Part shown: positions 1 through 44,709 of the stretch, piece after piece | How the letters are laid out: the number at the start of each line of letters is the position of its first letter | Numbering within the stretch: the first letter of the stretch is position 1 | Origin: a virus | Strand: one strand, 5' to 3' | UHGV virus genome: UHGV-0231863 | Length of the DNA stretch: 44,709 nt | The notes under the pieces: generated by a model | What the model was told of the DNA's origin: nothing | Databases searched by the model: none | What the model saw: only the letters and a program-made list of their open reading frames with translations | Made by a program: the position numbers and the translations under genes

Positions 1-2
1 TA

Positions 3-116
3 CCCGTGCGCGGTGTTGTAGAGGCGGATGAGCTGGTTGCGACCCAACCGGACAACGAAGAAGCGCACAACAACGGCGGTGGCACTAAGCGTCGTCGCCG
101 TAAGTCTGAGGAATAG
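3..116 (+). CDS. partial CDS (3' end only), unknown product
   Basis: Frame open from the window edge to a stop near 114-116; basic C-terminal tail KRRRRKSEE; start lies outside the window. Confidence 0.3.
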   Translation, partial: PVRGVVEADELVATQPDNEEAHNNGGGTKRRRRKSEE

Positions 117-171
117 TAATATCTGGCGTAGTCGGTATAATGAATCCATCCTCCATTGAAAAGGGTGAATC

Positions 172-921
172 ATGAACTACGCCAAAATCTATGAACAGTT
201 AATATCGAACGCAAAAATCAATCCGTTTAGTGGATATACCGAAAAACATCACATAGTCCCGAAATGCATGGGTGGTGGAGATACTTTTGACAATATTGTA
301 TCTTTGAGCGCTAGACAGCATTTTATTGCGCATTGGCTTCTCTATAAGATACACGGGACTAAAGAACTAGCTTTCGCCTGGAGGGTTATGTGTATTAACC
401 CTAAAAACAATCAAAGGTCAAAAGTTACCTCACATTCCTTTAAGTTGGCGAAAGAGGCTTGGGCTATAGAGATGTCCATGTTGAATACTGGTGTTAAATT
501 TTCTGATAAACGTATAGAAAATCTCAGACAAGCACATCTAGGGCAAAAGGCGTGGAATAAAGGAATTGCTACCGGGGAAACTGCAAGTAGAAAAGCCAGA
601 ATAGAGCATTACATGGCAAACCCACAACGATGTGTAACATGCGACCAGCCGATCCCCTACCGTTTTAAATCACGAGCGCGTAAATATTGCTGCAAGAAAT
701 GCCAGTTCGCGGACCCAAATAGAATCGTTGGCAAGGTTAATAGAAAACCTAACTCCGGAAGTTTTAAGAAGGGCCATACGTTAAAGGGCGAGACTGTCAA
801 GAAAATTTCAGATAAACTTACTGGAATGAAACGCCCGCGCGGGGTATGCCCACATTGCGGAACCGAAGGGGCGCTATCTCTTCTAAAGAGGTGGCACTTT
901 GATAACTGTAAGAAGGGGTGA
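172..921 (+). CDS. HNH homing endonuclease with NUMOD-like DNA-binding repeats
   Basis: ATG at 172; HNH core EKHHIVPK...N...ARQHFIAH; C-terminal repeated SDKxxxxLxxxK modules and Cys pairs; visibly AT-rich compared with flanking structural genes. Confidence 0.85.
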   Translation: MNYAKIYEQLISNAKINPFSGYTEKHHIVPKCMGGGDTFDNIVSLSARQHFIAHWLLYKIHGTKELAFAWRVMCINPKNNQRSKVTSHSFKLAKEAWAIEMSMLNTGVKFSDKRIENLRQAHLGQKAWNKGIATGETASRKARIEHYMANPQRCVTCDQPIPYRFKSRARKYCCKKCQFADPNRIVGKVNRKPNSGSFKKGHTLKGETVKKISDKLTGMKRPRGVCPHCGTEGALSLLKRWHFDNCKKG

Positions 922-924
922 AAA

Positions 925-1437
925 GTGTCCTTAACCGTAGAAACAGGTCAAATTATAGAAGGGGCCGATTCGTACATCTCACTGGCTGACGCCCGCGCGT
1001 TAGCGGCTAATTACGGTCTTGAGTTACCTGCCGACGACACTGACGCCGAAGTAGCTCTGCGCAATGGTGCTACTTATGTTGGGCTTGCAGAACCTCAGAT
1101 GTGCGGGCGTCGCGTATCCGCTGAACAGTCTCTGGCGTATCCTCGCACTGGCGTTACGTTAAACGGGTTCCCCGTAGCTAACAACGTCATCCCGAAGCAG
1201 GTAATTCTTGCGCAGGTAATTGCTGCTGTTACCTATGGCGCGGGTACTGAGGTGCGGGCTAACTCAGACGGGCGTTCCGTGCAGACTGAGCGTGTTGAGG
1301 GTGCGGTGACAGTGACCTACTTCAACAACGGCAACAGCGGGGCTACAACTGCTATTACCGCTGCGGACGACGCTTTACGCCCGTTACTGTGTGGCGGTCT
1401 TAACAACGGCTTCTCATTTAATGTGTACCGGGGTTAA
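925..1437 (+). CDS. putative head-tail adaptor/connector protein
   Basis: Follows head genes; N-terminal ADSYISLADA motif reminiscent of gp6-like adaptors; translationally coupled to neighbours. Confidence 0.4.
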   Translation: MSLTVETGQIIEGADSYISLADARALAANYGLELPADDTDAEVALRNGATYVGLAEPQMCGRRVSAEQSLAYPRTGVTLNGFPVANNVIPKQVILAQVIAAVTYGAGTEVRANSDGRSVQTERVEGAVTVTYFNNGNSGATTAITAADDALRPLLCGGLNNGFSFNVYRG

Positions 1438-1439
1438 AA

Positions 1440-2054
1440 ATGGCGAAGACTAAAACAGAGATATTTACGCTAATCGGGTCCGAGCTACCTGACAGCACGA
1501 CCGGGAAAATTACACCAGCTAAATTGCGTGGCGTACTTACGCAGATGGCCGACTCGCCTATTTACACCACTCCTGGGGTGAAAGAGGTCGAAGTTCTCCG
1601 CGCTGCGTCGACCATAGCGCAAGCGCCGACCGCGGTAGATACAGCATTGCAATTAACTTTCGGCTCCGCTAAGGGAAGTGCATCTGACCCGGTAATGATT
1701 AATGCCGCAGGGCTTGTTACATTCAACACTGCGGGCAACTACACCGTTCGCATCAAGTTACAGGCGGGGCGTACTGGCGCTAGTGGGACATCAATCCTGC
1801 TATCACGTATTTTAGTAAACGGTGCTCAGTACGGCTCTCCCGCAGCAACTAAGCTGGTAAGCGCGGACGTGACCATCCCGATTGAATCCCGCGTCGTTAT
1901 TAACCCCGCAGCAGGCCAGACGTTTGCCGTTCAGATTATGCGGGATGGTGCCGGAAGCAACTTCGGCGGCGTGTACCCACAAGCCGCTACCGTAACAGCA
2001 TGGGGCACAGCACCGTCCGCGCTACTGGTTATTTCGAGACTGGAGGCCGCTTGA
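1440..2054 (+). CDS. hypothetical virion structural protein
   Basis: 204-aa ORF in the head-to-tail junction block, coupled to neighbours; no recognisable motif. Confidence 0.4.
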   Translation: MAKTKTEIFTLIGSELPDSTTGKITPAKLRGVLTQMADSPIYTTPGVKEVEVLRAASTIAQAPTAVDTALQLTFGSAKGSASDPVMINAAGLVTFNTAGNYTVRIKLQAGRTGASGTSILLSRILVNGAQYGSPAATKLVSADVTIPIESRVVINPAAGQTFAVQIMRDGAGSNFGGVYPQAATVTAWGTAPSALLVISRLEAA

Positions 2055-2148
2055 TGAATAAGTTCACATGTGGTGTAGTTTTTGGTTTTCTTACCGCGGT
2101 AGTCTTGCATAGTTACGGTGTTCTTTTGACGCTGCAAGAGGTGCTAAA

Positions 2149-2508
2149 ATGAGCACCGCTTTCAGTAAACGTATGCAAGGCGTGGGTACGCGCCTGCTAA
2201 CCAAATTCGGTAGCACGGTATCTCTGATTCGCGCTGGTTCAAAAGTATGGGATGAAGTTCTCGGTGAGTACGTCTGGTCTGCGGATGAAGTGTTGCCGTT
2301 GAAGGCCGTTCCGGTTCCGGTAAACGCGGGACTGGTAAACGGTACGACGATTCAGGCTGGCGACATGATTGTTAAAGCCGATTACAGCGTCGTTCCGAAG
2401 ATGGAAGACAAGGTGCAATTCGGCGGCGAGCAATGGTCCATCGTAGCTATTGAGAAGAAGATGGTTAACGATGACGTCGTGGCGTACTTTATTCAGGTGA
2501 GAAAATGA
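2149..2508 (+). CDS. putative head closure / neck protein
   Basis: 119-aa ORF with 4-nt overlap onto next gene; position in neck module. Confidence 0.35.
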   Translation: MSTAFSKRMQGVGTRLLTKFGSTVSLIRAGSKVWDEVLGEYVWSADEVLPLKAVPVPVNAGLVNGTTIQAGDMIVKADYSVVPKMEDKVQFGGEQWSIVAIEKKMVNDDVVAYFIQVRK

Positions 2509-2900
2509 GTTTCGCGCTCGATGTCTCTAAGTTCGTGGAAAAGGCGAAGAAGAACCCTGAGAAGGTGATGCGTCAGGTGTCTATCAAGCTGTTTTCCGCT
2601 ATTATAAAGGCGAGTCCGGTAGACACGGGCCGCTTTCGTATGAACTGGATGGCATCTGGCGGTACTCCTGCTTCCGGGATTACGGACGCTACGGATAAAT
2701 CAGGAAACACAGCAACCGGAAACGCTACGAGTTTCGTGCTGAAAGCCGCTGACTGGCATGAGTTCACGCTGACAAATAATCTGCCGTATGCGCAACGGCT
2801 GGAGTATGGTTGGTCGCAACAGGCGCCAGCCGGGGTTGTCAGGACTAATGTGTCTCGCTTCCAGCAACTCATTAACGAAGAAGCCAACAAGGTGAAATGA
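2505..2900 (+). CDS. HK97 gp10-like head-tail joining protein
   Basis: LPYAQRLEYGW motif typical of HK97 gp10 family; overlapping stop/start with neighbours. Confidence 0.5.
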   Translation: MSFALDVSKFVEKAKKNPEKVMRQVSIKLFSAIIKASPVDTGRFRMNWMASGGTPASGITDATDKSGNTATGNATSFVLKAADWHEFTLTNNLPYAQRLEYGWSQQAPAGVVRTNVSRFQQLINEEANKVK

Positions 2901-3313
2901 TGGGCTACTTTGAGGACTTAACAAAAGCGTTCGATGTTCCGCTGGTAGCCTTCGGAACCGCCAACGGCATCAAGGTCGCGCTTGAAAACATCGACGCGCC
3001 GACGTCAACCGATACGCCATATCTGGCAAGTTACATGTTACTGGCGGATACCGAGCAAGCAGATTTGTTCTTCACGGAACAACGCGCGGGTGTTTATCAG
3101 GTCGACATTAACTACGCATCGGTGAAAGGTAGCGCGCCAATCAATAAAATGGCAGACTTACTTAACACGGCATTCAAAGCAGGTAAGTCATTTTCTCGTA
3201 ACGACATCTGCGCCGAGGTTCAATCGGTTAGCCTGGGGCCGCTGATTGTAGAAAACGGATGGGCCAAACGACCATTGTCAATTAACTTTATTGCATTCAC
3301 CAAGAGGCTGTGA
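2897..3313 (+). CDS. putative tail terminator / tail completion protein
   Basis: 138-aa ORF immediately upstream of the major tail protein candidate. Confidence 0.35.
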   Translation: MMGYFEDLTKAFDVPLVAFGTANGIKVALENIDAPTSTDTPYLASYMLLADTEQADLFFTEQRAGVYQVDINYASVKGSAPINKMADLLNTAFKAGKSFSRNDICAEVQSVSLGPLIVENGWAKRPLSINFIAFTKRL

Positions 3314-4482
3314 ATATGGCTACAACTCCTTTTAAGGGCGCGAATACTGCGCAATTCTATGTGGCAGAAACTACCCCTGGCGTAACACCGACTAACCCGG
3401 TCTGGTCGCCATTGCGTAACACAGGTGGCGTTCCTGCCATTACCCGCGACACGCTGACCTCCAACGAACTGGACGGCAGCCGTGAAACTACGTCAATCCG
3501 CACCGGTAACAAGCAGGTTAGCGGAGAATACGCTATTGAGCTTAGCTCGAAAAGCCAGGACGACTGGCTGGCGGGTGCTTTAGGCTCTACATGGCAATCC
3601 GGTAGTTCTCTGACCGGGCTATCAATTACCGTCACGCCTGCAGGCAAGACCTTTACCCGTGCCGAAGGTAGCTTTATTTCTGACGGCGTTGAAGTGGGCG
3701 ACCTGATTGCGTTTACCGACTTAACCGGTGACAACGCAAAACCGTTTATCGTAACTGCAGTAGAGGCGCTGGTAGTGACCGGGGCGGGTATCCAGCATAC
3801 CCTGACCACAGAGACAGTAACTACCGCCGCTAAGACAGGGGATAAACTGGAAACGGGAAGCCGGTGCAAGACGTTCTCTATTCTCACCTGGTACAAAGGC
3901 CAGTGCGGCGGGACTGACGCGTACACACTAACCAAAGGCGTGGAAGTTTCTGGTTTTACCATCGAACAGGCTGTTAACGCTATGGTAACTGGCAGCTTCC
4001 CGTTCATCGGTCGCAGTCAGGAGATTCTCACCACGCGGCCGTCTGGTTCTGATTTCTCCTCTGTTACGTTTGGTGACGAGCCATTCTCCTCGGTCGATGT
4101 TTCTGTGTTCGACGGTTCTACGCCGTTGCGTTGCGACAGCCTGACCATCACCAACGACAACAGCGCGTCCGCACAGTTCGAACTCGGCAACACTAACGTA
4201 GCGTTTGTGGAGCGTAGCCGAGCAGCTAACACCTTCTCCATCTCCGGTAAGCTGTACGACATGGCGATGATTCAGAAGTTTATCAACGAGCAGCAGGTGG
4301 AGATTAACTCTATTCTGGCTGGGGTAAACGGGGCTATGTCTTTCAGTTTGAAACGTGCAGAACTTACGGCGGTTACACCTGAGATTGGAGGACCTGAGTC
4401 AATCACTCAGTCTATTGAAGGTCAGGCTACTGGCAACCAGTACCAGTCGTCTATTGTTATTCAGCGTATCACATACGCATAA
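3310..4482 (+). CDS. major tail protein (putative)
   Basis: 390-aa Thr/Ser/Gly-rich beta-type protein, last gene of neck block, followed by a strong terminator. Confidence 0.5.
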   Translation: MNMATTPFKGANTAQFYVAETTPGVTPTNPVWSPLRNTGGVPAITRDTLTSNELDGSRETTSIRTGNKQVSGEYAIELSSKSQDDWLAGALGSTWQSGSSLTGLSITVTPAGKTFTRAEGSFISDGVEVGDLIAFTDLTGDNAKPFIVTAVEALVVTGAGIQHTLTTETVTTAAKTGDKLETGSRCKTFSILTWYKGQCGGTDAYTLTKGVEVSGFTIEQAVNAMVTGSFPFIGRSQEILTTRPSGSDFSSVTFGDEPFSSVDVSVFDGSTPLRCDSLTITNDNSASAQFELGNTNVAFVERSRAANTFSISGKLYDMAMIQKFINEQQVEINSILAGVNGAMSFSLKRAELTAVTPEIGGPESITQSIEGQATGNQYQSSIVIQRITYA

Positions 4483-4486
4483 AACT

Positions 4487-4510
4487 AAGGCCCCGTTTGG
4501 GGCCTTTTTC
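4487..4510. terminator. bidirectional intrinsic terminator
   Basis: AAGGCCCC-gttt-GGGGCCTT hairpin flanked by A-run and T-run at a strand switch. Confidence 0.7.
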
Positions 4511-5065
4511 TTACAAACCTAATCTTAAAGCAATGCCTATAGCGTTCGATTTAACGTAACCCGGTATGATGTAGGTGTCATAATCTTTTACACCATCAAT
4601 ATCGTACAGGTAACCGCGGCTGTCCCCTTCAAACGTATGGCCGTCTCTGTGCAAGCGGACGATTCTCACATCATGCCCCGCGGCAACGATAGGGGCTACT
4701 TCGCTGGCGAACCCGCCATCAGACACCACAAAAACTTCGTCGCCGTCGGGCAAGTTTCCGGCAAGATACTTACCGAAATAATCATTACCGAATACCGGTT
4801 TAATGAATTGCTCGGAAATGGCAATCATGAACTGACGCCGAGACAACCCGTTAAGGAAACCCTCTGGCTTTTCTTTCCGCGCCCGGTCGTCGTAGCCGTC
4901 GAGAAACTCGCGGTAAGCATCCTGGCCTAACGCAGCCATAGCAATATTGAACATCGGATTCTTGAAACTGGCGACACCCTTCGCAAAGCCCATTTCTACC
5001 AGCGCCCTAGCAAGTGTGTCTTTCCCGCAGCCCGCAGGACCATTAAGAATAATTACCTTAGCCAT
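4511..5065 (-). CDS. dNMP kinase-like P-loop kinase
   Basis: Walker A GPAGCGKDT at N-terminus; later VSDGGF...HDVRIVRLHRDG block resembles T4 gp1-type deoxynucleoside monophosphate kinases. Confidence 0.55.
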   Translation of the reverse strand: MAKVIILNGPAGCGKDTLARALVEMGFAKGVASFKNPMFNIAMAALGQDAYREFLDGYDDRARKEKPEGFLNGLSRRQFMIAISEQFIKPVFGNDYFGKYLAGNLPDGDEVFVVSDGGFASEVAPIVAAGHDVRIVRLHRDGHTFEGDSRGYLYDIDGVKDYDTYIIPGYVKSNAIGIALRLGL

Positions 5066-5550
5066 TATTTATCACTCCCATGTGGTTTTAAGTGTGTAGA
5101 GTTCCCGTTACAGTCGTATTCAGTAACTGCGTGAGTGGTTATGCCGAGTTCGCGGAAATGCTTTATTACCGCTGGAGAGTCGTCGAATGCACACAAGATT
5201 CTCTCCGGCCCAATAGCACGCAACACCTCTTCTTTAATTACGATGTCTTTTCTGTTGTCGTGTTTGCTGCGCATGATTAACTGATAAAATTCTACGCGGT
5301 GGCGCTGCAACCACATTCTGGTTTCTTTTTCCGCGTCATCACTACGGCCTGTTAAGATAATAACGGCATAGCGACGATTAAGGGCGTTACACAGTTCGAT
5401 GTTATCTTTAATGGGTGCATCGTCTTTGCACGCCATGTTAAATGGTTTCCACGCCCAGGTTTCGCCGTAGTTATCTTTCGGCAGCAGGTGTAAACGATGA
5501 GTACCATCTGCCAATGTCCCGTCTAAATCGAAAATCACAATATCTTTCAT
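5065..5550 (-). CDS. HAD-superfamily phosphatase (nucleotidase / polynucleotide 3'-phosphatase-like)
   Basis: HAD motif I FDLDGTL at residues 7-13; start overlaps stop of the kinase gene. Confidence 0.6.
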   Translation of the reverse strand: MKDIVIFDLDGTLADGTHRLHLLPKDNYGETWAWKPFNMACKDDAPIKDNIELCNALNRRYAVIILTGRSDDAEKETRMWLQRHRVEFYQLIMRSKHDNRKDIVIKEEVLRAIGPERILCAFDDSPAVIKHFRELGITTHAVTEYDCNGNSTHLKPHGSDK

Positions 5551-6677
5551 CCAAGCATCTCCGGTGAAATAGTTAAACGTGCGACCTCGCCATATTCGGC
5601 GCTATAAGTAATTACGTTTGCACTGCGGCCCGACATCCACCCACCGCGGGAGGCATATGCATCTTTAGCCGCGAGAGTGCGGTGTTGCTCAACAATCATG
5701 TTACGGCTTTCTACAATCTTTTGGTGGTGCAGGTGACCCACGTGGGCGTAGCTGTAAACACTCTCGCCGAACGCTTTGCGGAACTTGGCGATCATAACCG
5801 GTTCGATAGCGTCGAATCGTGCTTTATGCCCATGATGGAAGAACAGCGTCGTTTTGCCGTGTTGCACCATCTTGTAAACATCCGGCGACGTATCGACGAA
5901 CACACGCGGCTCATTGTCGTACAGCGTACTAAACATCTCAGCTAACCAAATCATTCCGCTTTCGTCGTGGTTACCTTGCACGATAAGCAAGCGAACATTT
6001 TTATGTTTAACGAGAGCCATATCAATGACACGGCGGACCATACGAATCATGTAGCGTACAAGTTTCTGATAGCGGGTGTCAGCGTCAAGAACATGACCAC
6101 TGGCAGGTGTAACGGCGTCCAGACTATCGAAATGCGCAAGGTCGCCCAGCAGATTAATAACTCCTGTTCCGGCATCCGGTGCTTTCTGGAACGCTGCGTC
6201 GAACCAGCAGGAGAACAGGTCTTCCGCAATCTTCATGTCCCAGTCGTCGCCGCTCTCGTCAGCCCAGGCCAGCATACCGAGATGGAAATCAGACACAGTG
6301 TAAAGGTTGAGTAGCTTGTCGTCTCGTTTGGCGCGAACGGCTTTAACAGGTGCAACTGGTGTAATCTCCGACTTCATGCCTTCGATTACGGCTTTCATCA
6401 ATTCAACCTGACGTTCGGCATCGGTGTCGGTCTTAACCCATTGCAACTTGGTGTTGCCAAACTCATCCACCAGTGATGACGTTCCTTTAATCTTGTAGCC
6501 GTCCGGTACAAGGTAACTAACGTCACGCCCGTGGCCTACACCTTTCTTAGCCAGCTTCGCTTTACGGATACGAATAACGCGGTCGGAGATGCCGTATTTA
6601 CGGGCGATGTCGATATTCTTCATACCGGCGTTCAATTCTTCCTGTAACTGTTCGTCGGTTATTTTCTTCCTGGCCAT
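5547..6677 (-). CDS. calcineurin-like metallophosphoesterase with N-terminal HTH
   Basis: N-terminal HTH (IARKYGISDRVIRIRK) then phosphoesterase motifs DFHLG, GDLAHFD, GNHD, HHGH, GHLHH. Confidence 0.65.
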   Translation of the reverse strand: MARKKITDEQLQEELNAGMKNIDIARKYGISDRVIRIRKAKLAKKGVGHGRDVSYLVPDGYKIKGTSSLVDEFGNTKLQWVKTDTDAERQVELMKAVIEGMKSEITPVAPVKAVRAKRDDKLLNLYTVSDFHLGMLAWADESGDDWDMKIAEDLFSCWFDAAFQKAPDAGTGVINLLGDLAHFDSLDAVTPASGHVLDADTRYQKLVRYMIRMVRRVIDMALVKHKNVRLLIVQGNHDESGMIWLAEMFSTLYDNEPRVFVDTSPDVYKMVQHGKTTLFFHHGHKARFDAIEPVMIAKFRKAFGESVYSYAHVGHLHHQKIVESRNMIVEQHRTLAAKDAYASRGGWMSGRSANVITYSAEYGEVARLTISPEMLG

Positions 6678-6714
6678 GCTTATTCCTCGTGTTTAGGATT
6701 TGTCCTATACTAGC

Positions 6715-6921
6715 TCACTTCTCTTTGACATTCGAGTTGCACGCCCAGATTAAGATAAATACCCACGGCAGCAGAACCCAACCAAGAAACAGATTAGCCA
6801 TGAATATCGCTAACTTCGCTTTATGGTTACGGAAGTACGCAACCAGGAAAGGCGCGAAATAAGCGAGCAGTGCAAACAGAATTAAGGAAACTGGTAAACT
6901 GGACATTTTAAACCCCTTCAT
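6715..6921 (-). CDS. superinfection-immunity-like small membrane protein (Imm family)
   Basis: 68 aa, two predicted TM helices, NLFLGWVLLPWVFILIWA motif; own promoter upstream. Confidence 0.5.
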   Translation of the reverse strand: MKGFKMSSLPVSLILFALLAYFAPFLVAYFRNHKAKLAIFMANLFLGWVLLPWVFILIWACNSNVKEK

Positions 6922-6936
6922 TGTTGGTGTAAGTGA

Positions 6937-6965
6937 ATAGTACCCTATTATATTGGGGTGTGCAA
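6937..6965 (-). promoter_or_regulatory. promoter TTGCAC-17-TACTAT with AATAG-N4-CTATT operator (6936-6949)
   Basis: Minus strand CTTGCACACcccaatataatagggTACTATTCAC upstream of Imm-like gene; near-identical to cassettes at 28984 and 30284. Confidence 0.55.
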
Positions 6966-7073
6966 GTAATGTGATAGAATAAGTTTGCGCCTAGTGTCGC
7001 ACACGAAAAGCGGGTGGTTCCCGTCTGGCGCATTTATCGTTAACCTGTAACCTCTTAACCAAAGGATTAAAGA

Positions 7074-7490
7074 ATGAAACTTTCTGATTTTTATTTCGAA
7101 GAGAAAGCACTGGTAGGCAAGAAGATGCCCATTCTGCTGCCAAACGGCGAAGACTCCGGTGAATGGCTTAACGTTGTAAGTCCCGATGCGGATGTCGCCG
7201 TTAAAGCGGGGCGTGCTTTCATTATTGCGTACCGTCGCGGGTTGGCGCGTTTCGAAGAACTGGAAAAAGCCGCCAAAGAATCCGGCGACTATACTGAATA
7301 TAACCTGGCTATTAACGAACTGGCGGAAGACCTCAACCGGCAACTCGCGGCAGAAGTCGCAAACGGCTGGAGCTTTGATGAGCCTTTCTCTAAAGAAGCA
7401 TTTAACAAATTGCTGGACCAGTTCAAGGCATTAGGCACACAGGTAGCAGCGTTCCATAACGCTGAGCGCAAAGCATTACAGGAAAAGTAG
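7074..7490 (+). CDS. tail assembly chaperone (G-like)
   Basis: 138-aa acidic protein immediately upstream of the tape measure gene; downstream ORF is in the -1 frame. Confidence 0.5.
   Translation: MKLSDFYFEEKALVGKKMPILLPNGEDSGEWLNVVSPDADVAVKAGRAFIIAYRRGLARFEELEKAAKESGDYTEYNLAINELAEDLNRQLAAEVANGWSFDEPFSKEAFNKLLDQFKALGTQVAAFHNAERKALQEK
7481..7487 (+). other. candidate -1 programmed ribosomal frameshift site (GGAAAAG)
   Basis: Heptamer ending in AAAAG just before the stop of the upstream chaperone ORF; -1 frame is open from here to 7855. Confidence 0.35.
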
Positions 7491-7522
7491 ACGCGCTGTA
7501 CAGGTTCGCCACCTATGAGTTT

Positions 7523-7855
7523 GTGGATAAGCATAAAATCAGAGAGTTTGATTCTATAGCCGACGGACACGAACAGGCGCTTATCGCGATGGGTGTAATC
7601 GATAAGAAAAAACGTGCAGCGCGACGGGGTGGGCCAGAATGCCCGCCCCTTTTTATATCCACCTTCGAGACGTACTGCGACATTAAGTTTACGCGACACG
7701 TGCGCGAGGACGCTGTAGTATTGTTCGCAAGAGAATCCGTTACGTGGCAAGACCTGAAAGCCTATCTCGATGTTACGCAAAAACAGCTTAGCCTGTTCGA
7801 GATAGACATTATCATGGGCTTAGAAGCAATCTTTGAAGGTAGAAATCATGGCTGA
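7523..7855 (+). CDS. tail assembly chaperone extension (GT-like, -1 frame)
   Basis: ORF in the -1 frame relative to 7074..7490, open from ~7466; ends overlapping the tape measure start. Confidence 0.4.
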   Translation: MDKHKIREFDSIADGHEQALIAMGVIDKKKRAARRGGPECPPLFISTFETYCDIKFTRHVREDAVVLFARESVTWQDLKAYLDVTQKQLSLFEIDIIMGLEAIFEGRNHG

Positions 7856-10121
7856 TACCGCTAGCTTGATCGTACGAGTATCATCGACCGGCGTCGATAA
7901 AACCACATCACAACTGAACGGGCTTACCAAAGCCGCGGGGGCCGCCGCCGCTGCCGTTGTCAGTCTGGAAACTGCCAAACAGGTGTTCAGTGCGCTGGTG
8001 GACTCCCAGCGCAACTTCGATAAGCTGAACTCCGGCCTCATCACAATGACCGGGAGCGCCGAGAACGCTGCTAAGGCATTCAGCGTCCTGCAACAGTTCG
8101 CAAAAGAAACTCCGTATGGCCTCAATCAGGCGGTAGAGGGGTTTACCAAGCTCGTGGCGCTAGGTCTTAACCCCAGCAAAGAGGCGTTAATATCCTACGG
8201 CAACACCGCCGCAGCTATGGGCAAAGACCTTAACCAAATGATTGAGGCAGTTGCCGACGCCAGTACATTTGAATTTGAGCGCTTAAAAGAGTTCGGTATC
8301 AAGTCTTCCCAACAGGCGGATACAGTTTCGTTTACGTTCCGTGGCGTAACGACCACGGTTAAAAAGAACTCCGAAGAGATTCAGAAATACCTGCTAAATA
8401 TCGGTAACACTGATTTCGCCGGAGCGATGGAGACGCGCTCGAAGACCTTAGATGGTCAGTTATCTAGCCTGGCGGACTCCTTCGATGGTCTTGTTCTTGC
8501 GGTAGCGCAATCCGGTTTTGGCGACGCGGTAGGCGAACAAGCGGCAACAGCGGAAGATGCTATCACCGCACTCACCGACGCCATCGCGTCCAATGAGATC
8601 TCCGCCACGCTCCAGGATTGGGTGACACTGTTCAATGAGTCGTTCAAGTTTATTTCTGATGCCCTGAATGACCTGGCATTCGATACCGAGGACAAATCCG
8701 TTGATATGTCCGACTCGCTGGGGGATATACCGGATGCCATCCGTGAGTGGTTGCCGGATATCCAGCAGACATTCCACGAGGTTATTGCGTGGTTCCAGCG
8801 CATTGACGACTACGCGGTAGCGTTAGGCCAGACCCTTGCTGATGTGTTTGACCCGAGCAAAACGTCGGCGCTCACATTTAAAAAACTGACTGCAGAGGCT
8901 GATGCCGCATACGACGCCAGTATAAAACGTGCAGAGGCCGAATCCCAAGCCATTACCGACAGGTCTAAGCAGCGTAAGAAAGAAATTGAGGAACAGCGCA
9001 AGCAGTACGACGAGCGTAAGAAGCAAGAAATTGACTTAGCCAGCCTTGTTAATAAAAAGGGCGGAACTGGTGGGGTGGGGACAACCGACGATAAAGCAGC
9101 AAAAGCCGCCGCCAAGAAAGCAGAGCAATTGCGGAATCAGGCGCAAGATTACCTCGACACTTTGGCCCGTCAGAACAACGACGAGTTAAAGGCTATCGAC
9201 GCGCAGGAACAGCAGAAACTGGCTAAGGCAAAAGAGTTCTACAGCCAGGGCGCGTTGTCCCTGAAAGAATATGAACAAGCTAAAACAGCTATCGTCCTCG
9301 AAGCCGGGCAAAAACGACAAGATGAACTGGATAAACGCCAGAAAGAAGCCCAGGAAAAGCAGCAGAAAGGTGACGACTTCATGGCTCAGATTATGGGTCA
9401 GAACGCTACTGAGCTTGAGCTTCTCGACATCCAGGAACAGCAGAAACTGGCGGTAGCGGATAAGTACCGCGAGCAGGGTTTGATTAGCGAGAAGCAGTAT
9501 CAGGCCGCTCTTAACGCCATCAACGAGCAATACGCAACCAAACGTGCCGATGCAACGGCAACGGCCTTTGGTAACATGGCCTCAAACATCGGGTCTGCGT
9601 TGGGTGAGGCTTCTGGCGCGTACAAGGCATTCGCTATCGTACAGGCCACTATCGCCACGTACACCGCAGCTATTGAGGCGTACAAGTCAACGGCAGCTAT
9701 CCCTGTAGTTGGCCCGTTCCTGGCCCCTGTAGCCGCTGCCGCTGCCGTTGGTGCAGGTATGGCGCAGGTTTCCGCTATCCGGTCCGCGCGTGAACAGGGC
9801 GGACAGTTATCCGCAGGGCAGGCTTCCACCATCGCAGAACGCGGTAAACCAGAAGTTATTATGCCGGCTGGCGCATCTCGTGTTCGCACAGCACAGCAGA
9901 TGAAAGAAATTATGGGGCAAAACGGGTCTTCTTCCGGCCCGTCTAATGTTACTATCGTAAACAACACGAGTTCTCAAATCGGCAACGTATCCACTGAGCA
10001 AGATGATGAAGGCCGTTTGCGAATCATCATCGAGGAGCATGTGGCTGCCTCTTTGCAGAACAGCAACAGCAAGATTAGCAAGGCCCGCAAAGCCACAAGA
10101 AATGCGCCGGGGTTTAAATAA
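7848..10121 (+). CDS. tail tape measure protein
   Basis: ~758 aa from ATG 7848; long coiled-coil Ala/Gln/Lys/Glu-rich centre; follows chaperone pair. Confidence 0.85.
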   Translation: MADTASLIVRVSSTGVDKTTSQLNGLTKAAGAAAAAVVSLETAKQVFSALVDSQRNFDKLNSGLITMTGSAENAAKAFSVLQQFAKETPYGLNQAVEGFTKLVALGLNPSKEALISYGNTAAAMGKDLNQMIEAVADASTFEFERLKEFGIKSSQQADTVSFTFRGVTTTVKKNSEEIQKYLLNIGNTDFAGAMETRSKTLDGQLSSLADSFDGLVLAVAQSGFGDAVGEQAATAEDAITALTDAIASNEISATLQDWVTLFNESFKFISDALNDLAFDTEDKSVDMSDSLGDIPDAIREWLPDIQQTFHEVIAWFQRIDDYAVALGQTLADVFDPSKTSALTFKKLTAEADAAYDASIKRAEAESQAITDRSKQRKKEIEEQRKQYDERKKQEIDLASLVNKKGGTGGVGTTDDKAAKAAAKKAEQLRNQAQDYLDTLARQNNDELKAIDAQEQQKLAKAKEFYSQGALSLKEYEQAKTAIVLEAGQKRQDELDKRQKEAQEKQQKGDDFMAQIMGQNATELELLDIQEQQKLAVADKYREQGLISEKQYQAALNAINEQYATKRADATATAFGNMASNIGSALGEASGAYKAFAIVQATIATYTAAIEAYKSTAAIPVVGPFLAPVAAAAAVGAGMAQVSAIRSAREQGGQLSAGQASTIAERGKPEVIMPAGASRVRTAQQMKEIMGQNGSSSGPSNVTIVNNTSSQIGNVSTEQDDEGRLRIIIEEHVAASLQNSNSKISKARKATRNAPGFK

Positions 10122-10621
10122 TGAGCGACTTATATTTCCCACGTAGCCTTAAGCCAATTGTATCGAAAGGCTACTCAATGACCAGACGTAACAACGTCTG
10201 GAGTGTAGATTTAGCCGGTGGCGGGGTGCGTCAGGGCCGTGACACGTATTACGACGTGTTCCCTGTTAGCGTAACCCTGATTACATCCGCAATGGGTCGA
10301 CAGGCGTTTCTGTCGTTCCTCGAAAAAGTAGACGGCGGTGCGTCAAGTTTCTGGATGGCGCACGACTTCGGCATGGGCATCGAAGATTATCAGGTAACCA
10401 TTACGTCCACTATCGCCGAGTCCACCGAAGACGGGATTAACTGGACAATCACCTTCACGGCAACCGCCGAGAAATCGCCGTTCCAGGACCTTGAGAACCA
10501 GTGCCTGATTAACAATCTGCCAGATTTGTACGGTTGCTATGGTGACGGGCTGGGGTGTTTCCTTAAAGCCTACGGAACTGCACAATCAACGTTTCCACGA
10601 ATTTGGGACCCGATGCAATGA
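10121..10621 (+). CDS. minor tail protein (gpM-like position)
   Basis: First ORF after tape measure, start overlaps its stop. Confidence 0.45.
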   Translation: MSDLYFPRSLKPIVSKGYSMTRRNNVWSVDLAGGGVRQGRDTYYDVFPVSVTLITSAMGRQAFLSFLEKVDGGASSFWMAHDFGMGIEDYQVTITSTIAESTEDGINWTITFTATAEKSPFQDLENQCLINNLPDLYGCYGDGLGCFLKAYGTAQSTFPRIWDPMQ

Positions 10622-11133
10622 GTCAGGAATCAGTAGAAGCAGCCTATCGCCATAAGCTGGCCTCAAATCCCGACGGCGAGATGGACTACATCACGTTGCA
10701 AATCAGTCACCCGTTGCTATCGAAGACGTACTATCTTGTGCGCGGGCTGCAGGAACTTACGGCAACACTGGAGACGGGCGAAACAATCACGTTCGAACCT
10801 ACCCCGATGGAGGCGTCGGGTGCCGCTAACAACAGTGATATGGACCAGACGACCTCGTTTACTTTACCGGATATTCTCAATCAACTGGATGATGAGATGG
10901 ATAAAATCCCGATGAGTAACACCGAGTTGCCGAAGTTCGTCTTCCGCCGTTATGTCAGCACCGACCTGTCTTATCCCGCTGACGGTCCTGTCGTGTACGA
11001 GTTGCAGGCCATCAACCAGGAGAAAGGCGAGTTCTCTGCGGATGTTGGTACGCCTATGCTGAACCAACGAAGCACTGGTATACTGATGACACCTAAAGAG
11101 ATACCGTTATTACGCGGCCTGTTGACCACATGA
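10603..11133 (+). CDS. minor tail protein (gpL-like position)
   Basis: Second post-tape-measure ORF, overlapping neighbours. Confidence 0.45.
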   Translation: MGPDAMSQESVEAAYRHKLASNPDGEMDYITLQISHPLLSKTYYLVRGLQELTATLETGETITFEPTPMEASGAANNSDMDQTTSFTLPDILNQLDDEMDKIPMSNTELPKFVFRRYVSTDLSYPADGPVVYELQAINQEKGEFSADVGTPMLNQRSTGILMTPKEIPLLRGLLTT

Positions 11134-11495
11134 ATATTAACGACTACACGGGAATACCTTACGACTTTCGCAAACGCAATTGCTGGCATCACGTGCGCAT
11201 TGTACGTGCGGACGCCGGGTTAGAAACCCCGGCTTTCGATGTTACAAGCCCAACGGCAATTAACGACGCGTTTGACGAAGGGCATCGCAACACGAAGGGG
11301 CTTACAAAAATTGATAAGCCTGAAAACTTCTGTGCGGTGCTTATGGGGTATCGCCGTGGTGGTCGTATCGTGTGGCATGCAGGAGTATACTTCGACGGGA
11401 TGGTTAGCCATTGCGAGCTTGCTTCCCGTCAGGTACGGCTTGACAGGCTGGCGGACCTCAGAGACACGTACACGGAGATTGAATTTTGGCGATAA
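11130..11495 (+). CDS. tail assembly protein (gpK-like position)
   Basis: 121-aa ORF with conserved Cys/His residues (NCWHH), third post-tape-measure gene. Confidence 0.4.
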   Translation: MNINDYTGIPYDFRKRNCWHHVRIVRADAGLETPAFDVTSPTAINDAFDEGHRNTKGLTKIDKPENFCAVLMGYRRGGRIVWHAGVYFDGMVSHCELASRQVRLDRLADLRDTYTEIEFWR

Positions 11496-14041
11496 TCCTG
11501 CACTACACGCGAAACGCTGATGGCGCTTTTGACCGTACAAAACACGTCGGGATGCCGATGGAGTTTGTCGTTAACCGTATCCCGGACGGCGTGCCGGTGC
11601 GCGTCTACCTGGGCGAGATTGGCGATGATACTGATGTCACCGACGACTTCGACGCGCTTAAAGATGAAGACGCTGTGTACCACATTATTGAGGGTGCGGG
11701 TAGCGGGGCGCTCGGTGCGGTTAGTAAGGTGTTTGGTTTTATCCTTAAGCCAATCGCCAAGTTGTTTGGCCTGAACACGGACGCCAACGCCAACTACACG
11801 GCGACTAACAACCAGACAACATCGCCAAATAACAGCCTCACAGACCGCTCAAACAAACCACGCCCTTACGAGCGCTCCTATGACATCTGCGGGACTGTGC
11901 AGACAATCCCTAATGACCTGATGCAGACGTATAAGGCGTTCAACTCCACTGGTGCTTTGCTGGAGTATTCGTACTATGACGCAGGGCGCGGACATCTGCA
12001 TATTGAGGCTGATGGCGTCACAGAGGGCGACACCCTGATAAGCGACATCACAGGTTCATCGGTTGCCGTATATGCGCCGTATACGTCACCGAACAACACC
12101 GCATCTCCGCAACTACAAATCGGCGACGTCATTGACCAGAAACTCTATGTGACATACTCCAACGACGACGTTGACGGTATTGTGCTGAAAGCGCCAAACG
12201 ACATCGGAGCTAACCCAAGCGCCGACGGCACAGCTAAACGTATTTCAAACACTGGCTACATCTATGATCCGTCAGGCGACTCTGCTTTTTCTGAGTTTCT
12301 TAGTGTTGGTGATGTCGCAGTGTTGAGCAATTTCGACGTTAAGGACGTCACTAACCTGAACGGCTCGTTTGAAGTTTTATACGTCGACGACTTTGAGGTT
12401 CGGTTGTACGTCGGGGATATAGGTAACTGGGGCAACCTTAATAACGGAGAGACTTACGCACTTACAGAGCGTTCGGATACGTTTATAGGCCCAAGCAACA
12501 CCTATCACGTATCTCTTACGGACTGGTATTACATGGTGCGCGGAGAGGTTGACCGGGTACTTGCTAACGTTGCCGGGCAGAACGGCCTCTACAAATACGA
12601 CGGAGGCTATAACCGCACCAGTGTAACGGTGGAACTCCAGTACCAGATGATTGATTCTCAGCGTAACCCGTTGAGCGATATTTACACGGTACAGGCCACA
12701 ATTACAGGCAACAATACGGATTACGTCGGTACGTCTATCTACGGGCAATTGCCGACCGCGTCCCGTTTCCGCGCCCGTATGCGTCGTGTAACTAATTTCG
12801 ATAAAGACTACAACGGTACGGTAAGCGACGAGATAACATTCATTAACCTGTATGGGCAGTCTCTGGACACCACTCCACACTACGGCAACAGAACTACCGT
12901 ACATTGCACCCGTAAACAGACGCCGCGTGCCGCCAGCATAGACAACCCGGAACTGCGCATGATTGCAACCGAGATGTGTTACAAATACCTCGGCAATGGG
13001 GTATTCGATACAGTAATGACACCGAACACGCAAGCCGTACAATCTCTAATTCGACTGGCGCGCGACCCCGCAGTAGGCAATCTGGAACTGACAACGGCAA
13101 ACATGGACAAGTTACTTGCTGTGCAGGAAGAAATTGAGTCCTATTTCGGAAGTGAATTAGCAGGGCAATTCTGCTACACGTTCGACGACTATGACACAAC
13201 CATGCAGGACATCGTCCAGACCATAGCGGAAGCCGTTTTCTGTACTGCGTACCGTAAAGGTGCGGATATTATGCTGCGATTCGACCGTCCTGTCGCGGGG
13301 CCTGAAATGGTGTTCACCCACCGCAGCAAAACTACCGGTACCGAGAAATGGACCCGCACGTTCAACGATTCGACAACCTACGATAGCCTGTCGTTCTCAT
13401 ACATCGACCCGGATACTAACGTACAGGAAACGATTTACATCCCGGAAGAACTCGGGGCAAATACAGAGGAATACGAATCGAAGGGCGTACGTAACTATCA
13501 GCAGGCGTATTGGCTGGCGTGGCGTCGCTATCAGCGCAATGCGTTAAGTAAAGTTGTCGTAGAGTTTGAAGCTACCGAAGAAGGTGCGCTCGCTACTCCA
13601 GGCGGTGTAATCAGCGTAGTTAAAGGCTCGCGTATTGCGCCACAGGACGGCTATGTTGCTGCCGTTAATGGGCTTACGCTGGCACTGTCACAGCCGGTTA
13701 CGTTTACTCCGGGTGATGACCACTCCATCATCCTCAAGAAGCGCGATGGCTCTGTACAGAGTATCTCCGTTATCAAAGGAAGCCACGACCGCGAAGTGAT
13801 TATGCTCTCCGCGCCGGAAGAAGCAATCTACACGGGGAATAGCGCACTAAAAACTGAGTTTTCATTCGGCAACGAAGCAAGGCATAATGCTCAGAAGATA
13901 GTTGTTTCTTCAATCGACCCTGGCGACGACCGCACGGTCAAGATTACTGGCTACAACTATGACGACGGATTCTACAAATACGACGGCGTCGCGCCATACG
14001 GCAGCGGTTTCTCCGACGGATTCAGCAATGGTTTTAATTAA
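11486..14041 (+). CDS. tail tip / central fibre protein (gpJ-like)
   Basis: 851-aa protein closing the tail-tip block. Confidence 0.5.
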   Translation: MAIILHYTRNADGAFDRTKHVGMPMEFVVNRIPDGVPVRVYLGEIGDDTDVTDDFDALKDEDAVYHIIEGAGSGALGAVSKVFGFILKPIAKLFGLNTDANANYTATNNQTTSPNNSLTDRSNKPRPYERSYDICGTVQTIPNDLMQTYKAFNSTGALLEYSYYDAGRGHLHIEADGVTEGDTLISDITGSSVAVYAPYTSPNNTASPQLQIGDVIDQKLYVTYSNDDVDGIVLKAPNDIGANPSADGTAKRISNTGYIYDPSGDSAFSEFLSVGDVAVLSNFDVKDVTNLNGSFEVLYVDDFEVRLYVGDIGNWGNLNNGETYALTERSDTFIGPSNTYHVSLTDWYYMVRGEVDRVLANVAGQNGLYKYDGGYNRTSVTVELQYQMIDSQRNPLSDIYTVQATITGNNTDYVGTSIYGQLPTASRFRARMRRVTNFDKDYNGTVSDEITFINLYGQSLDTTPHYGNRTTVHCTRKQTPRAASIDNPELRMIATEMCYKYLGNGVFDTVMTPNTQAVQSLIRLARDPAVGNLELTTANMDKLLAVQEEIESYFGSELAGQFCYTFDDYDTTMQDIVQTIAEAVFCTAYRKGADIMLRFDRPVAGPEMVFTHRSKTTGTEKWTRTFNDSTTYDSLSFSYIDPDTNVQETIYIPEELGANTEEYESKGVRNYQQAYWLAWRRYQRNALSKVVVEFEATEEGALATPGGVISVVKGSRIAPQDGYVAAVNGLTLALSQPVTFTPGDDHSIILKKRDGSVQSISVIKGSHDREVIMLSAPEEAIYTGNSALKTEFSFGNEARHNAQKIVVSSIDPGDDRTVKITGYNYDDGFYKYDGVAPYGSGFSDGFSNGFN

Positions 14042-14053
14042 AGAGGACTCTAT

Positions 14054-17008
14054 ATGTCAAGCGGATGCGGTGACGTTTTAAGCCTGGCGGATTTACAAAC
14101 CGCCAAGAAACATCAGATTTTCGAGGCCGAGGTTATCACTGGCAAATCCGGCGGTGTCGCCGGTGGTGCCGATATTGATTACGCGACAAATCAGGTTACT
14201 GGACAGACCCAGAAGACGTTACCTGCCGTGTTGCGTGATGCTGGTTTTAAACTGGCAGATTTTGATTTCACGTCAGGCGGTACACTATCCGCTAACGACC
14301 GAAACACCGCAGTTTTGTGGCCGTCGTCCTCTGGCGGTGACGGGGATTGGTACTATTGGTTGGGTGCTCTACCAAAAATTATCCCGGCGTCATCTTCTCC
14401 GCAGTCCACCGGTGGCGTGGCAGATGGGGCGTGGCAGCCTGTCGGGTCGGTCATACTGCGGCAGCAAATATCTGATGTAAACGGTGCAATTCTGTACCCA
14501 GATTTACATGTGGCGCGATGGAAGGACGAATACGACCCGCGCGCATGGGGCGCCGTGGGCGACGGCGTAACTGATGATACTCAATCTATTTTTAATGTAT
14601 TAGCAGCTTCCCCCAACAATTGGATTATAGACGGCAGGGGTTTGACTTATAAAGTTTCCCAATTACCTGACATTAGTAAATTTAAGAATGCTGCATTCGT
14701 TTACGAGCGCGTAGCCGGGCAACCGCTTACTTATGTAGCTGATGGCTTCTTTAACGGCTCACTAACTAAGGTGACGGATACCCCGTTCTACAACGCATGG
14801 ACGCAGGATAAAACTTTCGTCTACGACCATGTTATTTACGCCCCGTTTATGGCGGGCGAACGACATGGTGTTCAAAACTTACATGTAGCTTGGGTTCGCT
14901 CTGGAGACGACGGGCAGACTTGGTCAATGCCTGAGTGGTTGACTCCAATCCATGCTGACTATAATGCTAGTGTTTCTACGGACAGAGTTAACTACCACTG
15001 CATGAGCATGGGTACGTGCGGCAACCGATTATATGCAGTTATAGAAACCCGCTACTTATCTAATATGCAGATGAAGAAGGCAGAACTTTGGTCACGCCCA
15101 ATGCCGTATTTTAGACACCCAACCGGCGGAATAACTATTAGTTCTGGCTCCACTACTGCTACCATTGTCATAGAAAATCATGGCCTAAAAGCAGGAGATG
15201 CGGTTAACTTCTCTAATACATCGGCAACCGGCGTATCGGGTAATATGACGGTTGCGTCTATAATTAACCGAAATACGTTCACTGTTACGCTCTCAAGCCC
15301 TGCGGGCTCCACCATAAACAATGCGGGGGTTACCTGGAACTTCGCAACGCGATTCTGGGACAGCCCATGGGAAATTACCGAATTGCCGGGGGTGGCATAC
15401 TCCACTAACGCTGATTTGTGTGTCACGGAGACACATAGTTTTGCGGTTATAGATGATGCTAACTACACTATCGCTGTCGGCTATCACAACGGCGATGTGT
15501 CTCCTCGGCGTCTCGGTGTCTTGTATTTTAGTAACGTGTATGACAATCCAGGCGTATTCGTTCGTCGCACTGTCGCTCAGGCATACGCTGATAACGCTTC
15601 TGAGCCGTGTGTGAAAAGTTATGGCGGTGTGCTCTACCTTACCACACGCGGCACATTACCTACTTCCCCCGGCTCTACACTGGCGATGAGCACCGATTCT
15701 GGGCAAAACTGGAGCTACTTGCGATTCCCGAACAATGTACATCACTCCAATCTTCCGTTCGCTAAAGTAGGTGACTATCTCTACATCTTTGGTACAGAAC
15801 GTGCATTTGGTGAGTGGGAAGGTGGCGAGCCGGACAGCCGCTATGAAGGTTCGTATCCGAGGACCTTTATGTGCAAAGTCGATGTGTCGTCCTGGCCTTC
15901 ATCTTTAGATGATGTTCAGTGGTTTAATATTACCGACCAAATATACCAGGGCCATATCGTTAACACTGCCGTCGGCGTCGGCTCTGTCTGTGTTAAAGAT
16001 GGCTGGTTGTACTATATCTTTGGAGGGGAAGACTTCTTCTCTCCCTGGAGCATCGGGGATAACAGTGCGAGGTTATGGTACAAACATGATGGGCACCCGG
16101 CTGACTTATATAGCTACCGGATAAAGATTGAAGACCACCCGTATGTATCACGTGATTTCAAATACGGAGCAACTCCTAACCGTACAATACCTGTCGCCAT
16201 GGGGGTAGATGGTGTACGCCATGTAGAAGCACCTTTAACGTTTGACAATGATGTAAGCGTGTACTCCCTGCATGTAACTGGTCTGGAATACGATGGCACA
16301 CAACAGTCTGCCGTGCGTGCACGGTTTGATGGTGATTACGGGCTGATTTCAAAAACAGTCCCCACTAAAACCCCATCGGGTCAAAGACTGATAGTTAGCG
16401 GTGGTGATGGTGCATCCCGTTCCGATGGTGCGTTGCTGCAACTGTACGGGGCAAACAATGCAACACCTAACAGGGCTATTATGTATGCGTCAGGAGGCTT
16501 CTACTCATACAACAATTTCCTTCCTTACTTAGACTCGCAAGTGTCTTTAGGTTCGGCGGGTAATAGGTGGACTACGGTGTACGCTACCACCGGTACGATA
16601 AACACGTCTGATGGTACACTTAAGACGAACAAAGAGGAAATTGAGGGACAACTCCTTACCGCATGGGAGGATATACATGTAATATCTTTTAAGTGGCTTG
16701 AAAGCCTAGCAATCAAGGGTGACACTGCAAGGATACACTTCGGTGTGATAGCCCAAGATGTGCGAGACATCTTGGTCAACCATGGGCTTATGGAGGAGGG
16801 TTCTACAGACTGTAAATATGCTTTCTTGTGCTACGACTCAATTGAAGCTACGTATGATATTGATGAAGATGGTCAGACTGTACAAGTACCCCCTCCCGGC
16901 GGCAGATGGGGGGTTAGGGCGGACCAGATGTTCTTCATAGAGATTGCGTATCAGCGTAAGAAGATGCGCGAGTTCGAGAAGAGGCTGGCAGCGCTAGAAG
17001 CCAAATAA
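14054..17008 (+). CDS. tailspike with sialidase-type (Asp-box) domain and C-terminal intramolecular chaperone
   Basis: GAVGDGVTDDT entry motif; two Asp-boxes SGDDGQTW and STDSGQNW; C-terminal SDGTLKTNKEEIEG auto-cleaving chaperone motif; central part AT-rich. Confidence 0.75.
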   Translation: MSSGCGDVLSLADLQTAKKHQIFEAEVITGKSGGVAGGADIDYATNQVTGQTQKTLPAVLRDAGFKLADFDFTSGGTLSANDRNTAVLWPSSSGGDGDWYYWLGALPKIIPASSSPQSTGGVADGAWQPVGSVILRQQISDVNGAILYPDLHVARWKDEYDPRAWGAVGDGVTDDTQSIFNVLAASPNNWIIDGRGLTYKVSQLPDISKFKNAAFVYERVAGQPLTYVADGFFNGSLTKVTDTPFYNAWTQDKTFVYDHVIYAPFMAGERHGVQNLHVAWVRSGDDGQTWSMPEWLTPIHADYNASVSTDRVNYHCMSMGTCGNRLYAVIETRYLSNMQMKKAELWSRPMPYFRHPTGGITISSGSTTATIVIENHGLKAGDAVNFSNTSATGVSGNMTVASIINRNTFTVTLSSPAGSTINNAGVTWNFATRFWDSPWEITELPGVAYSTNADLCVTETHSFAVIDDANYTIAVGYHNGDVSPRRLGVLYFSNVYDNPGVFVRRTVAQAYADNASEPCVKSYGGVLYLTTRGTLPTSPGSTLAMSTDSGQNWSYLRFPNNVHHSNLPFAKVGDYLYIFGTERAFGEWEGGEPDSRYEGSYPRTFMCKVDVSSWPSSLDDVQWFNITDQIYQGHIVNTAVGVGSVCVKDGWLYYIFGGEDFFSPWSIGDNSARLWYKHDGHPADLYSYRIKIEDHPYVSRDFKYGATPNRTIPVAMGVDGVRHVEAPLTFDNDVSVYSLHVTGLEYDGTQQSAVRARFDGDYGLISKTVPTKTPSGQRLIVSGGDGASRSDGALLQLYGANNATPNRAIMYASGGFYSYNNFLPYLDSQVSLGSAGNRWTTVYATTGTINTSDGTLKTNKEEIEGQLLTAWEDIHVISFKWLESLAIKGDTARIHFGVIAQDVRDILVNHGLMEEGSTDCKYAFLCYDSIEATYDIDEDGQTVQVPPPGGRWGVRADQMFFIEIAYQRKKMREFEKRLAALEAK

Positions 17009-17012
17009 AACT

Positions 17013-17036
17013 AAGGCCCCTTTCGGGGCCTTTTCT
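17013..17036. terminator. bidirectional intrinsic terminator
   Basis: AAGGCCCC-tttc-GGGGCCTT + TTTCT between convergent tailspike and leftward operon. Confidence 0.7.
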
Positions 17037-17240
17037 CTACTCTTCTGATAACTTCTCCAGTACAAACGCCAGTTGTGCATTAGCGGCGTCTCTTTGCTGC
17101 CGTAGTCGTAGAACCTCTTCTTCTAGTTCCTTGATACGTTTTATTTCTCGCTTTAACTGCATAGCAAGAAGTTGCTCGCGGGCATTAAGAGCAGATTTTA
17201 CCAATTCGTTGCAGGCGTCAATATCAAACTCATTATTCAT
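17037..17240 (-). CDS. small coiled-coil protein
   Basis: 67 aa, heptad-rich; last gene of leftward operon. Confidence 0.4.
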   Translation of the reverse strand: MNNEFDIDACNELVKSALNAREQLLAMQLKREIKRIKELEEEVLRLRQQRDAANAQLAFVLEKLSEE

Positions 17241-18661
17241 TTCTTACCTCGTCTCTTCATGTAATTAAGCAACTCTTCCTGGACCGATTTCTTCTCGTCA
17301 GTACGCGAGGCAACAACCTCGTCCAGCGTGTCTTTAGCAACGATGTGATAGAGGAACACTGGTCGCTCGTGGCCCGCCTGCTTCTGGCGCACCGGGCCTA
17401 TACGCTCGACAACCTGCAAATAGTGCTCAAGGTTCCAGCCTTGCGAAATAAACGCCAGATGATGTCCGCCGTCCTGTAAATTCAAACCATGGCCGGCTGA
17501 CGCGGGGTGCACGCATAGGATTTCGATTTCGCCACGGTTCCACGCTTCCATCTGCTTATTGCCCTTCGCGCCTTTTGCAAAAGCCTGCGCCTGCGGGAAG
17601 CGCTTGAGGATGCGCTCCAGTTCGTGCTTGAACTGATAGGCGACTAGTAACGGCGCACCCTGCAACTCCTCGGCAATGGACGCCAGCGCGTCCAGTTTCG
17701 TGTCGTGTACTTTCTCCCAGTCTTTGGTTGCTTCGCCGTCTGGCCCAGATACATATACGGCACCGGACGCAATTTGCAAGCACTTCGACGTCTTCGCCGC
17801 AGCGTTAGCAGCTTCCACTTCCCCGCTCTCAAGTTCCGCGAATAACTTCTCCTCCATATCGATGTACGCCTGACGTGCTTTCTTCGGCAGGTCGATTTCA
17901 ACCGTAACAATAATCGGCGCTTCACACCCGAACCACTCAGCGGCGTCAATAGTGAGACTAATGTCTTTCATCTTCTGATGAATCTCATTATCCGCACCCG
18001 GTCGTGCGTGATACTCCCGCGCCATCGCGGATTTCCCTTTCTGTACCGAGTTAAACCAGCGGTCTGTGAATGCCGTGTACGAAGAACCAAGGCGCTCGCC
18101 AGCGTCGATAAACCAGTTCTGCCCCCACAAGTCCTTGAGGCCGTTCGGCGACGGTGTGCCTGTCAGGTTAATGAAACGCTTAACCTTTCCGAACGCCACT
18201 TTGCTTAGCGCCTTAGCCCGTTTGCTTCCTCCAGAACGGCTACGGAAAGATTTAAGCTTCGTGCTCTCATCGGCAACGATAACGGTAAAAGGCCAGTCGT
18301 CTTTGCCGTAGTAGTCAATCAGCCACTCGATAACTTCGTAGTTGGTACACACCACGTTAGCATCTGACTCCAGCGCCGCGATACGGCGCTTCTCTGAACC
18401 TGTCGCGTCTACGACACGCAGACATGGGAAATTCCATTTCTCTTGTTCTGCGGGCCACGTACCGGACGCAACACGTAAAGGGGCCAGAATTAACACTCGG
18501 TCGTCGTCATTAAGTTGCCCATTACGGAACAGTCGATTGAGAACCCACAACGTTGACCCCGACTTACCGCTGCCCATGCTCGCCCAGATATTGCAGCGAT
18601 GGTGCCGCAGCATGAACGAAGTCATGAGCTTCTGGTATTCGCGCCTTTGAAACTTACTCAT
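17237..18661 (-). CDS. SF2 DNA helicase (SNF2/DEAD-like)
   Basis: Walker A GSGKSGST, motif II VIVADESTKLK, C-terminal helicase block. Confidence 0.75.
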   Translation of the reverse strand: MSKFQRREYQKLMTSFMLRHHRCNIWASMGSGKSGSTLWVLNRLFRNGQLNDDDRVLILAPLRVASGTWPAEQEKWNFPCLRVVDATGSEKRRIAALESDANVVCTNYEVIEWLIDYYGKDDWPFTVIVADESTKLKSFRSRSGGSKRAKALSKVAFGKVKRFINLTGTPSPNGLKDLWGQNWFIDAGERLGSSYTAFTDRWFNSVQKGKSAMAREYHARPGADNEIHQKMKDISLTIDAAEWFGCEAPIIVTVEIDLPKKARQAYIDMEEKLFAELESGEVEAANAAAKTSKCLQIASGAVYVSGPDGEATKDWEKVHDTKLDALASIAEELQGAPLLVAYQFKHELERILKRFPQAQAFAKGAKGNKQMEAWNRGEIEILCVHPASAGHGLNLQDGGHHLAFISQGWNLEHYLQVVERIGPVRQKQAGHERPVFLYHIVAKDTLDEVVASRTDEKKSVQEELLNYMKRRGKK

Positions 18662-19478
18662 TTACCGCCCCCATGAATGCCTTTATAAATTCAGCGGCTA
18701 CTTGCGGGACGATGGCATTGCCGTAACCGCGCAATCGTCCCACTCTTGCGGGTATCCCATTAGCCAGCGGGAATGCGCCGGGTTCAACCGGCCGGAACTT
18801 TCCATCACGGCATCCGAGCCAGTCAGCATCTGACCAGAAGCCGTGGTGCGGGTTGGTTGACTCGCTTTCAATCCCTGCTCTGTTGAGTAGTCCAGCCTGT
18901 CGAATGTTCTGTCCCTCCCGTCCGTGCGAATCACTGTCTCTCCGCTCCCTCTGAAGTCGTTCGCTGTCGGTGTAGGCCAGTTCGTGCGCGCCAAAGAAGA
19001 GTCGTTCTCTTTTGTGCGGTGCGCCGACGCTACAAGCTGGGAGTACAGCAAACCCGACGGCGTAGTCTTCTCCTTCCAGGTGAGCTTGTAAATCGCACAT
19101 CCACGATTTTGCAATTGCTGCCGCAACCTGCTCCCCAAAGATGACTGGAGGGCGGCACTCGCTGATGAGGTCGAGGAAGACCGGCGCGAGGTGTCTCGGG
19201 TCGAACTGTCCGAGTTGTTTTCCTGCCGTGCTAAACGGTTGGCAAGGCGGGCTTCCCGTCCAGAGAGGCGTATCCTCCGAAACTCCCGCAAGTCTGAGCG
19301 CGAGAGGCCAGCCGCCGATACCAGCGAAAAAATGACACTGGGTGAACCCGTCAAGGTCTTCTGGCTTAACTTCGGTAATGCTTCTTTCATCTACAACTCC
19401 AAAAGGTATGTGACCCTGTTTTATCAACTCACGCAGCCACGCGGCTGCGCCTTTATCCCATTCATTGTAATAGTTCAT
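18654..19478 (-). CDS. DNA (cytosine-5)-methyltransferase
   Basis: Motif I FFAGIGGW, motif [10 protein letters not shown], motif [12 protein letters not shown], motif [11 protein letters not shown]. Confidence 0.85.
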
Positions 19479-19666
19479 TTCGCCACCAGAACTAACTCTT
19501 TACGCCCGAACGCCGTAACGTTACCGGTTACATCTTCGATAACCAGTTTACCGTTTGACTCGACGTACACCGTATCAACGGCAACAGGGTGGCGGGTCTT
19601 AACGTTGAAAATCATATCGCCGGGTACGATCTCGCGTGCTGGTTTGCGGTCATATTCGTGTTTCAT
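19475..19666 (-). CDS. hypothetical protein
   Basis: 63-aa ORF with AAGGA SD; internal promoter just upstream. Confidence 0.4.
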   Translation of the reverse strand: MKHEYDRKPAREIVPGDMIFNVKTRHPVAVDTVYVESNGKLVIEDVTGNVTAFGRKELVLVAK

Positions 19667-19696
19667 TTCTCAATTCCTTATATTGTTGGTGTATGA

Positions 19697-19981
19697 CTAA
19701 CTATAATAGTTCGCTATTAGGTCGTCAACCTGTTTAAACGAACCAACGACAAAAACATTCGCACCACGTTTACGCATACGCTCGTGCTCACGTAACTGGT
19801 GTGGGTCTGGCTTCGTGTTTTCGTCTTTCTTAACCTCGACGAACAAGACGATGCCGACGGGTAGAATTACCAGCAGGTCTGGGGCGCCGGAACGCCCCTC
19901 GTAGGAGAGTTTGCGAACGAGGCCGCCAAGGGCCTCTAATCGGTCTTTTGCGTATTTCTGTACGCGGCCCTCTTTAGTCAT
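19697..19981 (-). CDS. VRR-NUC domain nuclease
   Basis: GAPDLLVI...VEVK...Q motif pattern of the PD-(D/E)XK VRR-NUC family; start taken at internal Met of the track ORF. Confidence 0.7.
   Translation of the reverse strand: MTKEGRVQKYAKDRLEALGGLVRKLSYEGRSGAPDLLVILPVGIVLFVEVKKDENTKPDPHQLREHERMRKRGANVFVVGSFKQVDDLIANYYS
19700..19728 (-). promoter_or_regulatory. promoter TTGACG-17-TATAGT with operator AATAGttcgCTATT (19705-19718)
   Basis: Read on minus strand; overlaps 3' end of VRR-NUC gene, upstream of 19475..19666. Confidence 0.5.
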
Positions 19982-20130
19982 GAGCGTAGATCCCAAGTAA
20001 GGAAAGCCCCTCCTAGAACGGCGACACCGACAAACTTAAAGAACAGGCCGTAACAGAACATCGCGGCTATTCCCGCACCGAGTAACAGCGCGAGCATGGT
20101 TACTATCGTCCAAAATACAAACATTGTCAT
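19978..20130 (-). CDS. small membrane protein (approximate coordinates)
   Basis: ~50-codon hydrophobic ORF read by eye; stop overlaps VRR-NUC start. Confidence 0.3.
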   Translation of the reverse strand: MTMFVFWTIVTMLALLLGAGIAAMFCYGLFFKFVGVAVLGGAFLTWDLRS

Positions 20131-20212
20131 AATACGCACCCCTCACGTTTCGTATGTTCAATACCACAGCGCGGGCAGATTCGACAGTCTTCTTCATAAA
20201 ACCAGTAAATTT

Positions 20213-20344
20213 TCATTCCAGCACCCACAGATAAATTGCGATGAACATGCCCAATATGGCAACCATCATGACGTATTGACCCTCGTGACAGTAAACACCG
20301 GCGGCGAATCCAGCCAGTACCGCGATAATCAGTTTACTTAGCAT
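20213..20344 (-). CDS. small membrane protein (approximate coordinates)
   Basis: ~43-codon hydrophobic ORF overlapping the polymerase stop; a further ~30-codon Cys-containing ORF (~20124..20216) lies between the two. Confidence 0.3.
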   Translation of the reverse strand: MLSKLIIAVLAGFAAGVYCHEGQYVMMVAILGMFIAIYLWVLE

Positions 20345-22514
20345 AACGCTTCATCTCCGCACCTTCTGCTACAAGAGGGAAGCCTTCTGCCCACTCAGGC
20401 AACGCACACATTAATTTCTCCAGTTCATCTACATTGTATTCCGGTAAATCTGGTGTCTCGCAGATAATCTCATCGTGTACGTGAAGAACAATCGGGTAGC
20501 CGTTTGCTTCGACGTTCAGCAGTGCATTAGCCAACAAATCACGGCACAGCGCCTGAGTGCAGTTTTCCACCAGTTTACCAGAGTAGGTGTACTGGAAGCC
20601 CCACTGACGGGTTAACTGGTTTTCGCCCTGGTACTTGATGCGCACGTTGGTAGACACCTTCCCGTCTTCGTCTGTCTCTTTCGACACGCTTAGCCCAACA
20701 CCCGGATAAGACATAACGCGGCCCGACGGCAACGTCATCCGCAACCACCAACCGGCGACTTTGTTGCCGTTGTTGTCCGTTTCTACGTTGCGCGAAAACT
20801 TAACTCCCCGCGGCCCTGCGGTGAACTCTTTGCCCGGATTGCGGATAGCTGCCATAGCTGCGTCTTCAATATCCCGCCAGAAAGCTACTGTTTCCGGGTG
20901 TGACTCACGCCACATACGCTTGATAGCGTCGCAGGTACGCCACACTTTCTTATCAAGAATATAAGATGGTCGGTCATCATTTTCACCTGGACGTGGCGGT
21001 CGCTTGGCTTCCTGAATACGCGCCCACTCATATCCACGTGCGGTAGCAGCCCAGATGTGGTCGGGGAAAGTCCCGTCCATTGTTTTTGTCATATCAACAA
21101 GGTCAAGGCCGAGGTTCTTGGCGAACTGTACGAATGCGCCGACACCACCCGCGTAGCCAAGTCCAAGTTCGCATGCCTTACCAATCTGGCGTAAGTCTTT
21201 ACGTTCTTTCTTAATGTAATCCGGCCCCATGCCGAACATCTTGCCTGCGGTTACGCAGTAAATATCCAGCCCGGCACGGAACGTATCAAGCGCGGTTTCT
21301 TCGCCAGCCAGCCACGCCAAACCCCGGCCTTCAACGTTCGAGTAGTCGGCGACGACAAACTTATGTCCGGCTTCCGGGATAATGCAGCTGCGAACCGTAG
21401 ATGCCGTTAGCTTGGCTACATCAAAACGGCGATGTGCTCGGCCCTTAAGTAATGCTGAAATACCTTTATCCAGTTCATCATCGTGATAGTACCCACGCGC
21501 CAGGTTCTGCGGCTGGAAGCCTTTACCCGCAAATCGTAACGTACGTTTAGCTCCACCATACTGGATGCAACCGCGACGGCGGTCGTCAGACGAGCGGCCT
21601 AACAGCAGCGGGTTATATTTCGTTGACGCAGTGGATGCCGCCCCGAGGCGCATTTCTATAATCGTGCGGGCGTCGTCCGGTAAATCATCGTCAGCAAGCA
21701 GGTCGTTAAGCGTAGACTTCTGCGCGTTGTGGATGCGATGCGCAGGCGCCAGTTCACGCAGAATCGGCAGGAAGTCCTTACCTGTAAGCGAGCCGCCGTA
21801 TTTACGTTGGGCTTCTTCCTGTAACTGTGCCTTGTGTTTCTCCACAGCTTCAATTGCGGCTTCCGCCAGCGCAACGTCGACCTTAAACCCGCGGTCGTTA
21901 ATTAACTGGTCCAGTTCCAGTACACGGTCTTCGAACTCGGAGTTACCCCAACGCGGCAACTTATGGAACACTTCACGCATCGCGGTGATGTCGCTAACGG
22001 CGTACTTGATGAACAGCGCCCACTCATCCGGGTGCGTTTCAGCAGTGTAGCGGCGAATTTTGTAGTTCTTCGGCGTCGGTTTAGAGAAACGCTGAATAAG
22101 CGCTTTGCCTCGTTTGTCTTTCGCGTTGTCTGCAGACACGCCAAGCACTTCGCACAATGCGTCGAGTGAACCCGGCAGCGCGTGACGAAACGCCCAAATC
22201 ATCGTATCAATGGTGTTGCTTACGGGAATATCAAAGCCCCAGCAGTGTTTCATGATGAGCCTGTCGAACATTGAGCCGTTGTGCCATACCATCTTAATGC
22301 GACTATTTGGTTTCACCAGACGGCGTAACGCGCGGTGCAAATCCCCCGGCATGTCGCTGCCGTCTGTGCAATCCCATACCCGCACAGGCTCGTCGTCAAA
22401 AGCATATGTACAAATAAGGACTTCGGTAGTTGGATGCTCAGCGTAAGCGTAGGAACCAACTTTCTTCAAATCGGCTTCGGAGAATGTTTCAAAGTCTAAG
22501 AACAGGTAACTCAT
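20334..22514 (-). CDS. family A DNA polymerase (Pol I-like, with 3'-5' exonuclease)
   Basis: N-terminal exo motif LFLDFETFS; pol motif A VVADYSNVE, motif B RQIGKACELGLGYAGG, motif C HVHDEII. Confidence 0.9.
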   Translation of the reverse strand: MSYLFLDFETFSEADLKKVGSYAYAEHPTTEVLICTYAFDDEPVRVWDCTDGSDMPGDLHRALRRLVKPNSRIKMVWHNGSMFDRLIMKHCWGFDIPVSNTIDTMIWAFRHALPGSLDALCEVLGVSADNAKDKRGKALIQRFSKPTPKNYKIRRYTAETHPDEWALFIKYAVSDITAMREVFHKLPRWGNSEFEDRVLELDQLINDRGFKVDVALAEAAIEAVEKHKAQLQEEAQRKYGGSLTGKDFLPILRELAPAHRIHNAQKSTLNDLLADDDLPDDARTIIEMRLGAASTASTKYNPLLLGRSSDDRRRGCIQYGGAKRTLRFAGKGFQPQNLARGYYHDDELDKGISALLKGRAHRRFDVAKLTASTVRSCIIPEAGHKFVVADYSNVEGRGLAWLAGEETALDTFRAGLDIYCVTAGKMFGMGPDYIKKERKDLRQIGKACELGLGYAGGVGAFVQFAKNLGLDLVDMTKTMDGTFPDHIWAATARGYEWARIQEAKRPPRPGENDDRPSYILDKKVWRTCDAIKRMWRESHPETVAFWRDIEDAAMAAIRNPGKEFTAGPRGVKFSRNVETDNNGNKVAGWWLRMTLPSGRVMSYPGVGLSVSKETDEDGKVSTNVRIKYQGENQLTRQWGFQYTYSGKLVENCTQALCRDLLANALLNVEANGYPIVLHVHDEIICETPDLPEYNVDELEKLMCALPEWAEGFPLVAEGAEMKRYAK

Positions 22515-22534
22515 TATTTTCGACCCTTAGTAAA

Positions 22535-22554
22535 AAGGCCCAATGAAGGGCCTT
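22535..22554 (-). terminator. intra-operon hairpin (attenuator-like)
   Basis: AAGGCCC-aatgaa-GGGCCTT between SSB-like gene and polymerase. Confidence 0.35.
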
Positions 22555-22573
22555 AGTTAAATTGATTCAGATA

Positions 22574-23200
22574 TTAACGGCGACGACGTTCGCGGCGCGG
22601 TGCTTCATCCTCTTCATCGTCTTCAAGGTCATCGACGCTTGCGGCTACTTTAGAACCGCCAAACGCTTTACCTTCACCAACGTATTTAATAGCCAGCAGG
22701 TTAACGCCGAGGACTTTGTATTTCTGGCTGAACCAGATTTCAACGCTTACGTTAGCGACGCAGCCGCTGTAAACCTGTTCACCTTCAATCTGTTCGCCGT
22801 CTACATTGAAGTCCTGTTCTACCTGAGTCTCGCCTTTTTTAGAGGTTACAATCAGTGGCTGTTTCTGTGCCTTCGCCTTGAAGTAGAAGCCTTCCGGGAA
22901 GTCTTCAAACGGATTGTCGCGCTCGGCAATGTCTTTAATCGCACATTTATCCATGTGCTTACCTTCGCCGTAGTTGGACTTCATCCACTTCTCAGCGGCA
23001 GCTGCGCCCAACGCTTCTTCAACCACAGCGTAAACGGTGTCGTAGAGCGCGTCGATTTGTGCGTGGTCAGACGGCAGGATGATAGTCGCGCTGTACTGGC
23101 CTTTAGTGATTGAGCCATCATCGTTTTCACGGTCTTTTTCGCGTTCGAATACGTTAACCCATGCAGTGTTTACTTTACGCAGATTCAGTTTAATACCCAT
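22574..23200 (-). CDS. putative ssDNA-binding protein (DUF2815-like, acidic C-terminal tail)
   Basis: Acidic C-terminal tail DDLEDDEEDE typical of phage SSBs; sits next to a Cas4-like nuclease. Confidence 0.4.
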   Translation of the reverse strand: MGIKLNLRKVNTAWVNVFEREKDRENDDGSITKGQYSATIILPSDHAQIDALYDTVYAVVEEALGAAAAEKWMKSNYGEGKHMDKCAIKDIAERDNPFEDFPEGFYFKAKAQKQPLIVTSKKGETQVEQDFNVDGEQIEGEQVYSGCVANVSVEIWFSQKYKVLGVNLLAIKYVGEGKAFGGSKVAASVDDLEDDEEDEAPRRERRRR

Positions 23201-23253
23201 CGTGATTTCTCGCTTTTCAGTTTACTCCGGGAACTGCCCGGCCAGTGATTAGA

Positions 23254-23282
23254 ACTATAATAGCTAGCTATTCAGGTGTCAA
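23254..23282 (-). promoter_or_regulatory. promoter TTGACA-17-TATAGT with perfect 14-bp palindrome AATAGCTAGCTATT (23259-23272)
   Basis: Minus strand, intergenic between nuclease and SSB-like genes. Confidence 0.6.
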
Positions 23283-23286
23283 CACT

Positions 23287-24537
23287 TTATTCCGAATCTT
23301 CTTCACTAACCTGATTCCACTCAGGACGTTTGTCGTCTGCCGTTGCGACACATGGTGCGCCTGGCTTACGGGTAATAAACGGCTCAAGCGCTGCCATCTC
23401 ATCCGCAGAAAGAACTTTTGCTGCCTCCGTAGGGGACATCAATACCTCTTTTTTGAGAATGTCGCCGTGTGACACTTCAATCGCATCGGCATCTTTCCAC
23501 GCACGATTGCCCGGGCGACCTTCTACCAGTTTGTACCCTGGCACTTTCTTACCGGAATGCAATGCGGCGGACATCGCTTTCTCAACCTTGTCGATGTGCT
23601 GGCGTAACAGCGGCAACTTCTCATACTCAACTACGAGTTGCTCCGTCGTCAGTTCCAGCACAAAGTCGTCTTCAAGTTCTTCCGCCAGTACAGAATTAAC
23701 CGTCTTTGTACGCGCGGCACACTGTTCAGAGAACCGGCACCACTGGCAACCATCGACCGACGGTTTAAAGTCCGACGCTTTCAGGTTCTTCTTTCCACGG
23801 AAATAAGCATCAAGCGCTAACAGTGCCCGTTTCTGTGCGAACTTAGCGAACAGTTCCAGACCTTCGACCGAGATGTCCCACTCTGACGCACCCCCCGCGT
23901 ACGGCTGGAAGATGACCAGGCGCACTACTGTGATGTTATAACGTCTCTTGAGTCGGCGATAAACACCGAGAGCGTAAAGCATAAGCTGCTTGTTTTCTTT
24001 CGCTTCGACGCGATGCCGTCCTGTTTTCAGGTCACCAATAATGAGCATGTGCTCGTCGGTGTTTGCCAGTTCCTGTACGGCAACAAGGTCAGCAGTTCCG
24101 AACGTTTCAACGCCTTCGTAGCCTGGGTGCAACACCTCAGTAAGATTGACGCGCATTTCCAGCTTAGCGTAAGTCGCTACGTCGATAATCGCTTTGCAGT
24201 AGTCGGTGTACTTGCGCACCTGCTCAATCATGTCCGCCGTAATCAGTACCGCGCCTTTCATTGGGCTGATTAGCGCCTTAATCTGGCCTTTACCTTCATC
24301 CAGCACGTAAGCGCCGACTTCACGCTCTAATGGCAGAGCAGTGCCTTTGATGTACTGGTTAAGGTGCATCTCCGCTATGGTGTGGCATGCAGTCCCTGTA
24401 ACGGCGGCTTTACCAGACGTGTTGGGAATATCTTTCTCACAGGCCAGTGATGCACTGCACGCCAGCCACTTTTTAGCGCCAGACGGCGACAGTAAGGCGT
24501 GCACATCGTTATTGCCGCCGCGTTCCTTTAAAATCAT
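23287..24537 (-). CDS. PD-(D/E)XK exonuclease, Cas4/RecB-like (DUF2800-like)
   Basis: N-terminal LSPSGAKKWLACSAS, central IGDLKTG nuclease core, C-terminal Cys cluster CQWCRFSEQC. Confidence 0.7.
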   Translation of the reverse strand: MILKERGGNNDVHALLSPSGAKKWLACSASLACEKDIPNTSGKAAVTGTACHTIAEMHLNQYIKGTALPLEREVGAYVLDEGKGQIKALISPMKGAVLITADMIEQVRKYTDYCKAIIDVATYAKLEMRVNLTEVLHPGYEGVETFGTADLVAVQELANTDEHMLIIGDLKTGRHRVEAKENKQLMLYALGVYRRLKRRYNITVVRLVIFQPYAGGASEWDISVEGLELFAKFAQKRALLALDAYFRGKKNLKASDFKPSVDGCQWCRFSEQCAARTKTVNSVLAEELEDDFVLELTTEQLVVEYEKLPLLRQHIDKVEKAMSAALHSGKKVPGYKLVEGRPGNRAWKDADAIEVSHGDILKKEVLMSPTEAAKVLSADEMAALEPFITRKPGAPCVATADDKRPEWNQVSEEDSE

Positions 24538-24806
24538 ACCCTGCTCTCCCACTGGTCAATTAAATGTCGTGTCTTATGGTCGCAGTGCATAGCCCAGCCA
24601 TACATCGACTCGAAGACGTAAAAGTCCGGTTTGGCGAAAGTCGTGCGCTTAATATGTGACACGTGGCAGCCTATGTCTTTAGGCCGTGGCACTTTGCCTA
24701 AGTACGCCATATCTTCCATCTGGTGTGCACCGGACGGCGCACGCAATAACCATAGTGCCTCTGTGTTATCCCGCCGGTCAACGGCGCGGTATAGTTGGTA
24801 AATCAT
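24534..24806 (-). CDS. hypothetical protein
   Basis: 90-aa ORF with GAGGG SD; overlaps downstream start. Confidence 0.4.
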   Translation of the reverse strand: MIYQLYRAVDRRDNTEALWLLRAPSGAHQMEDMAYLGKVPRPKDIGCHVSHIKRTTFAKPDFYVFESMYGWAMHCDHKTRHLIDQWESRV

Positions 24807-24826
24807 AATCCCGACCCTCAGTTAAA

Positions 24827-24842
24827 GCGGCCCGAAGGCCGC
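24827..24842 (-). terminator. intra-operon UUCG-tetraloop hairpin
   Basis: GCGGCC-cgaa-GGCCGC on plus strand (UUCG loop on the transcribed strand). Confidence 0.3.
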
Positions 24843-24849
24843 GGGATAG

Positions 24850-25371
24850 TTATTCTTCTTCGAAATACTTGTTCTTGATTGCTGTCAGGCGCTCCAGATA
24901 CTCAGCCAGGTCTTCGTCTTTAATCGCTGCAATCTTCATCTTCTTACCGGTAAACTCTTCCAGCAGTTCGTCAGAATCGTCGCACGCGGCATCGCTTGGG
25001 CCTTCGTTAATCGCATCGTCGATAGCCTGAATCTGGTCGCGCAGAGACTGGTAATCGACTTCTTCTTTCTCTTCTTCCGGCTCTGGCGTTGGTTCCTCTA
25101 CTTTGTCCTTACGCGGCTTGCGCTTCGGCTTCTCTTCTTCTGCTGGTTTAGTGTCGACGATGTCTTCACCTTCAACCGGGATTTCTTTCGCCTTCTCGAC
25201 TTCTTCAAGTGCTTTAGCCAGTTCTTTTTTAACTGTCTCTACCCCAGTTACCGCGACGTCAACAGTCAATTCACCTACAGATTTGCTAGTCGGTTGTTTC
25301 ACACTGTTTGCAGCAATCAGTTCGTGGGCGACTACGAAACGTTCCAGTAATACCAAGAATTTCTCTAACAT
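24850..25371 (-). CDS. acidic low-complexity protein
   Basis: 173 aa, Glu/Lys/Pro-rich centre and acidic C-terminus; first gene downstream of the 25402-25431 promoter. Confidence 0.45.
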   Translation of the reverse strand: MLEKFLVLLERFVVAHELIAANSVKQPTSKSVGELTVDVAVTGVETVKKELAKALEEVEKAKEIPVEGEDIVDTKPAEEEKPKRKPRKDKVEEPTPEPEEEKEEVDYQSLRDQIQAIDDAINEGPSDAACDDSDELLEEFTGKKMKIAAIKDEDLAEYLERLTAIKNKYFEEE

Positions 25372-25401
25372 TTGTTTCTCTCCTCTCGTTTGGTATGTGT
25401 T

Positions 25402-25431
25402 AACTATAATAGCGAACTATTCACGTTGTCA
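25402..25431 (-). promoter_or_regulatory. promoter TTGACA-18-TATAGT with operator AATAGcgaaCTATT (25407-25420)
   Basis: Minus strand, divergent from XRE regulator gene; second degenerate operator AATATggtaCTATT at 25452-25465. Confidence 0.6.
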
Positions 25432-25496
25432 ATGGGCTTTTCTAAAATAATTAATATGGTACTATTCACATATCAACTGACTAAGGAGTAATTGGC

Positions 25497-25712
25497 ATGC
25501 AACCATCTGAACTAGGTATCCGTGTAGAGCAACGCCGTAAAGAACTCGGTATCTCCCAGCGCCATCTGGCTGTCCTGGCCGGTGTTTCCCAAGGCGCGAT
25601 TAACCAGCTGGCACTTGGGGTAACTCAGGACGTCCGCCCAGCGACGCTGTTTAAACTGGCGGAAGTGCTGCAAGTAGACGCCAAGTGGCTGGCGTTGGGT
25701 GAAGGGGCTTAA
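25497..25712 (+). CDS. XRE-family HTH transcriptional regulator (Cro/CI-like)
   Basis: HTH LGISQRHLAVLAGVSQGAINQLALG; divergently placed in the leftward operon next to operator palindromes. Confidence 0.8.
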   Translation: MQPSELGIRVEQRRKELGISQRHLAVLAGVSQGAINQLALGVTQDVRPATLFKLAEVLQVDAKWLALGEGA

Positions 25713-25728
25713 CGCCCCTTTATTTTTA
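25702..25728. terminator. terminator hairpin after XRE gene / end of primase gene
   Basis: AAGGGG-cttaacg-CCCCTT then TATTTTT. Confidence 0.5.
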
Positions 25729-25729
25729 C

Positions 25730-27991
25730 CTATTCCAAATCCTCCTCTGTCACTGTCAGCATTTCATTCGGTTCGTATATTGTCTTAGGAATTTTGTTGT
25801 CGTTTATACCCCACGGCAACCTGTATTGCTTAGGGATGGGCCTGTTGTTGTTATCCAGCCCAGAGACGATAACCCCCGCCTCGTGCATCTCTTCCAGTTT
25901 CTTTCGAAGGTCGTTATTAGCGTTAATCGGTACGCCGTAACTATCTTCTTTCGCCGCTTTGACGATAGCTGACATAGAGAACCCTCGCTTGTCGTCGCCT
26001 TGCTCCTGCAATTTACCTAATGCGTAAATAACCGTAGCCTCTTTGGAATCCAGTTTCTCGAACTGGCCTACCTTTTCTTTAACGGCTTCCTTCTGTTCGT
26101 CAGTCATACCTTCTACTTTCTTCACAAAGACAGAGAAGGCGTTGAAGTTGACAAAGACATCAATATGCGGATTTCCCGCGTCAAAATCGCGCACATCATC
26201 ACTGCTATACCCTTCCGGAAGCCCCATGAAGTTGTGAGTTGGTTCTTTCTTTTCCGGCGGCTCCGCTATCTGAATCTTCTGTATTACGAATCCTCTGGCT
26301 TTCTGCCGTTCTCCATTTCGGTTCTTTATGTGATACAGGTTTATCTCTAAGTTATTGTCGTTGTCTGGTTTATGCAGGAACATCCCGTTATCGATGGAGT
26401 TGTGAAAATCACTTCCACCCTTCGGCATCATGCCGTTTTCAGACGGCACAGTTTCGTCGATGTTTTTAGTCGGGTGCACCATAGCGCCTACCGCAGCGTT
26501 AAGCGTCGACGCTATTTCGTTAAGCGCCTGCGCCGCTTCTTTCATCGACCTGTTGTCGTTCTCGTCGAAGCCAGGTATGCAAGTTTGTAGGGTATCAAAC
26601 GTAACCTTTACAATTTTCTCTTCACCGGCGACACGGCGCATCATTCTCACCGCCTGGCGGCGCCATGCTTCATCAAGTAAATTACACCCATCCGCAACAC
26701 AATCGATAATGTGCAAGCGGTCCAGGCTATCGCCGAGGGCAATCTGTAGAGATTTTTTATGTCGCTCGAACGACTGTGCGCCTTCACCGGCGAAGATAAA
26801 TGCGTGACCTTCTGCGACCTCAGCACCACCGAACGCATATCTTTTTTCGGCGGCGATAGCAGCGTCAATCGCCATACTAAATGTTGACTTACCAGTGTGG
26901 GACTTTGCGCAAATGTAGAACGATTCGTTGGTCTGCATAAGGCCGTCTACTACGGGGTAAGCAGGTTCTTTTTCTACTTCCGGCTCGTCTTCGAGGTCTT
27001 CAAGCGTACAAGTTACAGGCTCCTCGTTCTCTGTGCGGTGCAGTTCTTCAATCTCTTCGTCCGGTAAGTCAGGCAAAGCCGCACGAATGCTGTTAATACT
27101 GATAGGTTGCTTGTCTATGTTAAGCTCGTCGGGCAGGCCGCACATACGCAAGGCCAAATGTTGCCGACGGTTAAGCTCGGTACAAGCGCCGTTGTTTGTG
27201 TGCTGGCACACGAAGCGCACCTCTTTACCGTCAAGCATGATGCTGGTGGAGCCTTTGCCTGTATGCAGATGTTCGTTCGGACACGGTACTTCGTACCCAC
27301 GACCTGACGGCAGCGCATCAAGACCCAACTCCGCTTCGCAAAAATACGCTATGTCGGCATTCAGCCCACGCTCATCGGCGGCAAGTGTCTTAGCTTCACG
27401 TTTACGCAGACCCATCTCTTCGGCTTTCTTGATGTACCGCTCAGCACGGATAACACGCCCTTCTGTGACCGTTATCTTCGACTCTTTATGGGGAAGGTAG
27501 ATAAGACGGTTGCCGTCTTCCGTGCAGTGGTCGCGCAATGCTTCATCTATTTCTAACTCGGCACAAATAGCACGTTGCACCATCCACGCATCGTTAGAGT
27601 TAAACGGCGTGCGAGCCGGAACCAGAACGCGGAAGGCGTAATCCCCGTTTTTGCACGCGTGCCGGTGTGACGCCGTTGTATGCAGAATGTTGAAGAACGG
27701 CGCATTCTTAAATTTGCGTGTCAGGTTGCGGTACTGAGTACGGTTGAGATGGTCAAAGTCGAACTTAACCACACTGTCTTCCAGAATCGCGTTCTTACGG
27801 CGACCACCAACAGGTGCGATAGCTTTCTGTTTAATCTTGGCGGCGTCGTACTCTTCCTTAGTCCACGACGGGTCCACGGATAAACGCTTCGATGTATCAC
27901 AGACATACTCTACGAACTGCTCCAGCGGCATTTCACGCGCTACAGGGTTTTTATCGAATGTGTTACGCAGCGTTGCAAAAACAATATTCAT
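25730..27991 (-). CDS. primase-helicase / replication initiation protein
   Basis: 753 aa; central P-loop CAKSHTGKST (RecA/DnaB-like ATPase); N-terminal region with His/Cys clusters consistent with a primase domain. Confidence 0.65.
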   Translation of the reverse strand: MNIVFATLRNTFDKNPVAREMPLEQFVEYVCDTSKRLSVDPSWTKEEYDAAKIKQKAIAPVGGRRKNAILEDSVVKFDFDHLNRTQYRNLTRKFKNAPFFNILHTTASHRHACKNGDYAFRVLVPARTPFNSNDAWMVQRAICAELEIDEALRDHCTEDGNRLIYLPHKESKITVTEGRVIRAERYIKKAEEMGLRKREAKTLAADERGLNADIAYFCEAELGLDALPSGRGYEVPCPNEHLHTGKGSTSIMLDGKEVRFVCQHTNNGACTELNRRQHLALRMCGLPDELNIDKQPISINSIRAALPDLPDEEIEELHRTENEEPVTCTLEDLEDEPEVEKEPAYPVVDGLMQTNESFYICAKSHTGKSTFSMAIDAAIAAEKRYAFGGAEVAEGHAFIFAGEGAQSFERHKKSLQIALGDSLDRLHIIDCVADGCNLLDEAWRRQAVRMMRRVAGEEKIVKVTFDTLQTCIPGFDENDNRSMKEAAQALNEIASTLNAAVGAMVHPTKNIDETVPSENGMMPKGGSDFHNSIDNGMFLHKPDNDNNLEINLYHIKNRNGERQKARGFVIQKIQIAEPPEKKEPTHNFMGLPEGYSSDDVRDFDAGNPHIDVFVNFNAFSVFVKKVEGMTDEQKEAVKEKVGQFEKLDSKEATVIYALGKLQEQGDDKRGFSMSAIVKAAKEDSYGVPINANNDLRKKLEEMHEAGVIVSGLDNNNRPIPKQYRLPWGINDNKIPKTIYEPNEMLTVTEEDLE

Positions 27992-28116
27992 TTCTTTTTC
28001 TCCGCACGTTCTAAGGCTTCCTGCATACGGCGCATTGCGCGGTTCATCTTTACCGGTGCGAAGAAATCAGCGCCGTGTTTCTGGCGGCGTAGCTGTGGAA
28101 CTATTAACTTCGTCAT
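27988..28116 (-). CDS. small basic protein (approximate coordinates)
   Basis: ~42-codon ORF with AGGA SD whose stop overlaps the primase start. Confidence 0.3.
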   Translation of the reverse strand: MTKLIVPQLRRQKHGADFFAPVKMNRAMRRMQEALERAEKKK

Positions 28117-28166
28117 TGTATAATCCTTGTGCTTACTTTGATGATTTATGCTTCGGCCCCGACGTT

Positions 28167-28400
28167 CTAGCGTTGGGGTTTCTTTTGTCTACGCACCGCA
28201 TTAACCCACTCTCCTTCGCTACGGTAAAAACTGCAATCAAGGATATCCTCTATAGAAAATTTAACTATTTTAGTGGGTCCACAAAAGTTATAAGGGAAAA
28301 GTTCTACATAACACCCATCGTCGGTTATATTTGACGCAATCTTGAAATAATATTTAATGCTGCCGTCTTCGCGGAAGCTACAACCCATACGCCCAATCAT
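28167..28400 (-). CDS. hypothetical protein
   Basis: 77-aa ORF between AlpA-like gene and primase. Confidence 0.4.
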   Translation of the reverse strand: MIGRMGCSFREDGSIKYYFKIASNITDDGCYVELFPYNFCGPTKIVKFSIEDILDCSFYRSEGEWVNAVRRQKKPQR

Positions 28401-28579
28401 TTCACGTTCTCCTTAATCCACTCTTCAACTTTATTACGGTCGAATGTTCCCGGTAAACGGCGACCCATAACCTTAATACAGCAATCCGGGAATTTACCAC
28501 TGCGCAACCAGTTATTAATTGTCTGACGCGTCACCCCGATACGCTCGGCTACTTCATTCTGTGTCATGTAATGTTGCAT
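28397..28579 (-). CDS. AlpA/Xis-like winged-helix DNA-binding protein
   Basis: MTQNEVAERIGVTRQTINNWLRSGKFP; AGGAG SD before internal ATG at 28579; first gene of the leftward operon. Confidence 0.6.
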   Translation of the reverse strand: MQHYMTQNEVAERIGVTRQTINNWLRSGKFPDCCIKVMGRRLPGTFDRNKVEEWIKENVK

Positions 28580-28610
28580 TTTTAAATCTCCTGTTTGTTT
28601 GGTGAAGCCA

Positions 28611-28639
28611 AGTATAGGATAGCGGGAATGTAAAAGCAA
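28611..28639 (-). promoter_or_regulatory. promoter TTGCTT-17-TATACT for leftward operon (AlpA-like gene first)
   Basis: Read on minus strand; ~30 nt upstream of the AGGAG SD. Confidence 0.45.
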
Positions 28640-28686
28640 CCAAAACACCACACAAAGTTACTAAGATACAAAAGATGCTACCGGTA

Positions 28687-28715
28687 TTGACTTTTACTTA
28701 AAAATATGGTAAGCT
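28687..28715 (+). promoter_or_regulatory. promoter TTGACT-17-TAAGCT (copy 1 of duplicated cassette) with palindrome AAGCTCAGcCTGAGCTT
   Basis: Plus strand; palindrome 28711-28727 overlaps -10; followed by identical 38-mer shared with 41272-41309. Confidence 0.45.
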
Positions 28716-28718
28716 CAG

Positions 28719-28756
28719 CCTGAGCTTGTGAAGTATGAACAAGCGACCGCGGCGCG
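28719..28756 (+). repeat. 38-nt block identical to 41272-41309 (copy 1)
   Basis: CCTGAGCTTGTGAAGTATGAACAAGCGACCGCGGCGCG; contains hairpin GCTTGT-gaagtatga-ACAAGC and ATG of micro-ORF MNKRPRR. Confidence 0.85.
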
Positions 28757-28901
28757 CGGCGGGCGAAACGAGCACGTGTAGCGTGTGGAGTGAGGCTCGC
28801 TGGCGCGTTTGGGAGGCCCAAAGTCTATTGTAATTCCCGCCTAAATATCTAAGTTACTGATTTGCCGTTGGTTATATCCGCAAGCTCACTCACTCACTCT
28901 T

Positions 28902-28938
28902 GGTGCCTTCGGCACCACGTTCGTTTCGTTTCGCTTGC
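28902..28938 (+). terminator. UUCG-tetraloop hairpin plus U-rich tract
   Basis: GGTGCC-ttcg-GGCACC followed by ACGTTCGTTTCGTTTCGCTT; preceded by (CTCA)x3. Confidence 0.45.
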
Positions 28939-28983
28939 TACCCCATTAAACGAAAGAATCACAACGGCAACGTAACTATTCTC

Positions 28984-29012
28984 TTGCACACACCAACATA
29001 ATAGGATACTAT
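28984..29012 (+). promoter_or_regulatory. promoter TTGCAC-17-TACTAT with operator AATAGgataCTATT (29000-29013)
   Basis: CTTGCACACaccaacataataggaTACTATTCAC then conserved AAACGAGA leader and GGAG SD. Confidence 0.55.
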
Positions 29013-29046
29013 TCACTTATCGAAACGAGACAGAGGAGTGAGGGCT

Positions 29047-29244
29047 ATGTTTAAACGTGGTCAGTTGGTTAAATACTCCGACGATAAACACGGCATAATT
29101 GAATTAAAATCTGCTTTATTTCCAGGAAAGTACGTAGTTACCGTGCAAAATGTGAGAGGAGTAAATTCACAAATATACGTAGCGGAGGAGAACTTAAAAC
29201 TCATCGGCAACAATTTTAAATTTAAAGGGGGGAGGGTGAAGTGA
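29047..29244 (+). CDS. hypothetical early protein
   Basis: ATG with GGAG SD downstream of conserved promoter cassette; stop overlaps next start. Confidence 0.45.
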   Translation: MFKRGQLVKYSDDKHGIIELKSALFPGKYVVTVQNVRGVNSQIYVAEENLKLIGNNFKFKGGRVK

Positions 29245-29444
29245 TGGAAGAATTATTTGAAGAACTGAAACATCATGATTTCGAGGAAATATATTTCGTA
29301 GCTGAACGCTACGAGGTGCATCTGGCGGACGGTATAACGGTTATTACATCTACCAGCGAGCGAATGTTAAATAGCTTACGAGCAATACGAACGGCATCGA
29401 ATCATGATGCTTGTGCCGACGACGCTGAGGGAGGTTGCCGTTAA
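29244..29444 (+). CDS. hypothetical early protein
   Basis: Acidic 66-aa ORF, TGATG / TAATG coupling to neighbours. Confidence 0.45.
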   Translation: MEELFEELKHHDFEEIYFVAERYEVHLADGITVITSTSERMLNSLRAIRTASNHDACADDAEGGCR

Positions 29445-29623
29445 TGCGAATCCGTATAACTGACCGCAGGCTTATCCGTATAACTGACCGCAGGCTTATA
29501 GATTTCGGTATCTCGGTAGGTGATGTTTTTCCGGCGTTCAGAATCAACCATTATGGTTTTATGATTGAGTACAAAGGGTCGTTATTGTTCGTGTATCGGG
29601 ATGAATGTGAGGTTCTGGTATGA
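29444..29623 (+). CDS. hypothetical early protein containing tandem IRITDRRL repeat
   Basis: 59-aa ORF; includes the perfect 24-bp tandem duplication. Confidence 0.4.
   Translation: MRIRITDRRLIRITDRRLIDFGISVGDVFPAFRINHYGFMIEYKGSLLFVYRDECEVLV
29450..29497 (+). repeat. perfect 24-bp tandem duplication (2 copies)
   Basis: ATCCGTATAACTGACCGCAGGCTT repeated head-to-tail; encodes IRITDRRL twice in frame. Confidence 0.9.
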
Positions 29624-29775
29624 GAGAAGCATTTGAACGGTGGGCTGTGGTCGAGGGTCTGCCGGTTAACAAGGGTTCAAAGAAAGAGTACCTGAACGTT
29701 AAGACGCGTCTCGCGTGGCGGGCGTGGAAAGCTGGTGTGCAATCCTTGATTGAAAGAGGTGTGAGGTATGGGTGA
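29620..29775 (+). CDS. hypothetical early protein
   Basis: 51-codon ORF read by eye, ATGA-type overlaps at both ends. Confidence 0.35.
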   Translation: MREAFERWAVVEGLPVNKGSKKEYLNVKTRLAWRAWKAGVQSLIERGVRYG

Positions 29776-29968
29776 GTGGATTAAGTGTAGTGAGATGCTG
29801 CCGGGTAATGGGTATACGGATAAAGAGTTCCTGGTGTATGAAACGTTAAATAACGCAGTTCAGCACGATTATTACATAGTTCCTGATGACGGGAGAAAGC
29901 CTTTCTGGAATCACTACGATAATTACGTGACGCACTGGATGCCGTTACCCGAGCCGCCAGAAGTGTGA
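29768..29968 (+). CDS. DUF551-like small phage protein
   Basis: C-terminal THWMPLPEPP motif. Confidence 0.5.
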   Translation: MGEWIKCSEMLPGNGYTDKEFLVYETLNNAVQHDYYIVPDDGRKPFWNHYDNYVTHWMPLPEPPEV

Positions 29969-30035
29969 TGTTCAATAGTTTGGGATTTTACTGAGTGACT
30001 TACGCTGCTACACAGCAGCGTACAACTTTAACTTA

Positions 30036-30059
30036 GTGTCGTCAAAAGGCGACACTTTC
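30036..30059 (+). terminator. terminator-like hairpin
   Basis: GTGTCG-tcaaaagg-CGACAC + TTT; preceded by 9-bp-arm inverted repeat TACGCTGCT-acac-AGCAGCGTA (~30001-30022). Confidence 0.4.
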
Positions 30060-30102
30060 ATCAAACGCAACAATCGAAGCGACTATTGCAGGAGATGCAA
30101 CA

Positions 30103-30276
30103 ATGATTACTAAAGAACAGGCTGAACGACTAATCACGTTAATCGACACGATGGTTGATGCGAAAACCGATTTAGCAACGGCGACAGAGGAATCCGCTAC
30201 CTGGTCGCTTGAAGAAAGAGAGGCAGAAGCGGAAAGGGAGTTACTGGCGTTCATCGACTCTATAACACACCAATAA
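30103..30276 (+). CDS. hypothetical early protein (approximate coordinates)
   Basis: 57-codon ORF with AGGAG SD; opposite-strand track ORF 30042..30254 is low-complexity and judged spurious. Confidence 0.4.
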   Translation: MITKEQAERLITLIDTMVDAKTDLATATEESATWSLEEREAEAERELLAFIDSITHQ

Positions 30277-30283
30277 AATTTAC

Positions 30284-30312
30284 TTGCACACTAAGATAGA
30301 ATAGGCTACTAT
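30284..30312 (+). promoter_or_regulatory. promoter TTGCAC-17-TACTAT with operator AATAGgctaCTATT (30300-30313)
   Basis: CTTGCACACtaagatagaataggcTACTATTCAT then AAACGAGAGGAGAG leader. Confidence 0.55.
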
Positions 30313-30342
30313 TCATTTACACAAACGAGAGGAGAGACAGAG

Positions 30343-30480
30343 ATGGGCTGGTACGGTAGCTGGACTTTAGGCGAACCGGTAGACGCTTACGAAATAATTA
30401 GTAGCACTTCGGTGTGTGACGGCGACACTAAATCGCTGCTAGTCGGGGTGGATGAGAAAAGGGGTGAAGCTGATGAGTAA
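30343..30480 (+). CDS. hypothetical early protein
   Basis: 45-codon ORF directly downstream of promoter cassette at 30284-30312; stop overlaps next start. Confidence 0.35.
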   Translation: MGWYGSWTLGEPVDAYEIISSTSVCDGDTKSLLVGVDEKRGEADE

Positions 30481-31018
30481 CAAAAACGAAATATTCGAGT
30501 ACCTGATCGACCAGCTACGGCAGCAGGTAAATAACAGCCGGAGCGAAGACCTGGCTCATGAGGTGCAGTCACTTAAGAATCAGTTACGTGATGCTTCGGC
30601 GCAGATTAAGGAGTTGCGGGAAGACAACATTAAGAAATCTGAGCACATATCGCACCTGACATGGCAAGTTAAGGAGTTGCATCTGGCATTGGCCGAGGCT
30701 ACTGGTGACGTGGAGGCATACAAACTTATCCGCAAAGGTGCGTACGGTTCGGAGCAATCTGGTTGCCGAAAAGAAGATACGCAGGAATGTGACCACAATT
30801 GGATTATCGCTCCAGGATTGTTTATCGCCGAAGGCCACAAGGACAACGTGCCCGGTAGCCGGTTTTGCTGCGAATGCGGCAAGCGTGAGTGGGACGGACT
30901 TGAGTATGGGGCAACAGCCTGTACACAGGAGTGCAAACACAGTTTCTATTATGTAATAACAGATGGCTCAGCGCCGTTCGGTACGAAAGTATGTAAAACG
31001 TGCGGGGAATACTTCTGA
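30473..31018 (+). CDS. coiled-coil protein with C-terminal Cys-rich (zinc-binding-like) domain
   Basis: N-terminal heptad region; C-terminal CDHNW, CCECGK, CTQEC, CKTCGEYF. Confidence 0.5.
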   Translation: MSNKNEIFEYLIDQLRQQVNNSRSEDLAHEVQSLKNQLRDASAQIKELREDNIKKSEHISHLTWQVKELHLALAEATGDVEAYKLIRKGAYGSEQSGCRKEDTQECDHNWIIAPGLFIAEGHKDNVPGSRFCCECGKREWDGLEYGATACTQECKHSFYYVITDGSAPFGTKVCKTCGEYF

Positions 31019-31221
31019 TGACCAGCATCTTATTTATCTGGGTACTGTCGGCGGGCAAGATGCAACTAGCGGCATCGGAAACGTTTTATTCGACGGAGGC
31101 GTGCCAGTCCGCGGCACGCGCCGCAGAGAACGCACACTTCCTGTTTCAGGGCGACAAGCCCAACGATTCAGAGGTACGCGCTATCTGCTCACCTAAGCGA
31201 CTTGGCAATCAGGAGAAATAA
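31018..31221 (+). CDS. small protein with signal-peptide-like N-terminus
   Basis: Hydrophobic N-terminus MTSILFIWVLSAGKMQLAAS; TGATG coupling. Confidence 0.35.
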   Translation: MTSILFIWVLSAGKMQLAASETFYSTEACQSAARAAENAHFLFQGDKPNDSEVRAICSPKRLGNQEK

Positions 31222-31514
31222 TGTCGTTAGCAACTGACATCCTGAAACGAAGCGGCCTTGCGCCGCTGTCGCCGAGAGCTAAAACACGGGTATACAAGCG
31301 CCACCGTAACGCTCTGTACCCTGAGATTCAGGCCAGACGTAAAGCTATCCGCGCCTGTGGATTCCAGAACGGGAAGGCCGTGAATCTCGGTGAGTTCAAA
31401 ACACAGGAACGTGCAGCTATAGCTAATCGGTTATTTAATTACTGGAAATCGCTTGGATACGATGATATTCCAACGAAACCCCAGAGACGACAATACATCT
31501 GGAGACATAAATAA
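31221..31514 (+). CDS. hypothetical basic protein
   Basis: 97-aa Arg/Lys-rich ORF. Confidence 0.45.
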   Translation: MSLATDILKRSGLAPLSPRAKTRVYKRHRNALYPEIQARRKAIRACGFQNGKAVNLGEFKTQERAAIANRLFNYWKSLGYDDIPTKPQRRQYIWRHK

Positions 31515-31589
31515 ACCGTTATTAGGATAATTCCTAACCGTGCTATCCTCCAGTTACTGCATACTTAATACGCACCTGGAGGATTCATC

Positions 31590-31898
31590 TTGGATAAATT
31601 TACTGAAACAGTTACAGGCTGGCTTCTCGCTGCCGCACTGGTCGGTGGATTGGTCGGGCTAAGACAACATAAAAAGTCTATATCCGGGCCGATTGACGGA
31701 CTGGTATTTCTTCTCACCGGCTTCGCGTGTGCTATTTTCGGTGCACCTCTTGCCGCTCAATGGTTCGGTATTACCGGTGAGCGTGAGATAGCTGGCCTCG
31801 GATTCATCATTGCCATTCTCTGGATGCCTATCTATTCCCGCCTTTCTGGCATCGTATCGGGTGGCGATATTGCCCGCCCAGGAGGACCGCATGACTGA
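31590..31898 (+). CDS. holin (putative)
   Basis: 102 aa with three hydrophobic helices, directly upstream of endolysin. Confidence 0.55.
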   Translation: MDKFTETVTGWLLAAALVGGLVGLRQHKKSISGPIDGLVFLLTGFACAIFGAPLAAQWFGITGEREIAGLGFIIAILWMPIYSRLSGIVSGGDIARPGGPHD

Positions 31899-32163
31899 GC
31901 TATTCTGGTTTGTCACAATGCTTTCAATGGGCGCTTCGTCCCTGTTCAACGTGTATAATGAACGCGTGGACGACGGGCTGTTCGGGCGTGTTCTCTATAT
32001 CCTGACTGCTATCGTCTGTGCCGCCGGATGTATTCACCTGTTACAGGGCAGCATGTCGCCTACGCTGCCTGAGACATTAATCACATTAGTCGCGCTGCGC
32101 CAGATTCGCCAGGCGTGGCTGTCATACGGAGGGCATAAGCGTGTCTCGAAATATTTCAGATAA
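31891..32163 (+). CDS. membrane protein (second holin / antiholin-like)
   Basis: ~90 aa from internal ATG, two TM helices, overlaps holin end and endolysin start. Confidence 0.4.
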   Translation: MTELFWFVTMLSMGASSLFNVYNERVDDGLFGRVLYILTAIVCAAGCIHLLQGSMSPTLPETLITLVALRQIRQAWLSYGGHKRVSKYFR

Positions 32164-32626
32164 TGGATTGCATTTTACCGCCGCGTTCGAGGGATTCCGC
32201 GGAACTGCGTATCGCGCTACGCCGAACGAGAAGTACCTGACTATTGGTTATGGTCACTACGGGCCAGACGTAACACCAGGTAAGACCATCACGCCAGGGC
32301 AAGGCCTCCTGTTACTGAATCGCGATATGGCTAAGGCCGTAGCTGCGGTCGATGCAGCAGCACACCATTCGCTGACACAGGCACAGTTCGACGCTGTGTG
32401 CGACCTGGTCTATAACGCGGGTGCTGGTGTGATAGCAGCTACTACCGGAACCGGTAAGGCGCTGCGTTCGGGTGATACTGCAACACTGCGGGCTAAGCTG
32501 GCGCTGTTCATCAACCAGAACGGCAAACCGTTACTTGGCCTGCGTCGCCGTACCGCAGGACGTCTGGCATTGTTCGACGGTAAACCGTGGCAGGAGGCTG
32601 AGGCAATCGGTAGGGCGGTTAAATGA
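32141..32626 (+). CDS. endolysin, GH24 lysozyme-like
   Basis: AAFEGFRGTAYRATPNEKYLTIGYGH motif characteristic of T4-type lysozymes; apparent GTG start. Confidence 0.8.
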   Translation: MSRNISDNGLHFTAAFEGFRGTAYRATPNEKYLTIGYGHYGPDVTPGKTITPGQGLLLLNRDMAKAVAAVDAAAHHSLTQAQFDAVCDLVYNAGAGVIAATTGTGKALRSGDTATLRAKLALFINQNGKPLLGLRRRTAGRLALFDGKPWQEAEAIGRAVK

Positions 32627-32755
32627 TGGACGAATACGAAGGCGTTTAGTAAACTTATCCCTACGCTGTTTGTGCTTGCATACTAAGCCCCGGTAAACCC
32701 GAAGCAGCAGCCCAAGCGGTGGAGACTGCGTAGGGTTCAAGGGCTTATGACCGAA

Positions 32756-32784
32756 ACCCGGACCGCGAATCCGGGTTTTATTTT
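32756..32784 (+). terminator. intrinsic terminator after lysis cassette (first of two)
   Basis: ACCCGGA-ccgcgaa-TCCGGGT + TTTATTTT. Confidence 0.65.
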
Positions 32785-32859
32785 ACCAATTGACACCTAA
32801 GACTAATCCGACGATACTTAAATCACCTCCTGTTCCATCCCTCTGCTCTCCAGTTCTAT

Positions 32860-32890
32860 CCCGGCACTGACCCAGCCGGGATTTTTTTTT
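32860..32890 (+). terminator. intrinsic terminator (second of two)
   Basis: CCCGGC-actgaccca-GCCGGG + A T9. Confidence 0.7.
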
Positions 32891-32912
32891 ATCTGTTTTC
32901 TGTAATGACTAG

Positions 32913-32941
32913 TTGACTATTACCTTAGACCCTATTATATT
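32913..32941 (+). promoter_or_regulatory. promoter TTGACT-17-TATATT
   Basis: Follows two tandem terminators; leader contains ACAACGAGA and GGAG SD. Confidence 0.45.
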
Positions 32942-32974
32942 TACTCCATCGACAACGAGAACGGAGTAGAGAAA

Positions 32975-33124
32975 ATGAAAATCACAGACATCGAAGCATT
33001 CAAAGACGCACAACTGATGGCACGCATCGCCGTTAGTAACCTGAGCAACAGCATTCCAGCGGACGCGTTCTGGTTCGCTGCGATGCAGACACTTAAAGCA
33101 GCTTATGCAGGAGAGAAGAAATGA
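32975..33124 (+). CDS. hypothetical early protein
   Basis: 49-codon ORF following promoter 32913-32941 and GGAG SD. Confidence 0.35.
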   Translation: MKITDIEAFKDAQLMARIAVSNLSNSIPADAFWFAAMQTLKAAYAGEKK

Positions 33125-33279
33125 GCGAACAAGGCCCAGTAAGCCAGCCGTTACGAGTAGGCCGTAAAGTCAGCCACACCCCGTTCCCGCCACGCGAGGA
33201 ACTGATGAAACGCAACAGTTTCCCGGGGCCGGACAAGAACAAGTATCTCAATCGCATGTGGGGGGAGCGTAAAGAATGA
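33121..33279 (+). CDS. hypothetical early protein
   Basis: 52-codon ORF, ATGA overlaps at both ends. Confidence 0.35.
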   Translation: MSEQGPVSQPLRVGRKVSHTPFPPREELMKRNSFPGPDKNKYLNRMWGERKE

Positions 33280-33461
33280 CTGACCGTGAATACGAAAAGA
33301 TGATGGTAGAGGCTGTTAACGGCGGCGTAGACATCGGTCACGTGATGCACGTCCTGAATACTAAAATCGCAGTAGCTGAGCAGATGGTTGAGTCGCTTTA
33401 CGAGACACGCCGTGAACTGATTAACCGCTTCAACCTGAACAAGGGTGATACCAATGCCTAA
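33276..33461 (+). CDS. hypothetical early protein
   Basis: 61-aa track ORF, coupled. Confidence 0.4.
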   Translation: MTDREYEKMMVEAVNGGVDIGHVMHVLNTKIAVAEQMVESLYETRRELINRFNLNKGDTNA

Positions 33462-33702
33462 AATCACAATCGCATCACTCGAACGCCGTATTATGGTGCT
33501 CGAGTCAGAGAAACAGACGTTAGGCGGGCAACTGTCGATTAACGGTGAGTACCAGTTAGCCGCATTTAAGGTTCTTCTCATGTTGTTGAGAGGAGAAGAG
33601 GAAAAGATGAACGCCTGCGAGCATGATTACCGCCTGCATTTAGTTGATGGGGAGCATCGAGTCACATGCTTAAAATGCGGTAAAGCGTATGAAAGCGCCT
33701 GA
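33454..33702 (+). CDS. hypothetical protein with C-terminal zinc-ribbon-like Cys/His pairs
   Basis: CEHDYRLH...CLKCGKAY. Confidence 0.4.
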   Translation: MPKITIASLERRIMVLESEKQTLGGQLSINGEYQLAAFKVLLMLLRGEEEKMNACEHDYRLHLVDGEHRVTCLKCGKAYESA

Positions 33703-33871
33703 ACCCGTAGTTATCGATGGCGTCCTGTGGAAACCATACTCGGTTAACCACATCGACGCCGACGGGAAGAAGTTCAGCTTCTACATTTTTGCAATTAGCC
33801 GTGAGCACGCCGCTTGTGTGGTCGACGATATACGAGAAACGGCGTGGCTCGGTGATGAGATAGTGGGGTGA
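33689..33871 (+). CDS. hypothetical early protein
   Basis: 60-aa track ORF. Confidence 0.35.
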   Translation: MKAPEPVVIDGVLWKPYSVNHIDADGKKFSFYIFAISREHAACVVDDIRETAWLGDEIVG

Positions 33872-33873
33872 AT

Positions 33874-34044
33874 ATGTTCAGTGACATCAACGCAGCAATC
33901 GAAGAGGCAATCTGGCGTCGTTACAACGGCGAGCAACAACGGCACTTTTGCCTGGTGCAACGCGGAAACATGATTGCTGTGGTACAGGACCGCGATAACA
34001 AATATCCGAATGCGATGTGGACAACGAGGAATTTCTTAGGATGA
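33874..34044 (+). CDS. hypothetical early protein
   Basis: 56-codon ORF read by eye; stop overlaps next start. Confidence 0.35.
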   Translation: MFSDINAAIEEAIWRRYNGEQQRHFCLVQRGNMIAVVQDRDNKYPNAMWTTRNFLG

Positions 34045-34277
34045 TTACCAGCATTCCAAACCTGATTAAAGAATACGGCACGATGGCTGAGACATGCCGA
34101 CAAACCGGCATCAACGAAATGACGATTGCCAAGTACAGCAAAGACGTTAACTGCGAGCGCCATGTAATTTATAACAACCGTCTGATGACGCACGTTAAGA
34201 CAAGCCCGGTGTTATTCACGCGCCGGGGTATCACTAAAACGGAGCAACGTATCGCTAAAGAGGAGAGTGGGGAATGA
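34041..34277 (+). CDS. hypothetical early protein
   Basis: Internal ATG of track ORF 34017..34277. Confidence 0.4.
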   Translation: MITSIPNLIKEYGTMAETCRQTGINEMTIAKYSKDVNCERHVIYNNRLMTHVKTSPVLFTRRGITKTEQRIAKEESGE

Positions 34278-34432
34278 TTAGTATTCTGGAGTTCATCGAC
34301 AACCAAGTTTGGTACGAGCCCGAGTTAAATAAGTATTCAGTTAATGGGAAAATATTTCGGCGCAAAGGCCAGGCAGAGCGTTACGCAGCTAAACTATACC
34401 GTCAGCTTGTCAAGGATGGTTTCTTCAAATGA
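34274..34432 (+). CDS. hypothetical early protein
   Basis: 52-codon ORF with GGAGAG SD, ATGA overlap. Confidence 0.35.
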   Translation: MISILEFIDNQVWYEPELNKYSVNGKIFRRKGQAERYAAKLYRQLVKDGFFK

Positions 34433-34533
34433 GACTACTAATCATCCCTAACGCCCGGGCCATTCCCGTAGCTAACGACCATTACGGCGGCGACGGTAAA
34501 AGAGCACCACGCCACGGCCTATACAACTGATAC

Positions 34534-34557
34534 AAGCCCTCTACCGAGGGCTTTTCT
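34534..34557 (+). terminator. intrinsic terminator before terminase genes
   Basis: AAGCCCTC-tacc-GAGGGCTT + TTCT. Confidence 0.55.
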
Positions 34558-34651
34558 GTACATCCTGCCCAATCACCTTATATAATCCATTTAGACGCGT
34601 AGGGCGCGTCTGGTGCGCTCTGATGGTCAGACGCATATGCAAGGGGATTAT

Positions 34652-35197
34652 ATGAAGCTGAAACTCAAGCAGCCATCGCCAGAGGTGGTGCAAGCTGCAC
34701 ATGAAGAAGCTGTTAGCGCAAACCGCCGACGTAAACGACCGCGTGGGAAACAGAGCCTTTATCAATCGTCCAGTAATTCCGCCACGTTGTGGGACCCGGA
34801 CTATTGCGACGCGTTAATCGAGTTCTTCGACCGTACGTCGTGGGAACTTGTGCCTACGTCCAAGGGTGACGAACGTCCGCTGATTCAGGATAAACCGCCG
34901 TCACTGGCCCGCTTCGCCTTACACATCGGCGTAACTATCCCGATTATTAAGCTGTGGCTGCGTGAGATTCCCGCATTTGCAGAAGCCTATGAAACAGCAC
35001 AGGCGCTGGAAGAGGCATATTTCACTGAGACAGGGGCCGCGGGTATCTCTGCTACGTTCGCCGCAGCTAAACTGGGCCTCGGTAAAGAGAAACCAGTCGA
35101 ATCCACCGAAGAAACGGCACCGACTGAGATTATTTTTAGTGTTGCAGAGCCTGTAGGTAAAATTGTAACAACGAATATGGGTGAGGTAGAGGAATGA
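34652..35197 (+). CDS. terminase small subunit (putative)
   Basis: ATG with AAGGGG SD; basic N-terminus; immediately upstream of and overlapping the large terminase. Confidence 0.55.
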   Translation: MKLKLKQPSPEVVQAAHEEAVSANRRRKRPRGKQSLYQSSSNSATLWDPDYCDALIEFFDRTSWELVPTSKGDERPLIQDKPPSLARFALHIGVTIPIIKLWLREIPAFAEAYETAQALEEAYFTETGAAGISATFAAAKLGLGKEKPVESTEETAPTEIIFSVAEPVGKIVTTNMGEVEE

Positions 35198-36444
35198 GTA
35201 TTCAGCTATCCGCACCGCAGGCACTGTTCCTGAATTGCGATAACAAATACAAAGCCTATGTCGGCGGCTTCGGCAGCGGAAAGACATTTGTTGGCTGCCT
35301 TGACCTGCTTACGTTTATGCTCAAGCATCCAGGTACGCGCCTGGGTTACTTCGGCCCGACATACCCGGCTATCCGTGACATCTTCTACCCGACATTTGAG
35401 GAAGCCGCTAACCTGCTCGGCCTCGATGTGCTGGTTAAATCTGGCGACAAAGAAGTCGTGGTTACTCGCGGTAAGACGGTGCTCGGTACAGTTATCTGCC
35501 GTTCTATGGATAACCCAGGCTCGATAGTCGGCTTCAAAATCGCTGCTGCGGTCGTGGATGAGCTTGATGTATTGAGCCGTGAGAAAGCTGAGTTGGCGTG
35601 GAACAAAATAGTCGCCCGTATGCGTCTGGTTATCCCCGGCGTAACTAACCACATCTCTGTCACCACGACACCGGAAGGGTTCAAGTTCGTCTACGCCAAG
35701 TTCAAAGAGAACCCGACGCCGAGTTACTCGATGGTGCAGGCTTCTACACACGAGAACGCGCGATTCCTGCCGCCTGACTACATTAGCTCACTGACCGAGA
35801 CTTACCCCGCGCAACTGATTAACGCGTACCTGAACGGTGAGTTCGTTAACCTGACATCCGGCAGCGTGTATTATGCGTATGACCGTCGCAAGCACCGCAG
35901 CAAAGAGACAATTCAACCGGGCGATACACTGTACATCGGGCAGGACTTCAACGTTACGAAGAACGCCAGCGCCGTGTATGTGCAACGTAAAGACGGCTGG
36001 CACGCGGTGGCAGAACTGAAAGGTCTGTTTGATACGCCGGACACCGTGCGTGTAATTACTGAGAAGTGGAAGTCGCAGGGCCACCGCATAGTCGTTTACC
36101 CGGACGCCAGCGGCAAGAACCGCAAGACCAACTCGGCGTCCATCTCTGACATCGCCCTACTCCAGCAGGCCGGTTTCGATGTACGGGCTAAATCCGCCAA
36201 CCCACCAGTTAAAGACCGTGTTTTAGCCGTGAATACCGCGCTGGAAAAAGGTAAGCTGTGGGTTAACGACCACTTATGCCCGGAGATAGCCAAGACGCTG
36301 GAGCAACAGGCGTACGACGACAACGGAGAGCCAGCTAAAGACGGCATCATTGACCATATGGCGGATGCGCTTGGCTATCCTGTAGTTTACGAGATGCCGG
36401 TGGTTAAACCAGTAATCAACATCCCGGTGACTTTCGCACTTTAA
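35194..36444 (+). CDS. terminase large subunit
   Basis: Walker A YVGGFGSGKTFVG near N-terminus; C-terminal nuclease-type acidic residues; size 416 aa. Confidence 0.9.
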   Translation: MSIQLSAPQALFLNCDNKYKAYVGGFGSGKTFVGCLDLLTFMLKHPGTRLGYFGPTYPAIRDIFYPTFEEAANLLGLDVLVKSGDKEVVVTRGKTVLGTVICRSMDNPGSIVGFKIAAAVVDELDVLSREKAELAWNKIVARMRLVIPGVTNHISVTTTPEGFKFVYAKFKENPTPSYSMVQASTHENARFLPPDYISSLTETYPAQLINAYLNGEFVNLTSGSVYYAYDRRKHRSKETIQPGDTLYIGQDFNVTKNASAVYVQRKDGWHAVAELKGLFDTPDTVRVITEKWKSQGHRIVVYPDASGKNRKTNSASISDIALLQQAGFDVRAKSANPPVKDRVLAVNTALEKGKLWVNDHLCPEIAKTLEQQAYDDNGEPAKDGIIDHMADALGYPVVYEMPVVKPVINIPVTFAL

Positions 36445-36456
36445 GAGGATTATTCA

Positions 36457-37926
36457 ATGTTAACTATGAACGGTCAGAATCAGGGTGTTAAGACAAAACA
36501 CCGGGAATGGCTGCATCACTTCGATAAATGGCAGAAGGTGCGCCACGCACTGGAGGGTGACCTTATCCGCTATCTGCGAAACGTCGGGAAGAACGAGCCG
36601 GACCCAACTTATGCAGCCCAGCGCCAGGAAGAATACGAGAACGGCGCTATCTGCTACAATTTCACCAAGCGTACCCTGTCGGGTATGGTTGGCTCGGTAA
36701 TGCGAAAAGACCCGGAGCAGATTATTCCACGTGAACTGGAATACCTGTTACGCAATGCCGATGGCTCGGGTGTCGGCCTGTGGCAGCACGCGCAGGATAC
36801 GCTGATGGAGATTGACTCGGTGGGTCGTGGCGGTTTACTGGTGGATGCGCCGGAGACAGCGGCAGCGACGGCAGCCGAACAGAACGCCGGATTATTAAAC
36901 CCGGTCATCGCATTCTATACCGCAGAGAACATCATCAACTGGCGACTCACTCGCGTAGGCTCTGTTAACCGCGTTACGATGGTAGTGCTGCGTGAGGTAT
37001 GGGAATATTCAGAACCTCGAGCCGAGTTTGAAACCAAGTTTGGGGAACAATACCGCGTTCTCGACTTGATTGACGGGCGCTACCGTCAGCGCATATACCG
37101 ATTCGATGCGGAAGGCGGCGCGCAAGACGAAGTAATAGAAATCTTCCCGGAACTGGGCGAACAGTTGCGCGGCAAAATCCCGTTCACGTTCATCGGGGCC
37201 AGCAACAACGACGCGACGGTTGATGACGCGCCTTTGCTGCCGTTAGCTGAGCTTAATATCGGGCATTTTCGCAACAGCGCAGACAATGAGGAATCTAGCT
37301 TCGTTGTAGGCCAGCCCACTCTGTTCATCGCCCCCGGTGAGAACATGAGCATGGTACAATGGAAAGAAGCCAACCCTCGCGGAGTGCGTATGGGGTCACG
37401 TTCTGGCCATAACATCGGTTACGGCGGCAATGCGTTTCTGGTCCAGGCCGGTGAGAACAACCTAGCCAAGCAGAACATGTTGGATAAAGAGAACCAGGCC
37501 ATCCAGATTGGGGCGCAGCTTATCACCCCGACGCAGCAAATCACCGCGGAATCGGCCCGCCTGCAACGCGGAGCGGATACGTCTGTTATGGCGACAATCG
37601 CACGTAACGTAAGCATGGCGTATACCGATGCGTTGCGCTGGGTCGCGGGTATGCTTGGGATTAGCGACAGCACTGAAATTGAGTTCAAACTGAACATGGA
37701 GTTCTTCCTGCAACCGATGACAGCTCAGGACCGTTCTCAGTGGATGGCGGATATTAACGCTGGCTTGTTACCAGCTACTGCTTACTACGCCGCGCTGCGT
37801 AAGGCTGGCGTAACCGACTGGACCGATGAGGACATTCAGAACGCTATTGAGGACGCACCGCTGCCGTTGGGTGTAAATACTCAGGTAGCGGGGGATATTC
37901 CGCAGTCGGCGCAACAACAGGAGTAG
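36457..37926 (+). CDS. portal protein
   Basis: 489-aa protein directly after terminase, acidic C-terminus. Confidence 0.8.
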   Translation: MLTMNGQNQGVKTKHREWLHHFDKWQKVRHALEGDLIRYLRNVGKNEPDPTYAAQRQEEYENGAICYNFTKRTLSGMVGSVMRKDPEQIIPRELEYLLRNADGSGVGLWQHAQDTLMEIDSVGRGGLLVDAPETAAATAAEQNAGLLNPVIAFYTAENIINWRLTRVGSVNRVTMVVLREVWEYSEPRAEFETKFGEQYRVLDLIDGRYRQRIYRFDAEGGAQDEVIEIFPELGEQLRGKIPFTFIGASNNDATVDDAPLLPLAELNIGHFRNSADNEESSFVVGQPTLFIAPGENMSMVQWKEANPRGVRMGSRSGHNIGYGGNAFLVQAGENNLAKQNMLDKENQAIQIGAQLITPTQQITAESARLQRGADTSVMATIARNVSMAYTDALRWVAGMLGISDSTEIEFKLNMEFFLQPMTAQDRSQWMADINAGLLPATAYYAALRKAGVTDWTDEDIQNAIEDAPLPLGVNTQVAGDIPQSAQQQE

Positions 37927-37931
37927 ATAGA

Positions 37932-37955
37932 AAGGCCCCGCTAGGGGCCTTAGCT
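37932..37955. terminator. bidirectional terminator-like hairpin
   Basis: AAGGCCCC-gcta-GGGGCCTT between convergent portal and KilA-N genes; same stem as 4487 and 17013. Confidence 0.55.
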
Positions 37956-38609
37956 TTAACGTATATTAGCCGCACATTTACGCACAACCCGAGGTATCGC
38001 CTCTTTCAGTTCACCCCATGTATTAACGGCCTCCATGTCAAGAAGTGTCACCAGAGCTTTCTGGATGTCACTTCGCAACTGATTGGTCTTCGCATCCTGA
38101 GAGTCCCATGTATCGAAACCCGTTACGTCGCGGATATCTACGGATTCCTTTACCGCTTTAGCCACCTGTATGAAGTGTCCACTGTGGCCAATTCTTCCCT
38201 CCGTGCGCTCAATCATTCGACTAACGGCAGCGTTAAGCTCGACAAAGCTCACCGCGCCAATGTTTCGTAGTTCTACCTGCCGTTGTGTGATAAAGCGGTC
38301 GATAACGAGGAAATGGAAATAGGCGCTGTATTGCTCAGCAATATATACTGCCAGATGGAGACATGCAAAGGTGCGACCGTTTCGGCCTTTCGTCGCCCTT
38401 ATGGCATTCTCGATTCCGAGTTGTTTTTCGCATTCCTCCTTGAAAATCTTGAAGCCATCCGTTGACATGACCTGGCGAAGCTCTCTTGTCCCCATGCCGT
38501 TGTCTAAACGCCAACGGTTCATCTGGTCAACCAGCTCGTTTACGTTAATAAAGTTTTCACGGTCAAAAGTGATTTCTCCATAAGGGAACTCTAATGTTTG
38601 CAGTTTCAT
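37956..38609 (-). CDS. KilA-N domain protein (antirepressor-like regulator)
   Basis: GRNGRTFACLHLAVYIAEQYSAYFHFLV resembles the KilA-N/APSES core; lone minus-strand gene inside the head module with own promoter and AGGAG SD. Confidence 0.5.
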   Translation of the reverse strand: MKLQTLEFPYGEITFDRENFINVNELVDQMNRWRLDNGMGTRELRQVMSTDGFKIFKEECEKQLGIENAIRATKGRNGRTFACLHLAVYIAEQYSAYFHFLVIDRFITQRQVELRNIGAVSFVELNAAVSRMIERTEGRIGHSGHFIQVAKAVKESVDIRDVTGFDTWDSQDAKTNQLRSDIQKALVTLLDMEAVNTWGELKEAIPRVVRKCAANIR

Positions 38610-38637
38610 GCGTATTTCTCCTGTTTAAGTGTACGTT

Positions 38638-38665
38638 TAAATTCTACATTTGAATGTAGAATTTA
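38638..38665. promoter_or_regulatory. 28-bp palindrome (13-bp perfect arms)
   Basis: TAAATTCTACATT tg AATGTAGAATTTA in the divergent region between KilA-N and head morphogenesis genes. Confidence 0.6.
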
Positions 38666-38670
38666 ATCAA
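38641..38670 (-). promoter_or_regulatory. promoter TTGATT-18-TAGAAT for KilA-N gene, overlapped by 28-bp palindrome
   Basis: Minus strand; palindrome TAAATTCTACATT-tg-AATGTAGAATTTA at 38638-38665. Confidence 0.45.
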
Positions 38671-38751
38671 GCTCTTTTTAACCTTAAATGCGTATGATTA
38701 TGCCAATACGTTACCGACTGATATGATTGTCATATCGAAACAGGAGGGTAT

Positions 38752-40689
38752 ATGAGCTTACTGACATCTCTAATCAGCCACCAGATTTGGCTGCAACGCG
38801 CCGCATCCGGTGAAGTAAAAGACCTCGCACCATTCATTCAGGAAATGCGGGACGAAATCAAACGGCAGGTGCTGCTATTCGGCGACGACGGCCGCAGCAC
38901 CGCACGGCTGAATAAACTGTTACGTGACCTTGAAGAAGCTCTGACGGGGCTCACAGGTGACTGGCAAACAAAGCTGACAGAAGACCTTAAGGAACTGGCG
39001 GCGTATGAGGCTGAGTGGAACGTAAAGACACTGGCCACCAACGTTAACGCGGAATTTGTTACGCCTACCGCCGAGCAAGTGTGGGCCGCTGCCGAGTTTC
39101 AGCCGCTATCGTTAAGTGACAAGCCTGTTGATTTCACTAAGCTAATGTCAGGCTGGGGTGAAACCGAAGTCGCGCGCCTTGTGACCGGCGTTAAGATGGG
39201 CTTTGTACAAGGCCAGACAACACGGCAGATTGTTAAGAATGTCGTAGGCGCTGGTGGGCTGGCGGACATCTCTGAGCGTAACGCAGCTACGGTAATACGC
39301 ACCGCGCTGTCTCATGTATCCAACGAAGCCCGTAACGAGACGTACCGCCAGAACGATGACATCATCGAGAAATACGAGTGGGTGTCGACGCTGGACAGCC
39401 GTACCAGTACAACGTGTTTCACGGCTGAAACAGAATTAGCGCCCATCGCGGGGATGGACGCGGTAATGCGCGGACTCTATTCAGGAAAAATCCTTACCAT
39501 CGAACTTTCCAACGGCGAGAAGTTCAGTGGCACCCCGAAACACCCTGTACTCACGCAATACGGATGGACTCCGCTTGATGAACTCGACCCAACTAAGCAT
39601 GTCTTGTATACCACTGTTGACAAAGTGACTGTGCTCGAAACAGTGAAGAACATAAACATGCCAGCCAGAGCGGATTATATTTTTAATACGCTCGCTGATT
39701 TCCCCATCAGGAAAATGGTAAGCACGAGTCCCGCGGCAACAGATTTCTATGGCGATGGAGTGGGACTCAATGGCAAAATCGACATTGTACGGGCCGATTG
39801 CAAACTGCGGAACTACGTCCATGCCAGCGGAATTAAACAATTCAAAAGCGAGGGTTTCAGTCTTATTCATAGCGCCGCTTTGCTGTCGGACGATAGCTCT
39901 GGCGATTTTCTCCTCCGGGGTGAATGTCCTGTGAGTGTGCCCGCGCTTAGCGAGGCCAAGTGTTTTGACCATAGAATAGAAAACTGTTTTGCTTACTTGG
40001 GTCCTTCTTATGCACTCAATAGGCGGGACGCCGGACTCGAACAATTCTATAGCCCTTTTTTGATTCAAAATGGTGTCGTTAGAAACCCAACCACGGGGTC
40101 GATCATGCATGAGTCCGAGCTTCTTGAGAAATGTTGTTACCGTGGTGGTAGTGACGCCGTAATTCTTGGCTATGATGCTGGCGGGAGTGCCATCTCGGTA
40201 CAAAGAACAAATATCATCCGCATAAGCGTCGAGTTTAGAACGTGCCATGTTTATACCCTCTCTAGTAGTCAAGGATATTATACAGCAGGTAGTGCGATAG
40301 TCAAGAATTGCAGGGCCAGAGACGGGATGACGTGGGAAATCGGTAAAGGGCCGATGCCTCCGGCCCATTTTGGGTGCAGAAGCACCACTGCGCCTGTAAT
40401 CAGTTCGGAGTTCGACTTCCTCGATAAAGGCGCAAAACGCGCGGCTAAGGGTGCGGACGGCGGTATGCAGGTAAGTGCGGACACCACCTATTACGAGTTC
40501 CTGAAACAACAACCGGCATGGTTTCAGGACCAGGCGCTTGGTCCTGTTCGCGGTAAGATTTTCCGCAACAGCGGTATATCACCAGAGGAGTTTCGCGTAA
40601 TATCTGTAGATGGTTTCGGGAATCCGCTCACGCTTAAGCAGATGGCGGAACTCGATAAACGTGTTGCTGATTATCTGAAAGGGGAATAA
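38752..40689 (+). CDS. head morphogenesis protein (Mu F / SPP1 gp7-like) interrupted by an intein
   Basis: Extein junction reconstitutes DSRTSTT|CRARDGMTW...PPAHFGCRSTT, matching the D-x-R-x-R...H...G...CRC-type Mu F motif; 298 in-frame codons are inserted. Confidence 0.8.
   Translation: MSLLTSLISHQIWLQRAASGEVKDLAPFIQEMRDEIKRQVLLFGDDGRSTARLNKLLRDLEEALTGLTGDWQTKLTEDLKELAAYEAEWNVKTLATNVNAEFVTPTAEQVWAAAEFQPLSLSDKPVDFTKLMSGWGETEVARLVTGVKMGFVQGQTTRQIVKNVVGAGGLADISERNAATVIRTALSHVSNEARNETYRQNDDIIEKYEWVSTLDSRTSTTCFTAETELAPIAGMDAVMRGLYSGKILTIELSNGEKFSGTPKHPVLTQYGWTPLDELDPTKHVLYTTVDKVTVLETVKNINMPARADYIFNTLADFPIRKMVSTSPAATDFYGDGVGLNGKIDIVRADCKLRNYVHASGIKQFKSEGFSLIHSAALLSDDSSGDFLLRGECPVSVPALSEAKCFDHRIENCFAYLGPSYALNRRDAGLEQFYSPFLIQNGVVRNPTTGSIMHESELLEKCCYRGGSDAVILGYDAGGSAISVQRTNIIRISVEFRTCHVYTLSSSQGYYTAGSAIVKNCRARDGMTWEIGKGPMPPAHFGCRSTTAPVISSEFDFLDKGAKRAAKGADGGMQVSADTTYYEFLKQQPAWFQDQALGPVRGKIFRNSGISPEEFRVISVDGFGNPLTLKQMAELDKRVADYLKGE
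39481..40248 (-). CDS. antisense-nested gene: tandem HTH + DUF559/Vsr-like endonuclease-fold protein
   Basis: Minus-strand ORF from ATG 40248 (antisense to His499 codon) with GAGGG SD and TTGACT-16-TATAAT promoter; IIAKNYGVTTTTVTTFLKKLGL and IECIRRTQVSKTVFYSMVKTLGL HTH-like; QFAIGPYNVDFAIESHSIAIEI...GWHVYVL matches DUF559 pattern. Confidence 0.55.
   Translation of the reverse strand: MARSKLDAYADDICSLYRDGTPASIIAKNYGVTTTTVTTFLKKLGLMHDRPRGWVSNDTILNQKRAIELFESGVPPIECIRRTQVSKTVFYSMVKTLGLAKRGHTHRTFTPEEKIARAIVRQQSGAMNKTETLAFELFNSAGMDVVPQFAIGPYNVDFAIESHSIAIEICCRGTRAYHFPDGEISERIKNIIRSGWHVYVLHCFEHSHFVNSGIQDMLSWVEFIKRSPSVLREYRVFRGATELLAVGKFDGKDFS
40277..40304 (-). promoter_or_regulatory. sigma70-type promoter TTGACT-16-TATAAT for the antisense intein-nested gene
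   Basis: Minus strand reads TTGACTatcgcactacctgctgTATAAT, then GAGGG SD and ATG; lies within the intein C-terminal coding region. Confidence 0.55.
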
Positions 40690-41150
40690 TGATGGGCTTT
40701 TTCAAAGTAACTGACGTACCGTCACGCCGCGTAGTCCAGTACGCCCGCGTGTCTGGCTCTGGCGAGAACGTGGTGTTTATTGAAGACGAAAGTGTACTCG
40801 GAACACCAGTTGACGATATGCCGTTTGCGGACAAGACCGGTATTGCGCTGCCAGCGGCAGGTATGCTTTATGAGATTCAGTACCTGGCGGATGCCGGTGA
40901 TGTGTATTTCTCCGTACAACCGCAGGACGCTGAACTGGCAGACGGCAGCGCAAATATCGCTGTCGAAGTTAAGGCGGGCAAAGCACCATATGCGCTGACC
41001 TGGTACAAAGACGGGAAGGAAGTGGTAAACGCCCCGGAAGAGGCTCTGTCTCTGACGGTTAACGCAGTTGGTGAATACTTCGTTAAAGTCACTGATGCCG
41101 ATGGTATAGAGGCCGTAAGTAAAGCAGCGAAGGTTACTAAGCCAGAATAA
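40689..41150 (+). CDS. Ig-like domain virion protein
   Basis: C-terminal YALTWYKDGKEV...GEYFVKVTD pattern typical of Ig-like phage surface domains. Confidence 0.45.
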   Translation: MMGFFKVTDVPSRRVVQYARVSGSGENVVFIEDESVLGTPVDDMPFADKTGIALPAAGMLYEIQYLADAGDVYFSVQPQDAELADGSANIAVEVKAGKAPYALTWYKDGKEVVNAPEEALSLTVNAVGEYFVKVTDADGIEAVSKAAKVTKPE

Positions 41151-41154
41151 ACTG

Positions 41155-41176
41155 AAGCCCCGAAAGGGGCTTTTTA
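41155..41176 (+). terminator. intrinsic terminator
   Basis: AAGCCCC-gaaa-GGGGCTT + TTTAG. Confidence 0.6.
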
Positions 41177-41225
41177 GTGCCTGTGACTATTCCAGTTATT
41201 CCACTCAATTGTAAATGTTGGAATA

Positions 41226-41268
41226 AACTATTCGAATAGTTGACTTTTCACCAAAAATGTGCTAAGCT
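41226..41268 (+). promoter_or_regulatory. promoter TTGACT-17-TAAGCT (copy 2 of duplicated cassette) preceded by 16-bp palindrome AACTATTCGAATAGTT
   Basis: Palindrome 41226-41241 abuts -35 at 41240-41245; -10 at 41263-41268. Confidence 0.45.
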
Positions 41269-41271
41269 CCA

Positions 41272-41309
41272 CCTGAGCTTGTGAAGTATGAACAAGCGAC
41301 CGCGGCGCG
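41272..41309 (+). repeat. 38-nt block identical to 28719-28756 (copy 2)
   Basis: Same 38-mer downstream of homologous promoter; flanks diverge immediately afterwards. Confidence 0.85.
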
Positions 41310-41493
41310 GGCAGGTAACGGAGCGGGACGTAAGTCCTGAGTGTAGTTACGCTGACGCGTTCGGAAGGGCCATACCCTATTGCTTGTGTAAAAAGTAACT
41401 GGTTTACTGAGATTACGCCGTTTCTATGTTTAAATGATAAGGACTAGCGCCCCGCTTTAAGGCGGGGCTTTACTTATCGAGAAAGGGGGAAAC

Positions 41494-41880
41494 ATGAATC
41501 TTAAAGCAACTGTCGTAGCGGGGGCATGTTTCATCATCCTGGCTTACGCACACGGCATCTACCAGTATCGCAGCGGCTGGAACGAAGGCCGGGCGAATCT
41601 CGTTTCGCAGCAACAGCAGAAAGCACAGGCTGAGTTAGCGAAGAAAACACAACGGCAGCAGCAGGATGAATCAAAGGCCGCAGCCGCTGACAACGAAGGC
41701 AAGACGAAATCAGAGGTAATCACCCGTGAAGTCGTTAAGTACATTAAAACGCCTGGTCGCAGCGTGTGCACTTTTGACCCTGAGCGCGTGCAGCTCAAGT
41801 CCCGCGCCGTCGCAAACGCCAATTCCATCCCCGGATACGACGATGATGCAGCCGCCGTGCAAACTGGCGCCGCCAAGTAG
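41494..41880 (+). CDS. Rz: i-spanin (Rz-like)
   Basis: N-terminal TM helix then Gln/Ala-rich coiled coil; overlaps an out-of-frame lipoprotein ORF. Confidence 0.6.
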   Translation: MNLKATVVAGACFIILAYAHGIYQYRSGWNEGRANLVSQQQQKAQAELAKKTQRQQQDESKAAAADNEGKTKSEVITREVVKYIKTPGRSVCTFDPERVQLKSRAVANANSIPGYDDDAAAVQTGAAK

Positions 41881-41989
41881 CGACGCTGACGAGGATTTAG
41901 CTACCGACGTCCGGAACGCCGAATGCGCACGGCAACTGCGCCTGAAAGTATTCCAGTTGCAGGATTATGTGAGGAATATTCTGGAATAG
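41726..41989 (+). CDS. Rz1: o-spanin (Rz1-like lipoprotein)
   Basis: +1-frame ORF inside Rz; lipobox LTLSAC, Pro-rich mature region; apparent GTG start. Confidence 0.55.
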   Translation: MKSLSTLKRLVAACALLTLSACSSSPAPSQTPIPSPDTTMMQPPCKLAPPSSDADEDLATDVRNAECARQLRLKVFQLQDYVRNILE

Positions 41990-42018
41990 TTGCCTTGCAT
42001 GTTGGAATAATTTATTCT
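41990..42018 (+). promoter_or_regulatory. possible promoter TTGCCT-17-TATTCT upstream of scaffold/capsid genes
   Basis: Weak match; shares upstream ATGTTGGAATAA with region at 41213. Confidence 0.25.
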
Positions 42019-42071
42019 TGACATGTAAATCCGGGTGGCCCGGGTTCCAACGTCCAGGGGACATACTGACT

Positions 42072-42773
42072 ATGAATCGTTTTTTACGTTATCCGTTCCA
42101 GGAAGAAGCTGGAGCAGAAGATAAATCAGGCGGCGGTGACGCACCTAAAATGTACACAGCCGAAGAAGTGCAGGCGCTGATTGAGAAAGAAGTCGCCGGG
42201 CTTAAGGCTAACCAGGAAGCATTGCTGAACGAGAAGAAAGAAGCCGCTCGTAAAGCAAAAGAGGCCGAAGAAGAGCGGCAGCGTGCACACCAGGAGGCCC
42301 TGAAAGCCGCCGGTAAGATGGACGAGTTCGAAAAGACGATTCGTAGCCAGTATGACCCGGTGTTAGCCGAGAAAGATGGTCGCATCTCCAGAATGGCAGA
42401 GCGCATCCTCGGCAGCGAACGCAAAGCGGTGTTAGGTTCTTTCGCGGGTGACTTCATTACCCCGGAAGCAGTAGACATTCTCGCGCCGTTCGTTAAGACT
42501 GAGTTTGAAGGTGATGATGTGGTTACTAAGTTTGTCGGCGCGGATGGCAACGTAGTCACAACTGACCCGGAACAGTTCCGCAAATACCTGCGCGAACATA
42601 AAGCGTTTTCGCATTTGATTAAAGCAAATGCAGCTTCCGGCGGCGGGGCTTCCGGTAGCAAAGGCGGCGGGGCCGCACCAGCGTTTAAAGACATGAGTGA
42701 AGCAGAGCGTTTAGCCCTGTATAAATCGAACCCTGCCGAATTTGAACGGCAACTTAAAGCCCTGAGGAAATAA
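42072..42773 (+). CDS. scaffolding protein (putative)
   Basis: Internal ATG of track ORF; highly charged Ala/Glu/Lys coiled-coil protein immediately upstream of capsid gene. Confidence 0.6.
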   Translation: MNRFLRYPFQEEAGAEDKSGGGDAPKMYTAEEVQALIEKEVAGLKANQEALLNEKKEAARKAKEAEEERQRAHQEALKAAGKMDEFEKTIRSQYDPVLAEKDGRISRMAERILGSERKAVLGSFAGDFITPEAVDILAPFVKTEFEGDDVVTKFVGADGNVVTTDPEQFRKYLREHKAFSHLIKANAASGGGASGSKGGGAAPAFKDMSEAERLALYKSNPAEFERQLKALRK

Positions 42774-42775
42774 TA

Positions 42776-43825
42776 ATGGCAATTACCACTATCGGCGATA
42801 TCGTAACTGGCAACATCCCGGTCCTGGCGTCTTATATGACCGAGGACCCGGTAGAAAAAACCGCGTTCTTCCAGTCTGGTATTCTGACCCCGACTCCGTA
42901 CGCTGCCGAGATTGCTCGCGGTCCGTCCAACGTCGCCAACATTCCTTTCTGGAAAGCGATTGATACTTCTATCGAGCCTAACTACTCGAACGATGTTTAT
43001 CAGGACATCGCTACCCCGCGTAATGTGCAAACCGGTGAGATGATGGCCCGCGTTGCGTACCTGAACGAAGGTTTCGGTCAGGCGGACCTGACTGTCGAAC
43101 TGACCAGCCAGAACCCTCTGCAATCCGTAGCGTCCCGTCTGGATAACTTCTGGCAGCGTCAGGCACAACGCCGTCTGATTGCTACCGCGCTCGGTCTGTA
43201 CAACGACAACGTAGCTGCTACCGATGCTTACCATACGCAGAACGATATGGTTATCGACGTGTCCGCTACTCTGGGCTTCGACGCAGGTGCGTTCATCGAC
43301 GCCACTCAGACTATGGGCGATGCTCTGATGGGTAACGGTGGTGAGGTGCTGGGCGCTATCGCGATGCACAGTTTCGTTTATGCACAGGCGCGTAAGCAGC
43401 AGCTTATCGACTTCATTCGCGACGCTGACAACAACACCATGTTTGCTAGCTACCAGGGCTACCGTGTGATTGTTGACGACAGCATGACTGTAGTTGGTAC
43501 TGGTCCAAGCCGTAAGTTCATCTCCATCATCTTTGGCAACGGTGCCATCGGTTATGGTGAAGGCAACCCGTCCAACCCGCTGGAATACGAACGTGAAGCG
43601 TCCCGCGGCAATGGTGGCGGCGTTGAAACCCTGTGGACCCGTAAGACCTGGTTGCTGCACCCACTGGGCTACAGCTTCACCAGCGCGGTAATCACCGGCA
43701 ACGGCACCGAGACTGTAGCCCGCTCCGCTTCCTGGCAGGACCTGGCGAACGCCTCCAACTGGAACCGTGTGGTTGACCGTAAGCATGTACCGATTGCCTT
43801 CCTGGTAACTGGTGTCGGGGCTTAA
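42776..43825 (+). CDS. major capsid protein
   Basis: 349 aa following scaffold, strong hairpin immediately downstream; composition typical of capsid proteins. Confidence 0.8.
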   Translation: MAITTIGDIVTGNIPVLASYMTEDPVEKTAFFQSGILTPTPYAAEIARGPSNVANIPFWKAIDTSIEPNYSNDVYQDIATPRNVQTGEMMARVAYLNEGFGQADLTVELTSQNPLQSVASRLDNFWQRQAQRRLIATALGLYNDNVAATDAYHTQNDMVIDVSATLGFDAGAFIDATQTMGDALMGNGGEVLGAIAMHSFVYAQARKQQLIDFIRDADNNTMFASYQGYRVIVDDSMTVVGTGPSRKFISIIFGNGAIGYGEGNPSNPLEYEREASRGNGGGVETLWTRKTWLLHPLGYSFTSAVITGNGTETVARSASWQDLANASNWNRVVDRKHVPIAFLVTGVGA

Positions 43826-43842
43826 GGTTAAGATATAATCGA

Positions 43843-43868
43843 GAGGGACTTCGGTCCCTCTTTTCATT
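43843..43868 (+). terminator. hairpin/terminator after major capsid gene
   Basis: GAGGGAC-ttcg-GTCCCTC + TTTTCATTT. Confidence 0.6.
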
Positions 43869-43884
43869 TACTAAGAGGTAAATT

Positions 43885-44256
43885 ATGGCTAAGACCGGAA
43901 AAGGCTTGCCTCGCAGCCTTCAGAATGTCGACTTTAGCGACCTGGATATCAGCGTAGGATGGGAAGAAGTAACTGGCAAACCTGCGGTAATCGCCTCGGG
44001 GGCGACCCAAGAGGCGGCACGTACCGCTATTGGTGCGGGTACGTCAAGCCTTGTGATCGGAACAACTTCGACTACCGCGATGGCCGGGAATAAGTTCGTT
44101 CAGGGCACTGCGGTTACAGACGTCGGCTCACAGACCGTTACCGGTGAAGAGGCCACCGCGGTCGCTACGTCCGCACAGACCGCGGTTAACGCGGTAGGCA
44201 CTAAACTAAACCAACTTCTGGCGCAGCTTCGTGCCGCTAAAATCATCGCATCCTGA
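43885..44256 (+). CDS. hypothetical head-associated protein
   Basis: 123-aa Thr/Ala/Gly-rich ORF after capsid gene. Confidence 0.45.
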   Translation: MAKTGKGLPRSLQNVDFSDLDISVGWEEVTGKPAVIASGATQEAARTAIGAGTSSLVIGTTSTTAMAGNKFVQGTAVTDVGSQTVTGEEATAVATSAQTAVNAVGTKLNQLLAQLRAAKIIAS

Positions 44257-44267
44257 GGAGATTAAAA

Positions 44268-44609
44268 ATGGTTGATGTAATCAAACGTCGTGTTACCGGT
44301 GTGTCCGCCGATACCGTAGGTGCTAAAATCTATATGGCAAATATCGCACCTGCGTCTTTTTCTACTGCGCTTGACGCTACCACTACCAAGTCTACTGGGC
44401 GGACGATGGCTCTGACCGTAGTTGTAGCTGGTGGACTCGAGCCGTACTCTTACCAGTGGTACAAAGATAACAACGCTATCCCAGGCGCTACCGCCGCCAC
44501 CTACGAGAAAACTTCGCTCGCTACTACCGATTCCGGTACGTATAAAGTGGTTGTCCACGATGTATACGGTAATATTATCTCCAGCAGCACCGTAGCAACT
44601 GTAGCTTAA
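44268..44609 (+). CDS. Ig-like domain protein (possible capsid decoration)
   Basis: YSYQWYKDNNAIPG...GTYKVVVHD Ig-like pattern, paralogous in style to 40689..41150. Confidence 0.5.
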   Translation: MVDVIKRRVTGVSADTVGAKIYMANIAPASFSTALDATTTKSTGRTMALTVVVAGGLEPYSYQWYKDNNAIPGATAATYEKTSLATTDSGTYKVVVHDVYGNIISSSTVATVA

Positions 44610-44614
44610 TACCG

Positions 44615-44630
44615 CGGCCCTTCGGGGCCG
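44615..44630 (+). terminator. UUCG-tetraloop hairpin (no T-run)
   Basis: CGGCCC-ttcg-GGGCCG. Confidence 0.3.
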
Positions 44631-44645
44631 TAATAAGGAAAGGTC

Positions 44646-44709
44646 ATGGCAGATAATTATGTAATCCGCGAAAAGTACACCCACGTTGATATGGTTGATG
44701 GTCAGGTGA
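44646..44709 (+). CDS. partial CDS (5' end only), unknown
   Basis: ATG after AAGGAAAGG SD; runs off window edge. Confidence 0.3.
   Translation, partial: MADNYVIREKYTHVDMVDGQV

What the first reader, a model, noticed from the sequence alone, without database searches (positions are those of the whole stretch)
172..921. AT-rich free-standing HNH homing endonuclease inserted between head and neck genes
The HNH gene is markedly more AT-rich than its neighbours and sits between the head-decoration and adaptor genes, immediately followed (4-nt gap) by the next gene. This is typical of an invading homing endonuclease; such enzymes near packaging genes can also assist terminase.
Basis: partly seen in the sequence, partly recalled or inferred. 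Interest (0 to 1): 0.4.

Follow-up and report, generated by a model that had tools for sequence, protein, structure and literature searches.

The report
Mob-type homing endonuclease cassette before adaptor gene
The gene is an intact, selfish "homing endonuclease" of the phage T4 Mob type, carried by about 1% of related phages; it is an ordinary kind of element and was already annotated in the close relative phage K1G.

Summary
The ORF at 172-921 is real, intact and AT-rich: 42.5% GC against 50.8% for the genome. The window is a whole K1G-like Kagunavirus genome. Phage K1G carries the same gene (98.8% aa), already annotated "homing endonuclease; similar to T6 mobE".

Sequence, profile and fold comparisons place it among T-even Mob HNH endonucleases. 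About 385 related phage records and 34 IMG/VR contigs have an empty site (ORF11 stop, 3 nt, adaptor ATG). Only K1G, MirsaeidiM_Esher4 and one IMG/VR contig carry the gene.

New findings here:
- The inserted unit appears to be 117-981, because the first 57 nt of the adaptor gene travel with the endonuclease.
- Homologues down to 43% identity all lie directly upstream of an Ad1 adaptor gene.
- The cassette has a conserved -10-like element inside a hairpin that sequesters the ribosome-binding site, as described for T4 endonucleases.
- A third allele, a 50-aa zinc-finger ORF, occupies the same junction in other relatives.

Cleavage and homing were not tested. The suggestion that it helps terminase is not supported. 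This is an ordinary free-standing homing endonuclease, a new member of a known kind, of modest interest.

The parts
1..116 (+). 3' part of the small upstream ORF ('ORF11', 59 aa). It begins at 44646 at the other end of this circularly permuted window, and its stop codon TAG is at 114-116. This is the left edge of the insertion.
   Evidence: Translation; K1G annotation. Similarity to relatives without the endonuclease runs right up to the stop codon.
117..981 (+). Inferred mobile cassette (865 bp): 5' leader, endonuclease ORF, ribosome-binding site for the adaptor gene, and a replacement for the first 19 codons of the adaptor.
   Evidence: Relatives without the endonuclease have ORF11 stop, 3 nt, then the adaptor ATG, and regain DNA similarity only from 982. 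Segment 925-981 is 58% identical to Kagunaviruses lacking the gene but 72-79% identical to distant lineages that carry it; the flanking segments show the reverse pattern.
136..141 (+). TATAAT -10-like element of the cassette. K1G, Esher4, L038 and L125 have TGGTATAAT, an extended -10. In this window position 133 is C, which breaks the TG. The inferred transcription start is near 147-149.
   Evidence: TAnnAT is conserved at the same place in 8 endonuclease lineages, and 5 of the 8 have TGn in front of it. The generic sigma-70 scan found no -35/-10 pair. The promoter is an inference.
124..184 (+). RNA stem-loop that encloses the Shine-Dalgarno sequence (GGGTG, 163-167) and the start codon. Outer stem: 124-132 pairs with 176-184 (UGGCGUAGU / ACUACGCCA). 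Inner stem: 140-152 pairs with 162-173. Loop motif: CCATCCTCCAT at 146-156.
   Evidence: MFE -22.2 kcal/mol, z = -1.9. AUG unpaired probability is 0.18 in read-through RNA and 0.93 in RNA starting at 148. Equivalent hairpins with different stem sequences occur in 7 other lineages; the true 5'/3' arm pairing beats all but 4 of 40320 permutations.
172..921 (+). Mob-type HNH homing endonuclease gene (249 aa). It comprises an N-terminal HNH module, NUMOD3-like motifs, a zinc ribbon and a C-terminal CCHC zinc knuckle.
   Evidence: PHROG 655 'homing endonuclease' E=4e-55. 31.9% identity to T6 MobE over 99% of its length, E=1e-23. Foldseek hits to T4 MobB and MobC at E about 1e-9. dN/dS 0.07-0.09.
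247..333 (+). HNH catalytic core: H26 and H27 (247-252), N41 (292-294), H50 (319-321), H54 (331-333).
   Evidence: These residues are invariant in a 50-sequence alignment. The segment aligns to the McrA HNH motif. The AlphaFold model shows a beta-beta-alpha element (E23-27, E42-46, H47-61) with pLDDT about 95.
631..702 (+). Internal four-cysteine zinc ribbon: C154, C157, C173, C177.
   Evidence: Invariant in the 28-sequence clade alignment. Weak YacG-like zinc-ribbon matches.
847..909 (+). C-terminal CCHC zinc knuckle: C226, C229, H242, C246.
   Evidence: Invariant in both alignments.
913..918 (+). Shine-Dalgarno-like AAGGGG for the adaptor gene, lying inside the last codons of the endonuclease, 6 nt before GTG at 925.
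   Evidence: Read directly from the sequence. The same arrangement is seen in other lineages that carry the gene. No terminator-like site lies between the two genes.
925..981 (+). First 19 codons of the adaptor gene in the cassette-linked form (GTG start, '..ETGQIIEGADSYIS', 43.9% GC).
   Evidence: The same allele also occurs with a different small insert in 5 other Kagunavirus records.
925..1437 (+). Head-tail adaptor Ad1 gene (170 aa, Pfam DnaT_2). This is the gene the endonuclease clade is always found next to, and the presumed target gene.
   Evidence: Pfam PF20557 E=1e-50 and PHROG 477. Adjacency holds in all 15 distinct endonuclease lineages examined.

Best explanation
Window 172-921 encodes an intact free-standing homing endonuclease of the T-even 'Mob' type. 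It has an N-terminal HNH nuclease followed by NUMOD3-like and zinc-binding DNA-recognition modules.

The gene sits in an 865-bp cassette (117-981) between the stop codon of a small head-module ORF and the head-tail adaptor (Ad1) gene. The cassette carries four things:
- its own -10-like promoter element, embedded in a hairpin that buries the endonuclease's ribosome-binding site and start codon in transcripts reading through from upstream;
- the endonuclease ORF;
- a Shine-Dalgarno sequence for the adaptor gene within the endonuclease's last codons;
- a substitute version of the first 19 adaptor codons.

The inferred mechanism follows T4 MobE. During co-infection with a relative that lacks the gene, the enzyme would nick or cut the empty allele in or near the 5' end of the adaptor gene. 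Recombinational repair from the carrier genome would then copy in the cassette and co-convert the start of the adaptor gene. The carrier's own variant adaptor 5' sequence would escape cutting.

Shown here: the ORF and its composition, family membership, sporadic distribution, exact empty-site sequence, linkage to the variant adaptor 5' end, constant adjacency to adaptor genes, purifying selection, and hairpin co-variation.

Inferred, not shown: cleavage, where the enzyme cuts, resistance of the linked allele, promoter activity and translational control.
For: Family membership:
- PHROG 655 E=4e-55 over the full length.
- tblastn to T6 and T-even MobE-type genes at about 32-34% identity over 99% of the protein, E 1e-19 to 1e-25.
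- Foldseek against viral models: 79 hits at E<=1e-3, including T4 MobB (2e-9), T4 MobC (4e-9) and a phage 'MobE' (6e-9).
- The HNH residues and the CCHC knuckle are invariant. The model shows a beta-beta-alpha fold.

Foreign composition: 42.5% against 50.8% GC.

Sporadic distribution:
- Only 3 of 371 matching records span the gene.
- 385 records hold an uninterrupted junction.
- 34 IMG/VR contigs are empty against 1 occupied.

Cassette and linked 5' segment:
- Adaptor nt 1-57 is 58% identical to relatives lacking the gene, while flanking segments are 82-92% identical.
- The same 57 nt is 72-79% identical to distant lineages that carry the gene, while flanking segments are 63-75% identical.
- In a 47%-identity relative (L218), a 34-nt direct repeat of the adaptor start flanks the endonuclease (0 of 500 shuffles score as well).

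Target association: homologues at 85, 72, 70, 67, 57, 55, 54, 51, 50, 48, 47, 46 and 43% identity all sit directly upstream of an Ad1-type adaptor gene, even where the adaptor is only 29% identical.

Maintenance: all 13 copies checked are intact, and dN/dS is 0.07-0.09.

The four Kagunavirus copies are 99.1-99.5% identical from about -100 to +1020, while sequence beyond that diverges by 5-15%.

Regulation.

Precedents: T4 MobE nicks nt 122-126 of the downstream gene nrdB in a polymorphic stretch beside a conserved block, with co-conversion (PMC2790892). Hairpins that sequester the ribosome-binding site, with an internal late promoter, are described for I-TevI, I-TevII, I-TevIII, SegB and Aeh1 MobE (PMC2988022).
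Against: - No cleavage, nicking or homing data exist for this enzyme.
- Pfam HNH scores 18.4 bits, below the curated cutoff of 21.4, and NUMOD3 is not detected in this protein itself.
- PDB fold matches are only local and weak, with E>=0.17.
- The variant adaptor 5' allele is not exclusive to carriers of the endonuclease. Five Kagunavirus records have it together with an unrelated 50-aa zinc-finger ORF at the same junction. It may therefore be a linked allele of an insertion hot spot rather than an immunity allele.
- These phages are mosaic, and other blocks are also near-identical between the same genomes. The near-identity of the cassette is therefore not decisive evidence of recent homing.
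- The closest non-Kagunavirus relative of the gene is only 85% identical with dS about 1, so no donor has been identified.
- In this window the TG of the extended -10 is mutated (position 133), no -35 was found, and the hairpin z-score in this sequence alone is modest at -1.9.
Confidence: 0.78

Rival explanations
1. The gene is a resident passenger that no longer homes. It is kept intact for some other reason, or is only slowly decaying, and it spreads solely by descent and by the ordinary mosaic recombination of these phages.
For: No activity data exist. The phages are highly mosaic, with other near-identical blocks. No close donor is known: the best outside relative is 85% identical with dS about 1. 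The extended -10 TG is mutated in this window.
Against: Purifying selection is strong, with dN/dS 0.07-0.09, and all catalytic and zinc ligands are invariant in 50 sequences. The gene keeps a precise association with one gene start across phages whose adaptors are only 29% identical, which general recombination does not explain. Frequency is about 1%, yet the copies sit in different backbones.
Confidence: 0.15
2. The HNH protein is a packaging accessory that works with terminase, like the HK97 gp74-type HNH proteins of cos phages.
For: Only that it is an HNH protein encoded within the morphogenesis gene block. This idea is sometimes repeated for Kagunavirus HNH genes (PMC9825357).
Against: It is absent from about 99% of close relatives, which package normally. 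It is not next to terminase: it lies 6.7 kb away in K1G and about 9.3 kb downstream of the terminase ORF at 35194..36444 in this window. K1G-type terminases cluster with headful packagers (PMC5582158). Its 249-aa multi-module Mob architecture, with DNA-recognition modules, differs from a small stand-alone HNH.
Confidence: 0.02
3. The main selected role is competition between phages. The enzyme damages co-infecting relatives that lack it and forces exclusion of their local markers, which benefits the carrier phage. This uses the same biochemistry as homing but gives a different reason for persistence.
For: The target is an essential virion gene with conserved islands around the variable 5' stretch. 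Marker exclusion by T4 Seg and Mob enzymes is established (PMC2988022).
Against: Frequency is only about 1% among sampled relatives, which argues against a strong advantage. A presumed resistant allele without the endonuclease also circulates.
Confidence: 0.2

Closest known systems
T-even phage MobE (T4/T6 mobE, between nrdA and nrdB)
   Same: Both are free-standing genes with an N-terminal HNH and downstream DNA-binding modules. Identity is about 32% over the full length, and the fold matches Mob proteins. Both sit directly upstream of the gene thought to be targeted. In T4, the nick site and the recombination point lie in the first ~190 nt of the downstream gene, in a polymorphic stretch next to a conserved block (PMC2790892). 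Here the linked variant segment is nt 1-57 of the downstream gene, and it is followed by a conserved island at nt 61-90.
   Different: The host is a 44.7-kb siphovirus (Kagunavirus), not a T4-like myovirus. The target is a virion adaptor gene, not ribonucleotide reductase. T4 mobE has no promoter of its own and overlaps nrdA (PMC2790892), whereas this cassette has its own -10-like element and a 55-nt leader. No experimental data exist for this enzyme.
Aeromonas phage Aeh1 MobE, T4 I-TevI/II/III and SegB regulatory arrangement (a hairpin sequestering the ribosome-binding site, with a late promoter inside the hairpin)
   Same: A stem-loop buries the Shine-Dalgarno sequence and AUG in read-through RNA. 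A promoter-like element lies inside the 5' arm, so that the gene's own transcripts would lack the inhibitory arm (PMC2988022).
   Different: The element here looks like a host sigma-70 extended -10 (TGnTAnnAT), not a T4 late promoter (TATAAATA). Neither the transcription start nor translational repression has been measured.
ORF12 of Escherichia phage K1G (YP_009168793.1) and the 'endonuclease' of phage MirsaeidiM_Esher4
   Same: It is the same gene at the same position, 98.8% and 99.2% aa identity. K1G's record annotates it 'homing endonuclease; similar to T6 mobE'.
   Different: There are a few substitutions only: T86 and M103 here against N and R in both records, plus E36G and P162H in K1G alone. 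Position 133 in the leader also differs.
I-HmuI / I-TevIII-type intron-encoded HNH endonucleases
   Same: They share an HNH nuclease joined to extended modular DNA-binding domains. Homing goes with co-conversion of flanking markers (PMC2790892).
   Different: This gene is not inside an intron. No significant sequence or fold match to I-HmuI was obtained.

Membership tests
HNH (beta-beta-alpha-metal) nuclease superfamily | Conserved His...Asn...His catalytic motif | tested here: met
   H26/H27, N41, H50 and H54 are invariant in 50 homologues. The segment aligns to the McrA HNH motif. The Pfam HNH score is only 18.4 bits against a cutoff of 21.4, so the profile match alone is sub-threshold.
HNH (beta-beta-alpha-metal) nuclease superfamily | Beta-beta-alpha fold around the motif | tested here: met
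   The AlphaFold model has strands 23-27 and 42-46 followed by helix 47-61, with pLDDT about 95. Local Foldseek matches to Cas8-HNH and McrA HNH domains have probability up to 0.98 but E>=0.17.
Mob-type free-standing homing endonucleases of T-even phages | Full-length homology: N-terminal HNH plus a C-terminal DNA-binding region | tested here: met
   PHROG 655 E=4e-55. T6 MobE 31.9% identity over 99% of the protein, E=1e-23. T4 MobB and MobC structural matches at E about 1e-9.
Mob-type free-standing homing endonucleases of T-even phages | NUMOD3 DNA-binding motifs | tested here: inconclusive
   Pfam PF07460 is not reported for the window protein even at E<=10. It is recorded, mostly weak or faint, for many homologues. 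Motif-like stretches lie at residues 107-131 and 195-218.
Homing endonuclease gene (as a mobile element) | Sporadic presence at one precise site among close relatives, with a definable empty site | tested here: met
Homing endonuclease gene (as a mobile element) | Flanking sequence co-inherited with the gene (a co-conversion signature) | tested here: met
   Adaptor nt 1-57 changes its phylogenetic affinity together with the endonuclease, and a shared near-identical tract runs from about -100 to +1020. Caveat: the same 5' allele also accompanies a different insert.
Homing endonuclease gene (as a mobile element) | Site-specific cleavage or nicking of the allele that lacks the gene, and super-Mendelian inheritance | not testable with these tools
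   This needs crosses and nick mapping.
Terminase-associated HNH packaging factors (HK97 gp74-like) | Encoded next to the terminase/cos region and conserved among relatives that package the same way | tested here: not met
   It lies 6.7 kb from terminase in K1G and about 9.3 kb downstream of it in this window. It is absent from about 99% of relatives. The lineage clusters with headful packagers (PMC5582158).
Hairpin-with-internal-promoter translational control of T4-type homing endonucleases | A stem-loop pairs the Shine-Dalgarno sequence and AUG, and the stems co-vary between homologues | tested here: met
   The true arm pairing beats all but 4 of 40320 permutations. RNAalifold on the MAFFT alignment found no fixed-column consensus because the stems shift register.
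Hairpin-with-internal-promoter translational control of T4-type homing endonucleases | A promoter whose transcripts start inside the hairpin, and timing-dependent translation | not testable with these tools
   Only a conserved TAnnAT / TGnTAnnAT element is seen. The generic promoter scan was negative.

The most novel reading that the evidence does not exclude
This may be one member of an undescribed Mob-like endonuclease lineage specialised on the start of the head-tail adaptor gene across several siphophage groups. In this reading the lineage travels as a self-contained 'gene-start replacement' module. The module would comprise a promoter-in-hairpin translational switch, the endonuclease, a new ribosome-binding site and a new, cut-resistant 5' end for the target gene.

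The three junction states seen in nature would then be stages of the homing-endonuclease life cycle caught in one phage population: an empty site, the endonuclease, and a small zinc-finger ORF carrying the same variant adaptor 5' end.
Probability: 0.35. Interest if true: 0.45.

Novelty: new member of a known kind. Interest (0 to 1): 0.3.

Why it matters
The practical consequences are small:
- The gene is an accessory selfish element, not part of the packaging or assembly machinery, so it can be ignored or deleted when engineering K1-specific therapeutic phages.
- It marks a recombination hot spot that rewrites the N-terminus of the adaptor protein.

For the biology of homing endonucleases it offers a tractable system outside the T4 group. 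Natural alleles that are empty, occupied or possibly resistant all exist in isolated E. coli phages. The target gene is clearly predicted. A regulatory hairpin and promoter arrangement appears to have been kept, or reinvented, outside the T-even phages.

Tried and rejected
1. A decayed remnant of the original adaptor start at 117-135. Local alignment to the empty-site sequence scores no better than 460 of 2000 shuffles, so this is rejected for the window. A real 34-nt duplicate does exist in the distant relative L218.
2. RNAalifold consensus of the leader across 8 lineages gave no pairs, because stem registers differ. I replaced it with a permutation test of duplex energies for true against swapped arm pairs.
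3. PDB sequence and fold searches gave only weak, local HNH or zinc-ribbon matches, and no I-HmuI match.
4. Pfam and NCBIfam: HNH is sub-threshold, NUMOD3 is not detected in this protein, and no NCBIfam family matched.
5. The generic sigma-70 promoter and terminator scan of 1-1500 found nothing.
6. The leader motif CCATCYTCYAY is not enriched elsewhere in the genome (6 matches against 3.0 expected). The combined -10/motif pattern is also not enriched. The motif is therefore specific to the cassette and is not a general phage promoter.
7. The JGI metagenome scan returned almost only distant (<=33%) homologues in unrelated contexts. The close clade came from Logan, ENA and NCBI assemblies.
8. 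Is the 50-aa ORF of the third allele a deleted endonuclease? No detectable protein similarity was found (z<=2). It matches PHROG 7696, of unknown function.
9. Literature searches found no paper that discusses this gene or any adaptor-associated homing endonuclease.

Full report
**What the window is.** The 44,709-bp window is a complete, circularly permuted genome of a K1G-like Kagunavirus (Guernseyvirinae). Bases 1-3000 are 98.5% identical to Escherichia phage K1G and 95% identical to phage MirsaeidiM_Esher4. Gene order matches K1G. The window is cut inside a small ORF, 'ORF11' (59 aa; 44646..44709 plus 1..116, stop at 114-116).

**The observation.**
- ORF 172..921 (+, 249 aa, ATG start) exists.
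- It has 42.5% GC (GC3 42.4%) against a genome mean of 50.8%. Only 0.5% of 750-bp windows are as AT-rich (z = -2.8). The only other comparably AT-rich stretch is at about 27.9-29.7 kb.
- The next gene (925..1437, GTG start) is the head-tail adaptor Ad1 (Pfam DnaT_2 E=1e-50; PHROG 477). It follows after 3 nt, not 4.
- The upstream neighbour is ORF11, not the Hoc-like decoration gene (44268..44609).

**What the protein is.**
- PHROG 655 'homing endonuclease' matches the whole protein at E=4e-55.
- tblastn finds more than 1000 phage records. The full-length matches are mostly Mob-type genes of T-even-like phages, including T6 mobE at 31.9% identity over 99% of the protein, E=1e-23.
- Pfam HNH is sub-threshold at 18.4 bits against a cutoff of 21.4. 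However, the segment 'EKHHIVPKCMGGGDTFDNIVSLSARQHFIAHW' aligns with the McrA HNH motif. E24, H26, H27, P30, G35, N41, H50 and H54 are invariant in a 50-sequence alignment, as are C226, C229, H242 and C246.
- Within the closer clade, a four-cysteine ribbon (C154, C157, C173, C177) is also invariant.
- An AlphaFold model (mean pLDDT 85, pTM 0.46, typical of an extended multi-module protein) shows the beta-beta-alpha element at residues 23-61.
- Foldseek against viral models gives 79 hits at E<=1e-3. These include T4 MobB (2e-9), T4 MobC (4e-9) and a 'MobE homing endonuclease' (6e-9). Against PDB only weak local HNH matches appear.
- All 13 copies from different lineages are intact. dN/dS is 0.09 (window against the 85% relative) and 0.07 (L121 against L133).

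The protein is a maintained, probably active, Mob-type HNH endonuclease.

**Distribution and the empty site.**
- Of 371 phage records matching 1-3000, only K1G (two records) and Esher4 span the gene.
- At DNA level nothing else in the phage collection contains it.
- A probe across an empty junction finds 385 records with an uninterrupted junction, in both Kagunavirus and Jerseyvirus.
- Among Kagunavirus-like IMG/VR contigs found through the adaptor gene, 34 are empty and one (L038 = L041) is occupied.
- The empty site reads ...GAGGAATAA TTT ATGCCGCTAATCGTGGAAAC... In the window it reads ...GAGGAATAG [117...924] GTGTCCTTAACCGTAGAAAC....

**The unit that moves is larger than the ORF.**
- DNA similarity to every relative lacking the gene resumes only at 982.
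- The first 57 nt of the adaptor gene are 58% identical to Kagunaviruses lacking the gene, although the segments on either side are 82-92% identical.
- Those 57 nt are 72-79% identical to distant metagenomic lineages that carry the gene, whose other segments are only 63-75% identical.
- The segment is AT-rich (43.9% GC) like the endonuclease. It differs from the empty allele at many synonymous positions, including two serine codons (TCG and TCA against AGT).
- In genomes lacking the gene, this variable stretch (nt 16-60, nucleotide diversity 0.16-0.22) is bracketed by two unusually conserved islands, nt -14..+15 and nt 61-90 (diversity 0.025 each).
- The endonuclease's last codons also supply a Shine-Dalgarno sequence (AAGGGG, 913-918) for the adaptor gene. 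No terminator-like site intervenes.

I therefore take 117-981 as the cassette.

**A lineage tied to adaptor genes.** Closer homologues than any in the isolate collection exist in assemblies, at 85, 72, 70, 67, 57, 55, 54, 51, 50, 48, 47, 46 and 43% identity. Every one whose context I could read lies directly upstream of, or overlapping, an Ad1-type adaptor gene beginning M(x)LIVE(T/D)G. This holds even where the upstream genes are unrelated and the adaptor is only 29% identical. Two cases are especially informative:
- In L218 a 34-nt copy of the adaptor start (one mismatch; 0 of 500 shuffles score as well) lies upstream of the endonuclease. This shows that the element inserted within the adaptor's 5' coding region and brought its own copy of the gene start.
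- L220 has a similar upstream remnant, 'MALIVEDGSIV'.

More distant homologues (<=33% identity) sit in other contexts.

**Spread among Kagunaviruses.** The four occupied Kagunavirus genomes are 99.1-99.5% identical over the insert. They have very few differences from about -100 to +1020, beyond which divergence rises to 5-15% per 100 nt at breakpoints near +1020 to +1060. This fits co-conversion tracts. However, these phages are mosaic and share other near-identical blocks, so I treat it as consistent rather than decisive.

**A regulatory module.**
- In the window, 124-132 (UGGCGUAGU) pairs perfectly with codons 2-4 of the endonuclease (176-184), and an inner stem pairs 140-152 with 162-173. 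Together these enclose the Shine-Dalgarno sequence (163-167) and the AUG (MFE -22.2 kcal/mol; z = -1.9).
- Seven other lineages have, at the same place, a TAnnAT element (TGnTAnnAT in five), then a conserved CCATCTTCTAC motif, then a Shine-Dalgarno-containing 3' arm complementary to the sequence overlapping the -10 element. The stem sequences differ between lineages.
- True 5'/3' arm pairs form much more stable duplexes than swapped pairs (mean -13.3 against -8.7 kcal/mol). Only 4 of 40,320 permutations do as well.
- RNA read through from upstream has AUG unpaired probability 0.18. RNA starting at 148, about 7 nt after the -10, has 0.93.
- The motif is not enriched elsewhere in the genome.

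This is the arrangement described for T4 I-TevI, I-TevII, I-TevIII, SegB and Aeh1 MobE (PMC2988022). Here it rests on sequence inference only. In this window a T-to-C change at 133 destroys the TG of the extended -10 that K1G, Esher4, L038 and L125 retain.

**A complication.** The cassette-linked adaptor 5' allele also occurs in five Kagunavirus records: CR01, LM02P1, vB_Eco_AMO_3701M, ST20 and M01. These carry, at the same junction, a ~150-bp insert encoding a 50-aa zinc-finger-like ORF instead of the endonuclease. That ORF has no detectable similarity to the endonuclease. It matches PHROG 7696 of unknown function. It occupies the same junction in some Jerseyviruses. One IMG/VR contig with an empty junction (L007) has a hybrid 5' allele. 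So the junction is a three-state hot spot, and the variant 5' allele is linked to occupied junctions, not to the endonuclease alone. It could be a cut-resistant allele left after loss or replacement of the endonuclease, or simply the allele in which both inserts reside.

**Mechanism proposed.** By analogy with T4 MobE, I propose the following. T4 MobE nicks nt 122-126 of the downstream nrdB gene of T2, in a polymorphic stretch beside a conserved block, and is inherited with co-conversion (PMC2790892). Here, the enzyme would recognise the conserved start region of the adaptor gene in relatives lacking the gene. It would nick or cut in or near the variable stretch. Repair from the carrier genome would then copy in 117-981. 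Cleavage, its position and the resistance of the linked allele are all untested.

**Rejected idea.** A role in helping terminase is unlikely. The gene is missing from about 99% of relatives, is not adjacent to terminase, and belongs to a lineage that clusters with headful packagers (PMC5582158).

**Novelty.** The gene and its interpretation are already in K1G's GenBank annotation. I found no paper discussing it. It is a new, uncharacterised member of a well-known kind. The cassette boundaries, the adaptor-gene specificity of the clade, the hairpin and promoter module, and the three-state junction are incremental observations of interest mainly to specialists in homing endonucleases.

Noticed in passing
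L224:573-725 (PQ474795.1 9572-9724); also MF153391.1, OZ035819.1, OR061068.1, OR061069.1; L227:901-1050 (Jerseyvirus vB_SalS-S10): This is a third allele of the same ORF11|adaptor junction: a ~150-bp insert encoding a 50-aa zinc-finger-like ORF (PHROG 7696, unknown function). Its stop overlaps the adaptor ATG (AAATGTTAA). In the Kagunaviruses it is linked to the same variant adaptor 5' end as the endonuclease.
   Followed up: partly
L218:2430-2500 and 3429-3470; L220:2440-2512: In two distant relatives of the endonuclease (47% and 46% identity), a remnant of the adaptor gene's 5' end lies upstream of the endonuclease. In L218 it is a 34-nt direct repeat with one mismatch. In L220 it is a short ORF, 'MALIVEDGSIV...'. 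Both indicate insertion inside the adaptor coding region.
   Followed up: partly
L007:2501-2570 (IMGVR_UViG_3300045988_017057): This contig has an empty junction and a hybrid adaptor 5' end. Codons 1-13 are of the empty-site type, and codons 14-20 (GATTCGTACATCTCACTA) are of the cassette-linked type. It is a natural recombinant that could help map the cut site.
   Followed up: no
L038:2805-2810 / L041 (IMGVR_UViG_3300007747_000049): The one IMG/VR contig that carries the endonuclease has an internal deletion of about 89 nt in its adaptor gene relative to the window (window ~1232-1320). This is either a defective phage or an assembly error.
   Followed up: no
window 133: This is a single-base polymorphism in the cassette leader. 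The window has C, Esher4 and L038 have T, and K1G has a 1-nt deletion. Only the window loses the TG of the TGGTATAAT extended -10-like element.
   Followed up: partly
window ~27876-29750: This is the only other stretch of the genome as AT-rich as the endonuclease (750-bp windows down to 42.0% GC). It lies in a region of short ORFs between the replication genes and the early region.
   Followed up: no
window 1440-2054 vs L001:4439-4885 (K1G ORF15): The gene after the adaptor is a 204-aa ORF here, in Esher4 and in SHAK7693. In K1G it is annotated as only 148 aa, followed by a gap, which suggests a frameshift or sequencing error in the K1G record.
   Followed up: no
L002 (OR594180.1, phage vB_EcoM_SHAK7693): The GenBank taxonomy line says Autographiviridae; Kayfunavirus, and the name says 'M' (myovirus). 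The sequence is collinear with Kagunavirus siphophages and about 89% identical to them.
   Followed up: no
OR992644.1 20328-21116 (Escherichia phage EP-B-K_E2, 43.5 kb): Another phage of similar genome size carries a different Mob-like endonuclease (32.7% identical) at an unrelated position. These genomes therefore host more than one such element.
   Followed up: no

What the first reader, a model, noticed from the sequence alone, without database searches (positions are those of the whole stretch)
4483..6980. Opposite-strand nucleotide-metabolism and immunity island inserted within the structural gene cluster
Between the major tail protein candidate and the tail chaperones, four minus-strand genes (dNMP-kinase-like, HAD phosphatase, HTH-metallophosphoesterase, Imm-like membrane protein) form a self-contained unit with its own promoter (6937-6965) and a bidirectional terminator (4487-4510). 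Interruption of a collinear morphogenesis operon by an antiparallel metabolic/immunity cassette is typical of a moron or accessory insertion.
Basis: inference. Interest (0 to 1): 0.5.

Follow-up and report, generated by a model that had tools for sequence, protein, structure and literature searches.

The report
Antiparallel accessory gene slot in tail operon
Four backward-facing genes (a membrane immunity-like protein, a nuclease-like enzyme, a phosphatase and a nucleotide kinase) sit between the tail-tube and tail-chaperone genes of an already sequenced kind of E. coli phage, in a place where related phages carry anything from no genes to different sets of genes, so it is a real but ordinary accessory-gene hot spot.

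Summary
Four minus-strand ORFs (4511-6921) lie between the tail tube gene and the tail assembly chaperone. They are bounded by a conserved bidirectional hairpin (4487-4506) and a sigma-70-like promoter (-10 at 6952-6947). The window is a Kagunavirus genome, 99.6% identical here to phage UTI89UKE1, where the genes are already annotated.

The "moron/accessory insertion" reading is partly supported. Of 69 relatives sampled independently of the block, 3 have tube and chaperone directly adjacent and 12 hold one small envelope-protein gene. 47 hold the metallophosphoesterase (MPE). Only 16 carry the phosphatase + kinase pair; all 16 are Kagunavirus, half of that genus. In Kagunavirus and Jerseyvirus the MPE is fixed in the slot. 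Composition is not foreign, so this is an old, layered slot and not a recent insertion.

Function is inferred, not shown:
- Imm-like protein: exclusion of superinfecting phages.
- MPE with an N-terminal helix-turn-helix domain: Mre11/SbcD-like fold and intact metal-binding motifs, probably a DNA nuclease.
- HAD phosphatase: polynucleotide kinase-phosphatase (PNKP) type.
- Kinase: closest solved structure is T4 dNMP kinase. Together the three suggest DNA breakdown and nucleotide salvage, analogous to T5 dmp-A1.

Side finding: a covariation-supported structured RNA (6983-7034, Rfam int-alpA-like) leads the chaperone operon.

The parts
3310..4482 (+). Tail tube protein gene; left flank, last gene of the head-neck-tube transcription unit
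   Evidence: Pfam Phage_tube_2 2.1e-40; PHROG 290
4487..4506 (.). Bidirectional intrinsic-terminator-like hairpin AAGGCCCC-GTTT-GGGGCCTT, shared by the convergent units
   Evidence: Scored on both strands. The stem is conserved while the loop varies (GAAA, TTTC, GGAA, GTTT) in 35 of 37 unique relatives, independent of the neighbouring cargo.
4511..5065 (-). dNMP-kinase-like P-loop kinase (184 aa); optional cargo
   Evidence: PHROG 139 4.5e-46. AlphaFold model pLDDT 94.6. Best solved-structure match is 1DEK, T4 dNMP kinase, E 1.6e-5, TMq 0.66; T4 Pnkp is not in the top 50. Present in 16 of 69 relatives.
5065..5550 (-). Stand-alone HAD phosphatase of the polynucleotide kinase-phosphatase type (161 aa); optional cargo, always found together with the kinase
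   Evidence: Pfam HAD_PNKP 6.7e-20. Best solved relatives are the phosphatase domains of Pnkp1 (1.7e-6) and T4 Pnkp. DLDGT, TGR, K and DD motifs can be read in the sequence.
5547..6677 (-). Metallophosphoesterase with an N-terminal helix-turn-helix (376 aa); conserved anchor of the block
6715..6921 (-). Imm-like protein with two transmembrane segments (68 aa); first gene of the unit
   Evidence: Pfam Imm_superinfect 9.3e-13, 48.3 bits against a cut-off of 27.9; PHROG 1039. A signal-peptide protein (PHROG 14165) replaces it in 15 of 46 unique loci.
6947..6975 (-). Sigma-70-like promoter of the antiparallel unit (-35 ATCACA, 17-nt spacer, -10 TATAAT)
   Evidence: Best-scoring site in the scan, 10 of 12. 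The -10 is conserved in Kagunavirus loci. Not verified experimentally.
6953..6980 (+). Inferred divergent promoter of the chaperone/tape-measure operon (TTGGGG, 16-nt spacer, extended -10 TGaTAGAAT); it overlaps the minus-strand promoter
   Evidence: Read from the sequence. TGnTAGAAT is conserved in Kagunavirus loci. The scan tool did not call it, because the -35 matches only 3 of 6. This is an inference.
6983..7034 (+). Structured leader RNA of the chaperone operon (three helices); resembles Rfam int-alpA
   Evidence: RF02996 31.8 bits (gathering score 35.8), E 3.7e-5 to 6.4e-4 depending on the stretch searched. On 20 sequences, 12 of 14 pairs change on both sides and 89.6% of cells pair, against 34-52% in slid controls. 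One copy per genome.
7074..7490 (+). Tail assembly chaperone gene; right flank
   Evidence: Pfam Phage_TAC_4 1e-5; PHROG 15027 7e-70

Best explanation
The region is an old, layered accessory-gene slot at the boundary between two late structural transcription units of a Kagunavirus.

Architecture. Rightward head-to-tail-tube transcription ends at a bidirectional hairpin (4487-4506). The chaperone/tape-measure operon restarts at its own promoter and structured leader (about 6953-7073). Between them, a leftward unit is transcribed from a sigma-70-like promoter (-10 at 6952-6947) and ends at the same hairpin.

Gene content, in order of transcription:
1. A small inner-membrane Imm-family protein, inferred to exclude superinfecting phages.
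2. A helix-turn-helix plus Mre11/SbcD-like metallophosphoesterase. It is fixed here in Kagunavirus and Jerseyvirus and is inferred to be a Mn-dependent DNA nuclease.
3. A PNKP-type HAD phosphatase, translationally coupled to the MPE.
4. A T4-gp1-like dNMP kinase, coupled in turn to the phosphatase.

Genes 3 and 4 are exchangeable cargo. Half of Kagunavirus genomes carry them. The others carry a 76-aa protein, with or without HNH endonucleases, a KilAC-type DNA-binding protein or small ORFs, and never both sets.

Most likely biochemistry, by inference only. The nuclease breaks down DNA, either host DNA or replication intermediates. The phosphatase removes 3'-phosphates from the products. The kinase turns dNMPs into dNDPs for phage DNA synthesis. 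This is functionally analogous to the T5 dmp-A1 pre-early operon.

Shown here: the anatomy, the conservation pattern and the family or fold assignments. Inferred: the promoter's use, all enzyme substrates, and exclusion by the Imm-like protein.
For: - ORFs and their overlaps.
- Family assignments.
- Catalytic motifs invariant in the MPE family.
- MPE fold nearest Mre11, SbcD and DP1.
- Kinase fold nearest T4 dNMP kinase.
- Conserved hairpin.
- Conserved divergent promoter region.
- Slot contents in 46 unique loci, with the layout envelope protein, then MPE, then either HAD + kinase (18) or other cargo; the 76-aa ORF (26 of 48 loci) never accompanies HAD + kinase.
- Unbiased sample of 69 loci showing a graded series of 0 genes, 1 gene and many genes.
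- Same gene order (MPE, HAD, kinase, terminator) in Klebsiella phage KP36.
- No compositional anomaly.
- T5 A1 (a predicted metallophosphatase) is necessary and sufficient for host DNA degradation and is encoded in the same FST pre-early gene cluster, likely the same operon, as the dNMP phosphatase Dmp: bioRxiv 10.64898/2026.04.02.716235.
- A mycobacteriophage MPE-like protein disrupts host DNA: PMC12287305.
Against: - No member of this MPE family has been tested.
- No sequence-level link to T5 A1: hhalign probability 6%.
- A PNKP-type phosphatase suggests polynucleotide ends as much as free nucleotides. A phosphatase beside a dNMP kinase would be futile if both acted on 5'-dNMPs.
- In T1 and other T1-like phages the MPE and the kinase are not adjacent, so the three enzymes need not work together.
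- The promoter is a consensus match only.
Confidence: 0.55

Rival explanations
1. A nucleic-acid end-healing (repair) module. The HAD 3'-phosphatase and the P-loop kinase would together form a split polynucleotide kinase-phosphatase. With the MPE acting as a 2',3'-cyclic phosphodiesterase or end-trimming nuclease, they would restore ligatable ends on tRNA or DNA cut by host defence nucleases, as T4 Pnkp/Rnl1 or the Clostridium thermocellum Pnkp do.
For: The HAD's only significant solved relatives are Pnkp phosphatase domains (Pnkp1 1.7e-6, T4 Pnkp 1.6e-5 and 1.8e-4), and Pfam assigns it to HAD_PNKP. Kinase, phosphatase and MPE are translationally coupled and keep the same order in KP36. From my own knowledge, C. 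thermocellum Pnkp combines a kinase with an MPE-type phosphatase.
Against: The kinase's best structural match is T4 dNMP kinase. T4 Pnkp does not appear among the top 50 matches. Its P-loop ends in GKD as in T4 gp1, not GKS/T (from my own knowledge). No ligase is annotated in a fully annotated sister genome. No PADLOC or defence-related signal was found.
Confidence: 0.15
2. A recently acquired foreign moron: the whole four-gene block was inserted as one unit into a previously collinear tail operon of this phage lineage.
For: The block has its own promoter-like site and terminator. Relatives with an uninterrupted tube-chaperone junction exist (L157, L163, L164). The HAD + kinase pair is present in only half of Kagunavirus genomes.
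Against: The MPE sits at this position in all Kagunavirus- and Jerseyvirus-like loci. The boundaries (hairpin, promoter region) are conserved across both genera. The parts assort independently: Imm or the signal-peptide protein, HAD + kinase or the 76-aa ORF, and three chaperone alleles occur in all combinations. GC, GC3 and codon adaptation lie within the genome's range.
Confidence: 0.05
3. The MPE is not a DNA nuclease. It would be a phosphodiesterase or phosphatase for small molecules (cyclic or linear signalling nucleotides, Ap4A, (p)ppGpp), or a DNA-bound regulator. The block would then serve host takeover or counter-defence, not salvage.
Against: The top structural matches are Mre11, SbcD and DP1. 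An invariant His three residues after the GD motif (GDxxH) parallels GDLFH of Mre11 (from my own knowledge). No PADLOC hit. Characterised phage MPE-type proteins act on DNA.
Confidence: 0.12

Closest known systems
Annotated homologous block in Escherichia phage vB_EcoS-UTI89UKE1 (MZ234048) and other Kagunavirus genomes
   Same: 99.6% nucleotide identity over 3300-7900, with the same four minus-strand genes between tail tube and chaperone. Pharokka-annotated relatives name them dNMP kinase, polynucleotide kinase, DNA repair exonuclease and superinfection immunity protein.
   Different: Nothing substantial. The papers I read mention these genes only in passing. The slot architecture and cargo exchange were not described in them.
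Phage morons / accessory-gene hot spots (as defined for lambdoid phages)
   Same: An independent transcription unit with its own promoter-like site and terminator, placed between essential late genes. It shows presence/absence and cargo polymorphism among relatives.
   Different: The phage is virulent. The unit is antiparallel, multi-gene and layered. Its anchor gene is fixed in two genera and the composition is not foreign.
Bacteriophage T5 pre-early dmp-A1-A2 operon
   Same: A metallophosphatase-type protein (A1, which drives host DNA degradation) encoded in the same FST pre-early gene cluster, likely the same operon, as a dNMP phosphatase (Dmp) and a DNA-binding protein (A2). Here the DNA-binding domain is fused to the MPE.
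   Different: No detectable sequence homology to A1. By its GenBank annotation and the T5 paper, T5 Dmp acts on 5'-dNMPs; it was not compared with the HAD here. From my own knowledge, Dmp is not a HAD enzyme and the T5 dNMP kinase is encoded elsewhere in the genome. Position and timing also differ.
MPE-HAD-kinase triad of Klebsiella phage KP36 and other Webervirus (T1-like phages)
   Same: Same three families in the same order, followed by a terminator. Amino-acid identity is 42% (MPE), 58% (HAD) and 46% (kinase).
   Different: There it lies co-directionally in the early/DNA-metabolism region before the lysis genes, not inside the tail cluster. In T1 itself the MPE stands alone.
Mre11/SbcD and PolD-DP1 nucleases (calcineurin-like metallophosphoesterases)
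   Different: No Rad50/SbcC-like partner is seen in the sister-genome annotation. The protein has an extra N-terminal helix-turn-helix, a beta-hairpin and a conserved C-terminal segment. No sequence-level PDB hit, even with a profile.
Rfam RF02996 int-alpA RNA motif
   Same: Full-length match to the three-helix architecture with the GAAAA linker. The structure is supported by covariation.
   Different: Scores of 31.8-33.5 bits lie below the gathering score of 35.8. The hairpin-2 loop is shorter. The context is the leader of a tail chaperone operon in virulent phages, not an integrase/alpA locus.

Membership tests
Moron (independent accessory transcription unit) | Own promoter and own terminator | tested here: inconclusive
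   The terminator-like hairpin is present and conserved. The promoter is a 10-of-12 consensus match with a conserved -10, but such matches are not enriched in the region. No transcript data.
Moron (independent accessory transcription unit) | Present in some close relatives and absent in others | tested here: met
   Met for the HAD + kinase pair (16 of 32 Kagunavirus-like loci) and, at greater distance, for the block as a whole (3 of 69 with no block, 12 of 69 with one small gene). Not met for the MPE within Kagunavirus and Jerseyvirus, where it is always present.
Moron (independent accessory transcription unit) | Nucleotide composition differing from the surrounding genome | tested here: not met
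   GC 0.435-0.508 against a gene mean of 0.499 +/- 0.042. Codon adaptation lies at the 46th-84th percentile.
Calcineurin-like metallophosphoesterase, Mre11/SbcD-type nuclease | Five motifs: DxH, GD, GNH(D/E), H, GHxH | tested here: met
   All are invariant in 16 homologues of 38-88% identity and in 61 sequences of alignment A2.
Calcineurin-like metallophosphoesterase, Mre11/SbcD-type nuclease | MPE fold closest to the nuclease clade | tested here: met
Calcineurin-like metallophosphoesterase, Mre11/SbcD-type nuclease | Rad50/SbcC ATPase partner; nuclease activity | not testable with these tools
   No such partner is annotated in the sister genome. Activity needs biochemistry.
T4-type polynucleotide kinase-phosphatase (Pnkp) | HAD 3'-phosphatase domain with DxDxT | tested here: met
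   Pfam HAD_PNKP 72 bits against a cut-off of 27.6. The best solved relatives are Pnkp phosphatase domains. DLDGT is read in the sequence.
T4-type polynucleotide kinase-phosphatase (Pnkp) | Pnk-type 5'-kinase domain, fused or partnered | tested here: not met
   The adjacent kinase matches T4 dNMP kinase 1DEK best. Pnkp (1LTQ) is absent from the top 50. PHROG 139, not a Pnk family.
T4 gp1-type dNMP kinase | P-loop kinase fold nearest gp1; sequence family | tested here: met
   1DEK is the top hit, E 1.6e-5, TMq 0.66, at 19% identity. PHROG 139 4.5e-46. The model has pLDDT 94.6. Substrate specificity cannot be tested here.
T4 Imm superinfection immunity family (PF14373) | Pfam match above the gathering score; small protein with two transmembrane segments | tested here: met
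   48.3 bits against 27.9. Two hydrophobic segments are read in the sequence. Exclusion activity cannot be tested here.
Rfam int-alpA RNA (RF02996) | Score at or above the gathering threshold | tested here: not met
   31.8 bits (window) and 33.5 bits (L046) against 35.8. No hit in gathering mode in 8 sources.
Rfam int-alpA RNA (RF02996) | Three-helix structure supported by covariation | tested here: met
   12 of 14 pairs change on both sides. 89.6% of cells pair against 34-52% in slid controls. 0 of 500 shuffles reach the observed values. The alignment was fitted to the model, but an independent MAFFT alignment gives 95% against 32-57%.

The most novel reading that the evidence does not exclude
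The helix-turn-helix Mre11-like metallophosphoesterase, found in more than 2000 sequenced siphophage genomes, would be the T1-like and Kagunavirus counterpart of T5 A1: a phage nuclease that dismantles host DNA and perhaps shuts off transcription. The exchangeable downstream cargo (HAD phosphatase plus dNMP kinase) would channel its products into phage DNA synthesis. The overlapping divergent promoters and the int-alpA-like leader RNA next to it would form a switch between this unit and tail-gene expression.
Probability: 0.2. Interest if true: 0.55.

Novelty: already known. Interest (0 to 1): 0.27.

Why it matters
It matters only modestly.

- The block is already present and annotated in dozens of deposited Kagunavirus genomes. 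An antiparallel accessory cassette inside a structural cluster is a familiar feature of phage genomes.
- This analysis adds a precise map of an insertion hot spot with fixed boundaries. That map helps anyone engineering these small therapeutic phages, because payloads could replace the optional HAD + kinase cargo.
- It flags the helix-turn-helix MPE as a very widespread, uncharacterised, probably catalytic phage protein worth testing.
- It identifies a covariation-supported structured RNA in front of the tail chaperone operon. That RNA is older than the block and has no known function.

Tried and rejected
- Sequence and profile searches of the MPE against PDB sequences found nothing. Only fold comparison was informative.
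- Profile comparison of the MPE family with T5 A1 aligned only the NHD...WL stretch, probability 6%. Homology to A1 is therefore not claimed.
- I tested whether the 76-aa ORF that replaces HAD + kinase is a domain fused to longer kinase homologues. BLAST found no significant match, so the idea was dropped. Its PHROG hits cover only the C-terminal part of roughly 180-250-position family profiles of unknown function.
- A PADLOC scan of all four proteins gave no hits.
- NCBIfam gave nothing above its cut-offs.
- Rfam in gathering mode on the window and 7 loci gave no hits.
- An exact-pattern scan of one genome per bacterial species for the leader RNA core gave only 3 hits in unrelated taxa, taken as chance. 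The phage form of the motif was not found in that collection.
- The first synteny sample was retrieved with the MPE itself. It wrongly suggested that the block is universal. I corrected this by re-sampling with the tail-terminator protein.
- The first MPE homologue search returned only near-identical sequences. A second search with a distant homologue was needed to build a usable alignment.
Full report
**What the window is**

The 4.6 kb around the finding is 99.6% identical to Escherichia phage vB_EcoS-UTI89UKE1. It matches 310 phage records, all from Kagunavirus, Jerseyvirus or their relatives in the subfamily Guernseyvirinae. The window is about the size of a complete Kagunavirus genome (44.7 kb; complete relatives are 41-45 kb). 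In the deposited relatives the same four minus-strand genes are already annotated. Their names there range from 'hypothetical' to dNMP kinase, polynucleotide kinase, DNA repair exonuclease and superinfection immunity protein.

One search lists four minus-strand ORFs between the tail tube gene (3310-4482) and the tail assembly chaperone (7074-7490):
- 4511-5065, 184 aa
- 5065-5550, 161 aa
- 5547-6677, 376 aa
- 6715-6921, 68 aa

The three enzyme genes overlap start to stop, by 4 nt and 1 nt.

- PHROG 139 'dNMP kinase', 4.5e-46
- Pfam HAD_PNKP, 6.7e-20
- PHROG 704 'DNA repair exonuclease', 8.8e-167, with weak Metallophos hits
- Pfam Imm_superinfect, 9.3e-13

The hairpin at 4487-4506 is terminator-like on both strands. 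The best promoter-like site in the region lies on the minus strand, with its -10 TATAAT at 6952-6947. Promoter-like matches as a class are not enriched there, so the promoter rests on position and conservation only.

**Synteny: first sample**

I first fetched 74 IMG/VR loci using the metallophosphoesterase (MPE) itself as the query. I mapped the window's proteins onto them and onto GenBank loci.

In all 48 loci that contain both tail tube and chaperone (46 unique), the MPE lies between them in the opposite orientation. The layout is always the same. A small envelope protein comes first, then the MPE, then variable cargo.
- The envelope protein is the Imm-like transmembrane protein in 30 unique loci. 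It is a ~108-aa signal-peptide protein of PHROG 14165 in 15.
- The cargo is HAD + kinase in 18 of 46 unique loci.
- In most of the others the cargo includes a 76-aa protein (26 of the 48 loci). It comes with or without a 66-aa ORF, HNH endonucleases on either strand, a KilAC-type DNA-binding protein or a 77-aa membrane protein.
- HAD + kinase and the 76-aa ORF never occur together.
- The parts assort independently of each other and of three divergent chaperone/tape-measure alleles. That is the signature of recombination between conserved flanks.

**Synteny: second sample corrects a bias**

The first sample could only contain genomes that have the MPE. I therefore re-sampled with the tail-terminator protein. 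Of 69 loci with both tube and chaperone:
- 47 have the MPE in the slot.
- 3 have no block at all, with gaps of 94-139 bp (L157, L163, L164).
- 12 have gaps of 354-584 bp. Those I examined hold one small antiparallel envelope-protein gene, either single-pass membrane or signal-peptide type.
- 5 have 1.2-1.6 kb of small ORFs.
- 2 (one lineage) keep a signal-peptide protein plus an 88-aa ORF in the slot. Their MPE has moved to another antiparallel position among the head genes.

HAD + kinase occurs in 16 of the 32 Kagunavirus-like loci and in none of the others.

The collinear tube-chaperone arrangement does exist in relatives. But the block is a graded accretion, not one insertion, and its anchor gene is fixed in two genera.

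The four ORFs are not compositional outliers.

**The boundaries are conserved**

The hairpin AAGGCCCC-loop-GGGGCCTT follows the tail-tube stop in 35 of 37 unique sequences. Its stem is invariant, or a single-base variant, and its loop varies freely, whatever gene lies beside it.

The roughly 130 bp between the first minus-strand gene and the chaperone start are more conserved than the flanking proteins, whose chaperones are only 50% identical. Reading the sequence, three elements sit there:
- the minus-strand -10 at 6947-6952;
- a plus-strand extended -10, TGaTAGAAT at 6972-6980, conserved as TGnTAGAAT;
- the -35 of each promoter, which lies on or next to the -10 of the other.

The two promoters should therefore compete for RNA polymerase. 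This last step is inference.

**What the proteins are: the MPE**

- It has all five metallophosphoesterase motifs, plus a His three residues after the GD motif. All are invariant across homologues of 38-88% identity.
- It carries an N-terminal helix-turn-helix.
- Homologues occur in 2041 phage records. In T1 and Dhillonvirus the gene lies co-directionally near the lysis or packaging genes.
- No solved structure is detectable by sequence. I found no characterised member.

**What the proteins are: kinase, HAD and Imm**

- The kinase model (pLDDT 94.6) matches T4 dNMP kinase 1DEK best. T4 Pnkp is not in the top 50.
- The HAD's only significant solved relatives are the 3'-phosphatase domains of Pnkp1 and T4 Pnkp.
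- Klebsiella phage KP36 has the same order (MPE, HAD, kinase, terminator) in its early region. The three enzymes therefore travel together in more than one lineage, though not in T1 or Bas01.
- PADLOC finds nothing.

**How it most likely works**

The leftward unit first makes a membrane protein of the T4 Imm family, whose inferred role is exclusion of superinfecting phage. It then makes a DNA-binding, Mre11-like, metal-dependent nuclease. In this phage it also makes a 3'-phosphatase and a dNMP kinase.

The most economical reading is DNA breakdown followed by nucleotide salvage. It parallels T5, where the metallophosphatase A1 is necessary and sufficient for host-DNA degradation. A1 lies in the same FST pre-early gene cluster, likely the same operon, as the dNMP phosphatase Dmp and the DNA-binding protein A2. 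A mycobacteriophage MPE-like protein likewise disrupts host DNA. I could not show homology to A1.

The main rival is an end-healing, split-Pnkp repair module. It is favoured by the HAD's affinities. It is disfavoured by the kinase's dNMP-kinase fold and by the absence of a ligase in an annotated sister genome.

All enzyme substrates and the exclusion function are inferred.

**Side finding**

Just outside the finding, at 6983-7034 (+), the chaperone operon's leader is a three-helix RNA.
- It matches Rfam int-alpA over the model's full length, at 31.8 bits against a gathering score of 35.8. A relative scores 33.5 bits.
- A model built from 12 sequences finds exactly one copy per genome in most lineages sampled, including L163 and L164, which have no antiparallel block. 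It gave no match in L157 or the L121-L124 group.
- On 20 sequences, 12 of 14 pairs show changes on both sides. 89.6% of cells pair, against 34-52% in slid controls.
- The loop UGGUU is invariant and the GAAAA linker nearly so.
- The element is therefore probably older than the block. Its function is unknown.

**Verdict**

This is a real and correctly described gene block. It is a layered accessory slot with a fixed anchor gene and exchangeable cargo, in an already sequenced and annotated phage group. It is ordinary for phage genomics, with two leads worth an experiment: the helix-turn-helix MPE and the leader RNA.

Noticed in passing
window 6983-7034 (+): A conserved three-helix RNA in the leader of the tail chaperone/tape-measure operon. 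It resembles Rfam int-alpA (31.8 bits, below the gathering score). Covariation is strong: 12 of 14 pairs change on both sides. There is one copy per genome, and it is also present in relatives L163 and L164, which lack the antiparallel block.
   Followed up: yes
window 6947-6980: Two divergent promoter-like sites overlap. The minus-strand TATAAT/ATCACA and the plus-strand extended -10 TGaTAGAAT/TTGGGG are arranged so that the -35 of each lies on or beside the -10 of the other. The stretch is conserved across Kagunavirus and partly across Jerseyvirus. It could act as a switch.
   Followed up: partly
window 7040-7066 (+): Three TAACC repeats (TTAACC-TG-TAACC-TCT-TAACC) lie directly upstream of the chaperone's Shine-Dalgarno sequence. 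They are conserved in most relatives aligned, and one locus (L037) has extra copies.
   Followed up: no
window 6908-7033 (-): A 41-aa ORF, annotated as a hypothetical protein in UTI89UKE1, overlaps the promoter region and the structured RNA. It is probably not a gene.
   Followed up: no
window 37956-38609 (-): A second single antiparallel gene inside the structural cluster, a 217-aa ORF with a sub-threshold KilA-N Pfam match (21.5 bits vs cut-off 23.8). It lies between a 489-aa and a 645-aa plus-strand gene, in a local GC dip.
   Followed up: partly
window 172-921 (+): A 249-aa ORF with a weak, sub-threshold HNH Pfam match (18.4 bits vs cut-off 21.4) lies upstream of the head-tail connector genes. 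HNH genes also occupy the tube-chaperone slot in about 9 of 46 relatives, so homing endonucleases frequent these junctions.
   Followed up: partly
window 7626-7649 (+): A strong terminator-like hairpin (9-bp stem with 8 G-C pairs, followed by TTTTT) lies inside the frameshift-extension ORF of the tail chaperone, just upstream of the tape-measure gene. It might act as an attenuator.
   Followed up: no
loci L002-L078 (slot between tail tube and MPE): HAD + kinase and a 76-aa ORF (PHROG 2452) are mutually exclusive occupants of the position directly downstream of the MPE. In phage Jersey the 76-aa ORF also overlaps the MPE by 4 nt, as HAD does in the window. The 76-aa ORF matches only the C-terminal part of longer PHROG families.
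   Followed up: partly
L068:7001-8125: The MPE here is only 61% identical to the window's, while the flanking tube (91%), Imm (97%) and chaperone (99%) are near-identical. This is an allelic replacement of the anchor gene. Jerseyvirus likewise has two MPE lineages, 88% and 55% identical to the window's.
   Followed up: partly
L044, L075, L087 (IMG/VR contigs 3300048927_000029 and 3300048920_000036): A related lineage in which the MPE (85% identical) sits antiparallel among the head genes instead. The tube-chaperone slot still holds an antiparallel signal-peptide protein and an 88-aa ORF.
   Followed up: yes

What the first reader, a model, noticed from the sequence alone, without database searches (positions are those of the whole stretch)
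5547..6677. HTH-fused calcineurin-like phosphoesterase of unclear role
A DNA-binding HTH joined to a complete metallophosphoesterase motif set (DxH, GDxxD, GNHD, HHGH, GHLH) is an unusual fusion. It could be an Mre11/SbcD-like nuclease involved in replication or recombination, a protein phosphatase, or an enzyme that degrades nucleotide second messengers used by host defence.
Basis: inference. Interest (0 to 1): 0.4.

Follow-up and report, generated by a model that had tools for sequence, protein, structure and literature searches.

The report
Phage HTH-tethered solo SbcD/Mre11-like nuclease
This is a real, well-conserved phage gene that joins a small DNA-binding domain to an Mre11/SbcD-type metal-dependent nuclease domain. 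It is a near-identical copy of an already annotated but never tested gene found in thousands of phages, and it most likely cuts DNA, either the host chromosome or phage recombination intermediates.

Summary
Window 5547-6677 (minus strand) encodes a 376-aa protein with an N-terminal three-helix HTH, a conserved beta-hairpin/helix connector and a complete metallophosphoesterase (MPE) domain. The metal-binding residues are invariant in 90 diverse relatives.

The fusion is not unusual. The window is a Kagunavirus (K1H/K1G-like coliphage), and the gene is 99.7% identical at protein level (99.8% at nucleotide level) to deposited genes annotated 'DNA repair exonuclease/metallophosphoesterase' (PHROG 704). 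The family occurs in over 2,000 phage genomes and is a core gene of T1-like phages.

Profile comparison aligns the catalytic domain with T4 gp47 (SbcD/Mre11-like) from motif I to motif V (Prob 75%). The best fold matches are Mre11 and the PolD-DP1 exonuclease. There is no capping domain and no Rad50/SbcC partner.

The T5 A1 family is a predicted metallophosphatase that is necessary and sufficient for host DNA degradation. It shares the HTH-plus-MPE layout and several unusual motif variants with this family.

I found no orthology to lambda protein phosphatase and no support for a signalling-nucleotide role.

Best reading: a Rad50-independent, HTH-tethered DNA nuclease transcribed from its own promoter. 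A PNKP-type phosphatase and a P-loop kinase are translationally coupled downstream, but only in some phages. The enzyme activity is untested. Interest is moderate.

The parts
5547..6677 (-). HTH-metallophosphoesterase gene (376 aa; PHROG 704 'DNA repair exonuclease')
   Evidence: ORF listed. PHROG 704 match E=8.8e-167 over the full length. 99.8% nucleotide identity to PQ579973 and about 99.5% to K1H-like phages.
6546..6656 (-). N-terminal helix-turn-helix, residues 8-44 (three helices)
   Evidence: AF2 model has helices 8-16, 21-28 and 32-44. Family-level Pfam hits: Sigma70_r4_2 1.5e-9, GerE 2.4e-8. Profile matches GerE structure 1fse.
6366..6497 (-). Conserved connector: beta-hairpin (residues 61-85, motifs KGTS...QWVKT) plus a long helix (87-104)
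   Evidence: AF2 secondary structure. K64, G65, S67, W80 and K82 are invariant among 12 relatives; G74 and W80 are at least 90% conserved among 90.
5550..6323 (-). Metallophosphoesterase catalytic domain, residues 119-376. It has all five motifs and a family-specific insert after motif II (VTPASGHVLDADTR, residues 189-202).
   Evidence: Motif positions and invariance. Domain-only AF2 model pLDDT 97.5. Foldseek probability 1.0 to Mre11, PolD DP1 and Rv0805. hhalign to T4 gp47 Prob 75%; gp47 has a gap opposite this insert.
6684..6688 (-). Shine-Dalgarno GAGGA, 6 nt upstream of the ATG
   Evidence: Read directly from the sequence.
6947..6975 (-). Sigma-70-like promoter (ATCACA-17-TATAAT, 10 of 12 matches) upstream of the minus-strand cassette
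   Evidence: Consensus scan. Six promoter-like sites were found in the region against 4.0 expected in shuffles, so this is suggestive only.
6715..6921 (-). First gene of the cassette: small membrane protein of the superinfection-immunity (Imm) type. The real start is probably the ATG at 6906.
   Evidence: Pfam Imm_superinfect E=9.3e-13. PHROG 1039 E=4.7e-23. An SD-like GAAGGGG precedes the second ATG.
5065..5550 (-). HAD-family phosphatase of the polynucleotide kinase-phosphatase type. Its start overlaps the HTH-MPE stop codon (ATGA).
   Evidence: Pfam HAD_PNKP E=6.7e-20. PDB matches Pnkp1 4xrp E=1.7e-6 and T4 PNK 1ltq. Overlap shown.
4511..5065 (-). P-loop kinase-like protein (PHROG 139 'dNMP kinase'). 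Its start overlaps the HAD stop codon (TAATG).
   Evidence: PHROG 139 E=4.5e-46. Only the Walker A region matches Pfam or PDB entries. Overlap shown.
4487..4506 (.). Hairpin (8 pairs, 6 G-C) scored as terminator-like on both strands, between the tail-tube gene and the end of the cassette. The T-run is clear on the + strand and interrupted (5 T in 8) on the - strand.
   Evidence: Terminator scan on both strands.

Best explanation
The gene encodes a stand-alone (Rad50/SbcC-independent) SbcD/Mre11-type binuclear-metal phosphodiesterase that acts on DNA.

**Proposed mechanism**
- The N-terminal HTH tethers or targets the enzyme to duplex DNA. A conserved hairpin/helix connector packs on the catalytic domain.
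- The two-metal site (D130, H132, D179, N236, H282, H315, H317, with H237 as the transition-state histidine) hydrolyses DNA phosphodiester bonds.
- The gene sits in its own minus-strand unit inside the plus-strand tail operon, with a sigma-70-like promoter and a bidirectional terminator. It can therefore be expressed independently of the late genes.

**Most likely biological role**
- Breakdown of host DNA and/or resection of DNA ends for recombination-dependent replication and concatemer formation. These are the two roles recorded for T4 gp46/47 and, for host DNA degradation, for T5 A1.
- In this phage a PNKP-type 3'-phosphatase and a P-loop kinase are translationally coupled downstream. They would clean 3'-P/5'-OH ends or recycle the released nucleotides.

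**Shown versus inferred**
- Shown: gene, domains, conserved active site, homology to gp47-type nucleases, family distribution, operon anatomy.
- Inferred: DNA as substrate, metal dependence, timing of expression, biological role.
For: **Active site and fold**
- The active site is complete and invariant.
- AF2 models are high confidence: pLDDT 93.3 for the full protein and 97.5 for the domain.
- The highest TM-scores to solved structures are Thermotoga Mre11 (0.57) and PolD DP1 proofreading exonuclease (0.56), at Foldseek probability 1.0.

**Homology to gp47-type nucleases**
- hhalign of the catalytic domain against a T4 gp47 profile gives Prob 75%, E 2.4e-5 and 187 columns from motif I (DxHLG) to beyond motif V (TLxAxD...RGxW). 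The score is 42.5, against 15.8 +/- 2.6 (max 23.7) for 60 column shuffles.
- The family shares the GDxxH form of motif II with Thermotoga Mre11 (GDLLH).

**Link to T5 A1**
- The T5 A1 family shares an N-terminal HTH at the same position (HTH_23, CENP-B_N and HTH_7 above Pfam thresholds).
- It also shares collinear motif variants: NHDxxxSxWL, HGH, GHxH and ITY. hhalign gives Prob 53%, E 1.3e-4, score 37.5 against shuffles of 15.3 +/- 2.6.
- A1 is reported as a predicted metallophosphatase that is necessary and sufficient for host DNA degradation (bioRxiv 10.64898/2026.04.02.716235).

**Genomic context**
- Neighbours elsewhere are DNA-metabolism genes: 5'-3' exonuclease and endonuclease VII upstream, PNK phosphatase, P-loop protein and DNA ligase downstream in Autographiviridae, and DNA ligase in Campylobacter phages.
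- It is a core gene: 508 of 522 Drexlerviridae (PMC13164509) and 2,052 phage records.
- It is a frequent neighbour or target of homing endonucleases.
- A mycobacteriophage MPE was shown to have phosphodiesterase activity and to damage host DNA (PMC12287305). I did not test whether it belongs to this family.
Against: - No member of this family has been assayed, so nuclease activity is inferred.
- Fold E-values do not separate nucleases from the cAMP phosphodiesterase Rv0805, which is the top hit by E-value at 1.4e-7.
- TM-scores are only about 0.55, so there is no close solved relative.
- Single-sequence hhalign against E. coli SbcD is insignificant at Prob 2.8%.
- Pfam Metallophos scores fall below the gathering thresholds.
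- The Mre11 capping domain and a Rad50/SbcC partner are absent. Canonical Mre11 biochemistry therefore cannot simply be transferred.
- An HTH could equally serve autoregulation rather than substrate targeting.
- The promoter is only a consensus match.
Confidence: 0.55

Rival explanations
1. It is an end-healing phosphoesterase of a nucleic-acid repair cassette. The MPE would open 2',3'-cyclic phosphates or remove 3'-blocking groups, as the MPE domain of bacterial Pnkp does. The HAD enzyme would remove 3'-phosphate and the P-loop kinase would phosphorylate 5'-OH. Breaks made by host nucleases, for example anticodon nucleases or nicking defences, could then be resealed by a ligase.
For: - The three genes are translationally coupled.
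- The HAD protein is of the PNKP type.
- The same MPE, HAD, P-loop order recurs in Eracentumvirus, there followed by a DNA ligase, and MPE followed by the PNK-type phosphatase recurs in Bonnellvirus (the P-loop protein was not detected there).
- PNK and dNMP-kinase genes are also the commonest genes right after this gene in Drexlerviridae that lack SH3.
Against: - The HAD/P-loop pair is accessory. It is present in only 4 of 20 MPE groups and is missing from many Kagunavirus genomes that keep the MPE. The MPE's core function therefore does not depend on the pair.
- Solved bacterial Pnkp phosphatase-domain and lambda phosphatase structures are not identifiable by description among the top 50 fold matches.
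- No ligase is annotated in the near-identical K1H genome.
- The P-loop protein matches a 'dNMP kinase' PHROG and not T4 PNK in the PDB.
Confidence: 0.12
2. It is an anti-defence phosphodiesterase that destroys host immune signalling nucleotides (cyclic oligonucleotides or cNMPs). The HTH would serve as an autorepressor, as in HTH-fused anti-CRISPRs.
For: - The top fold hit by E-value is the class III cyclic-nucleotide phosphodiesterase Rv0805.
- The gene sits in a moron-like cassette with its own promoter, next to a superinfection-immunity gene.
Against: - It is a core, near-universal gene of several phage families, whereas anti-defence genes are usually variable.
- Its neighbours are DNA-metabolism genes.
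- TM-score to Rv0805 (0.45) is lower than to Mre11 or DP1.
- An HMM of the family gives no score to E. coli CpdA.
- There is no PADLOC-related signal.
Confidence: 0.08
3. It is primarily a transcription regulator, for example of late or lysis genes, and its MPE domain has a sensing or accessory catalytic role.
For: - The HTH resembles sigma-70 region 4 and LuxR-type domains.
- There is a weak hit to PHROG 836 'late transcriptional activator' (E=8.8e-4).
- In T1-like phages the gene lies directly upstream of holin-endolysin-spanin. In prophages it lies just upstream of terminase-sized genes.
Against: - All catalytic residues are invariant, which argues for an enzyme.
- Campylobacter-phage homologues lack the HTH but keep the MPE.
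- The position relative to late genes is not conserved. Here the gene is antisense inside the tail operon.
Confidence: 0.07
4. It is a Ser/Thr/Tyr protein phosphatase like lambda NinI.
For: It belongs to the same superfamily, and phages are known to encode such phosphatases.
Against: - hhalign against NinI gives Prob 0.8%.
- The motifs are GDxxH and GNHD, not GDxVDRG and GNHE.
- No entry describing a PPP-type or lambda protein phosphatase appears among the top 50 fold matches.
- NinI-like genes coexist with this family in the same genomes.
Confidence: 0.03

Closest known systems
T4 gp47 / bacterial SbcD / archaeal-eukaryotic Mre11 (nuclease subunit of the Mre11-Rad50 type complex)
   Same: - Same fold and the same five metal-binding motifs.
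- The profile alignment runs from motif I to beyond motif V (Prob 75%).
- Highest TM-scores to solved structures.
- GDxxH motif II, as in Thermotoga Mre11.
- gp46/47 is annotated as required for recombination and host-DNA degradation.
   Different: - No capping domain; the protein ends about 20 residues after the catalytic core.
- No Rad50/SbcC/gp46 partner in the genome.
- It has an N-terminal HTH and a hairpin connector that Mre11 lacks.
- It has a 14-residue conserved insert after motif II.
- Identity to solved structures is only 12-14%.
Phage T5 A1 (pre-early 'DNA transfer protein', predicted metallophosphatase; PHROG 1745)
   Same: - N-terminal HTH at residues about 8-42 in family members.
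- C-terminal divergent MPE with the same unusual motif variants: (S/G)NHDxxxSxWL, HGH, GHxH, ITY, and a His-containing insert after motif II.
- Neither passes the Pfam Metallophos thresholds.
- A1's described structural neighbours, double-strand-break repair nucleases and polymerase proofreading subunits, are the same as found here.
   Different: - A1 has a roughly 220-residue middle region where this protein has about 70.
- The sequence relationship is only marginal: Prob 53% over 54 columns.
- There is no cross-hit between the PHROGs.
- A1 works with a separate DNA-binding protein, A2, and is needed for second-step DNA transfer, which this phage does not have.
PolD small subunit DP1 (archaeal 3'-5' proofreading exonuclease)
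   Same: It is an MPE-fold exonuclease acting on DNA without Rad50, with TM-score 0.56. Homologues of this family in public annotation carry the label 'DNA polymerase II small subunit'.
   Different: DP1 has an OB-fold and works inside a polymerase complex. Identity is 11-13% and I found no sequence-level match.
Pseudomonas putida MPE (stand-alone Mn-dependent DNA nuclease; PDB 6nvo)
   Same: It is a stand-alone MPE-superfamily DNA nuclease encoded among repair genes (from my own knowledge of the Shuman-lab work). One near-identical database entry carries this PDB-derived label.
   Different: The only sequence match is a 23-residue stretch around GNHD at E=0.47. It is not among the top 50 fold matches and has no HTH.
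Mycobacteriophage A10ZJ24 gp48 metallophosphoesterase
   Same: It is a phage MPE with demonstrated phosphodiesterase activity, reported to disrupt host genomic DNA (PMC12287305).
   Different: It comes from cluster A mycobacteriophages, has its first motif at residue about 10 and no HTH is described. I did not test homology to this family.
Lambda NinI Ser/Thr protein phosphatase
   Same: Same superfamily, and encoded by a phage.
   Different: No detectable specific similarity, PPP-specific motifs are absent, and NinI-like genes coexist with this family in the same genomes.

Membership tests
Calcineurin-like metallophosphoesterase superfamily | Five ordered metal-binding motifs: DxH, GD, GNH(D/E), H, GHxH | tested here: met
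   All five are present at residues 130-132, 178-179, 235-238, 282 and 314-317. They are invariant in 90 relatives.
Calcineurin-like metallophosphoesterase superfamily | Double beta-sheet sandwich fold | tested here: met
   AF2 domain model has pLDDT 97.5. Foldseek probability is 1.0 to many MPE structures.
Calcineurin-like metallophosphoesterase superfamily | Pfam Metallophos or Metallophos_2 gathering score | tested here: not met
   Scores are 17.5 against a cut-off of 21.5, and 20.8 against 27. This is a divergent branch; membership rests on the motifs and the fold.
PHROG 704 ('DNA repair exonuclease') | Full-length match to the family profile | tested here: met
   E=8.8e-167, residues 4-375 against profile positions 2-389 of 390.
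Mre11/SbcD/gp47 nucleases | Homologous catalytic domain | tested here: met
   hhalign against a T4 gp47 profile gives Prob 75%, E 2.4e-5, 187 columns, roughly ten standard deviations above shuffles. The single sequence of E. coli SbcD alone is not significant.
Mre11/SbcD/gp47 nucleases | C-terminal capping (DNA-specificity) domain | tested here: not met
   The protein ends at residue 376, just after the core. gp47 residues 222-339 have no counterpart.
Mre11/SbcD/gp47 nucleases | Rad50/SbcC/gp46 ATPase partner encoded in the genome | tested here: not met
   phmmer with T4 gp46 and E. coli SbcC against all window ORFs of at least 80 aa gives no score above 6 bits. None is annotated in K1H.
Mre11/SbcD/gp47 nucleases | Mn2+-dependent exo/endonuclease activity on DNA | not testable with these tools
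   This needs purified protein.
T5 A1 family (PHROG 1745) | N-terminal HTH plus C-terminal divergent MPE with SNHDxxxxRWL, HGH and GHTH motifs | tested here: inconclusive
   The architecture and motif variants are shared. Profile support is marginal at Prob 53%, and HMM scores are at most 20 bits.
T5 A1 family (PHROG 1745) | Match to the family profile, and a long conserved middle region (about residues 75-285 of A1) | tested here: not met
   The query does not hit PHROG 1745. Its connector is about 70 residues with no similarity to the A1 middle region.
PPP-type protein phosphatases (lambda NinI) | GDxHG, GDxVDRG and GNHE motifs, and sequence similarity | tested here: not met
   The motifs differ. 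hhalign gives Prob 0.8%. The two kinds of gene co-occur in the same genomes.
Class III cyclic-nucleotide phosphodiesterases (CpdA/Rv0805) | Specific sequence or structure similarity beyond the common MPE core | tested here: inconclusive
   Rv0805 is the top Foldseek E-value (1.4e-7) but its TM-score is only 0.41-0.45. The family HMM gives no hit to E. coli CpdA.
Known anti-phage defence or counter-defence protein families (PADLOC) | Match to any model | tested here: not met
   No family matched at E<=0.1.

The most novel reading that the evidence does not exclude
**First claim.** PHROG-704 HTH-MPE proteins are the so far unassigned host-chromosome-degrading nuclease of T1-like, Jersey/K1-like, chi-like and phiKMV-like phages. 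They would form an evolutionary bridge between SbcD/gp47 and the enigmatic T5 A1 protein: this family scores 42.5 against gp47 and 37.5 against A1, whereas A1 against gp47 scores only 22.

**Second claim.** The accessory HAD phosphatase and dNMP-kinase-like pair, which repeatedly lands directly downstream, exists to remove the released mononucleotides. These include m6dAMP, the danger signal sensed by Metis-type defences.
Probability: 0.2. Interest if true: 0.65.

Novelty: new member of a known kind. Interest (0 to 1): 0.4.

Why it matters
The gene itself is already in GenBank many times over, so nothing new is discovered at the sequence level. What matters is that this is one of the largest phage enzyme families still without an experiment. 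It is a core gene of T1-like and Jersey/K1-like phages, including many therapeutic candidates, and it is routinely labelled 'DNA repair exonuclease' by transfer alone.

The analysis gives it a concrete, testable identity: a Rad50-independent, HTH-tethered SbcD-type nuclease, possibly related to T5 A1. If that holds, it would identify how many common siphoviruses and podoviruses attack host DNA or process their own DNA ends. It would also help explain T5 A1 and give a rationale for the PNK-like genes that travel with it.

Tried and rejected
**Searches that gave nothing or nothing decisive**
- Direct sequence search of the PDB: no hit. The profile search gave only sub-significant GerE, Mre11 and MPE hits.
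- hhalign of the family profile against single sequences of E. coli SbcD, lambda NinI and T5 A2: all insignificant. Single-sequence templates are too weak; a gp47 family profile was needed.
- NCBIfam and PADLOC: nothing.
- Full-length fold search gave low TM-scores because of the flexible N-terminus. Repeating it with the domain alone gave the same set of hits without a clear winner.

**Ideas tested and dropped or downgraded**
- An obligatory MPE/PNK repair operon. Rejected as the core function because the pair is present in only 4 of 20 family groups.
- A conserved partner gene. Clustering all neighbours within 4 kb over 87 loci found none apart from shadow ORFs.
- Cellular (non-phage) homologues. 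The 27 hits in bacterial genomes share phage genes with viral contigs, so they are prophages.
- T5 A1 as the closest relative. This was weakened by the gp47 control, which aligns longer and scores higher. I keep it as a probable more distant relative.
- T5 Dmp against the HAD protein. Only the generic HAD motif I matched, and Dmp has no Pfam hit.

**Literature**
- Searches for experimental work on this family (Kagunavirus, Drexlerviridae, escape mutants, transposon essentiality) found no functional study.

**Technical limits**
- Global hhalign mode failed to give a meaningful alignment.
- The gp47 homologue search returned mostly near-identical sequences, so the control profile is shallow.
Full report
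**1. What is there**

The window is a complete or nearly complete Kagunavirus genome (Guernseyvirinae; K1H/K1G-like coliphages). The target region is 99.8% identical at nucleotide level to Escherichia phage MirsaeidiM_Esher4 and 99.3-99.6% identical to K1H, UTI89UKE1 and related phages.

The finding's coordinates match exactly a 376-aa ORF on the minus strand. It has a GAGGA ribosome-binding site 6 nt upstream of the ATG.

Deposited annotations call the gene 'DNA repair exonuclease', 'metallophosphoesterase', 'calcineurin-like phosphoesterase' or 'hypothetical protein'. It matches PHROG 704 over its full length (E=8.8e-167).

**2. Checking the observation**

The five metallophosphoesterase (MPE) motifs sit at these positions:
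- D130-F-H132
- G178-D179-L-A-H182
- G235-N-H-D238
- H281-H-G-H284
- G314-H-L-H317

In an alignment of 90 relatives taken from 50%-identity cluster representatives (33-50% identical to the query), D130, H132, G178, D179, N236, H237, H282, G314 and H317 are invariant. H182, D238, H284 and H315 are at least 90% conserved.

Evidence for the HTH:
- In this one sequence it is only a weak Pfam hit (GerE, E=0.012).
- Across the 90 relatives many HTH models match the N-terminus: Sigma70_r4_2 down to 1.5e-9, GerE 2.4e-8, and HTH_8, HTH_1 and HTH_50.
- The AlphaFold2 model (mean pLDDT 93.3, pTM 0.81) shows three helices at residues 8-44.

After the HTH, the model shows a poorly ordered linker, a beta-hairpin (61-85) plus a long helix (87-104), and the catalytic domain (119-376). 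The hairpin carries residues as conserved as the active site (KGTS...QWVKT), so it is an integral part of the enzyme.

The word 'unusual' is not. The fusion is the normal form of a family with 4,609 representative clusters and matches in 2,052 phage records, 1,961 of them covering at least 80% of the query.

**3. Surroundings**

The gene is the second of four minus-strand genes inserted between the plus-strand tail-tube gene and the tail assembly chaperone gene:

| Gene | Coordinates | Evidence |
|---|---|---|
| Superinfection-immunity-type membrane protein | 6715-6921 | |
| HTH-MPE | 5547-6677 | |
| HAD phosphatase of the polynucleotide kinase-phosphatase type | 5065-5550 | Pfam HAD_PNKP 6.7e-20; PDB Pnkp1 and T4 PNK |
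| P-loop protein matching the 'dNMP kinase' PHROG 139 | 4511-5065 | |

- Stop and start codons overlap at both downstream junctions (ATGA and TAATG).
- A sigma-70-like promoter (10 of 12 matches) lies upstream at 6975-6947.
- An 8-bp G+C-rich hairpin at 4487-4506, scored as terminator-like on both strands, closes the unit.

The cassette therefore looks like an independent transcription unit antisense to the late operon. The promoter is only a consensus match, so this is inference.

**4. Distribution and context of the family**

The family occurs in:
- Guernseyvirinae and Drexlerviridae (T1, TLS and Klebsiella phages);
- Autographiviridae (Eracentumvirus, Bonnellvirus);
- Casjensviridae-like Rhodobacter phages;
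- Vibrio, Pseudoalteromonas and Ruegeria phages;
- Campylobacter Eucampyvirinae, in a form without the HTH.

A published pangenome analysis classes the gene as 'persistent' in Drexlerviridae. The module of this gene followed by holin, endolysin and spanin was found in 508 of 522 genomes (PMC13164509).

The 27 hits in bacterial genomes share neighbouring genes with viral contigs, and one is identical to an IMG/VR contig. These are prophages, and there the gene usually lies just upstream of terminase-sized genes.

I clustered all ORFs within 4 kb of the gene in 87 loci, which fall into 20 groups at 80% MPE identity. No universal partner emerged.

The HAD plus P-loop pair follows the gene directly in 4 of 20 groups and is absent from many Kagunavirus genomes that keep the MPE. 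The pair, or at least the PNK-type phosphatase, also lies downstream of the MPE gene in other lineages:
- Eracentumvirus, where both genes are present and are followed by a DNA ligase;
- Bonnellvirus, where the phosphatase is followed by a hypothetical protein that my P-loop search did not detect;
- Drexlerviridae, according to the cited paper.

In the two Autographiviridae genera the gene follows a 5'-3' exonuclease and an endonuclease VII. In Campylobacter phages it follows a DNA ligase.

HNH endonuclease genes lie next to the gene in 7 of 20 groups. Some homologues are split into two ORFs (PHROGs 20703 and 20762), or carry a homing endonuclease within the match. This is typical of conserved, important phage genes.

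**5. Which metallophosphoesterase branch?**

Sequence searches against the PDB find nothing significant. Pfam scores are below threshold.

Fold search with the full model, and with a domain-only model (pLDDT 97.5), gives probability-1.0 matches to many MPE enzymes at E around 1e-7:

| Structure | TM-score (normalised to the query domain) |
|---|---|
| Thermotoga Mre11 | 0.57 |
| PolD DP1 proofreading exonuclease | 0.56 |
| Methanocaldococcus Mre11 | about 0.5 |
| Rv0805 cAMP phosphodiesterase (best E-value) | 0.41-0.45 |

P. putida MPE (6nvo) is not among the first 50, and no description among them names lambda phosphatase or the bacterial Pnkp phosphatase domain.

Viral predicted structures that match include proteins labelled 'DNA polymerase II small subunit'. 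They also include the Lactobacillus phage LfeInf protein, which a recent preprint describes as an Mre11-Rad50-like fusion.

The decisive comparison was profile against profile. The catalytic domain aligns with a shallow T4 gp47 family profile:
- 187 columns, from DxHLG (motif I) through GD, GNHD and GHxH to a shared TLxAxD...RGxW segment;
- Prob 75%, E 2.4e-5;
- score 42.5, against 15.8 +/- 2.6 (max 23.7) for 60 column-shuffled controls.

The alignment also shows a family-specific 14-residue insert after motif II (VTPASGHVLDADTR, nearly invariant) that gp47 lacks. gp47's C-terminal capping region has no counterpart here. No SbcC/Rad50/gp46 homologue exists among the window's ORFs.

**6. The T5 A1 lead**

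While looking for characterised phage MPEs I compared the family with T5 A1. Its C-terminal half carries, in the same order:
- GDIH
- HDVHDF...NHHN
- SNHDLALSRWL
- HGH
- GHTH
- ITY

These mirror this family's TDxH, GDxxHxD...SGH, GNHDxxxSxWL, HHGH, GHxH and ITY.

Statistical support:
- hhalign of the two catalytic-domain profiles gives Prob 53%, E 1.3e-4 and score 37.5, against 15.3 +/- 2.6 (max 25) for shuffles. A second, collinear weak segment is also found.
- HMM-to-sequence scores are weak, at most 20 bits. They are positive for many A1-family members, and no hit at all was reported for SbcD, CpdA or NinI.

A1 homologues at 46-48% identity carry N-terminal HTH domains at residues about 8-42, above Pfam thresholds (HTH_23, CENP-B_N, HTH_7). 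That is the same position as in this protein.

A 2026 preprint reports A1 as a predicted metallophosphatase with structural features of double-strand-break repair nucleases and polymerase proofreading subunits. It finds A1 to be the sole pre-early gene necessary and sufficient for host DNA degradation. Nuclease activity in vitro has not yet been shown (10.64898/2026.04.02.716235).

The gp47 control tempers this lead. This family is closer to gp47 than to A1, and A1 against gp47 scores only Prob 1.6%. The family therefore looks like an intermediate between canonical SbcD-type nucleases and the highly diverged A1.

**7. Interpretation**

Best supported: a stand-alone SbcD/Mre11-type DNA phosphodiesterase tethered to DNA by an HTH. 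Both functionally studied relatives (T4 gp46/47 and T5 A1) are tied to host-DNA degradation, and gp46/47 also to recombination-dependent replication (annotation).

From my own recollection of the older literature (Roberts and Drexler, 1981), T1 degrades host DNA and mutants defective in this transduce better. I could not retrieve these papers here.

Where present, the coupled PNKP-type phosphatase and kinase would heal 3'-P/5'-OH ends or recycle nucleotides. The KanT1 authors suggested a nucleotide-supply role.

Rival readings are listed with their tests: an RNA/DNA end-healing enzyme, a signalling-nucleotide phosphodiesterase with an autoregulatory HTH, a regulator, and a protein phosphatase. 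None has positive evidence beyond superfamily membership or gene position. The protein-phosphatase reading is the weakest.

**8. Novelty and score**

The gene is a near-identical copy of deposited, annotated genes and a member of a known, named but unstudied family. Nothing about it is categorically new.

The added value is:
- the verified architecture;
- the demonstration that it is a Rad50-less relative of gp47/SbcD;
- the likely link to T5 A1;
- the finding that the PNK-like pair is an accessory add-on.

Interest is moderate (0.4). It is not surprising to a specialist, but it is a very large core phage family that now has a clear, cheap experimental test.

Noticed in passing
window 38752-40689 (+): The Mu-F-like head morphogenesis protein is 645 aa here but 358 aa in phage K1H. 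A roughly 297-residue insertion (residues 223-519) interrupts otherwise 94-95% identical sequence. The host sequence resumes at Cys520 and Cys222 lies at or next to the N-terminal junction (BLAST aligns both to K1H Cys233), and there is a weak Pfam Intein_splicing hit (E=8e-4). This is probably an intein in a virion morphogenesis gene.
   Followed up: partly
window 4511-6921 (-); loci L003, L007, L052, L053: A PNKP-type HAD phosphatase and a P-loop 'dNMP kinase-like' gene travel as a pair. They sit directly downstream of the HTH-MPE gene in Kagunavirus and Eracentumvirus and, according to PMC13164509, in Drexlerviridae. In Bonnellvirus (L007) my search detected only the HAD gene. The pair is missing from many close relatives (4 of 20 groups). 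Its role (end healing, nucleotide salvage or removal of dNMP danger signals) is open.
   Followed up: partly
window 6715-6921 (-): A superinfection-immunity (Imm-type) small membrane protein gene heads the cassette. K1H has a different 108-aa hypothetical gene at this position, so the slot upstream of the MPE gene is variable.
   Followed up: partly
L002 4326-4997 (TLS endY); H58 (phage mEp010); 7 of 20 MPE groups: HNH homing-endonuclease genes frequently abut the HTH-MPE gene, and in some phages the gene is split into N- and C-terminal ORFs (PHROGs 20703 and 20762) or holds a homing endonuclease. The gene appears to be a homing target.
   Followed up: partly
L005 886-1548 (Vibrio phage pYD21-A); L046 62-859: Lambda-NinI-like PPP phosphatase genes occur in the same genomes as the HTH-MPE gene, so these are two distinct metallophosphoesterase functions in one phage.
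   Followed up: no
L118 1706-3376 (T5 A1) and its homologues P0343, P0346, P0373: Homologues of T5 A1 at 46-48% identity carry clear N-terminal HTH domains, and the T5 A1 N-terminus aligns weakly to the HTH of this family. A1 neither passes Pfam Metallophos nor aligns with gp47, yet it shares motif variants with PHROG 704.
   Followed up: partly
window 4487-4506: A perfect 8-bp G+C-rich hairpin lies between the convergent tail-tube gene and the end of the minus-strand cassette and scores as terminator-like on both strands, more weakly on the - strand. Late tail genes downstream (from 7074) must therefore be transcribed through or re-initiated after a 2.5-kb antisense insert.
   Followed up: no

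What the first reader, a model, noticed from the sequence alone, without database searches (positions are those of the whole stretch)
7466..7490. Probable -1 programmed frameshift joining the two tail assembly chaperone ORFs
The ORF 7523..7855 is in the -1 frame relative to 7074..7490 and is open from ~7466. The upstream ORF ends GGA AAA G|TAG, giving a GGAAAAG heptamer in which the AAG A-site codon can slip to AAA. This matches the conserved G/GT chaperone arrangement upstream of tape measure genes, although the P-site codon (GAA) is not a canonical slippery codon.
Basis: partly seen in the sequence, partly recalled or inferred. Interest (0 to 1): 0.45.

Follow-up and report, generated by a model that had tools for sequence, protein, structure and literature searches.

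The report
Phage tail chaperone -1 frameshift site
This is the expected ribosomal -1 frameshift that fuses the two tail assembly chaperone reading frames just upstream of the tape measure gene in a K1G-like E. coli phage; it is already annotated in GenBank and RefSeq, and the only mildly unusual point is that the conserved signal is "A AAG + stop codon" rather than a classical slippery heptamer.

Summary
ORF 7074..7490 (138 aa, Phage_TAC_4) ends CAG GAA AAG TAG. The -1 frame is open from 7466 to 7855 (Phage_TAC_18) and ends overlapping the tape measure ATG at 7848.

The window is about 99.9% identical to Escherichia phage K1G (Kagunavirus).

About 90 related loci (43–99% aa identity) support a real recoding site:
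- The frame in which conservation is periodic switches from 0 to -1 at this point.
- The -1/0 overlap is as short as 7 nt.
- No start codon is conserved for the downstream frame.
- The only invariant synonymous positions in G plus early T lie in A_AAG_TAR_NNG_CGY_TG.

The codon before AAG varies (GAA, GCA, GTA, AAA, GGA, TCA), so the clade does not need the GGAAAAG heptamer or P-site re-pairing. The essential event is tRNA-Lys slipping from AAG to AAA. The adjacent UAG/UAA stop probably helps, because I found no conserved downstream structure. No experimental proof exists.

Verdict: real, ordinary, already known; low interest.

The parts
7074..7490 (+). G-type tail assembly chaperone ORF (138 aa), the product of standard decoding; equals K1G ORF22A
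   Evidence: Pfam PF08748 Phage_TAC_4 at E=1e-5, 26.2 bits against a cutoff of 21.1. phrog_15027 positions 1-138. RefSeq K1G YP_009168805.1.
7466..7490 (+). Zone where frame 0 and frame -1 are both open (22 nt plus the stop), i.e. the window in which the shift must occur in this genome
   Evidence: -1-frame stop TGA at 7463-7465, 0-frame stop TAG at 7488-7490. In relatives this zone shrinks to 16 nt and to 7 nt.
7481..7487 (+).
   Evidence: Present in 55 of 79 IMG/VR relatives. Replaced by CGCAAAG, GGTAAAG, AGCAAAG, AAAAAAG, GGGAAAG, GGCAAAG or GTCAAAG in the rest.
7484..7487 (+). A_AAG core shift site: tRNA-Lys decoding AAG (7485-7487) can re-pair with AAA (7484-7486)
   Evidence: Invariant in 67-80 unique related sequences. 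This includes the synonymous A at 7484 and the G at 7487, although AAG is only 37% of Lys codons in these genes. A_AAG is the most shift-prone tetramer in E. coli (PMC4066793).
7488..7490 (+). TAG stop of G, immediately 3' of the shift codon; a candidate pause element ('shifty stop')
   Evidence: TAG or TAA directly follows AAG in all 79 loci and all 11 GenBank relatives. It is never TGA, although TGA is 38% of K1G stops. One exception has A_AAG_TTA_TAG (L123).
7493..7498 (+). GCGCTG (Ala-Leu, codons 3-4 of the T segment) with invariant wobble bases; possible 3' context element, function unexplained
   Evidence: GCG in 80/80 and YTG in 80/80 unique relatives, against a background of 37% GCG and 44% CTG+TTG. 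No conserved pairing partner.
7487..7855 (+). T segment, read in the -1 frame after the shift (122 aa, starts VDALYRFATYEF…); its stop TGA at 7853-7855 overlaps the tape measure start
   Evidence: Pfam PF23812 Phage_TAC_18 at E=1.1e-18. phrog_15027 positions 135-259. Protein conservation V-x-A-L-Y-x-F-A-x-W begins at the first codon after the shift in all relatives.
7074..7855 (+). GT fusion product: 7074..7487 joined to 7487..7855 with one base read twice; 260 aa
   Evidence: translation. The K1G version, which differs from the window by one residue (nt 7360 C/T), is exactly ADA82267.1 / YP_009168804.1 / QNO11738.1 / QNO11960.1. It is a joined CDS in NC_027993.1 and MT711527.1.
7848..10121 (+). 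Tape measure protein gene (757 aa from ATG 7848), downstream partner of the G/GT chaperones
   Evidence: phrog_1538 at E=1.2e-194. Pfam TMP_3 at 38.9 bits, just under its cutoff of 41. K1G ORF23.

Best explanation
Most ribosomes translating the chaperone gene 7074..7490 terminate at TAG 7488 and make the 138-aa G protein. A minority slip back one base at the last sense codon: the single E. coli tRNA-Lys (anticodon UUU), paired with AAG 7485-7487, re-pairs with AAA 7484-7486. The next codon read is then GTA 7487-7489 (Val), and translation continues in the -1 frame to 7855. This gives a 260-aa G-T fusion (…ALQEK-VDALY…). By analogy with lambda gpG/gpGT, G and the G part of GT coat the tape measure protein, and the T part recruits the tail tube protein, so the shift rate sets a fixed G:GT ratio. 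The shift at A_AAG and the fusion junction are supported by sequence, comparison and existing annotation. That the slip happens mainly while the UAG stop sits in an empty A site (one-tRNA, 'shifty stop' route) rather than as a two-tRNA slip on G_GAA_AAG is inferred, as is the chaperone function.
For: (1) Both frames encode chaperone domains, and a PHROG built from fused proteins spans them. (2) The K1G joined CDS has the same junction; other depositors annotate it as a 'frameshift product'. (3) 491 of 505 phage records hold the fusion as two pieces in two frames, down to 45% identity. (4) In 79 IMG/VR and 11 GenBank relatives, G is almost always 138 aa and ends NNA AAG TAR. The overlap can be only 7 nt (CT TAA CGC AAA GTA A in L080/L082), which pins the shift to GCA_AAG or the stop. 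(5) Mean column conservation by codon position is 0.91/1.06/0.43 in frame 0 upstream and 1.30/1.30/0.68 in frame -1 downstream, so the coding frame switches at the site. (6) Of 183 third-codon positions, only 9 are invariant: 4 are Met/Trp, and the other 5 are the A before AAG, AAG, GTA, GCG and YTG around the site. (7) The first possible start codon in the -1 frame ranges from codon 3 to codon 108 among relatives and mostly lacks an SD; GTG 7523 has none. (8) A_AAG is the best E. coli tetramer, and NNA_AAG sites are used in cdd and IS1222 (PMC4066793; PMC5009743). (9) One-tRNA slippage with a vacant A site needs no downstream structure (PMC6771820), and none is conserved here. (10) At least 14 of 79 loci (CGCAAAG, AGCAAAG) have no possible P-site re-pairing.
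Against: No protein-level or reporter evidence exists for this phage or clade in the literature I searched. In reporter constructs, A_AAG without a stimulator was barely above background (0.147% vs 0.112%, PMC4066793), so a useful rate needs a stimulator that I did not positively identify. The stop's role is inferred only from its invariant adjacency, which could be inherited from a common ancestor. One relative has a sense codon (TTA) between AAG and the stop (L123). In K1G itself G_GAA_AAG allows tRNA-Glu to re-pair with GGA through a G:U pair, so a two-tRNA slip is not excluded, and both routes give the same protein. The G of AAG is also fixed by the overlapping Val codon.
Confidence: 0.85

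Rival explanations
1. Classical two-tRNA (tandem) -1 slippage on the heptamer G_GAA_AAG during translocation. tRNA-Glu moves from GAA to GGA (tolerating a central G:U pair) and tRNA-Lys from AAG to AAA; the stop codon plays no role.
For: GGAAAAG is the commonest form (55 of 79 loci). G at the first base of the penultimate codon is 64/67 and the preceding base is G in 52/67. tRNA-Glu slipping from GAA to GGA is documented in a suppressor context (PMC6771820). PRFect lists XXYYYY-type ('twofour') motifs among annotated phage chaperone shift sites and discusses GAA→GGA re-pairing through G:U (PMC10885494). Single relatives carry true canonical heptamers at the same spot: G_GGA_AAG in L050 and A_AAA_AAG in L105/L107.
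Against: Many relatives with the same architecture have C_GCA_AAG, A_GCA_AAG, G_GTA_AAG or G_TCA_AAG, where the P-site tRNA cannot re-pair or barely can. No downstream structure that would stall translocation is conserved. This model does not explain why the stop is always adjacent and never TGA.
Confidence: 0.35
2. There is no frameshift. The downstream frame is an independent gene translated from its own start (GTG 7523 or similar), as many GenBank records annotate it ('hypothetical protein' or a second 'tail assembly chaperone').
For: the ORF listing gives a 110-aa GTG ORF at 7523..7855. Many depositors annotate two separate CDSs. The phage Shashou announcement says there is no canonical slippery sequence (PMC6776780).
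Against: GTG 7523 has no SD (upstream GGTTCGCCACCTATGAGTTT). The annotated starts differ between relatives: a TTG inside the conserved Ala-Leu, GTG at codon 12, ATG at codon 31-34, and up to codon 108. Amino-acid conservation (V-x-A-L-Y-x-F-A-x-W) and -1-frame periodicity begin at the first codon after AAG, upstream of all these starts. Synonymous sites are frozen exactly at the junction.
Confidence: 0.05
3. The fusion is made by transcriptional slippage: RNA polymerase deletes one A in the A-run, so a fraction of mRNAs carry G and T in one frame.
For: The site contains a run of A (GGAAAAG). Two relatives have A7 (AAAAAAG).
Against: The run is only 4 A here and 3 A in the GCA/GTA/TCA variants. 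This is far shorter than the runs of about 8-9 or more identical bases that efficient polymerase slippage needs (established knowledge; reviewed in PMC5009743). Invariance of the G and of the adjacent stop is not explained.
Confidence: 0.02

Closest known systems
Escherichia phage K1G ORF22A/ORF22B (GU196277 / NC_027993.1; ADA82267.1, YP_009168804.1) and the Finnish Kagunavirus records (fTaEco01, fKuEco01, fFiEco03)
   Same: It is the same locus: 99.9% nucleotide identity, one nucleotide different across 782 nt, the same joined CDS and the same junction …ALQEK|VDALY….
   Different: Nothing substantive; there is one amino-acid difference (A96V). Those records give only an annotation, with no stated shift site, mechanism or experiment.
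Phage lambda gpG/gpGT and the conserved tail assembly chaperone frameshift of tailed phages (Levin et al. 1993; Xu, Hendrix & Duda 2004, 2013, 2014; summarised in PMC5009743)
   Same: There are two overlapping frames directly upstream of the tape measure gene. The shift is -1 and near the end of the first frame, onto an ..A_AAG Lys codon. The outcome is a short product plus a C-terminally extended fusion. The role is presumed to be the same: setting a fixed G:GT ratio (30:1 in lambda).
   Different: Lambda uses the canonical heptamer G_GGA_AAG. Here the P-site codon is GAA, and elsewhere in the clade GCA, GTA or TCA; the shift codon is the last sense codon, and the stop follows immediately. 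G and T belong to other Pfam families (Phage_TAC_4 / Phage_TAC_18). A 2.4-kb opposite-strand module separates the tail tube gene from G.
A_AAG / NNA_AAG 'tetramer or hexamer' -1 sites: Bacillus subtilis cdd (A_CGA_AAG) and IS1222 (G_CGA_AAG); systematic E. coli data of Sharma et al. 2014
   Same: Only the Lys-tRNA needs to re-pair (AAG to AAA). The preceding codon ends in A and need not re-pair. The expected efficiency is low.
   Different: Those sites depend on an upstream SD-like element or a downstream structure. Neither is conserved here; instead the stop is adjacent and a GCGYUG block lies 5 nt downstream.
'Shifty stop' or one-tRNA ('hungry') frameshifting: P-site tRNA slippage while the A site waits, as in prfB and the Listeria phage PSA tail gene tsh (CCC_UGA, +1), and the dnaX/HIV one-tRNA route
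   Same: The shift codon is directly followed by a stop, or in the cited cases by another slowly decoded codon. No downstream RNA structure is required (PMC6771820; PMC5009743).
   Different: The well-known stop-adjacent programmed cases are +1; here the direction is -1. Dependence on the stop is inferred from conservation only.

Membership tests
Lambda G/GT-type tail assembly chaperone programmed frameshift (Xu, Hendrix & Duda 2004) | Two overlapping ORFs located directly upstream of the tape measure gene and downstream of the major tail (tube) gene | tested here: met
   G is 7074..7490, T runs to 7855, the TMP ATG is at 7848, and the tube gene is 3310..4482 (PF18906, E=2e-40). One deviation: a 2.4-kb minus-strand module (4511..6921) lies between the tube gene and G.
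Lambda G/GT-type tail assembly chaperone programmed frameshift (Xu, Hendrix & Duda 2004) | Second ORF is in the -1 (or +1) frame relative to the first and lacks its own conserved initiation signal | tested here: met
   It is in the -1 frame. GTG 7523 has no SD. The first possible start ranges from codon 3 to codon 108 in relatives, mostly without an SD.
Lambda G/GT-type tail assembly chaperone programmed frameshift (Xu, Hendrix & Duda 2004) | Canonical slippery heptamer X_XXY_YYZ within the overlap | tested here: not met
   G_GAA_AAG is not X_XXY_YYZ, and nothing else in 7466..7490 qualifies. Only 3 of 79 relatives have a canonical heptamer (G_GGA_AAG, A_AAA_AAG). The minimal Z_ZZN requirement (A_AAG) is met.
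Lambda G/GT-type tail assembly chaperone programmed frameshift (Xu, Hendrix & Duda 2004) | Arrangement and shift site conserved among diverged relatives, with nucleotide-level constraint at the site | tested here: met
   491 of 505 records hold the fusion in two frames. A_AAG_TAR is invariant in 67-80 unique sequences of 43-99% identity. The only frozen synonymous sites are at the junction.
Lambda G/GT-type tail assembly chaperone programmed frameshift (Xu, Hendrix & Duda 2004) | Both parts are homologous to tail assembly chaperone families | tested here: met
   PF08748 Phage_TAC_4 (26.2 bits, cutoff 21.1) and PF23812 Phage_TAC_18 (67.5 bits, cutoff 27). phrog_15027 and phrog_313 'tail assembly chaperone'.
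Lambda G/GT-type tail assembly chaperone programmed frameshift (Xu, Hendrix & Duda 2004) | Fusion protein made at a low fixed percentage and required for tail assembly | not testable with these tools
   No proteomic or reporter data for Kagunavirus or Jerseyvirus in the searched literature.
Z_ZZN / NNA_AAG single-codon -1 shift sites (cdd, IS1222; Sharma et al. 2014) | A_AAG, with the A-ending preceding codon free to vary and only tRNA-Lys re-pairing cognately | tested here: met
   Penultimate codons are GAA 46, GCA 16, GTA 4, AAA 2, GGA 1 and TCA 1, all ending in A. A at -4 is invariant.
Z_ZZN / NNA_AAG single-codon -1 shift sites (cdd, IS1222; Sharma et al. 2014) | Flanking stimulator: an upstream SD-like sequence or a downstream hairpin/pseudoknot | tested here: not met
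   Downstream fold z-score is -0.74. Relatives have z near 0. The RNAalifold consensus is -0.38 kcal/mol with 3 trivial pairs. No conserved SD-like block lies 10-14 nt upstream.
Stop-assisted ('shifty stop') one-tRNA frameshifting | [quoted passage not shown] | tested here: met
   TAG is at 7488-7490. The stop is adjacent in 79/79 loci and 11/11. There is one exception, A_AAG_TTA_TAG (L123).
Stop-assisted ('shifty stop') one-tRNA frameshifting | Shift efficiency depends on stop identity or release factor level | not testable with these tools
   Only indirect evidence: TAG 73%, TAA 27%, TGA 0%, against 10/52/38% genome-wide in K1G. The base after the stop is A or C in 66/67.

The most novel reading that the evidence does not exclude
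The whole Guernseyvirinae clade (Kagunavirus, Jerseyvirus and relatives on Hafnia, Serratia and Raoultella) may use a distinct class of chaperone frameshift signal. It would be a structure-free, stop-codon-dependent one-tRNA -1 slip at A_AAG_UAR, tuned by RF1-read stops (never UGA) and by a conserved non-structural 3' element GCGYUG. The G:GT ratio would then be coupled to termination kinetics rather than to an RNA structure.
Probability: 0.3. Interest if true: 0.45.

Novelty: already known. Interest (0 to 1): 0.2.

Why it matters
Its practical value is for annotation. Most Kagunavirus and Jerseyvirus records still list the T frame as a separate 'hypothetical protein' with arbitrary start codons, and one genome announcement states that no slippery sequence exists (PMC6776780). 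The comparison here shows the site is A_AAG at the last codon of G and gives the exact join. For recoding specialists, the clade is a natural series of NNA_AAG-stop sites, from zero P-site re-pairing to canonical heptamers, that could be used to test stop-assisted -1 slippage. It does not change what is known about tail assembly chaperones.

Tried and rejected
1. Downstream stimulatory structure:
- The MFE fold of 7488-7580 is not better than shuffles (z -0.74).
- 60-nt folds in 16 relatives have z around 0.
- RNAalifold on 26 diverse sequences gives -0.38 kcal/mol and no covarying pairs.
- A long-range GCGCUG/CAGGCGC pairing seen in the window's MFE is not conserved. Rejected.

2. Upstream SD-like stimulator: no conserved block beyond coding constraints. 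The AGGA at 7480-7483 is absent from the GCA/GTA variants. Rejected as a clade-wide element.

3. Independent start for T: rejected.

4. Phage-encoded tRNA affecting Lys or stop decoding: no tRNA genes in the window.

5. Exact look-up of the window's own fusion failed because of a single A96V difference from K1G. The K1G version was found, and six alternative junction placements were not.

6. Literature searches for experimental evidence in this clade found none.

Full report
**What is there.**
- The window from 6900 to 8100 is 99.9% identical to Escherichia phage K1G (Kagunavirus, Guernseyvirinae), and 117 phage records match at 80% identity or more.
- ORF1 (7074..7490, ATG, 138 aa) ends …TTA CAG GAA AAG TAG.
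- The -1 frame has a stop at 7463-7465 and is open from 7466 to TGA 7853-7855. That TGA overlaps the tape measure start (ATG 7848, ATGGCTGA). Every coordinate in the finding is correct.
- ORF1 is a Phage_TAC_4 protein (26.2 bits, cutoff 21.1). The -1 frame is a Phage_TAC_18 protein (E=1.1e-18). The next gene is a tape measure protein (phrog_1538, E=1e-194).
- PHROG 15027, a 259-position 'tail assembly chaperone' profile, is matched at positions 1-138 by ORF1 and 135-259 by the -1 frame. Fused proteins of this kind were therefore already in the databases.

**It is already annotated.**
- RefSeq NC_027993.1 (K1G) lists a joined CDS 'tail assembly chaperone ORF22B' at 14890..15671, which is window 7074..7855, beside the short ORF22A.
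- I built the seven possible fusion proteins for every shift position in the overlap. Only the one shifting at the last codon (…ALQEK|VDALY…) is in the protein collection, as ADA82267.1 / YP_009168804.1 / QNO11738.1 / QNO11960.1 / UniRef D2XJ88.
- The window's own version was not found because it differs by one residue (nt 7360 C/T).
- Many other depositors annotate T as a separate gene with assorted starts. The phage Shashou announcement says the clade has 'no canonical slippery sequence' (PMC6776780).
- I found no experimental demonstration.

**Comparative evidence that the shift is real and where it happens.**
- A tblastn search with the 260-aa fusion finds 505 phage records. In 491 of them, one place covers at least 80% of the query as two pieces in two frames, down to 45% identity, on Escherichia, Salmonella, Serratia, Hafnia, Klebsiella and Raoultella hosts.
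- In 11 GenBank loci and 79 IMG/VR loci (62 distinct G proteins, 43-99% identity), G is almost always 138 aa and ends NNA AAG followed at once by TAG (58) or TAA (21).
- The seven bases ending at AAG are GGAAAAG 55, CGCAAAG 11, GGTAAAG 5, AGCAAAG 3, AAAAAAG 2, GGGAAAG 1, GGCAAAG 1 and GTCAAAG 1.
- The overlap of the two frames is as short as 7 nt (L080/L082: CT TAA CGC AAA GTA A). In those genomes the shift can only occur on GCA_AAG or at the stop.
- Column conservation has codon periodicity in frame 0 upstream (0.91/1.06/0.43 bits for positions 1/2/3) and in frame -1 downstream (1.30/1.30/0.68). The switch is at the site.
- The T-frame protein motif V-x-A-L-Y-x-F-A-x-W starts with the very first codon after AAG.
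- The first possible start codon in that frame lies anywhere from codon 3 to codon 108 and mostly lacks an SD.
- Of 183 third-codon positions (all of G plus the first 45 codons of T) in 80 unique sequences, only nine are invariant. Four are Met/Trp. The other five are the A before AAG, the G of AAG, GTA, GCG and YTG, which together form the block A_AAG_TAR_NNG_CGY_TG.
- Background usage in these genes is AAG 37% of Lys, GAA 60% of Glu, GCA 21% of Ala and GCG 37% of Ala.
- The A at 7484 has no coding reason to be fixed across Glu, Ala, Val, Lys, Gly and Ser codons. It is exactly what tRNA-Lys needs in order to find AAA one base back.

**Mechanism.**
- The essential event is AAG→AAA re-pairing of tRNA-Lys.
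tRNA-Glu can re-pair GAA→GGA through a G:U pair, and such a slip is documented (PMC6771820). 'GGAAAA'-type motifs are listed among phage chaperone sites (PMC10885494).
- The clade as a whole does not need P-site re-pairing. C_GCA_AAG and A_GCA_AAG allow none.
- The alternative codons GCA, GTA and TCA are read by cmo5U34 tRNAs (my own knowledge). This fits the reported rule that NNA_AAG efficiency rises with the wobble flexibility of the tRNA reading the 5' codon (PMC5009743).
- A_AAG alone is barely above background in reporters, and reaches 5.6% only with a strong pseudoknot. Yet I found no conserved structure: z = -0.74, z around 0 in 16 relatives, and a consensus energy of -0.38 kcal/mol with no covariation. 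No conserved upstream SD-like element is present either.
- What is conserved is the stop directly after AAG. It is never TGA, although TGA is 38% of K1G stops and would keep Val in the T frame. It is followed by A or C in 66/67 unique sequences.
- One-tRNA slippage with a vacant A site is an established route that needs no downstream structure (PMC6771820).
- I therefore favour slippage of peptidyl-tRNA-Lys while the stop waits for a release factor, with GUA-Val decoding capturing the new frame. This is inference. Both routes give the same protein.
- One relative has A_AAG_TTA_TAG (L123), so strict adjacency is not absolute.
- The invariant GCGYUG at 7493-7498 is unexplained.

**Function.** By homology and gene order, this is the counterpart of lambda gpG/gpGT. 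There, the ratio set by the shift (30:1) is needed for tail assembly, and neither protein is in the virion (PMC5009743). That role is inferred here, not shown.

**Verdict.** The feature is real and correctly interpreted, and it is already annotated for this phage. It is a textbook class of recoding, with a non-canonical but known type of shift site (A_AAG tetramer at a stop). Interest is low. The modest added value is the exact definition of the conserved signal for a clade in which annotation is inconsistent.

Noticed in passing
window 2149..2900 (junction 2475..2508): RefSeq K1G carries a second joined CDS (ORF14A/14B, 'tail completion or Neck1 protein', NC_027993 9965..10716). In the window, ORF 2149..2508 ends CAG GTG AGA AAA TGA. 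The next ORF's ATG (2505) overlaps the stop (AAATGA), and the -1 frame is open from 2475. This is again a Lys codon preceded by A and followed directly by a stop (A_AAA_TGA). The downstream ORF has its own ATG, so termination-reinitiation coupling is an equally good reading.
   Followed up: partly
window 7493..7498: GCGCTG (Ala-Leu of the T segment) has invariant wobble bases in 80/80 unique relatives, against 37% and 44% background usage. No conserved pairing partner was found. It may be a non-structural 3' stimulator or a termination-context element.
   Followed up: partly
window 7488..7490 and homologous position in L043-L131: The stop after A_AAG is TAG (73%) or TAA (27%) and never TGA, although K1G genes use TAA 52%, TGA 38% and TAG 10%. 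The next base is A or C in 66 of 67 unique sequences.
   Followed up: partly
L123:1318-1335 (IMGVR_UViG_2162886012_000023): This is the only relative in which the stop is not adjacent: GCA AAG TTA TAG. A Leu UUA codon lies between the shift codon and the stop, and the T-frame motif is kept (K-V-I-A-L-Y).
   Followed up: no
L050 (IMGVR_UViG_2974654489_000001, 44851 bp) and L105/L107: These relatives have a canonical heptamer at the same position. L050 has G_GGA_AAG (the lambda heptamer), one A→G change from the window. L105 and L107 have A_AAA_AAG (the dnaX heptamer).
   Followed up: no
window 4511..6921 (minus strand): A 2.4-kb opposite-strand module lies between the tail tube gene (3310..4482) and the chaperone gene, interrupting the usual tube-chaperone-tape measure order. 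By K1G annotation it encodes an ATP-binding protein, polynucleotide kinase, DNA repair exonuclease and a superinfection immunity protein.
   Followed up: no
window 172..921: This ORF corresponds to K1G ORF12, annotated as a homing endonuclease (similar to T6 mobE), and sits among the head and neck genes.
   Followed up: no
L130 (IMGVR_UViG_638275545_000001): Here the G homologue is broken after about 97 codons (…LEIGEWLESR*) and no T frame follows in register. This is probably an indel or sequencing error in an old record rather than a different architecture.
   Followed up: no

What the first reader, a model, noticed from the sequence alone, without database searches (positions are those of the whole stretch)
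14054..17008. Mosaic tailspike: conserved anchor and auto-cleaving chaperone flanking an AT-rich sialidase-like receptor-binding domain
The tailspike has a GAVGDGVTDDT entry motif, two Asp-boxes (SGDDGQTW, STDSGQNW) and a C-terminal SDGTLKTNKEEI chaperone motif, the architecture of endosialidase-type tailspikes. The central ~2 kb is visibly AT-richer than the N-terminal part and the rest of the tail module, suggesting a horizontally exchanged depolymerase cassette. If correct, the host is a polysialic-acid (for example K1) encapsulated enterobacterium.
Basis: partly seen in the sequence, partly recalled or inferred. Interest (0 to 1): 0.5.

Follow-up and report, generated by a model that had tools for sequence, protein, structure and literature searches.

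The report
Known K1-capsule endosialidase phage tailspike
This gene encodes the capsule-digesting tail spike (an endosialidase) of a K1G-like phage of K1-encapsulated E. coli; it is about 98% identical to enzymes that were cloned and characterised long ago, so it is real but ordinary.

Summary
The ORF at 14054-17008 (+, 984 aa) and all four quoted motifs are present exactly as described. It is an endosialidase tailspike. It gives full-length Pfam matches to all four endosialidase domains and to the Peptidase_S74 chaperone. It is 960/984 aa identical to the cloned phage 63D endosialidase, 98% identical to the phage K1G tailspike, and 78% identical to solved structure 4HIZ. All K1F catalytic residues and the Ser/Lys self-cleavage pair are conserved.

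The window is a Kagunavirus genome (Guernseyvirinae siphovirus). Its closest relatives were isolated on E. coli O18:K1:H7, and a 95.8%-identical enzyme (JSSK01 ORF40) was shown to degrade the K1 capsule.

The mosaic reading is correct, but the evidence is comparative rather than compositional. Sister phages with unrelated spike bodies share DNA up to nt 14229-14446 and again from nt 17000-17003. The exchanged cassette therefore includes the C-terminal chaperone, which is not a conserved flank. The GC dip (48.4% against 50.8% for the window) is real but unremarkable: it lies at the 10th percentile of 2-kb windows.

Verdict: already known, low interest.

One side observation deserves follow-up. 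A 230-aa ORF nested in the +1 frame of the neighbouring cytosine-methylase gene (18698-19390, -) shows signs of selection in five distantly related phages.

The parts
14043..14046 (+). Shine-Dalgarno GAGG, 7 nt upstream of the ATG
   Evidence: Sequence read directly. A ribosome-binding site is annotated at the same place in the 63D record.
14054..17008 (+). Tailspike / endosialidase gene, 984 aa, calculated mass 108.0 kDa
   Evidence: ORF. Pfam. 960/984 aa identical to 63D endo-N-acetylneuraminidase BAA32990.1. 97-98% nt identity to K1G, K1H and L AB-2017. Mass.
14054..14446 (+). N-terminal virion anchor, aa 1-131. Aa 1-58 are nearly invariant in the genus; aa 97-131 match Pfam Tail_spike_N.
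   Evidence: Aligned with the K1ind1, K-01 and Schulenburg spikes, which have unrelated bodies. 555 phage records, mostly Jerseyvirus and Kagunavirus, cover at least 80% of it. PF18668 E = 1e-13.
14447..14548 (+). Neck / start of the endosialidase cassette, aa 132-165. Shared with the K1F (62% identity) and phi92-like (50% identity) enzymes, not with sister Kagunavirus spikes.
   Evidence: The DNA junction with phage K-01 is at nt 14446.
14552..14752 (+). Endosialidase N-terminal extension, aa 167-233; it begins at the GAVGDGVTDDT motif
   Evidence: PF12218 E = 3.6e-38. The solved catalytic fragments start here: chain residues 2-5 align with aa 166-167.
14753..16132 (+). Six-bladed beta-propeller catalytic domain, aa 234-693. 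It carries the two Asp-boxes (nt 14900-14923 and 15689-15712) and the residues H271, R485, E517, R532 and R583.
   Evidence: PF12217 E = 2.1e-223, profile positions 1-367 of 367. Residue mapping onto K1F H350, R549, E581, R596 and R647. Those residues are named as catalytic in PMC12632334.
15104..15352 (+). Beta-barrel domain inserted in the propeller, aa 351-433
   Evidence: PF12195 E = 1.3e-41, profile positions 1-83 of 83.
16133..16606 (+). Stalk (tailspike) domain, aa 694-851
   Evidence: PF12219 E = 3.5e-74, profile positions 1-160 of 160. Aligned with 4hiz and 3gvl through aa 848-851.
16607..17005 (+). C-terminal intramolecular chaperone, aa 852-984. The predicted cleavage is after Ser852, with Lys857 as partner, releasing about 15.1 kDa and leaving a 92.9 kDa mature spike.
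   Evidence: PF13884 E = 8e-13. PDB 3gw6 E = 7.7e-57. S852 and K857 align with K1F S911 and K916 and are invariant in five endosialidases. The Ser/Lys dyad is described in PMC3742443. Masses.
17013..17032 (.). Palindromic GC-rich hairpin (AAGGCCCC TTTC GGGGCCTT) with T-runs on both strands. Probable bidirectional terminator between the tailspike and the convergent 67-aa ORF 17037-17240 (-).
   Evidence: Bidirectional terminators are annotated at the same place in phage Schulenburg. It belongs to the shared backbone: homology with sister phages resumes at 17000-17003.

Best explanation
The gene encodes the receptor-destroying tailspike of a K1-capsule-dependent Kagunavirus, a K1G/63D-like siphovirus.

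Inferred from homologues:
- The protein folds as a homotrimer.
- Its first ~131 residues dock it to the tail tip, next to the J-like tail protein encoded just upstream.
- Residues 166-851 form the mushroom-shaped endosialidase: an N-terminal cap, a six-bladed beta-propeller with an inserted beta-barrel, and a stalk. This part binds and cleaves alpha-2,8-linked polysialic acid, tunnelling the virion through the K1 capsule to the outer membrane.
- Residues 852-984 act as an intramolecular chaperone that nucleates trimer folding of the stalk. The chaperone then removes itself by Ser852/Lys857-mediated cleavage after Ser852.

Shown here by comparison:
- The gene is a module swap. A subfamily-wide anchor is fused, at about aa 59-135, to an endosialidase-plus-chaperone cassette that is also found in podoviruses (K1F, K1E/K1A), P22-like prophages (CUS-3) and phi92-like myoviruses.
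- Sister Kagunaviruses carry unrelated bodies at the same slot.
For: - Domain content and completeness.
- Matches to solved endosialidase structures: E = 0 to 4hiz, about 1e-229 to K1F endoNF chains, and 7.7e-57 to the endoNF chaperone structure 3gw6. Identity to 4hiz over aa 166-851 is 78%.
- 97.6% aa identity to the cloned 63D enzyme and 98% to K1G.
- K1F residues H350, R549, E581, R596 and R647, plus Q330, D331, H527, S528, K585 and N699, are all conserved. So is the S911/K916 dyad. Their roles are stated in PMC12632334 and PMC3742443.
- Near-identical genes occur only in phages isolated on K1 strains.
- Recombinant JSSK01 ORF40 (95.8% nt identity) degrades the K1 capsule, and antibodies raised against it were used for immunogold electron microscopy (PMC11641727).
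- Cassette boundaries from three independent comparators: left at 14229, 14304 and 14446; right at 17000-17003.
- The anchor is shared by 555 Guernseyvirinae records.
- About 450 further records from Klebsiella, Salmonella, Vibrio and T5-like phages match only the last ~20% of the query, at 27-43% identity. The chaperone is therefore a widely shared module.
Against: - Nothing was tested biochemically for this exact protein. It differs from the 63D enzyme at 24 residues.
- Two of three K1F stalk residues that I recall (from memory) as forming a second polysialic-acid binding site, S848 and Q853, are R789 and L794 here. Processivity may therefore differ from K1F.
- The 63D enzyme was reported as a homotetramer (Machida et al. 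2000, as cited in PMC5380687). This conflicts with the trimer expected from the solved homologues.
- The attachment partner of the anchor is inferred only from gene order.
Confidence: 0.93

Rival explanations
1. The enzyme works like the phi92 endosialidase rather than the K1F one. It would be bifunctional, with high activity on alpha-2,8 and low activity on alpha-2,9 linkages, and non-processive, so the phage could also use K92-type capsules. This is a variant of the main explanation, not an exclusive alternative.
For: The catalytic part is much closer to the phi92-type enzymes than to K1F: 78% identity to 4hiz and 82% in the propeller to phage REC, against 58% for K1F. At K1F stalk positions S848 and Q853 the protein has R and L; the phi92-like enzyme also has L at the second and a non-Ser residue at the first. 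phi92 gp143 is reported as bifunctional (PMC13450770, citing Schwarzer 2015).
Against: No residue-level determinant of alpha-2,9 activity could be checked, because the primary paper is not held. All listed hosts of the near-identical phages are K1 strains or unspecified E. coli.
Confidence: 0.2
2. The low G+C of the body records a recent acquisition from an AT-richer donor phage.
For: GC drops from 52.0% to 47.8% at about nt 14568. Homologous endosialidase genes in other phages are AT-richer: K1F 45.6%, K1A 42.9%, phi92-like REC 38.1%.
Against: The dip is at the 10th percentile of 2-kb windows, and the change-point is weaker than in 61% of comparable segments. Unrelated spike bodies of sister Kagunaviruses are as AT-rich or more so (46.6-47.4%), so a low-GC body is a general property of this slot. 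The nearest non-Kagunavirus homologue is only about 75% identical at the protein level, so the transfer is not recent.
Confidence: 0.15
3. A catalytically dead, binding-only endosialidase relative that serves merely as an adhesin.
For: None specific.
Against: Every catalytic and active-site-network residue named for K1F is conserved. The 63D and JSSK01 enzymes are active.
Confidence: 0.03
4. A non-sialidase beta-helix depolymerase (pectate-lyase-like); the GAVGDGVTDDT motif is also common at the start of such spikes.
For: The motif alone resembles the entry of pectate-lyase-type spikes. This is from my own knowledge and was not tested.
Against: No pectate-lyase or beta-helix family appears among the Pfam hits down to E = 1. 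The propeller domains match end to end.
Confidence: 0.01

Closest known systems
Phage 63D endo-N-acetylneuraminidase (BAA32990.1, AB015437) and the K1G/K1H 'tailspike 63D sialidase' (ADA82273.1)
   Same: Same length (984 aa). 960/984 aa identical to 63D with no gaps and 98% identical to K1G. Same position between the J-like tail gene and the convergent helicase block. Same host type, O18:K1:H7.
   Different: 24 substitutions relative to 63D. The surrounding backbone is more diverged than the spike: 90.8% nt (tail gene) and 88.9% nt (helicase) against 97.9% for the spike core, compared with K1G.
phi92-type endosialidase (PDB 4HIZ; phage vB_EcoM_REC REC_00244)
   Same: Catalytic part aa 166-851 is 78% identical to 4hiz. 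Same domain order and the same chaperone, 71% identical to REC.
   Different: A myovirus fibre with a different, shorter N-terminus. Similarity starts only at about aa 132. REC has extra residues in the chaperone domain. That 4HIZ is phi92 gp143 is from my memory; the tool names it only 'Endosialidase'.
EndoNF, K1F gp17 (PDB 1V0E, 3GVL, 3GW6)
   Same: Same fold modules, catalytic residues, Asp-boxes and Ser/Lys cleavage dyad. Aa 88-165 also resemble the region just before the K1F catalytic part.
   Different: 51% identity overall, and only 39% in the stalk. K1F has a T7-fibre-like N-terminus. Relative to K1F this protein has small insertions in the propeller. Two K1F stalk residues, S848 and Q853, are not conserved.
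K1ind1 tailspike (ADA82374.1) and other Kagunavirus spikes (K-01, Schulenburg)
   Same: Same locus. Aa 1-58 are essentially identical, and weaker similarity continues to about aa 131-138. Flanking DNA is 89-99% identical.
   Different: Unrelated bodies; the GenBank note for K1ind1 reads 'C-term similar to HK620 Tsp'. No DNA similarity to this gene between about nt 14230-14446 and nt 17000, which includes the chaperone region.

Membership tests
Phage endosialidases (endo-N-acetylneuraminidases; from memory, CAZy GH58) | Six-bladed beta-propeller catalytic domain carrying two Asp-boxes | tested here: met
   PF12217 E = 2.1e-223 over the whole profile. The two Asp-boxes are at aa 283-290 and 546-553. 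The first is invariant and the S/D/G/W positions of the second are conserved in five endosialidases.
Phage endosialidases (endo-N-acetylneuraminidases; from memory, CAZy GH58) | Active-site residues equivalent to K1F H350, R549, E581, R596 and R647 | tested here: met
   The equivalents are H271, R485, E517, R532 and R583. The residue list comes from PMC12632334.
Phage endosialidases (endo-N-acetylneuraminidases; from memory, CAZy GH58) | Beta-barrel insertion in the propeller, followed by a stalk (tailspike) domain | tested here: met
   PF12195 E = 1.3e-41 and PF12219 E = 3.5e-74, both full-length. Aligned with solved structures through aa 848-851.
Phage endosialidases (endo-N-acetylneuraminidases; from memory, CAZy GH58) | Endo-cleavage of alpha-2,8-polysialic acid | not testable with these tools
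   Shown for homologues only: the cloned 63D enzyme, 97.6% identical, and JSSK01 ORF40.
Phage endosialidases (endo-N-acetylneuraminidases; from memory, CAZy GH58) | Homotrimeric assembly | not testable with these tools
   Expected from the solved homologues. The literature reports a tetramer for 63D (PMC5380687), which is unresolved.
Peptidase S74 / intramolecular chaperone auto-processing domain | C-terminal domain with a Ser...Lys (S, S+5) dyad at its N-terminal boundary | tested here: met
   PF13884 E = 8e-13 at aa 852-912. 3gw6 E = 7.7e-57. S852 and K857 are invariant. The dyad is described in PMC3742443.
Peptidase S74 / intramolecular chaperone auto-processing domain | Self-cleavage and release after folding | not testable with these tools
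   Predicted products are 92.9 and 15.1 kDa.
Kagunavirus / Guernseyvirinae tailspike (locus and anchor) | Conserved N-terminal anchor, encoded directly downstream of the J-like tail protein gene | tested here: met
   Aa 1-58 are about 100% identical to K1ind1, K-01 and Schulenburg. Jerseyvirus spikes are 73-76% identical over aa 1-131. Gene order matches K1G and K1ind1.

The most novel reading that the evidence does not exclude
The 63D/K1G-type enzyme might behave like the phi92 enzyme: non-processive, with some alpha-2,9 activity. That would give this siphovirus a host range extending to K92-type polysialic-acid capsules. The odd 'tetramer' report for 63D might also reflect a real difference in assembly from the trimeric K1F paradigm.
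Probability: 0.15. Interest if true: 0.3.

Novelty: already known. Interest (0 to 1): 0.1.

Why it matters
The finding identifies the window as a K1-capsule-dependent Kagunavirus and predicts its host, polysialic-acid (K1) encapsulated E. coli. That is useful for annotation and for choosing therapeutic phages or depolymerases, but it adds nothing new. The enzyme family, its structures, its self-cleaving chaperone and the modular exchange of tailspike bodies are all well described. This particular variant was cloned from phage 63D in 2000 and sequenced in K1G and K1H in 2010.

Tried and rejected
- Composition as evidence for transfer. The sliding-window percentile and change-point tests show the GC dip is not unusual.
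- Promoter and terminator scan inside the gene. Hits were no more frequent than in shuffles. Only the hairpin at 17013-17032 is positionally meaningful.
- A separate N-terminus in phage XY1, suggested by a match that begins at query nt 407. This is most probably an artefact of where that circular record was linearised, since the CDS abuts the record end.
- tRNA and Rfam scans of the whole window found nothing. There is no terminal redundancy at the window ends.
- NCBIfam has no model for the spike.
- The primary papers on phi92 endosialidase and on K1G/K1ind (Bull et al. 2010) are not held. Statements about them rest on secondary citations, GenBank notes or my memory, and are marked as such.
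- AlphaFold2 on the nested methylase-frame ORF gave mean pLDDT 48, so no fold search was run. No structure prediction was run for the tailspike, because 78%-identical solved structures exist.
Full report
**Observation**

The ORF 14054-17008 on the + strand encodes 984 aa. It starts 12 nt after the stop of an 851-aa tail protein gene and has a GAGG ribosome-binding site 7 nt upstream. All four quoted motifs are present at aa 166-176, 283-290, 546-553 and 852-863, and the Asp-box pattern occurs exactly twice.

The compositional claim is numerically right. GC is 53.9% for aa 1-165, 48.4% for aa 166-851 and 47.4% for the C-terminal domain. The tail module upstream is 51.9% and the window as a whole 50.8%. 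The dip is not statistically unusual. The catalytic part lies at the 10th percentile of equally long windows. The best change-point, nt 14568, is weaker than the best change-point in 61% of comparable segments of the same window.

**What it is**

Pfam gives full-length matches to the four endosialidase domains and two further matches:
- End_N_terminal, aa 167-233
- End_beta_propel, aa 234-693, E = 2e-223
- End_beta_barrel, aa 351-433
- End_tail_spike, aa 694-851
- Peptidase_S74, aa 852-912
- Tail_spike_N, aa 97-131

Matches to solved structures:
- Endosialidase 4hiz, E = 0 over aa 166-851. Identity counted from the printed alignment is 78%.
- K1F endoNF chains, E about 1e-229.
- The endoNF chaperone structure 3gw6, E = 8e-57 over aa 756-984.

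In the phage collection the gene is 95-98% identical at the nucleotide level over its full length to 19 records. These include K1G, K1H, L AB-2017, P AB-2017, ULINTec2, JSSK01 and the stand-alone record AB015437 for the cloned phage 63D ('Phage #D') endo-N-acetylneuraminidase. At the protein level it is 960/984 identical to 63D without gaps.

The flanks and the rest of the window show that the window is a Kagunavirus genome (Guernseyvirinae). It is mosaic with respect to every deposited relative.

**Residue-level check**

I aligned the protein with the K1G, phi92-like (REC), K1F and K1A enzymes. The K1F residues named as catalytic or substrate-binding in PMC12632334 are H350, R549, E581, R596 and R647. 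They correspond to H271, R485, E517, R532 and R583 here and are invariant. So are Q330, D331, H527, S528, K585 and N699.

The chaperone boundary Ser852 and Lys857 align with K1F S911 and K916 and are invariant. The serine and lysine five residues apart form the self-cleavage dyad described for endosialidases (PMC3742443). Cleavage after Ser852 would give a 92.9 kDa spike and a 15.1 kDa fragment.

Two stalk residues differ from K1F: S848 and Q853 are R789 and L794 here. I recall from memory that these contribute to a second polysialic-acid binding site in K1F.

**Mosaic structure**

Three Kagunaviruses with unrelated spike bodies were compared at the DNA level:

| Comparator | Shared DNA ends at | Shared DNA resumes at |
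|---|---|---|
| K1ind1 | 14229 | 17002 |
| Schulenburg | 14304 | 17003 |
| K-01 | 14446 | 17000 |

Homology therefore resumes only 3-6 nt before the stop codon at 17006-17008.

At the protein level aa 1-58 are essentially identical in all four phages, and similarity fades by about aa 131-138. Beyond that point this protein resembles the K1F and phi92-like enzymes instead. The GenBank note on the K1ind1 spike already says 'N-term. similar to 63D and C-term similar to HK620 Tsp'.

The anchor, aa 1-131, occurs in 555 phage records, mostly Salmonella Jerseyviruses (73-76% identity) and Kagunaviruses.

The cassette from aa 166 to the end has full-length relatives in several unrelated phage types:
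- phi92-like myoviruses, 75% identity
- K1F-like podoviruses, 50-52% identity
- K1E/K1A-like podoviruses, 44-46% identity
- CUS-3, where only part of the query is matched (63% identity)

About 450 further records match only its last ~20%, the end of the stalk plus the chaperone, at 27-43% identity in tail fibres of Klebsiella, Salmonella, Vibrio and T5-like phages.

Within this genus, however, the chaperone travels with the body. The composition argument fails as evidence because unrelated spike bodies of sister phages are equally or more AT-rich (46.6-47.4%). Compared with K1G, the spike core is better conserved (97.9% nt) than the neighbouring tail gene (90.8%) and helicase gene (88.9%).

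**Mechanism**

This part is inferred from the characterised homologues.
- A trimeric spike is docked by its N-terminus to the tail tip.
- The propeller cleaves alpha-2,8-polysialic acid, so the virion digests its way through the K1 capsule.
- The C-terminal domain templates folding of the stalk and is then released by self-cleavage.

Supporting experiments exist for close relatives. The 63D enzyme was cloned and characterised (Machida 2000, cited in PMC5380687). Recombinant JSSK01 ORF40 specifically degrades the K1 capsule (PMC11641727). K1-dependent Kagunaviruses were isolated on O18:K1 strains.

One open discrepancy remains: 63D was reported as a tetramer.

**Novelty and score**

The finding is already known. 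It is a correct annotation, with two small corrections to the reasoning. Interest is 0.1.

The least ordinary reading still open is that this enzyme shares the properties of the phi92 enzyme, which it resembles more closely than K1F. The phi92 enzyme is reported as bifunctional on alpha-2,8 and alpha-2,9 linkages; I recall it as also being non-processive, which I could not verify because the primary paper is not held.

**Side observation (outside the finding)**

The C5-cytosine methylase gene at 18654-19478 (-) encodes 274 aa and matches Pfam DNA_methylase (E = 4e-17). It wholly contains a 230-aa ORF in the +1 frame, at 18698-19390 (-). That ORF is annotated 'Mte8-like' in K1G. Its ATG has a GGAG sequence 6 nt upstream.

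Several results suggest this second frame is maintained by selection.
- The same +1 frame is open for 224-394 codons in the homologous methylase genes of Klebsiella phages SBP and Seifer, Rhodobacter phage RcIroh and Xanthomonas phage phiXaf18. The +2 frame has 12-21 stops in each.
- I permuted synonymous codons while keeping the methylase protein and codon usage fixed. The observed open stretch was equalled or exceeded in fewer than 0.05%, 0.1%, fewer than 0.05%, 3% and 0.6% of 2000 shuffles for the five genes.
- Third-codon positions of the methylase frame are 59-64% identical across the five phages in the two blocks where the +1 frame is conserved. Elsewhere in the gene they are 33-40% identical, at similar amino-acid identity.
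- In relatives, length variation in the middle of the gene consists of 1-4 clean 'WPTPxAxD' modules when read in the +1 frame. In the one case translated in the methylase frame (phiEc4), the extra segment reads as low-complexity sequence.
- The +1 product has 5277 database relatives at E <= 1e-3. None of the top 120 has a Pfam domain.

No solved structure matches it, its AlphaFold model is of low confidence, and I found no paper on it in the searched library. This looks like a conserved dual-coding region and deserves its own follow-up.

Noticed in passing
window 18698-19390 (-), nested in 18654-19478 (-): A 230-aa ORF lies wholly inside the C5-cytosine methylase gene, in its +1 frame. The same frame is open in homologous methylase genes of five phages from four distant lineages, significantly longer than in synonymous-codon shuffles. 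Synonymous sites of the methylase frame are markedly conserved exactly where the +1 frame is conserved: 0.59-0.64 identity against 0.33-0.40 elsewhere. In relatives the +1 frame carries 1-4 modular 'WPTP' repeats. It has 5277 database relatives, and none of the top 120 has a Pfam domain. It has its own GGAG + ATG. Probably a conserved dual-coding region of unknown function.
   Followed up: partly
window 17013-17032: A perfect 8-bp GC-rich palindromic hairpin with T-runs on both strands lies between the convergent tailspike gene and a 67-aa ORF (17037-17240, -; phrog_13851, unknown function). It looks like a bidirectional terminator and marks the right-hand recombination junction of the tailspike cassette.
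   Followed up: partly
window 9000-10600 and 18000-18600: The backbone is a patchwork. 9000-10500 is 97-100% identical to K1ind1 but 87-100% (mostly 87-95%) to K1G. 18000-18600 is 94-99% identical to K1ind1 and 86-88% to K1G. K1ind1 carries about 900 extra nt at window position 10579-10618, where its ORF23 is 1401 nt against 501 nt here. No deposited phage covers 80% or more of window 20001-44709.
   Followed up: partly
window 42089-43867 (-): A 592-aa ORF runs antisense to two + strand ORFs (42018-42773 and 42776-43825). It has no Pfam match and is probably a spurious long antisense frame in a GC-rich stretch.
   Followed up: no
window 28000-30500: This is the lowest-GC stretch of the window (42-46%). 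Cumulative GC skew reaches its minimum at about 28500-29000, where gene orientation switches from - to +. It is presumably a divergent early/regulatory region.
   Followed up: no
literature on the phage 63D enzyme (97.6% identical to window 14054-17008): The 63D endosialidase is listed as a homotetramer in a review (PMC5380687), whereas all solved homologues are described as trimers. The same table gives the K1G protein accession ADA82273.1 for 63D.
   Followed up: no
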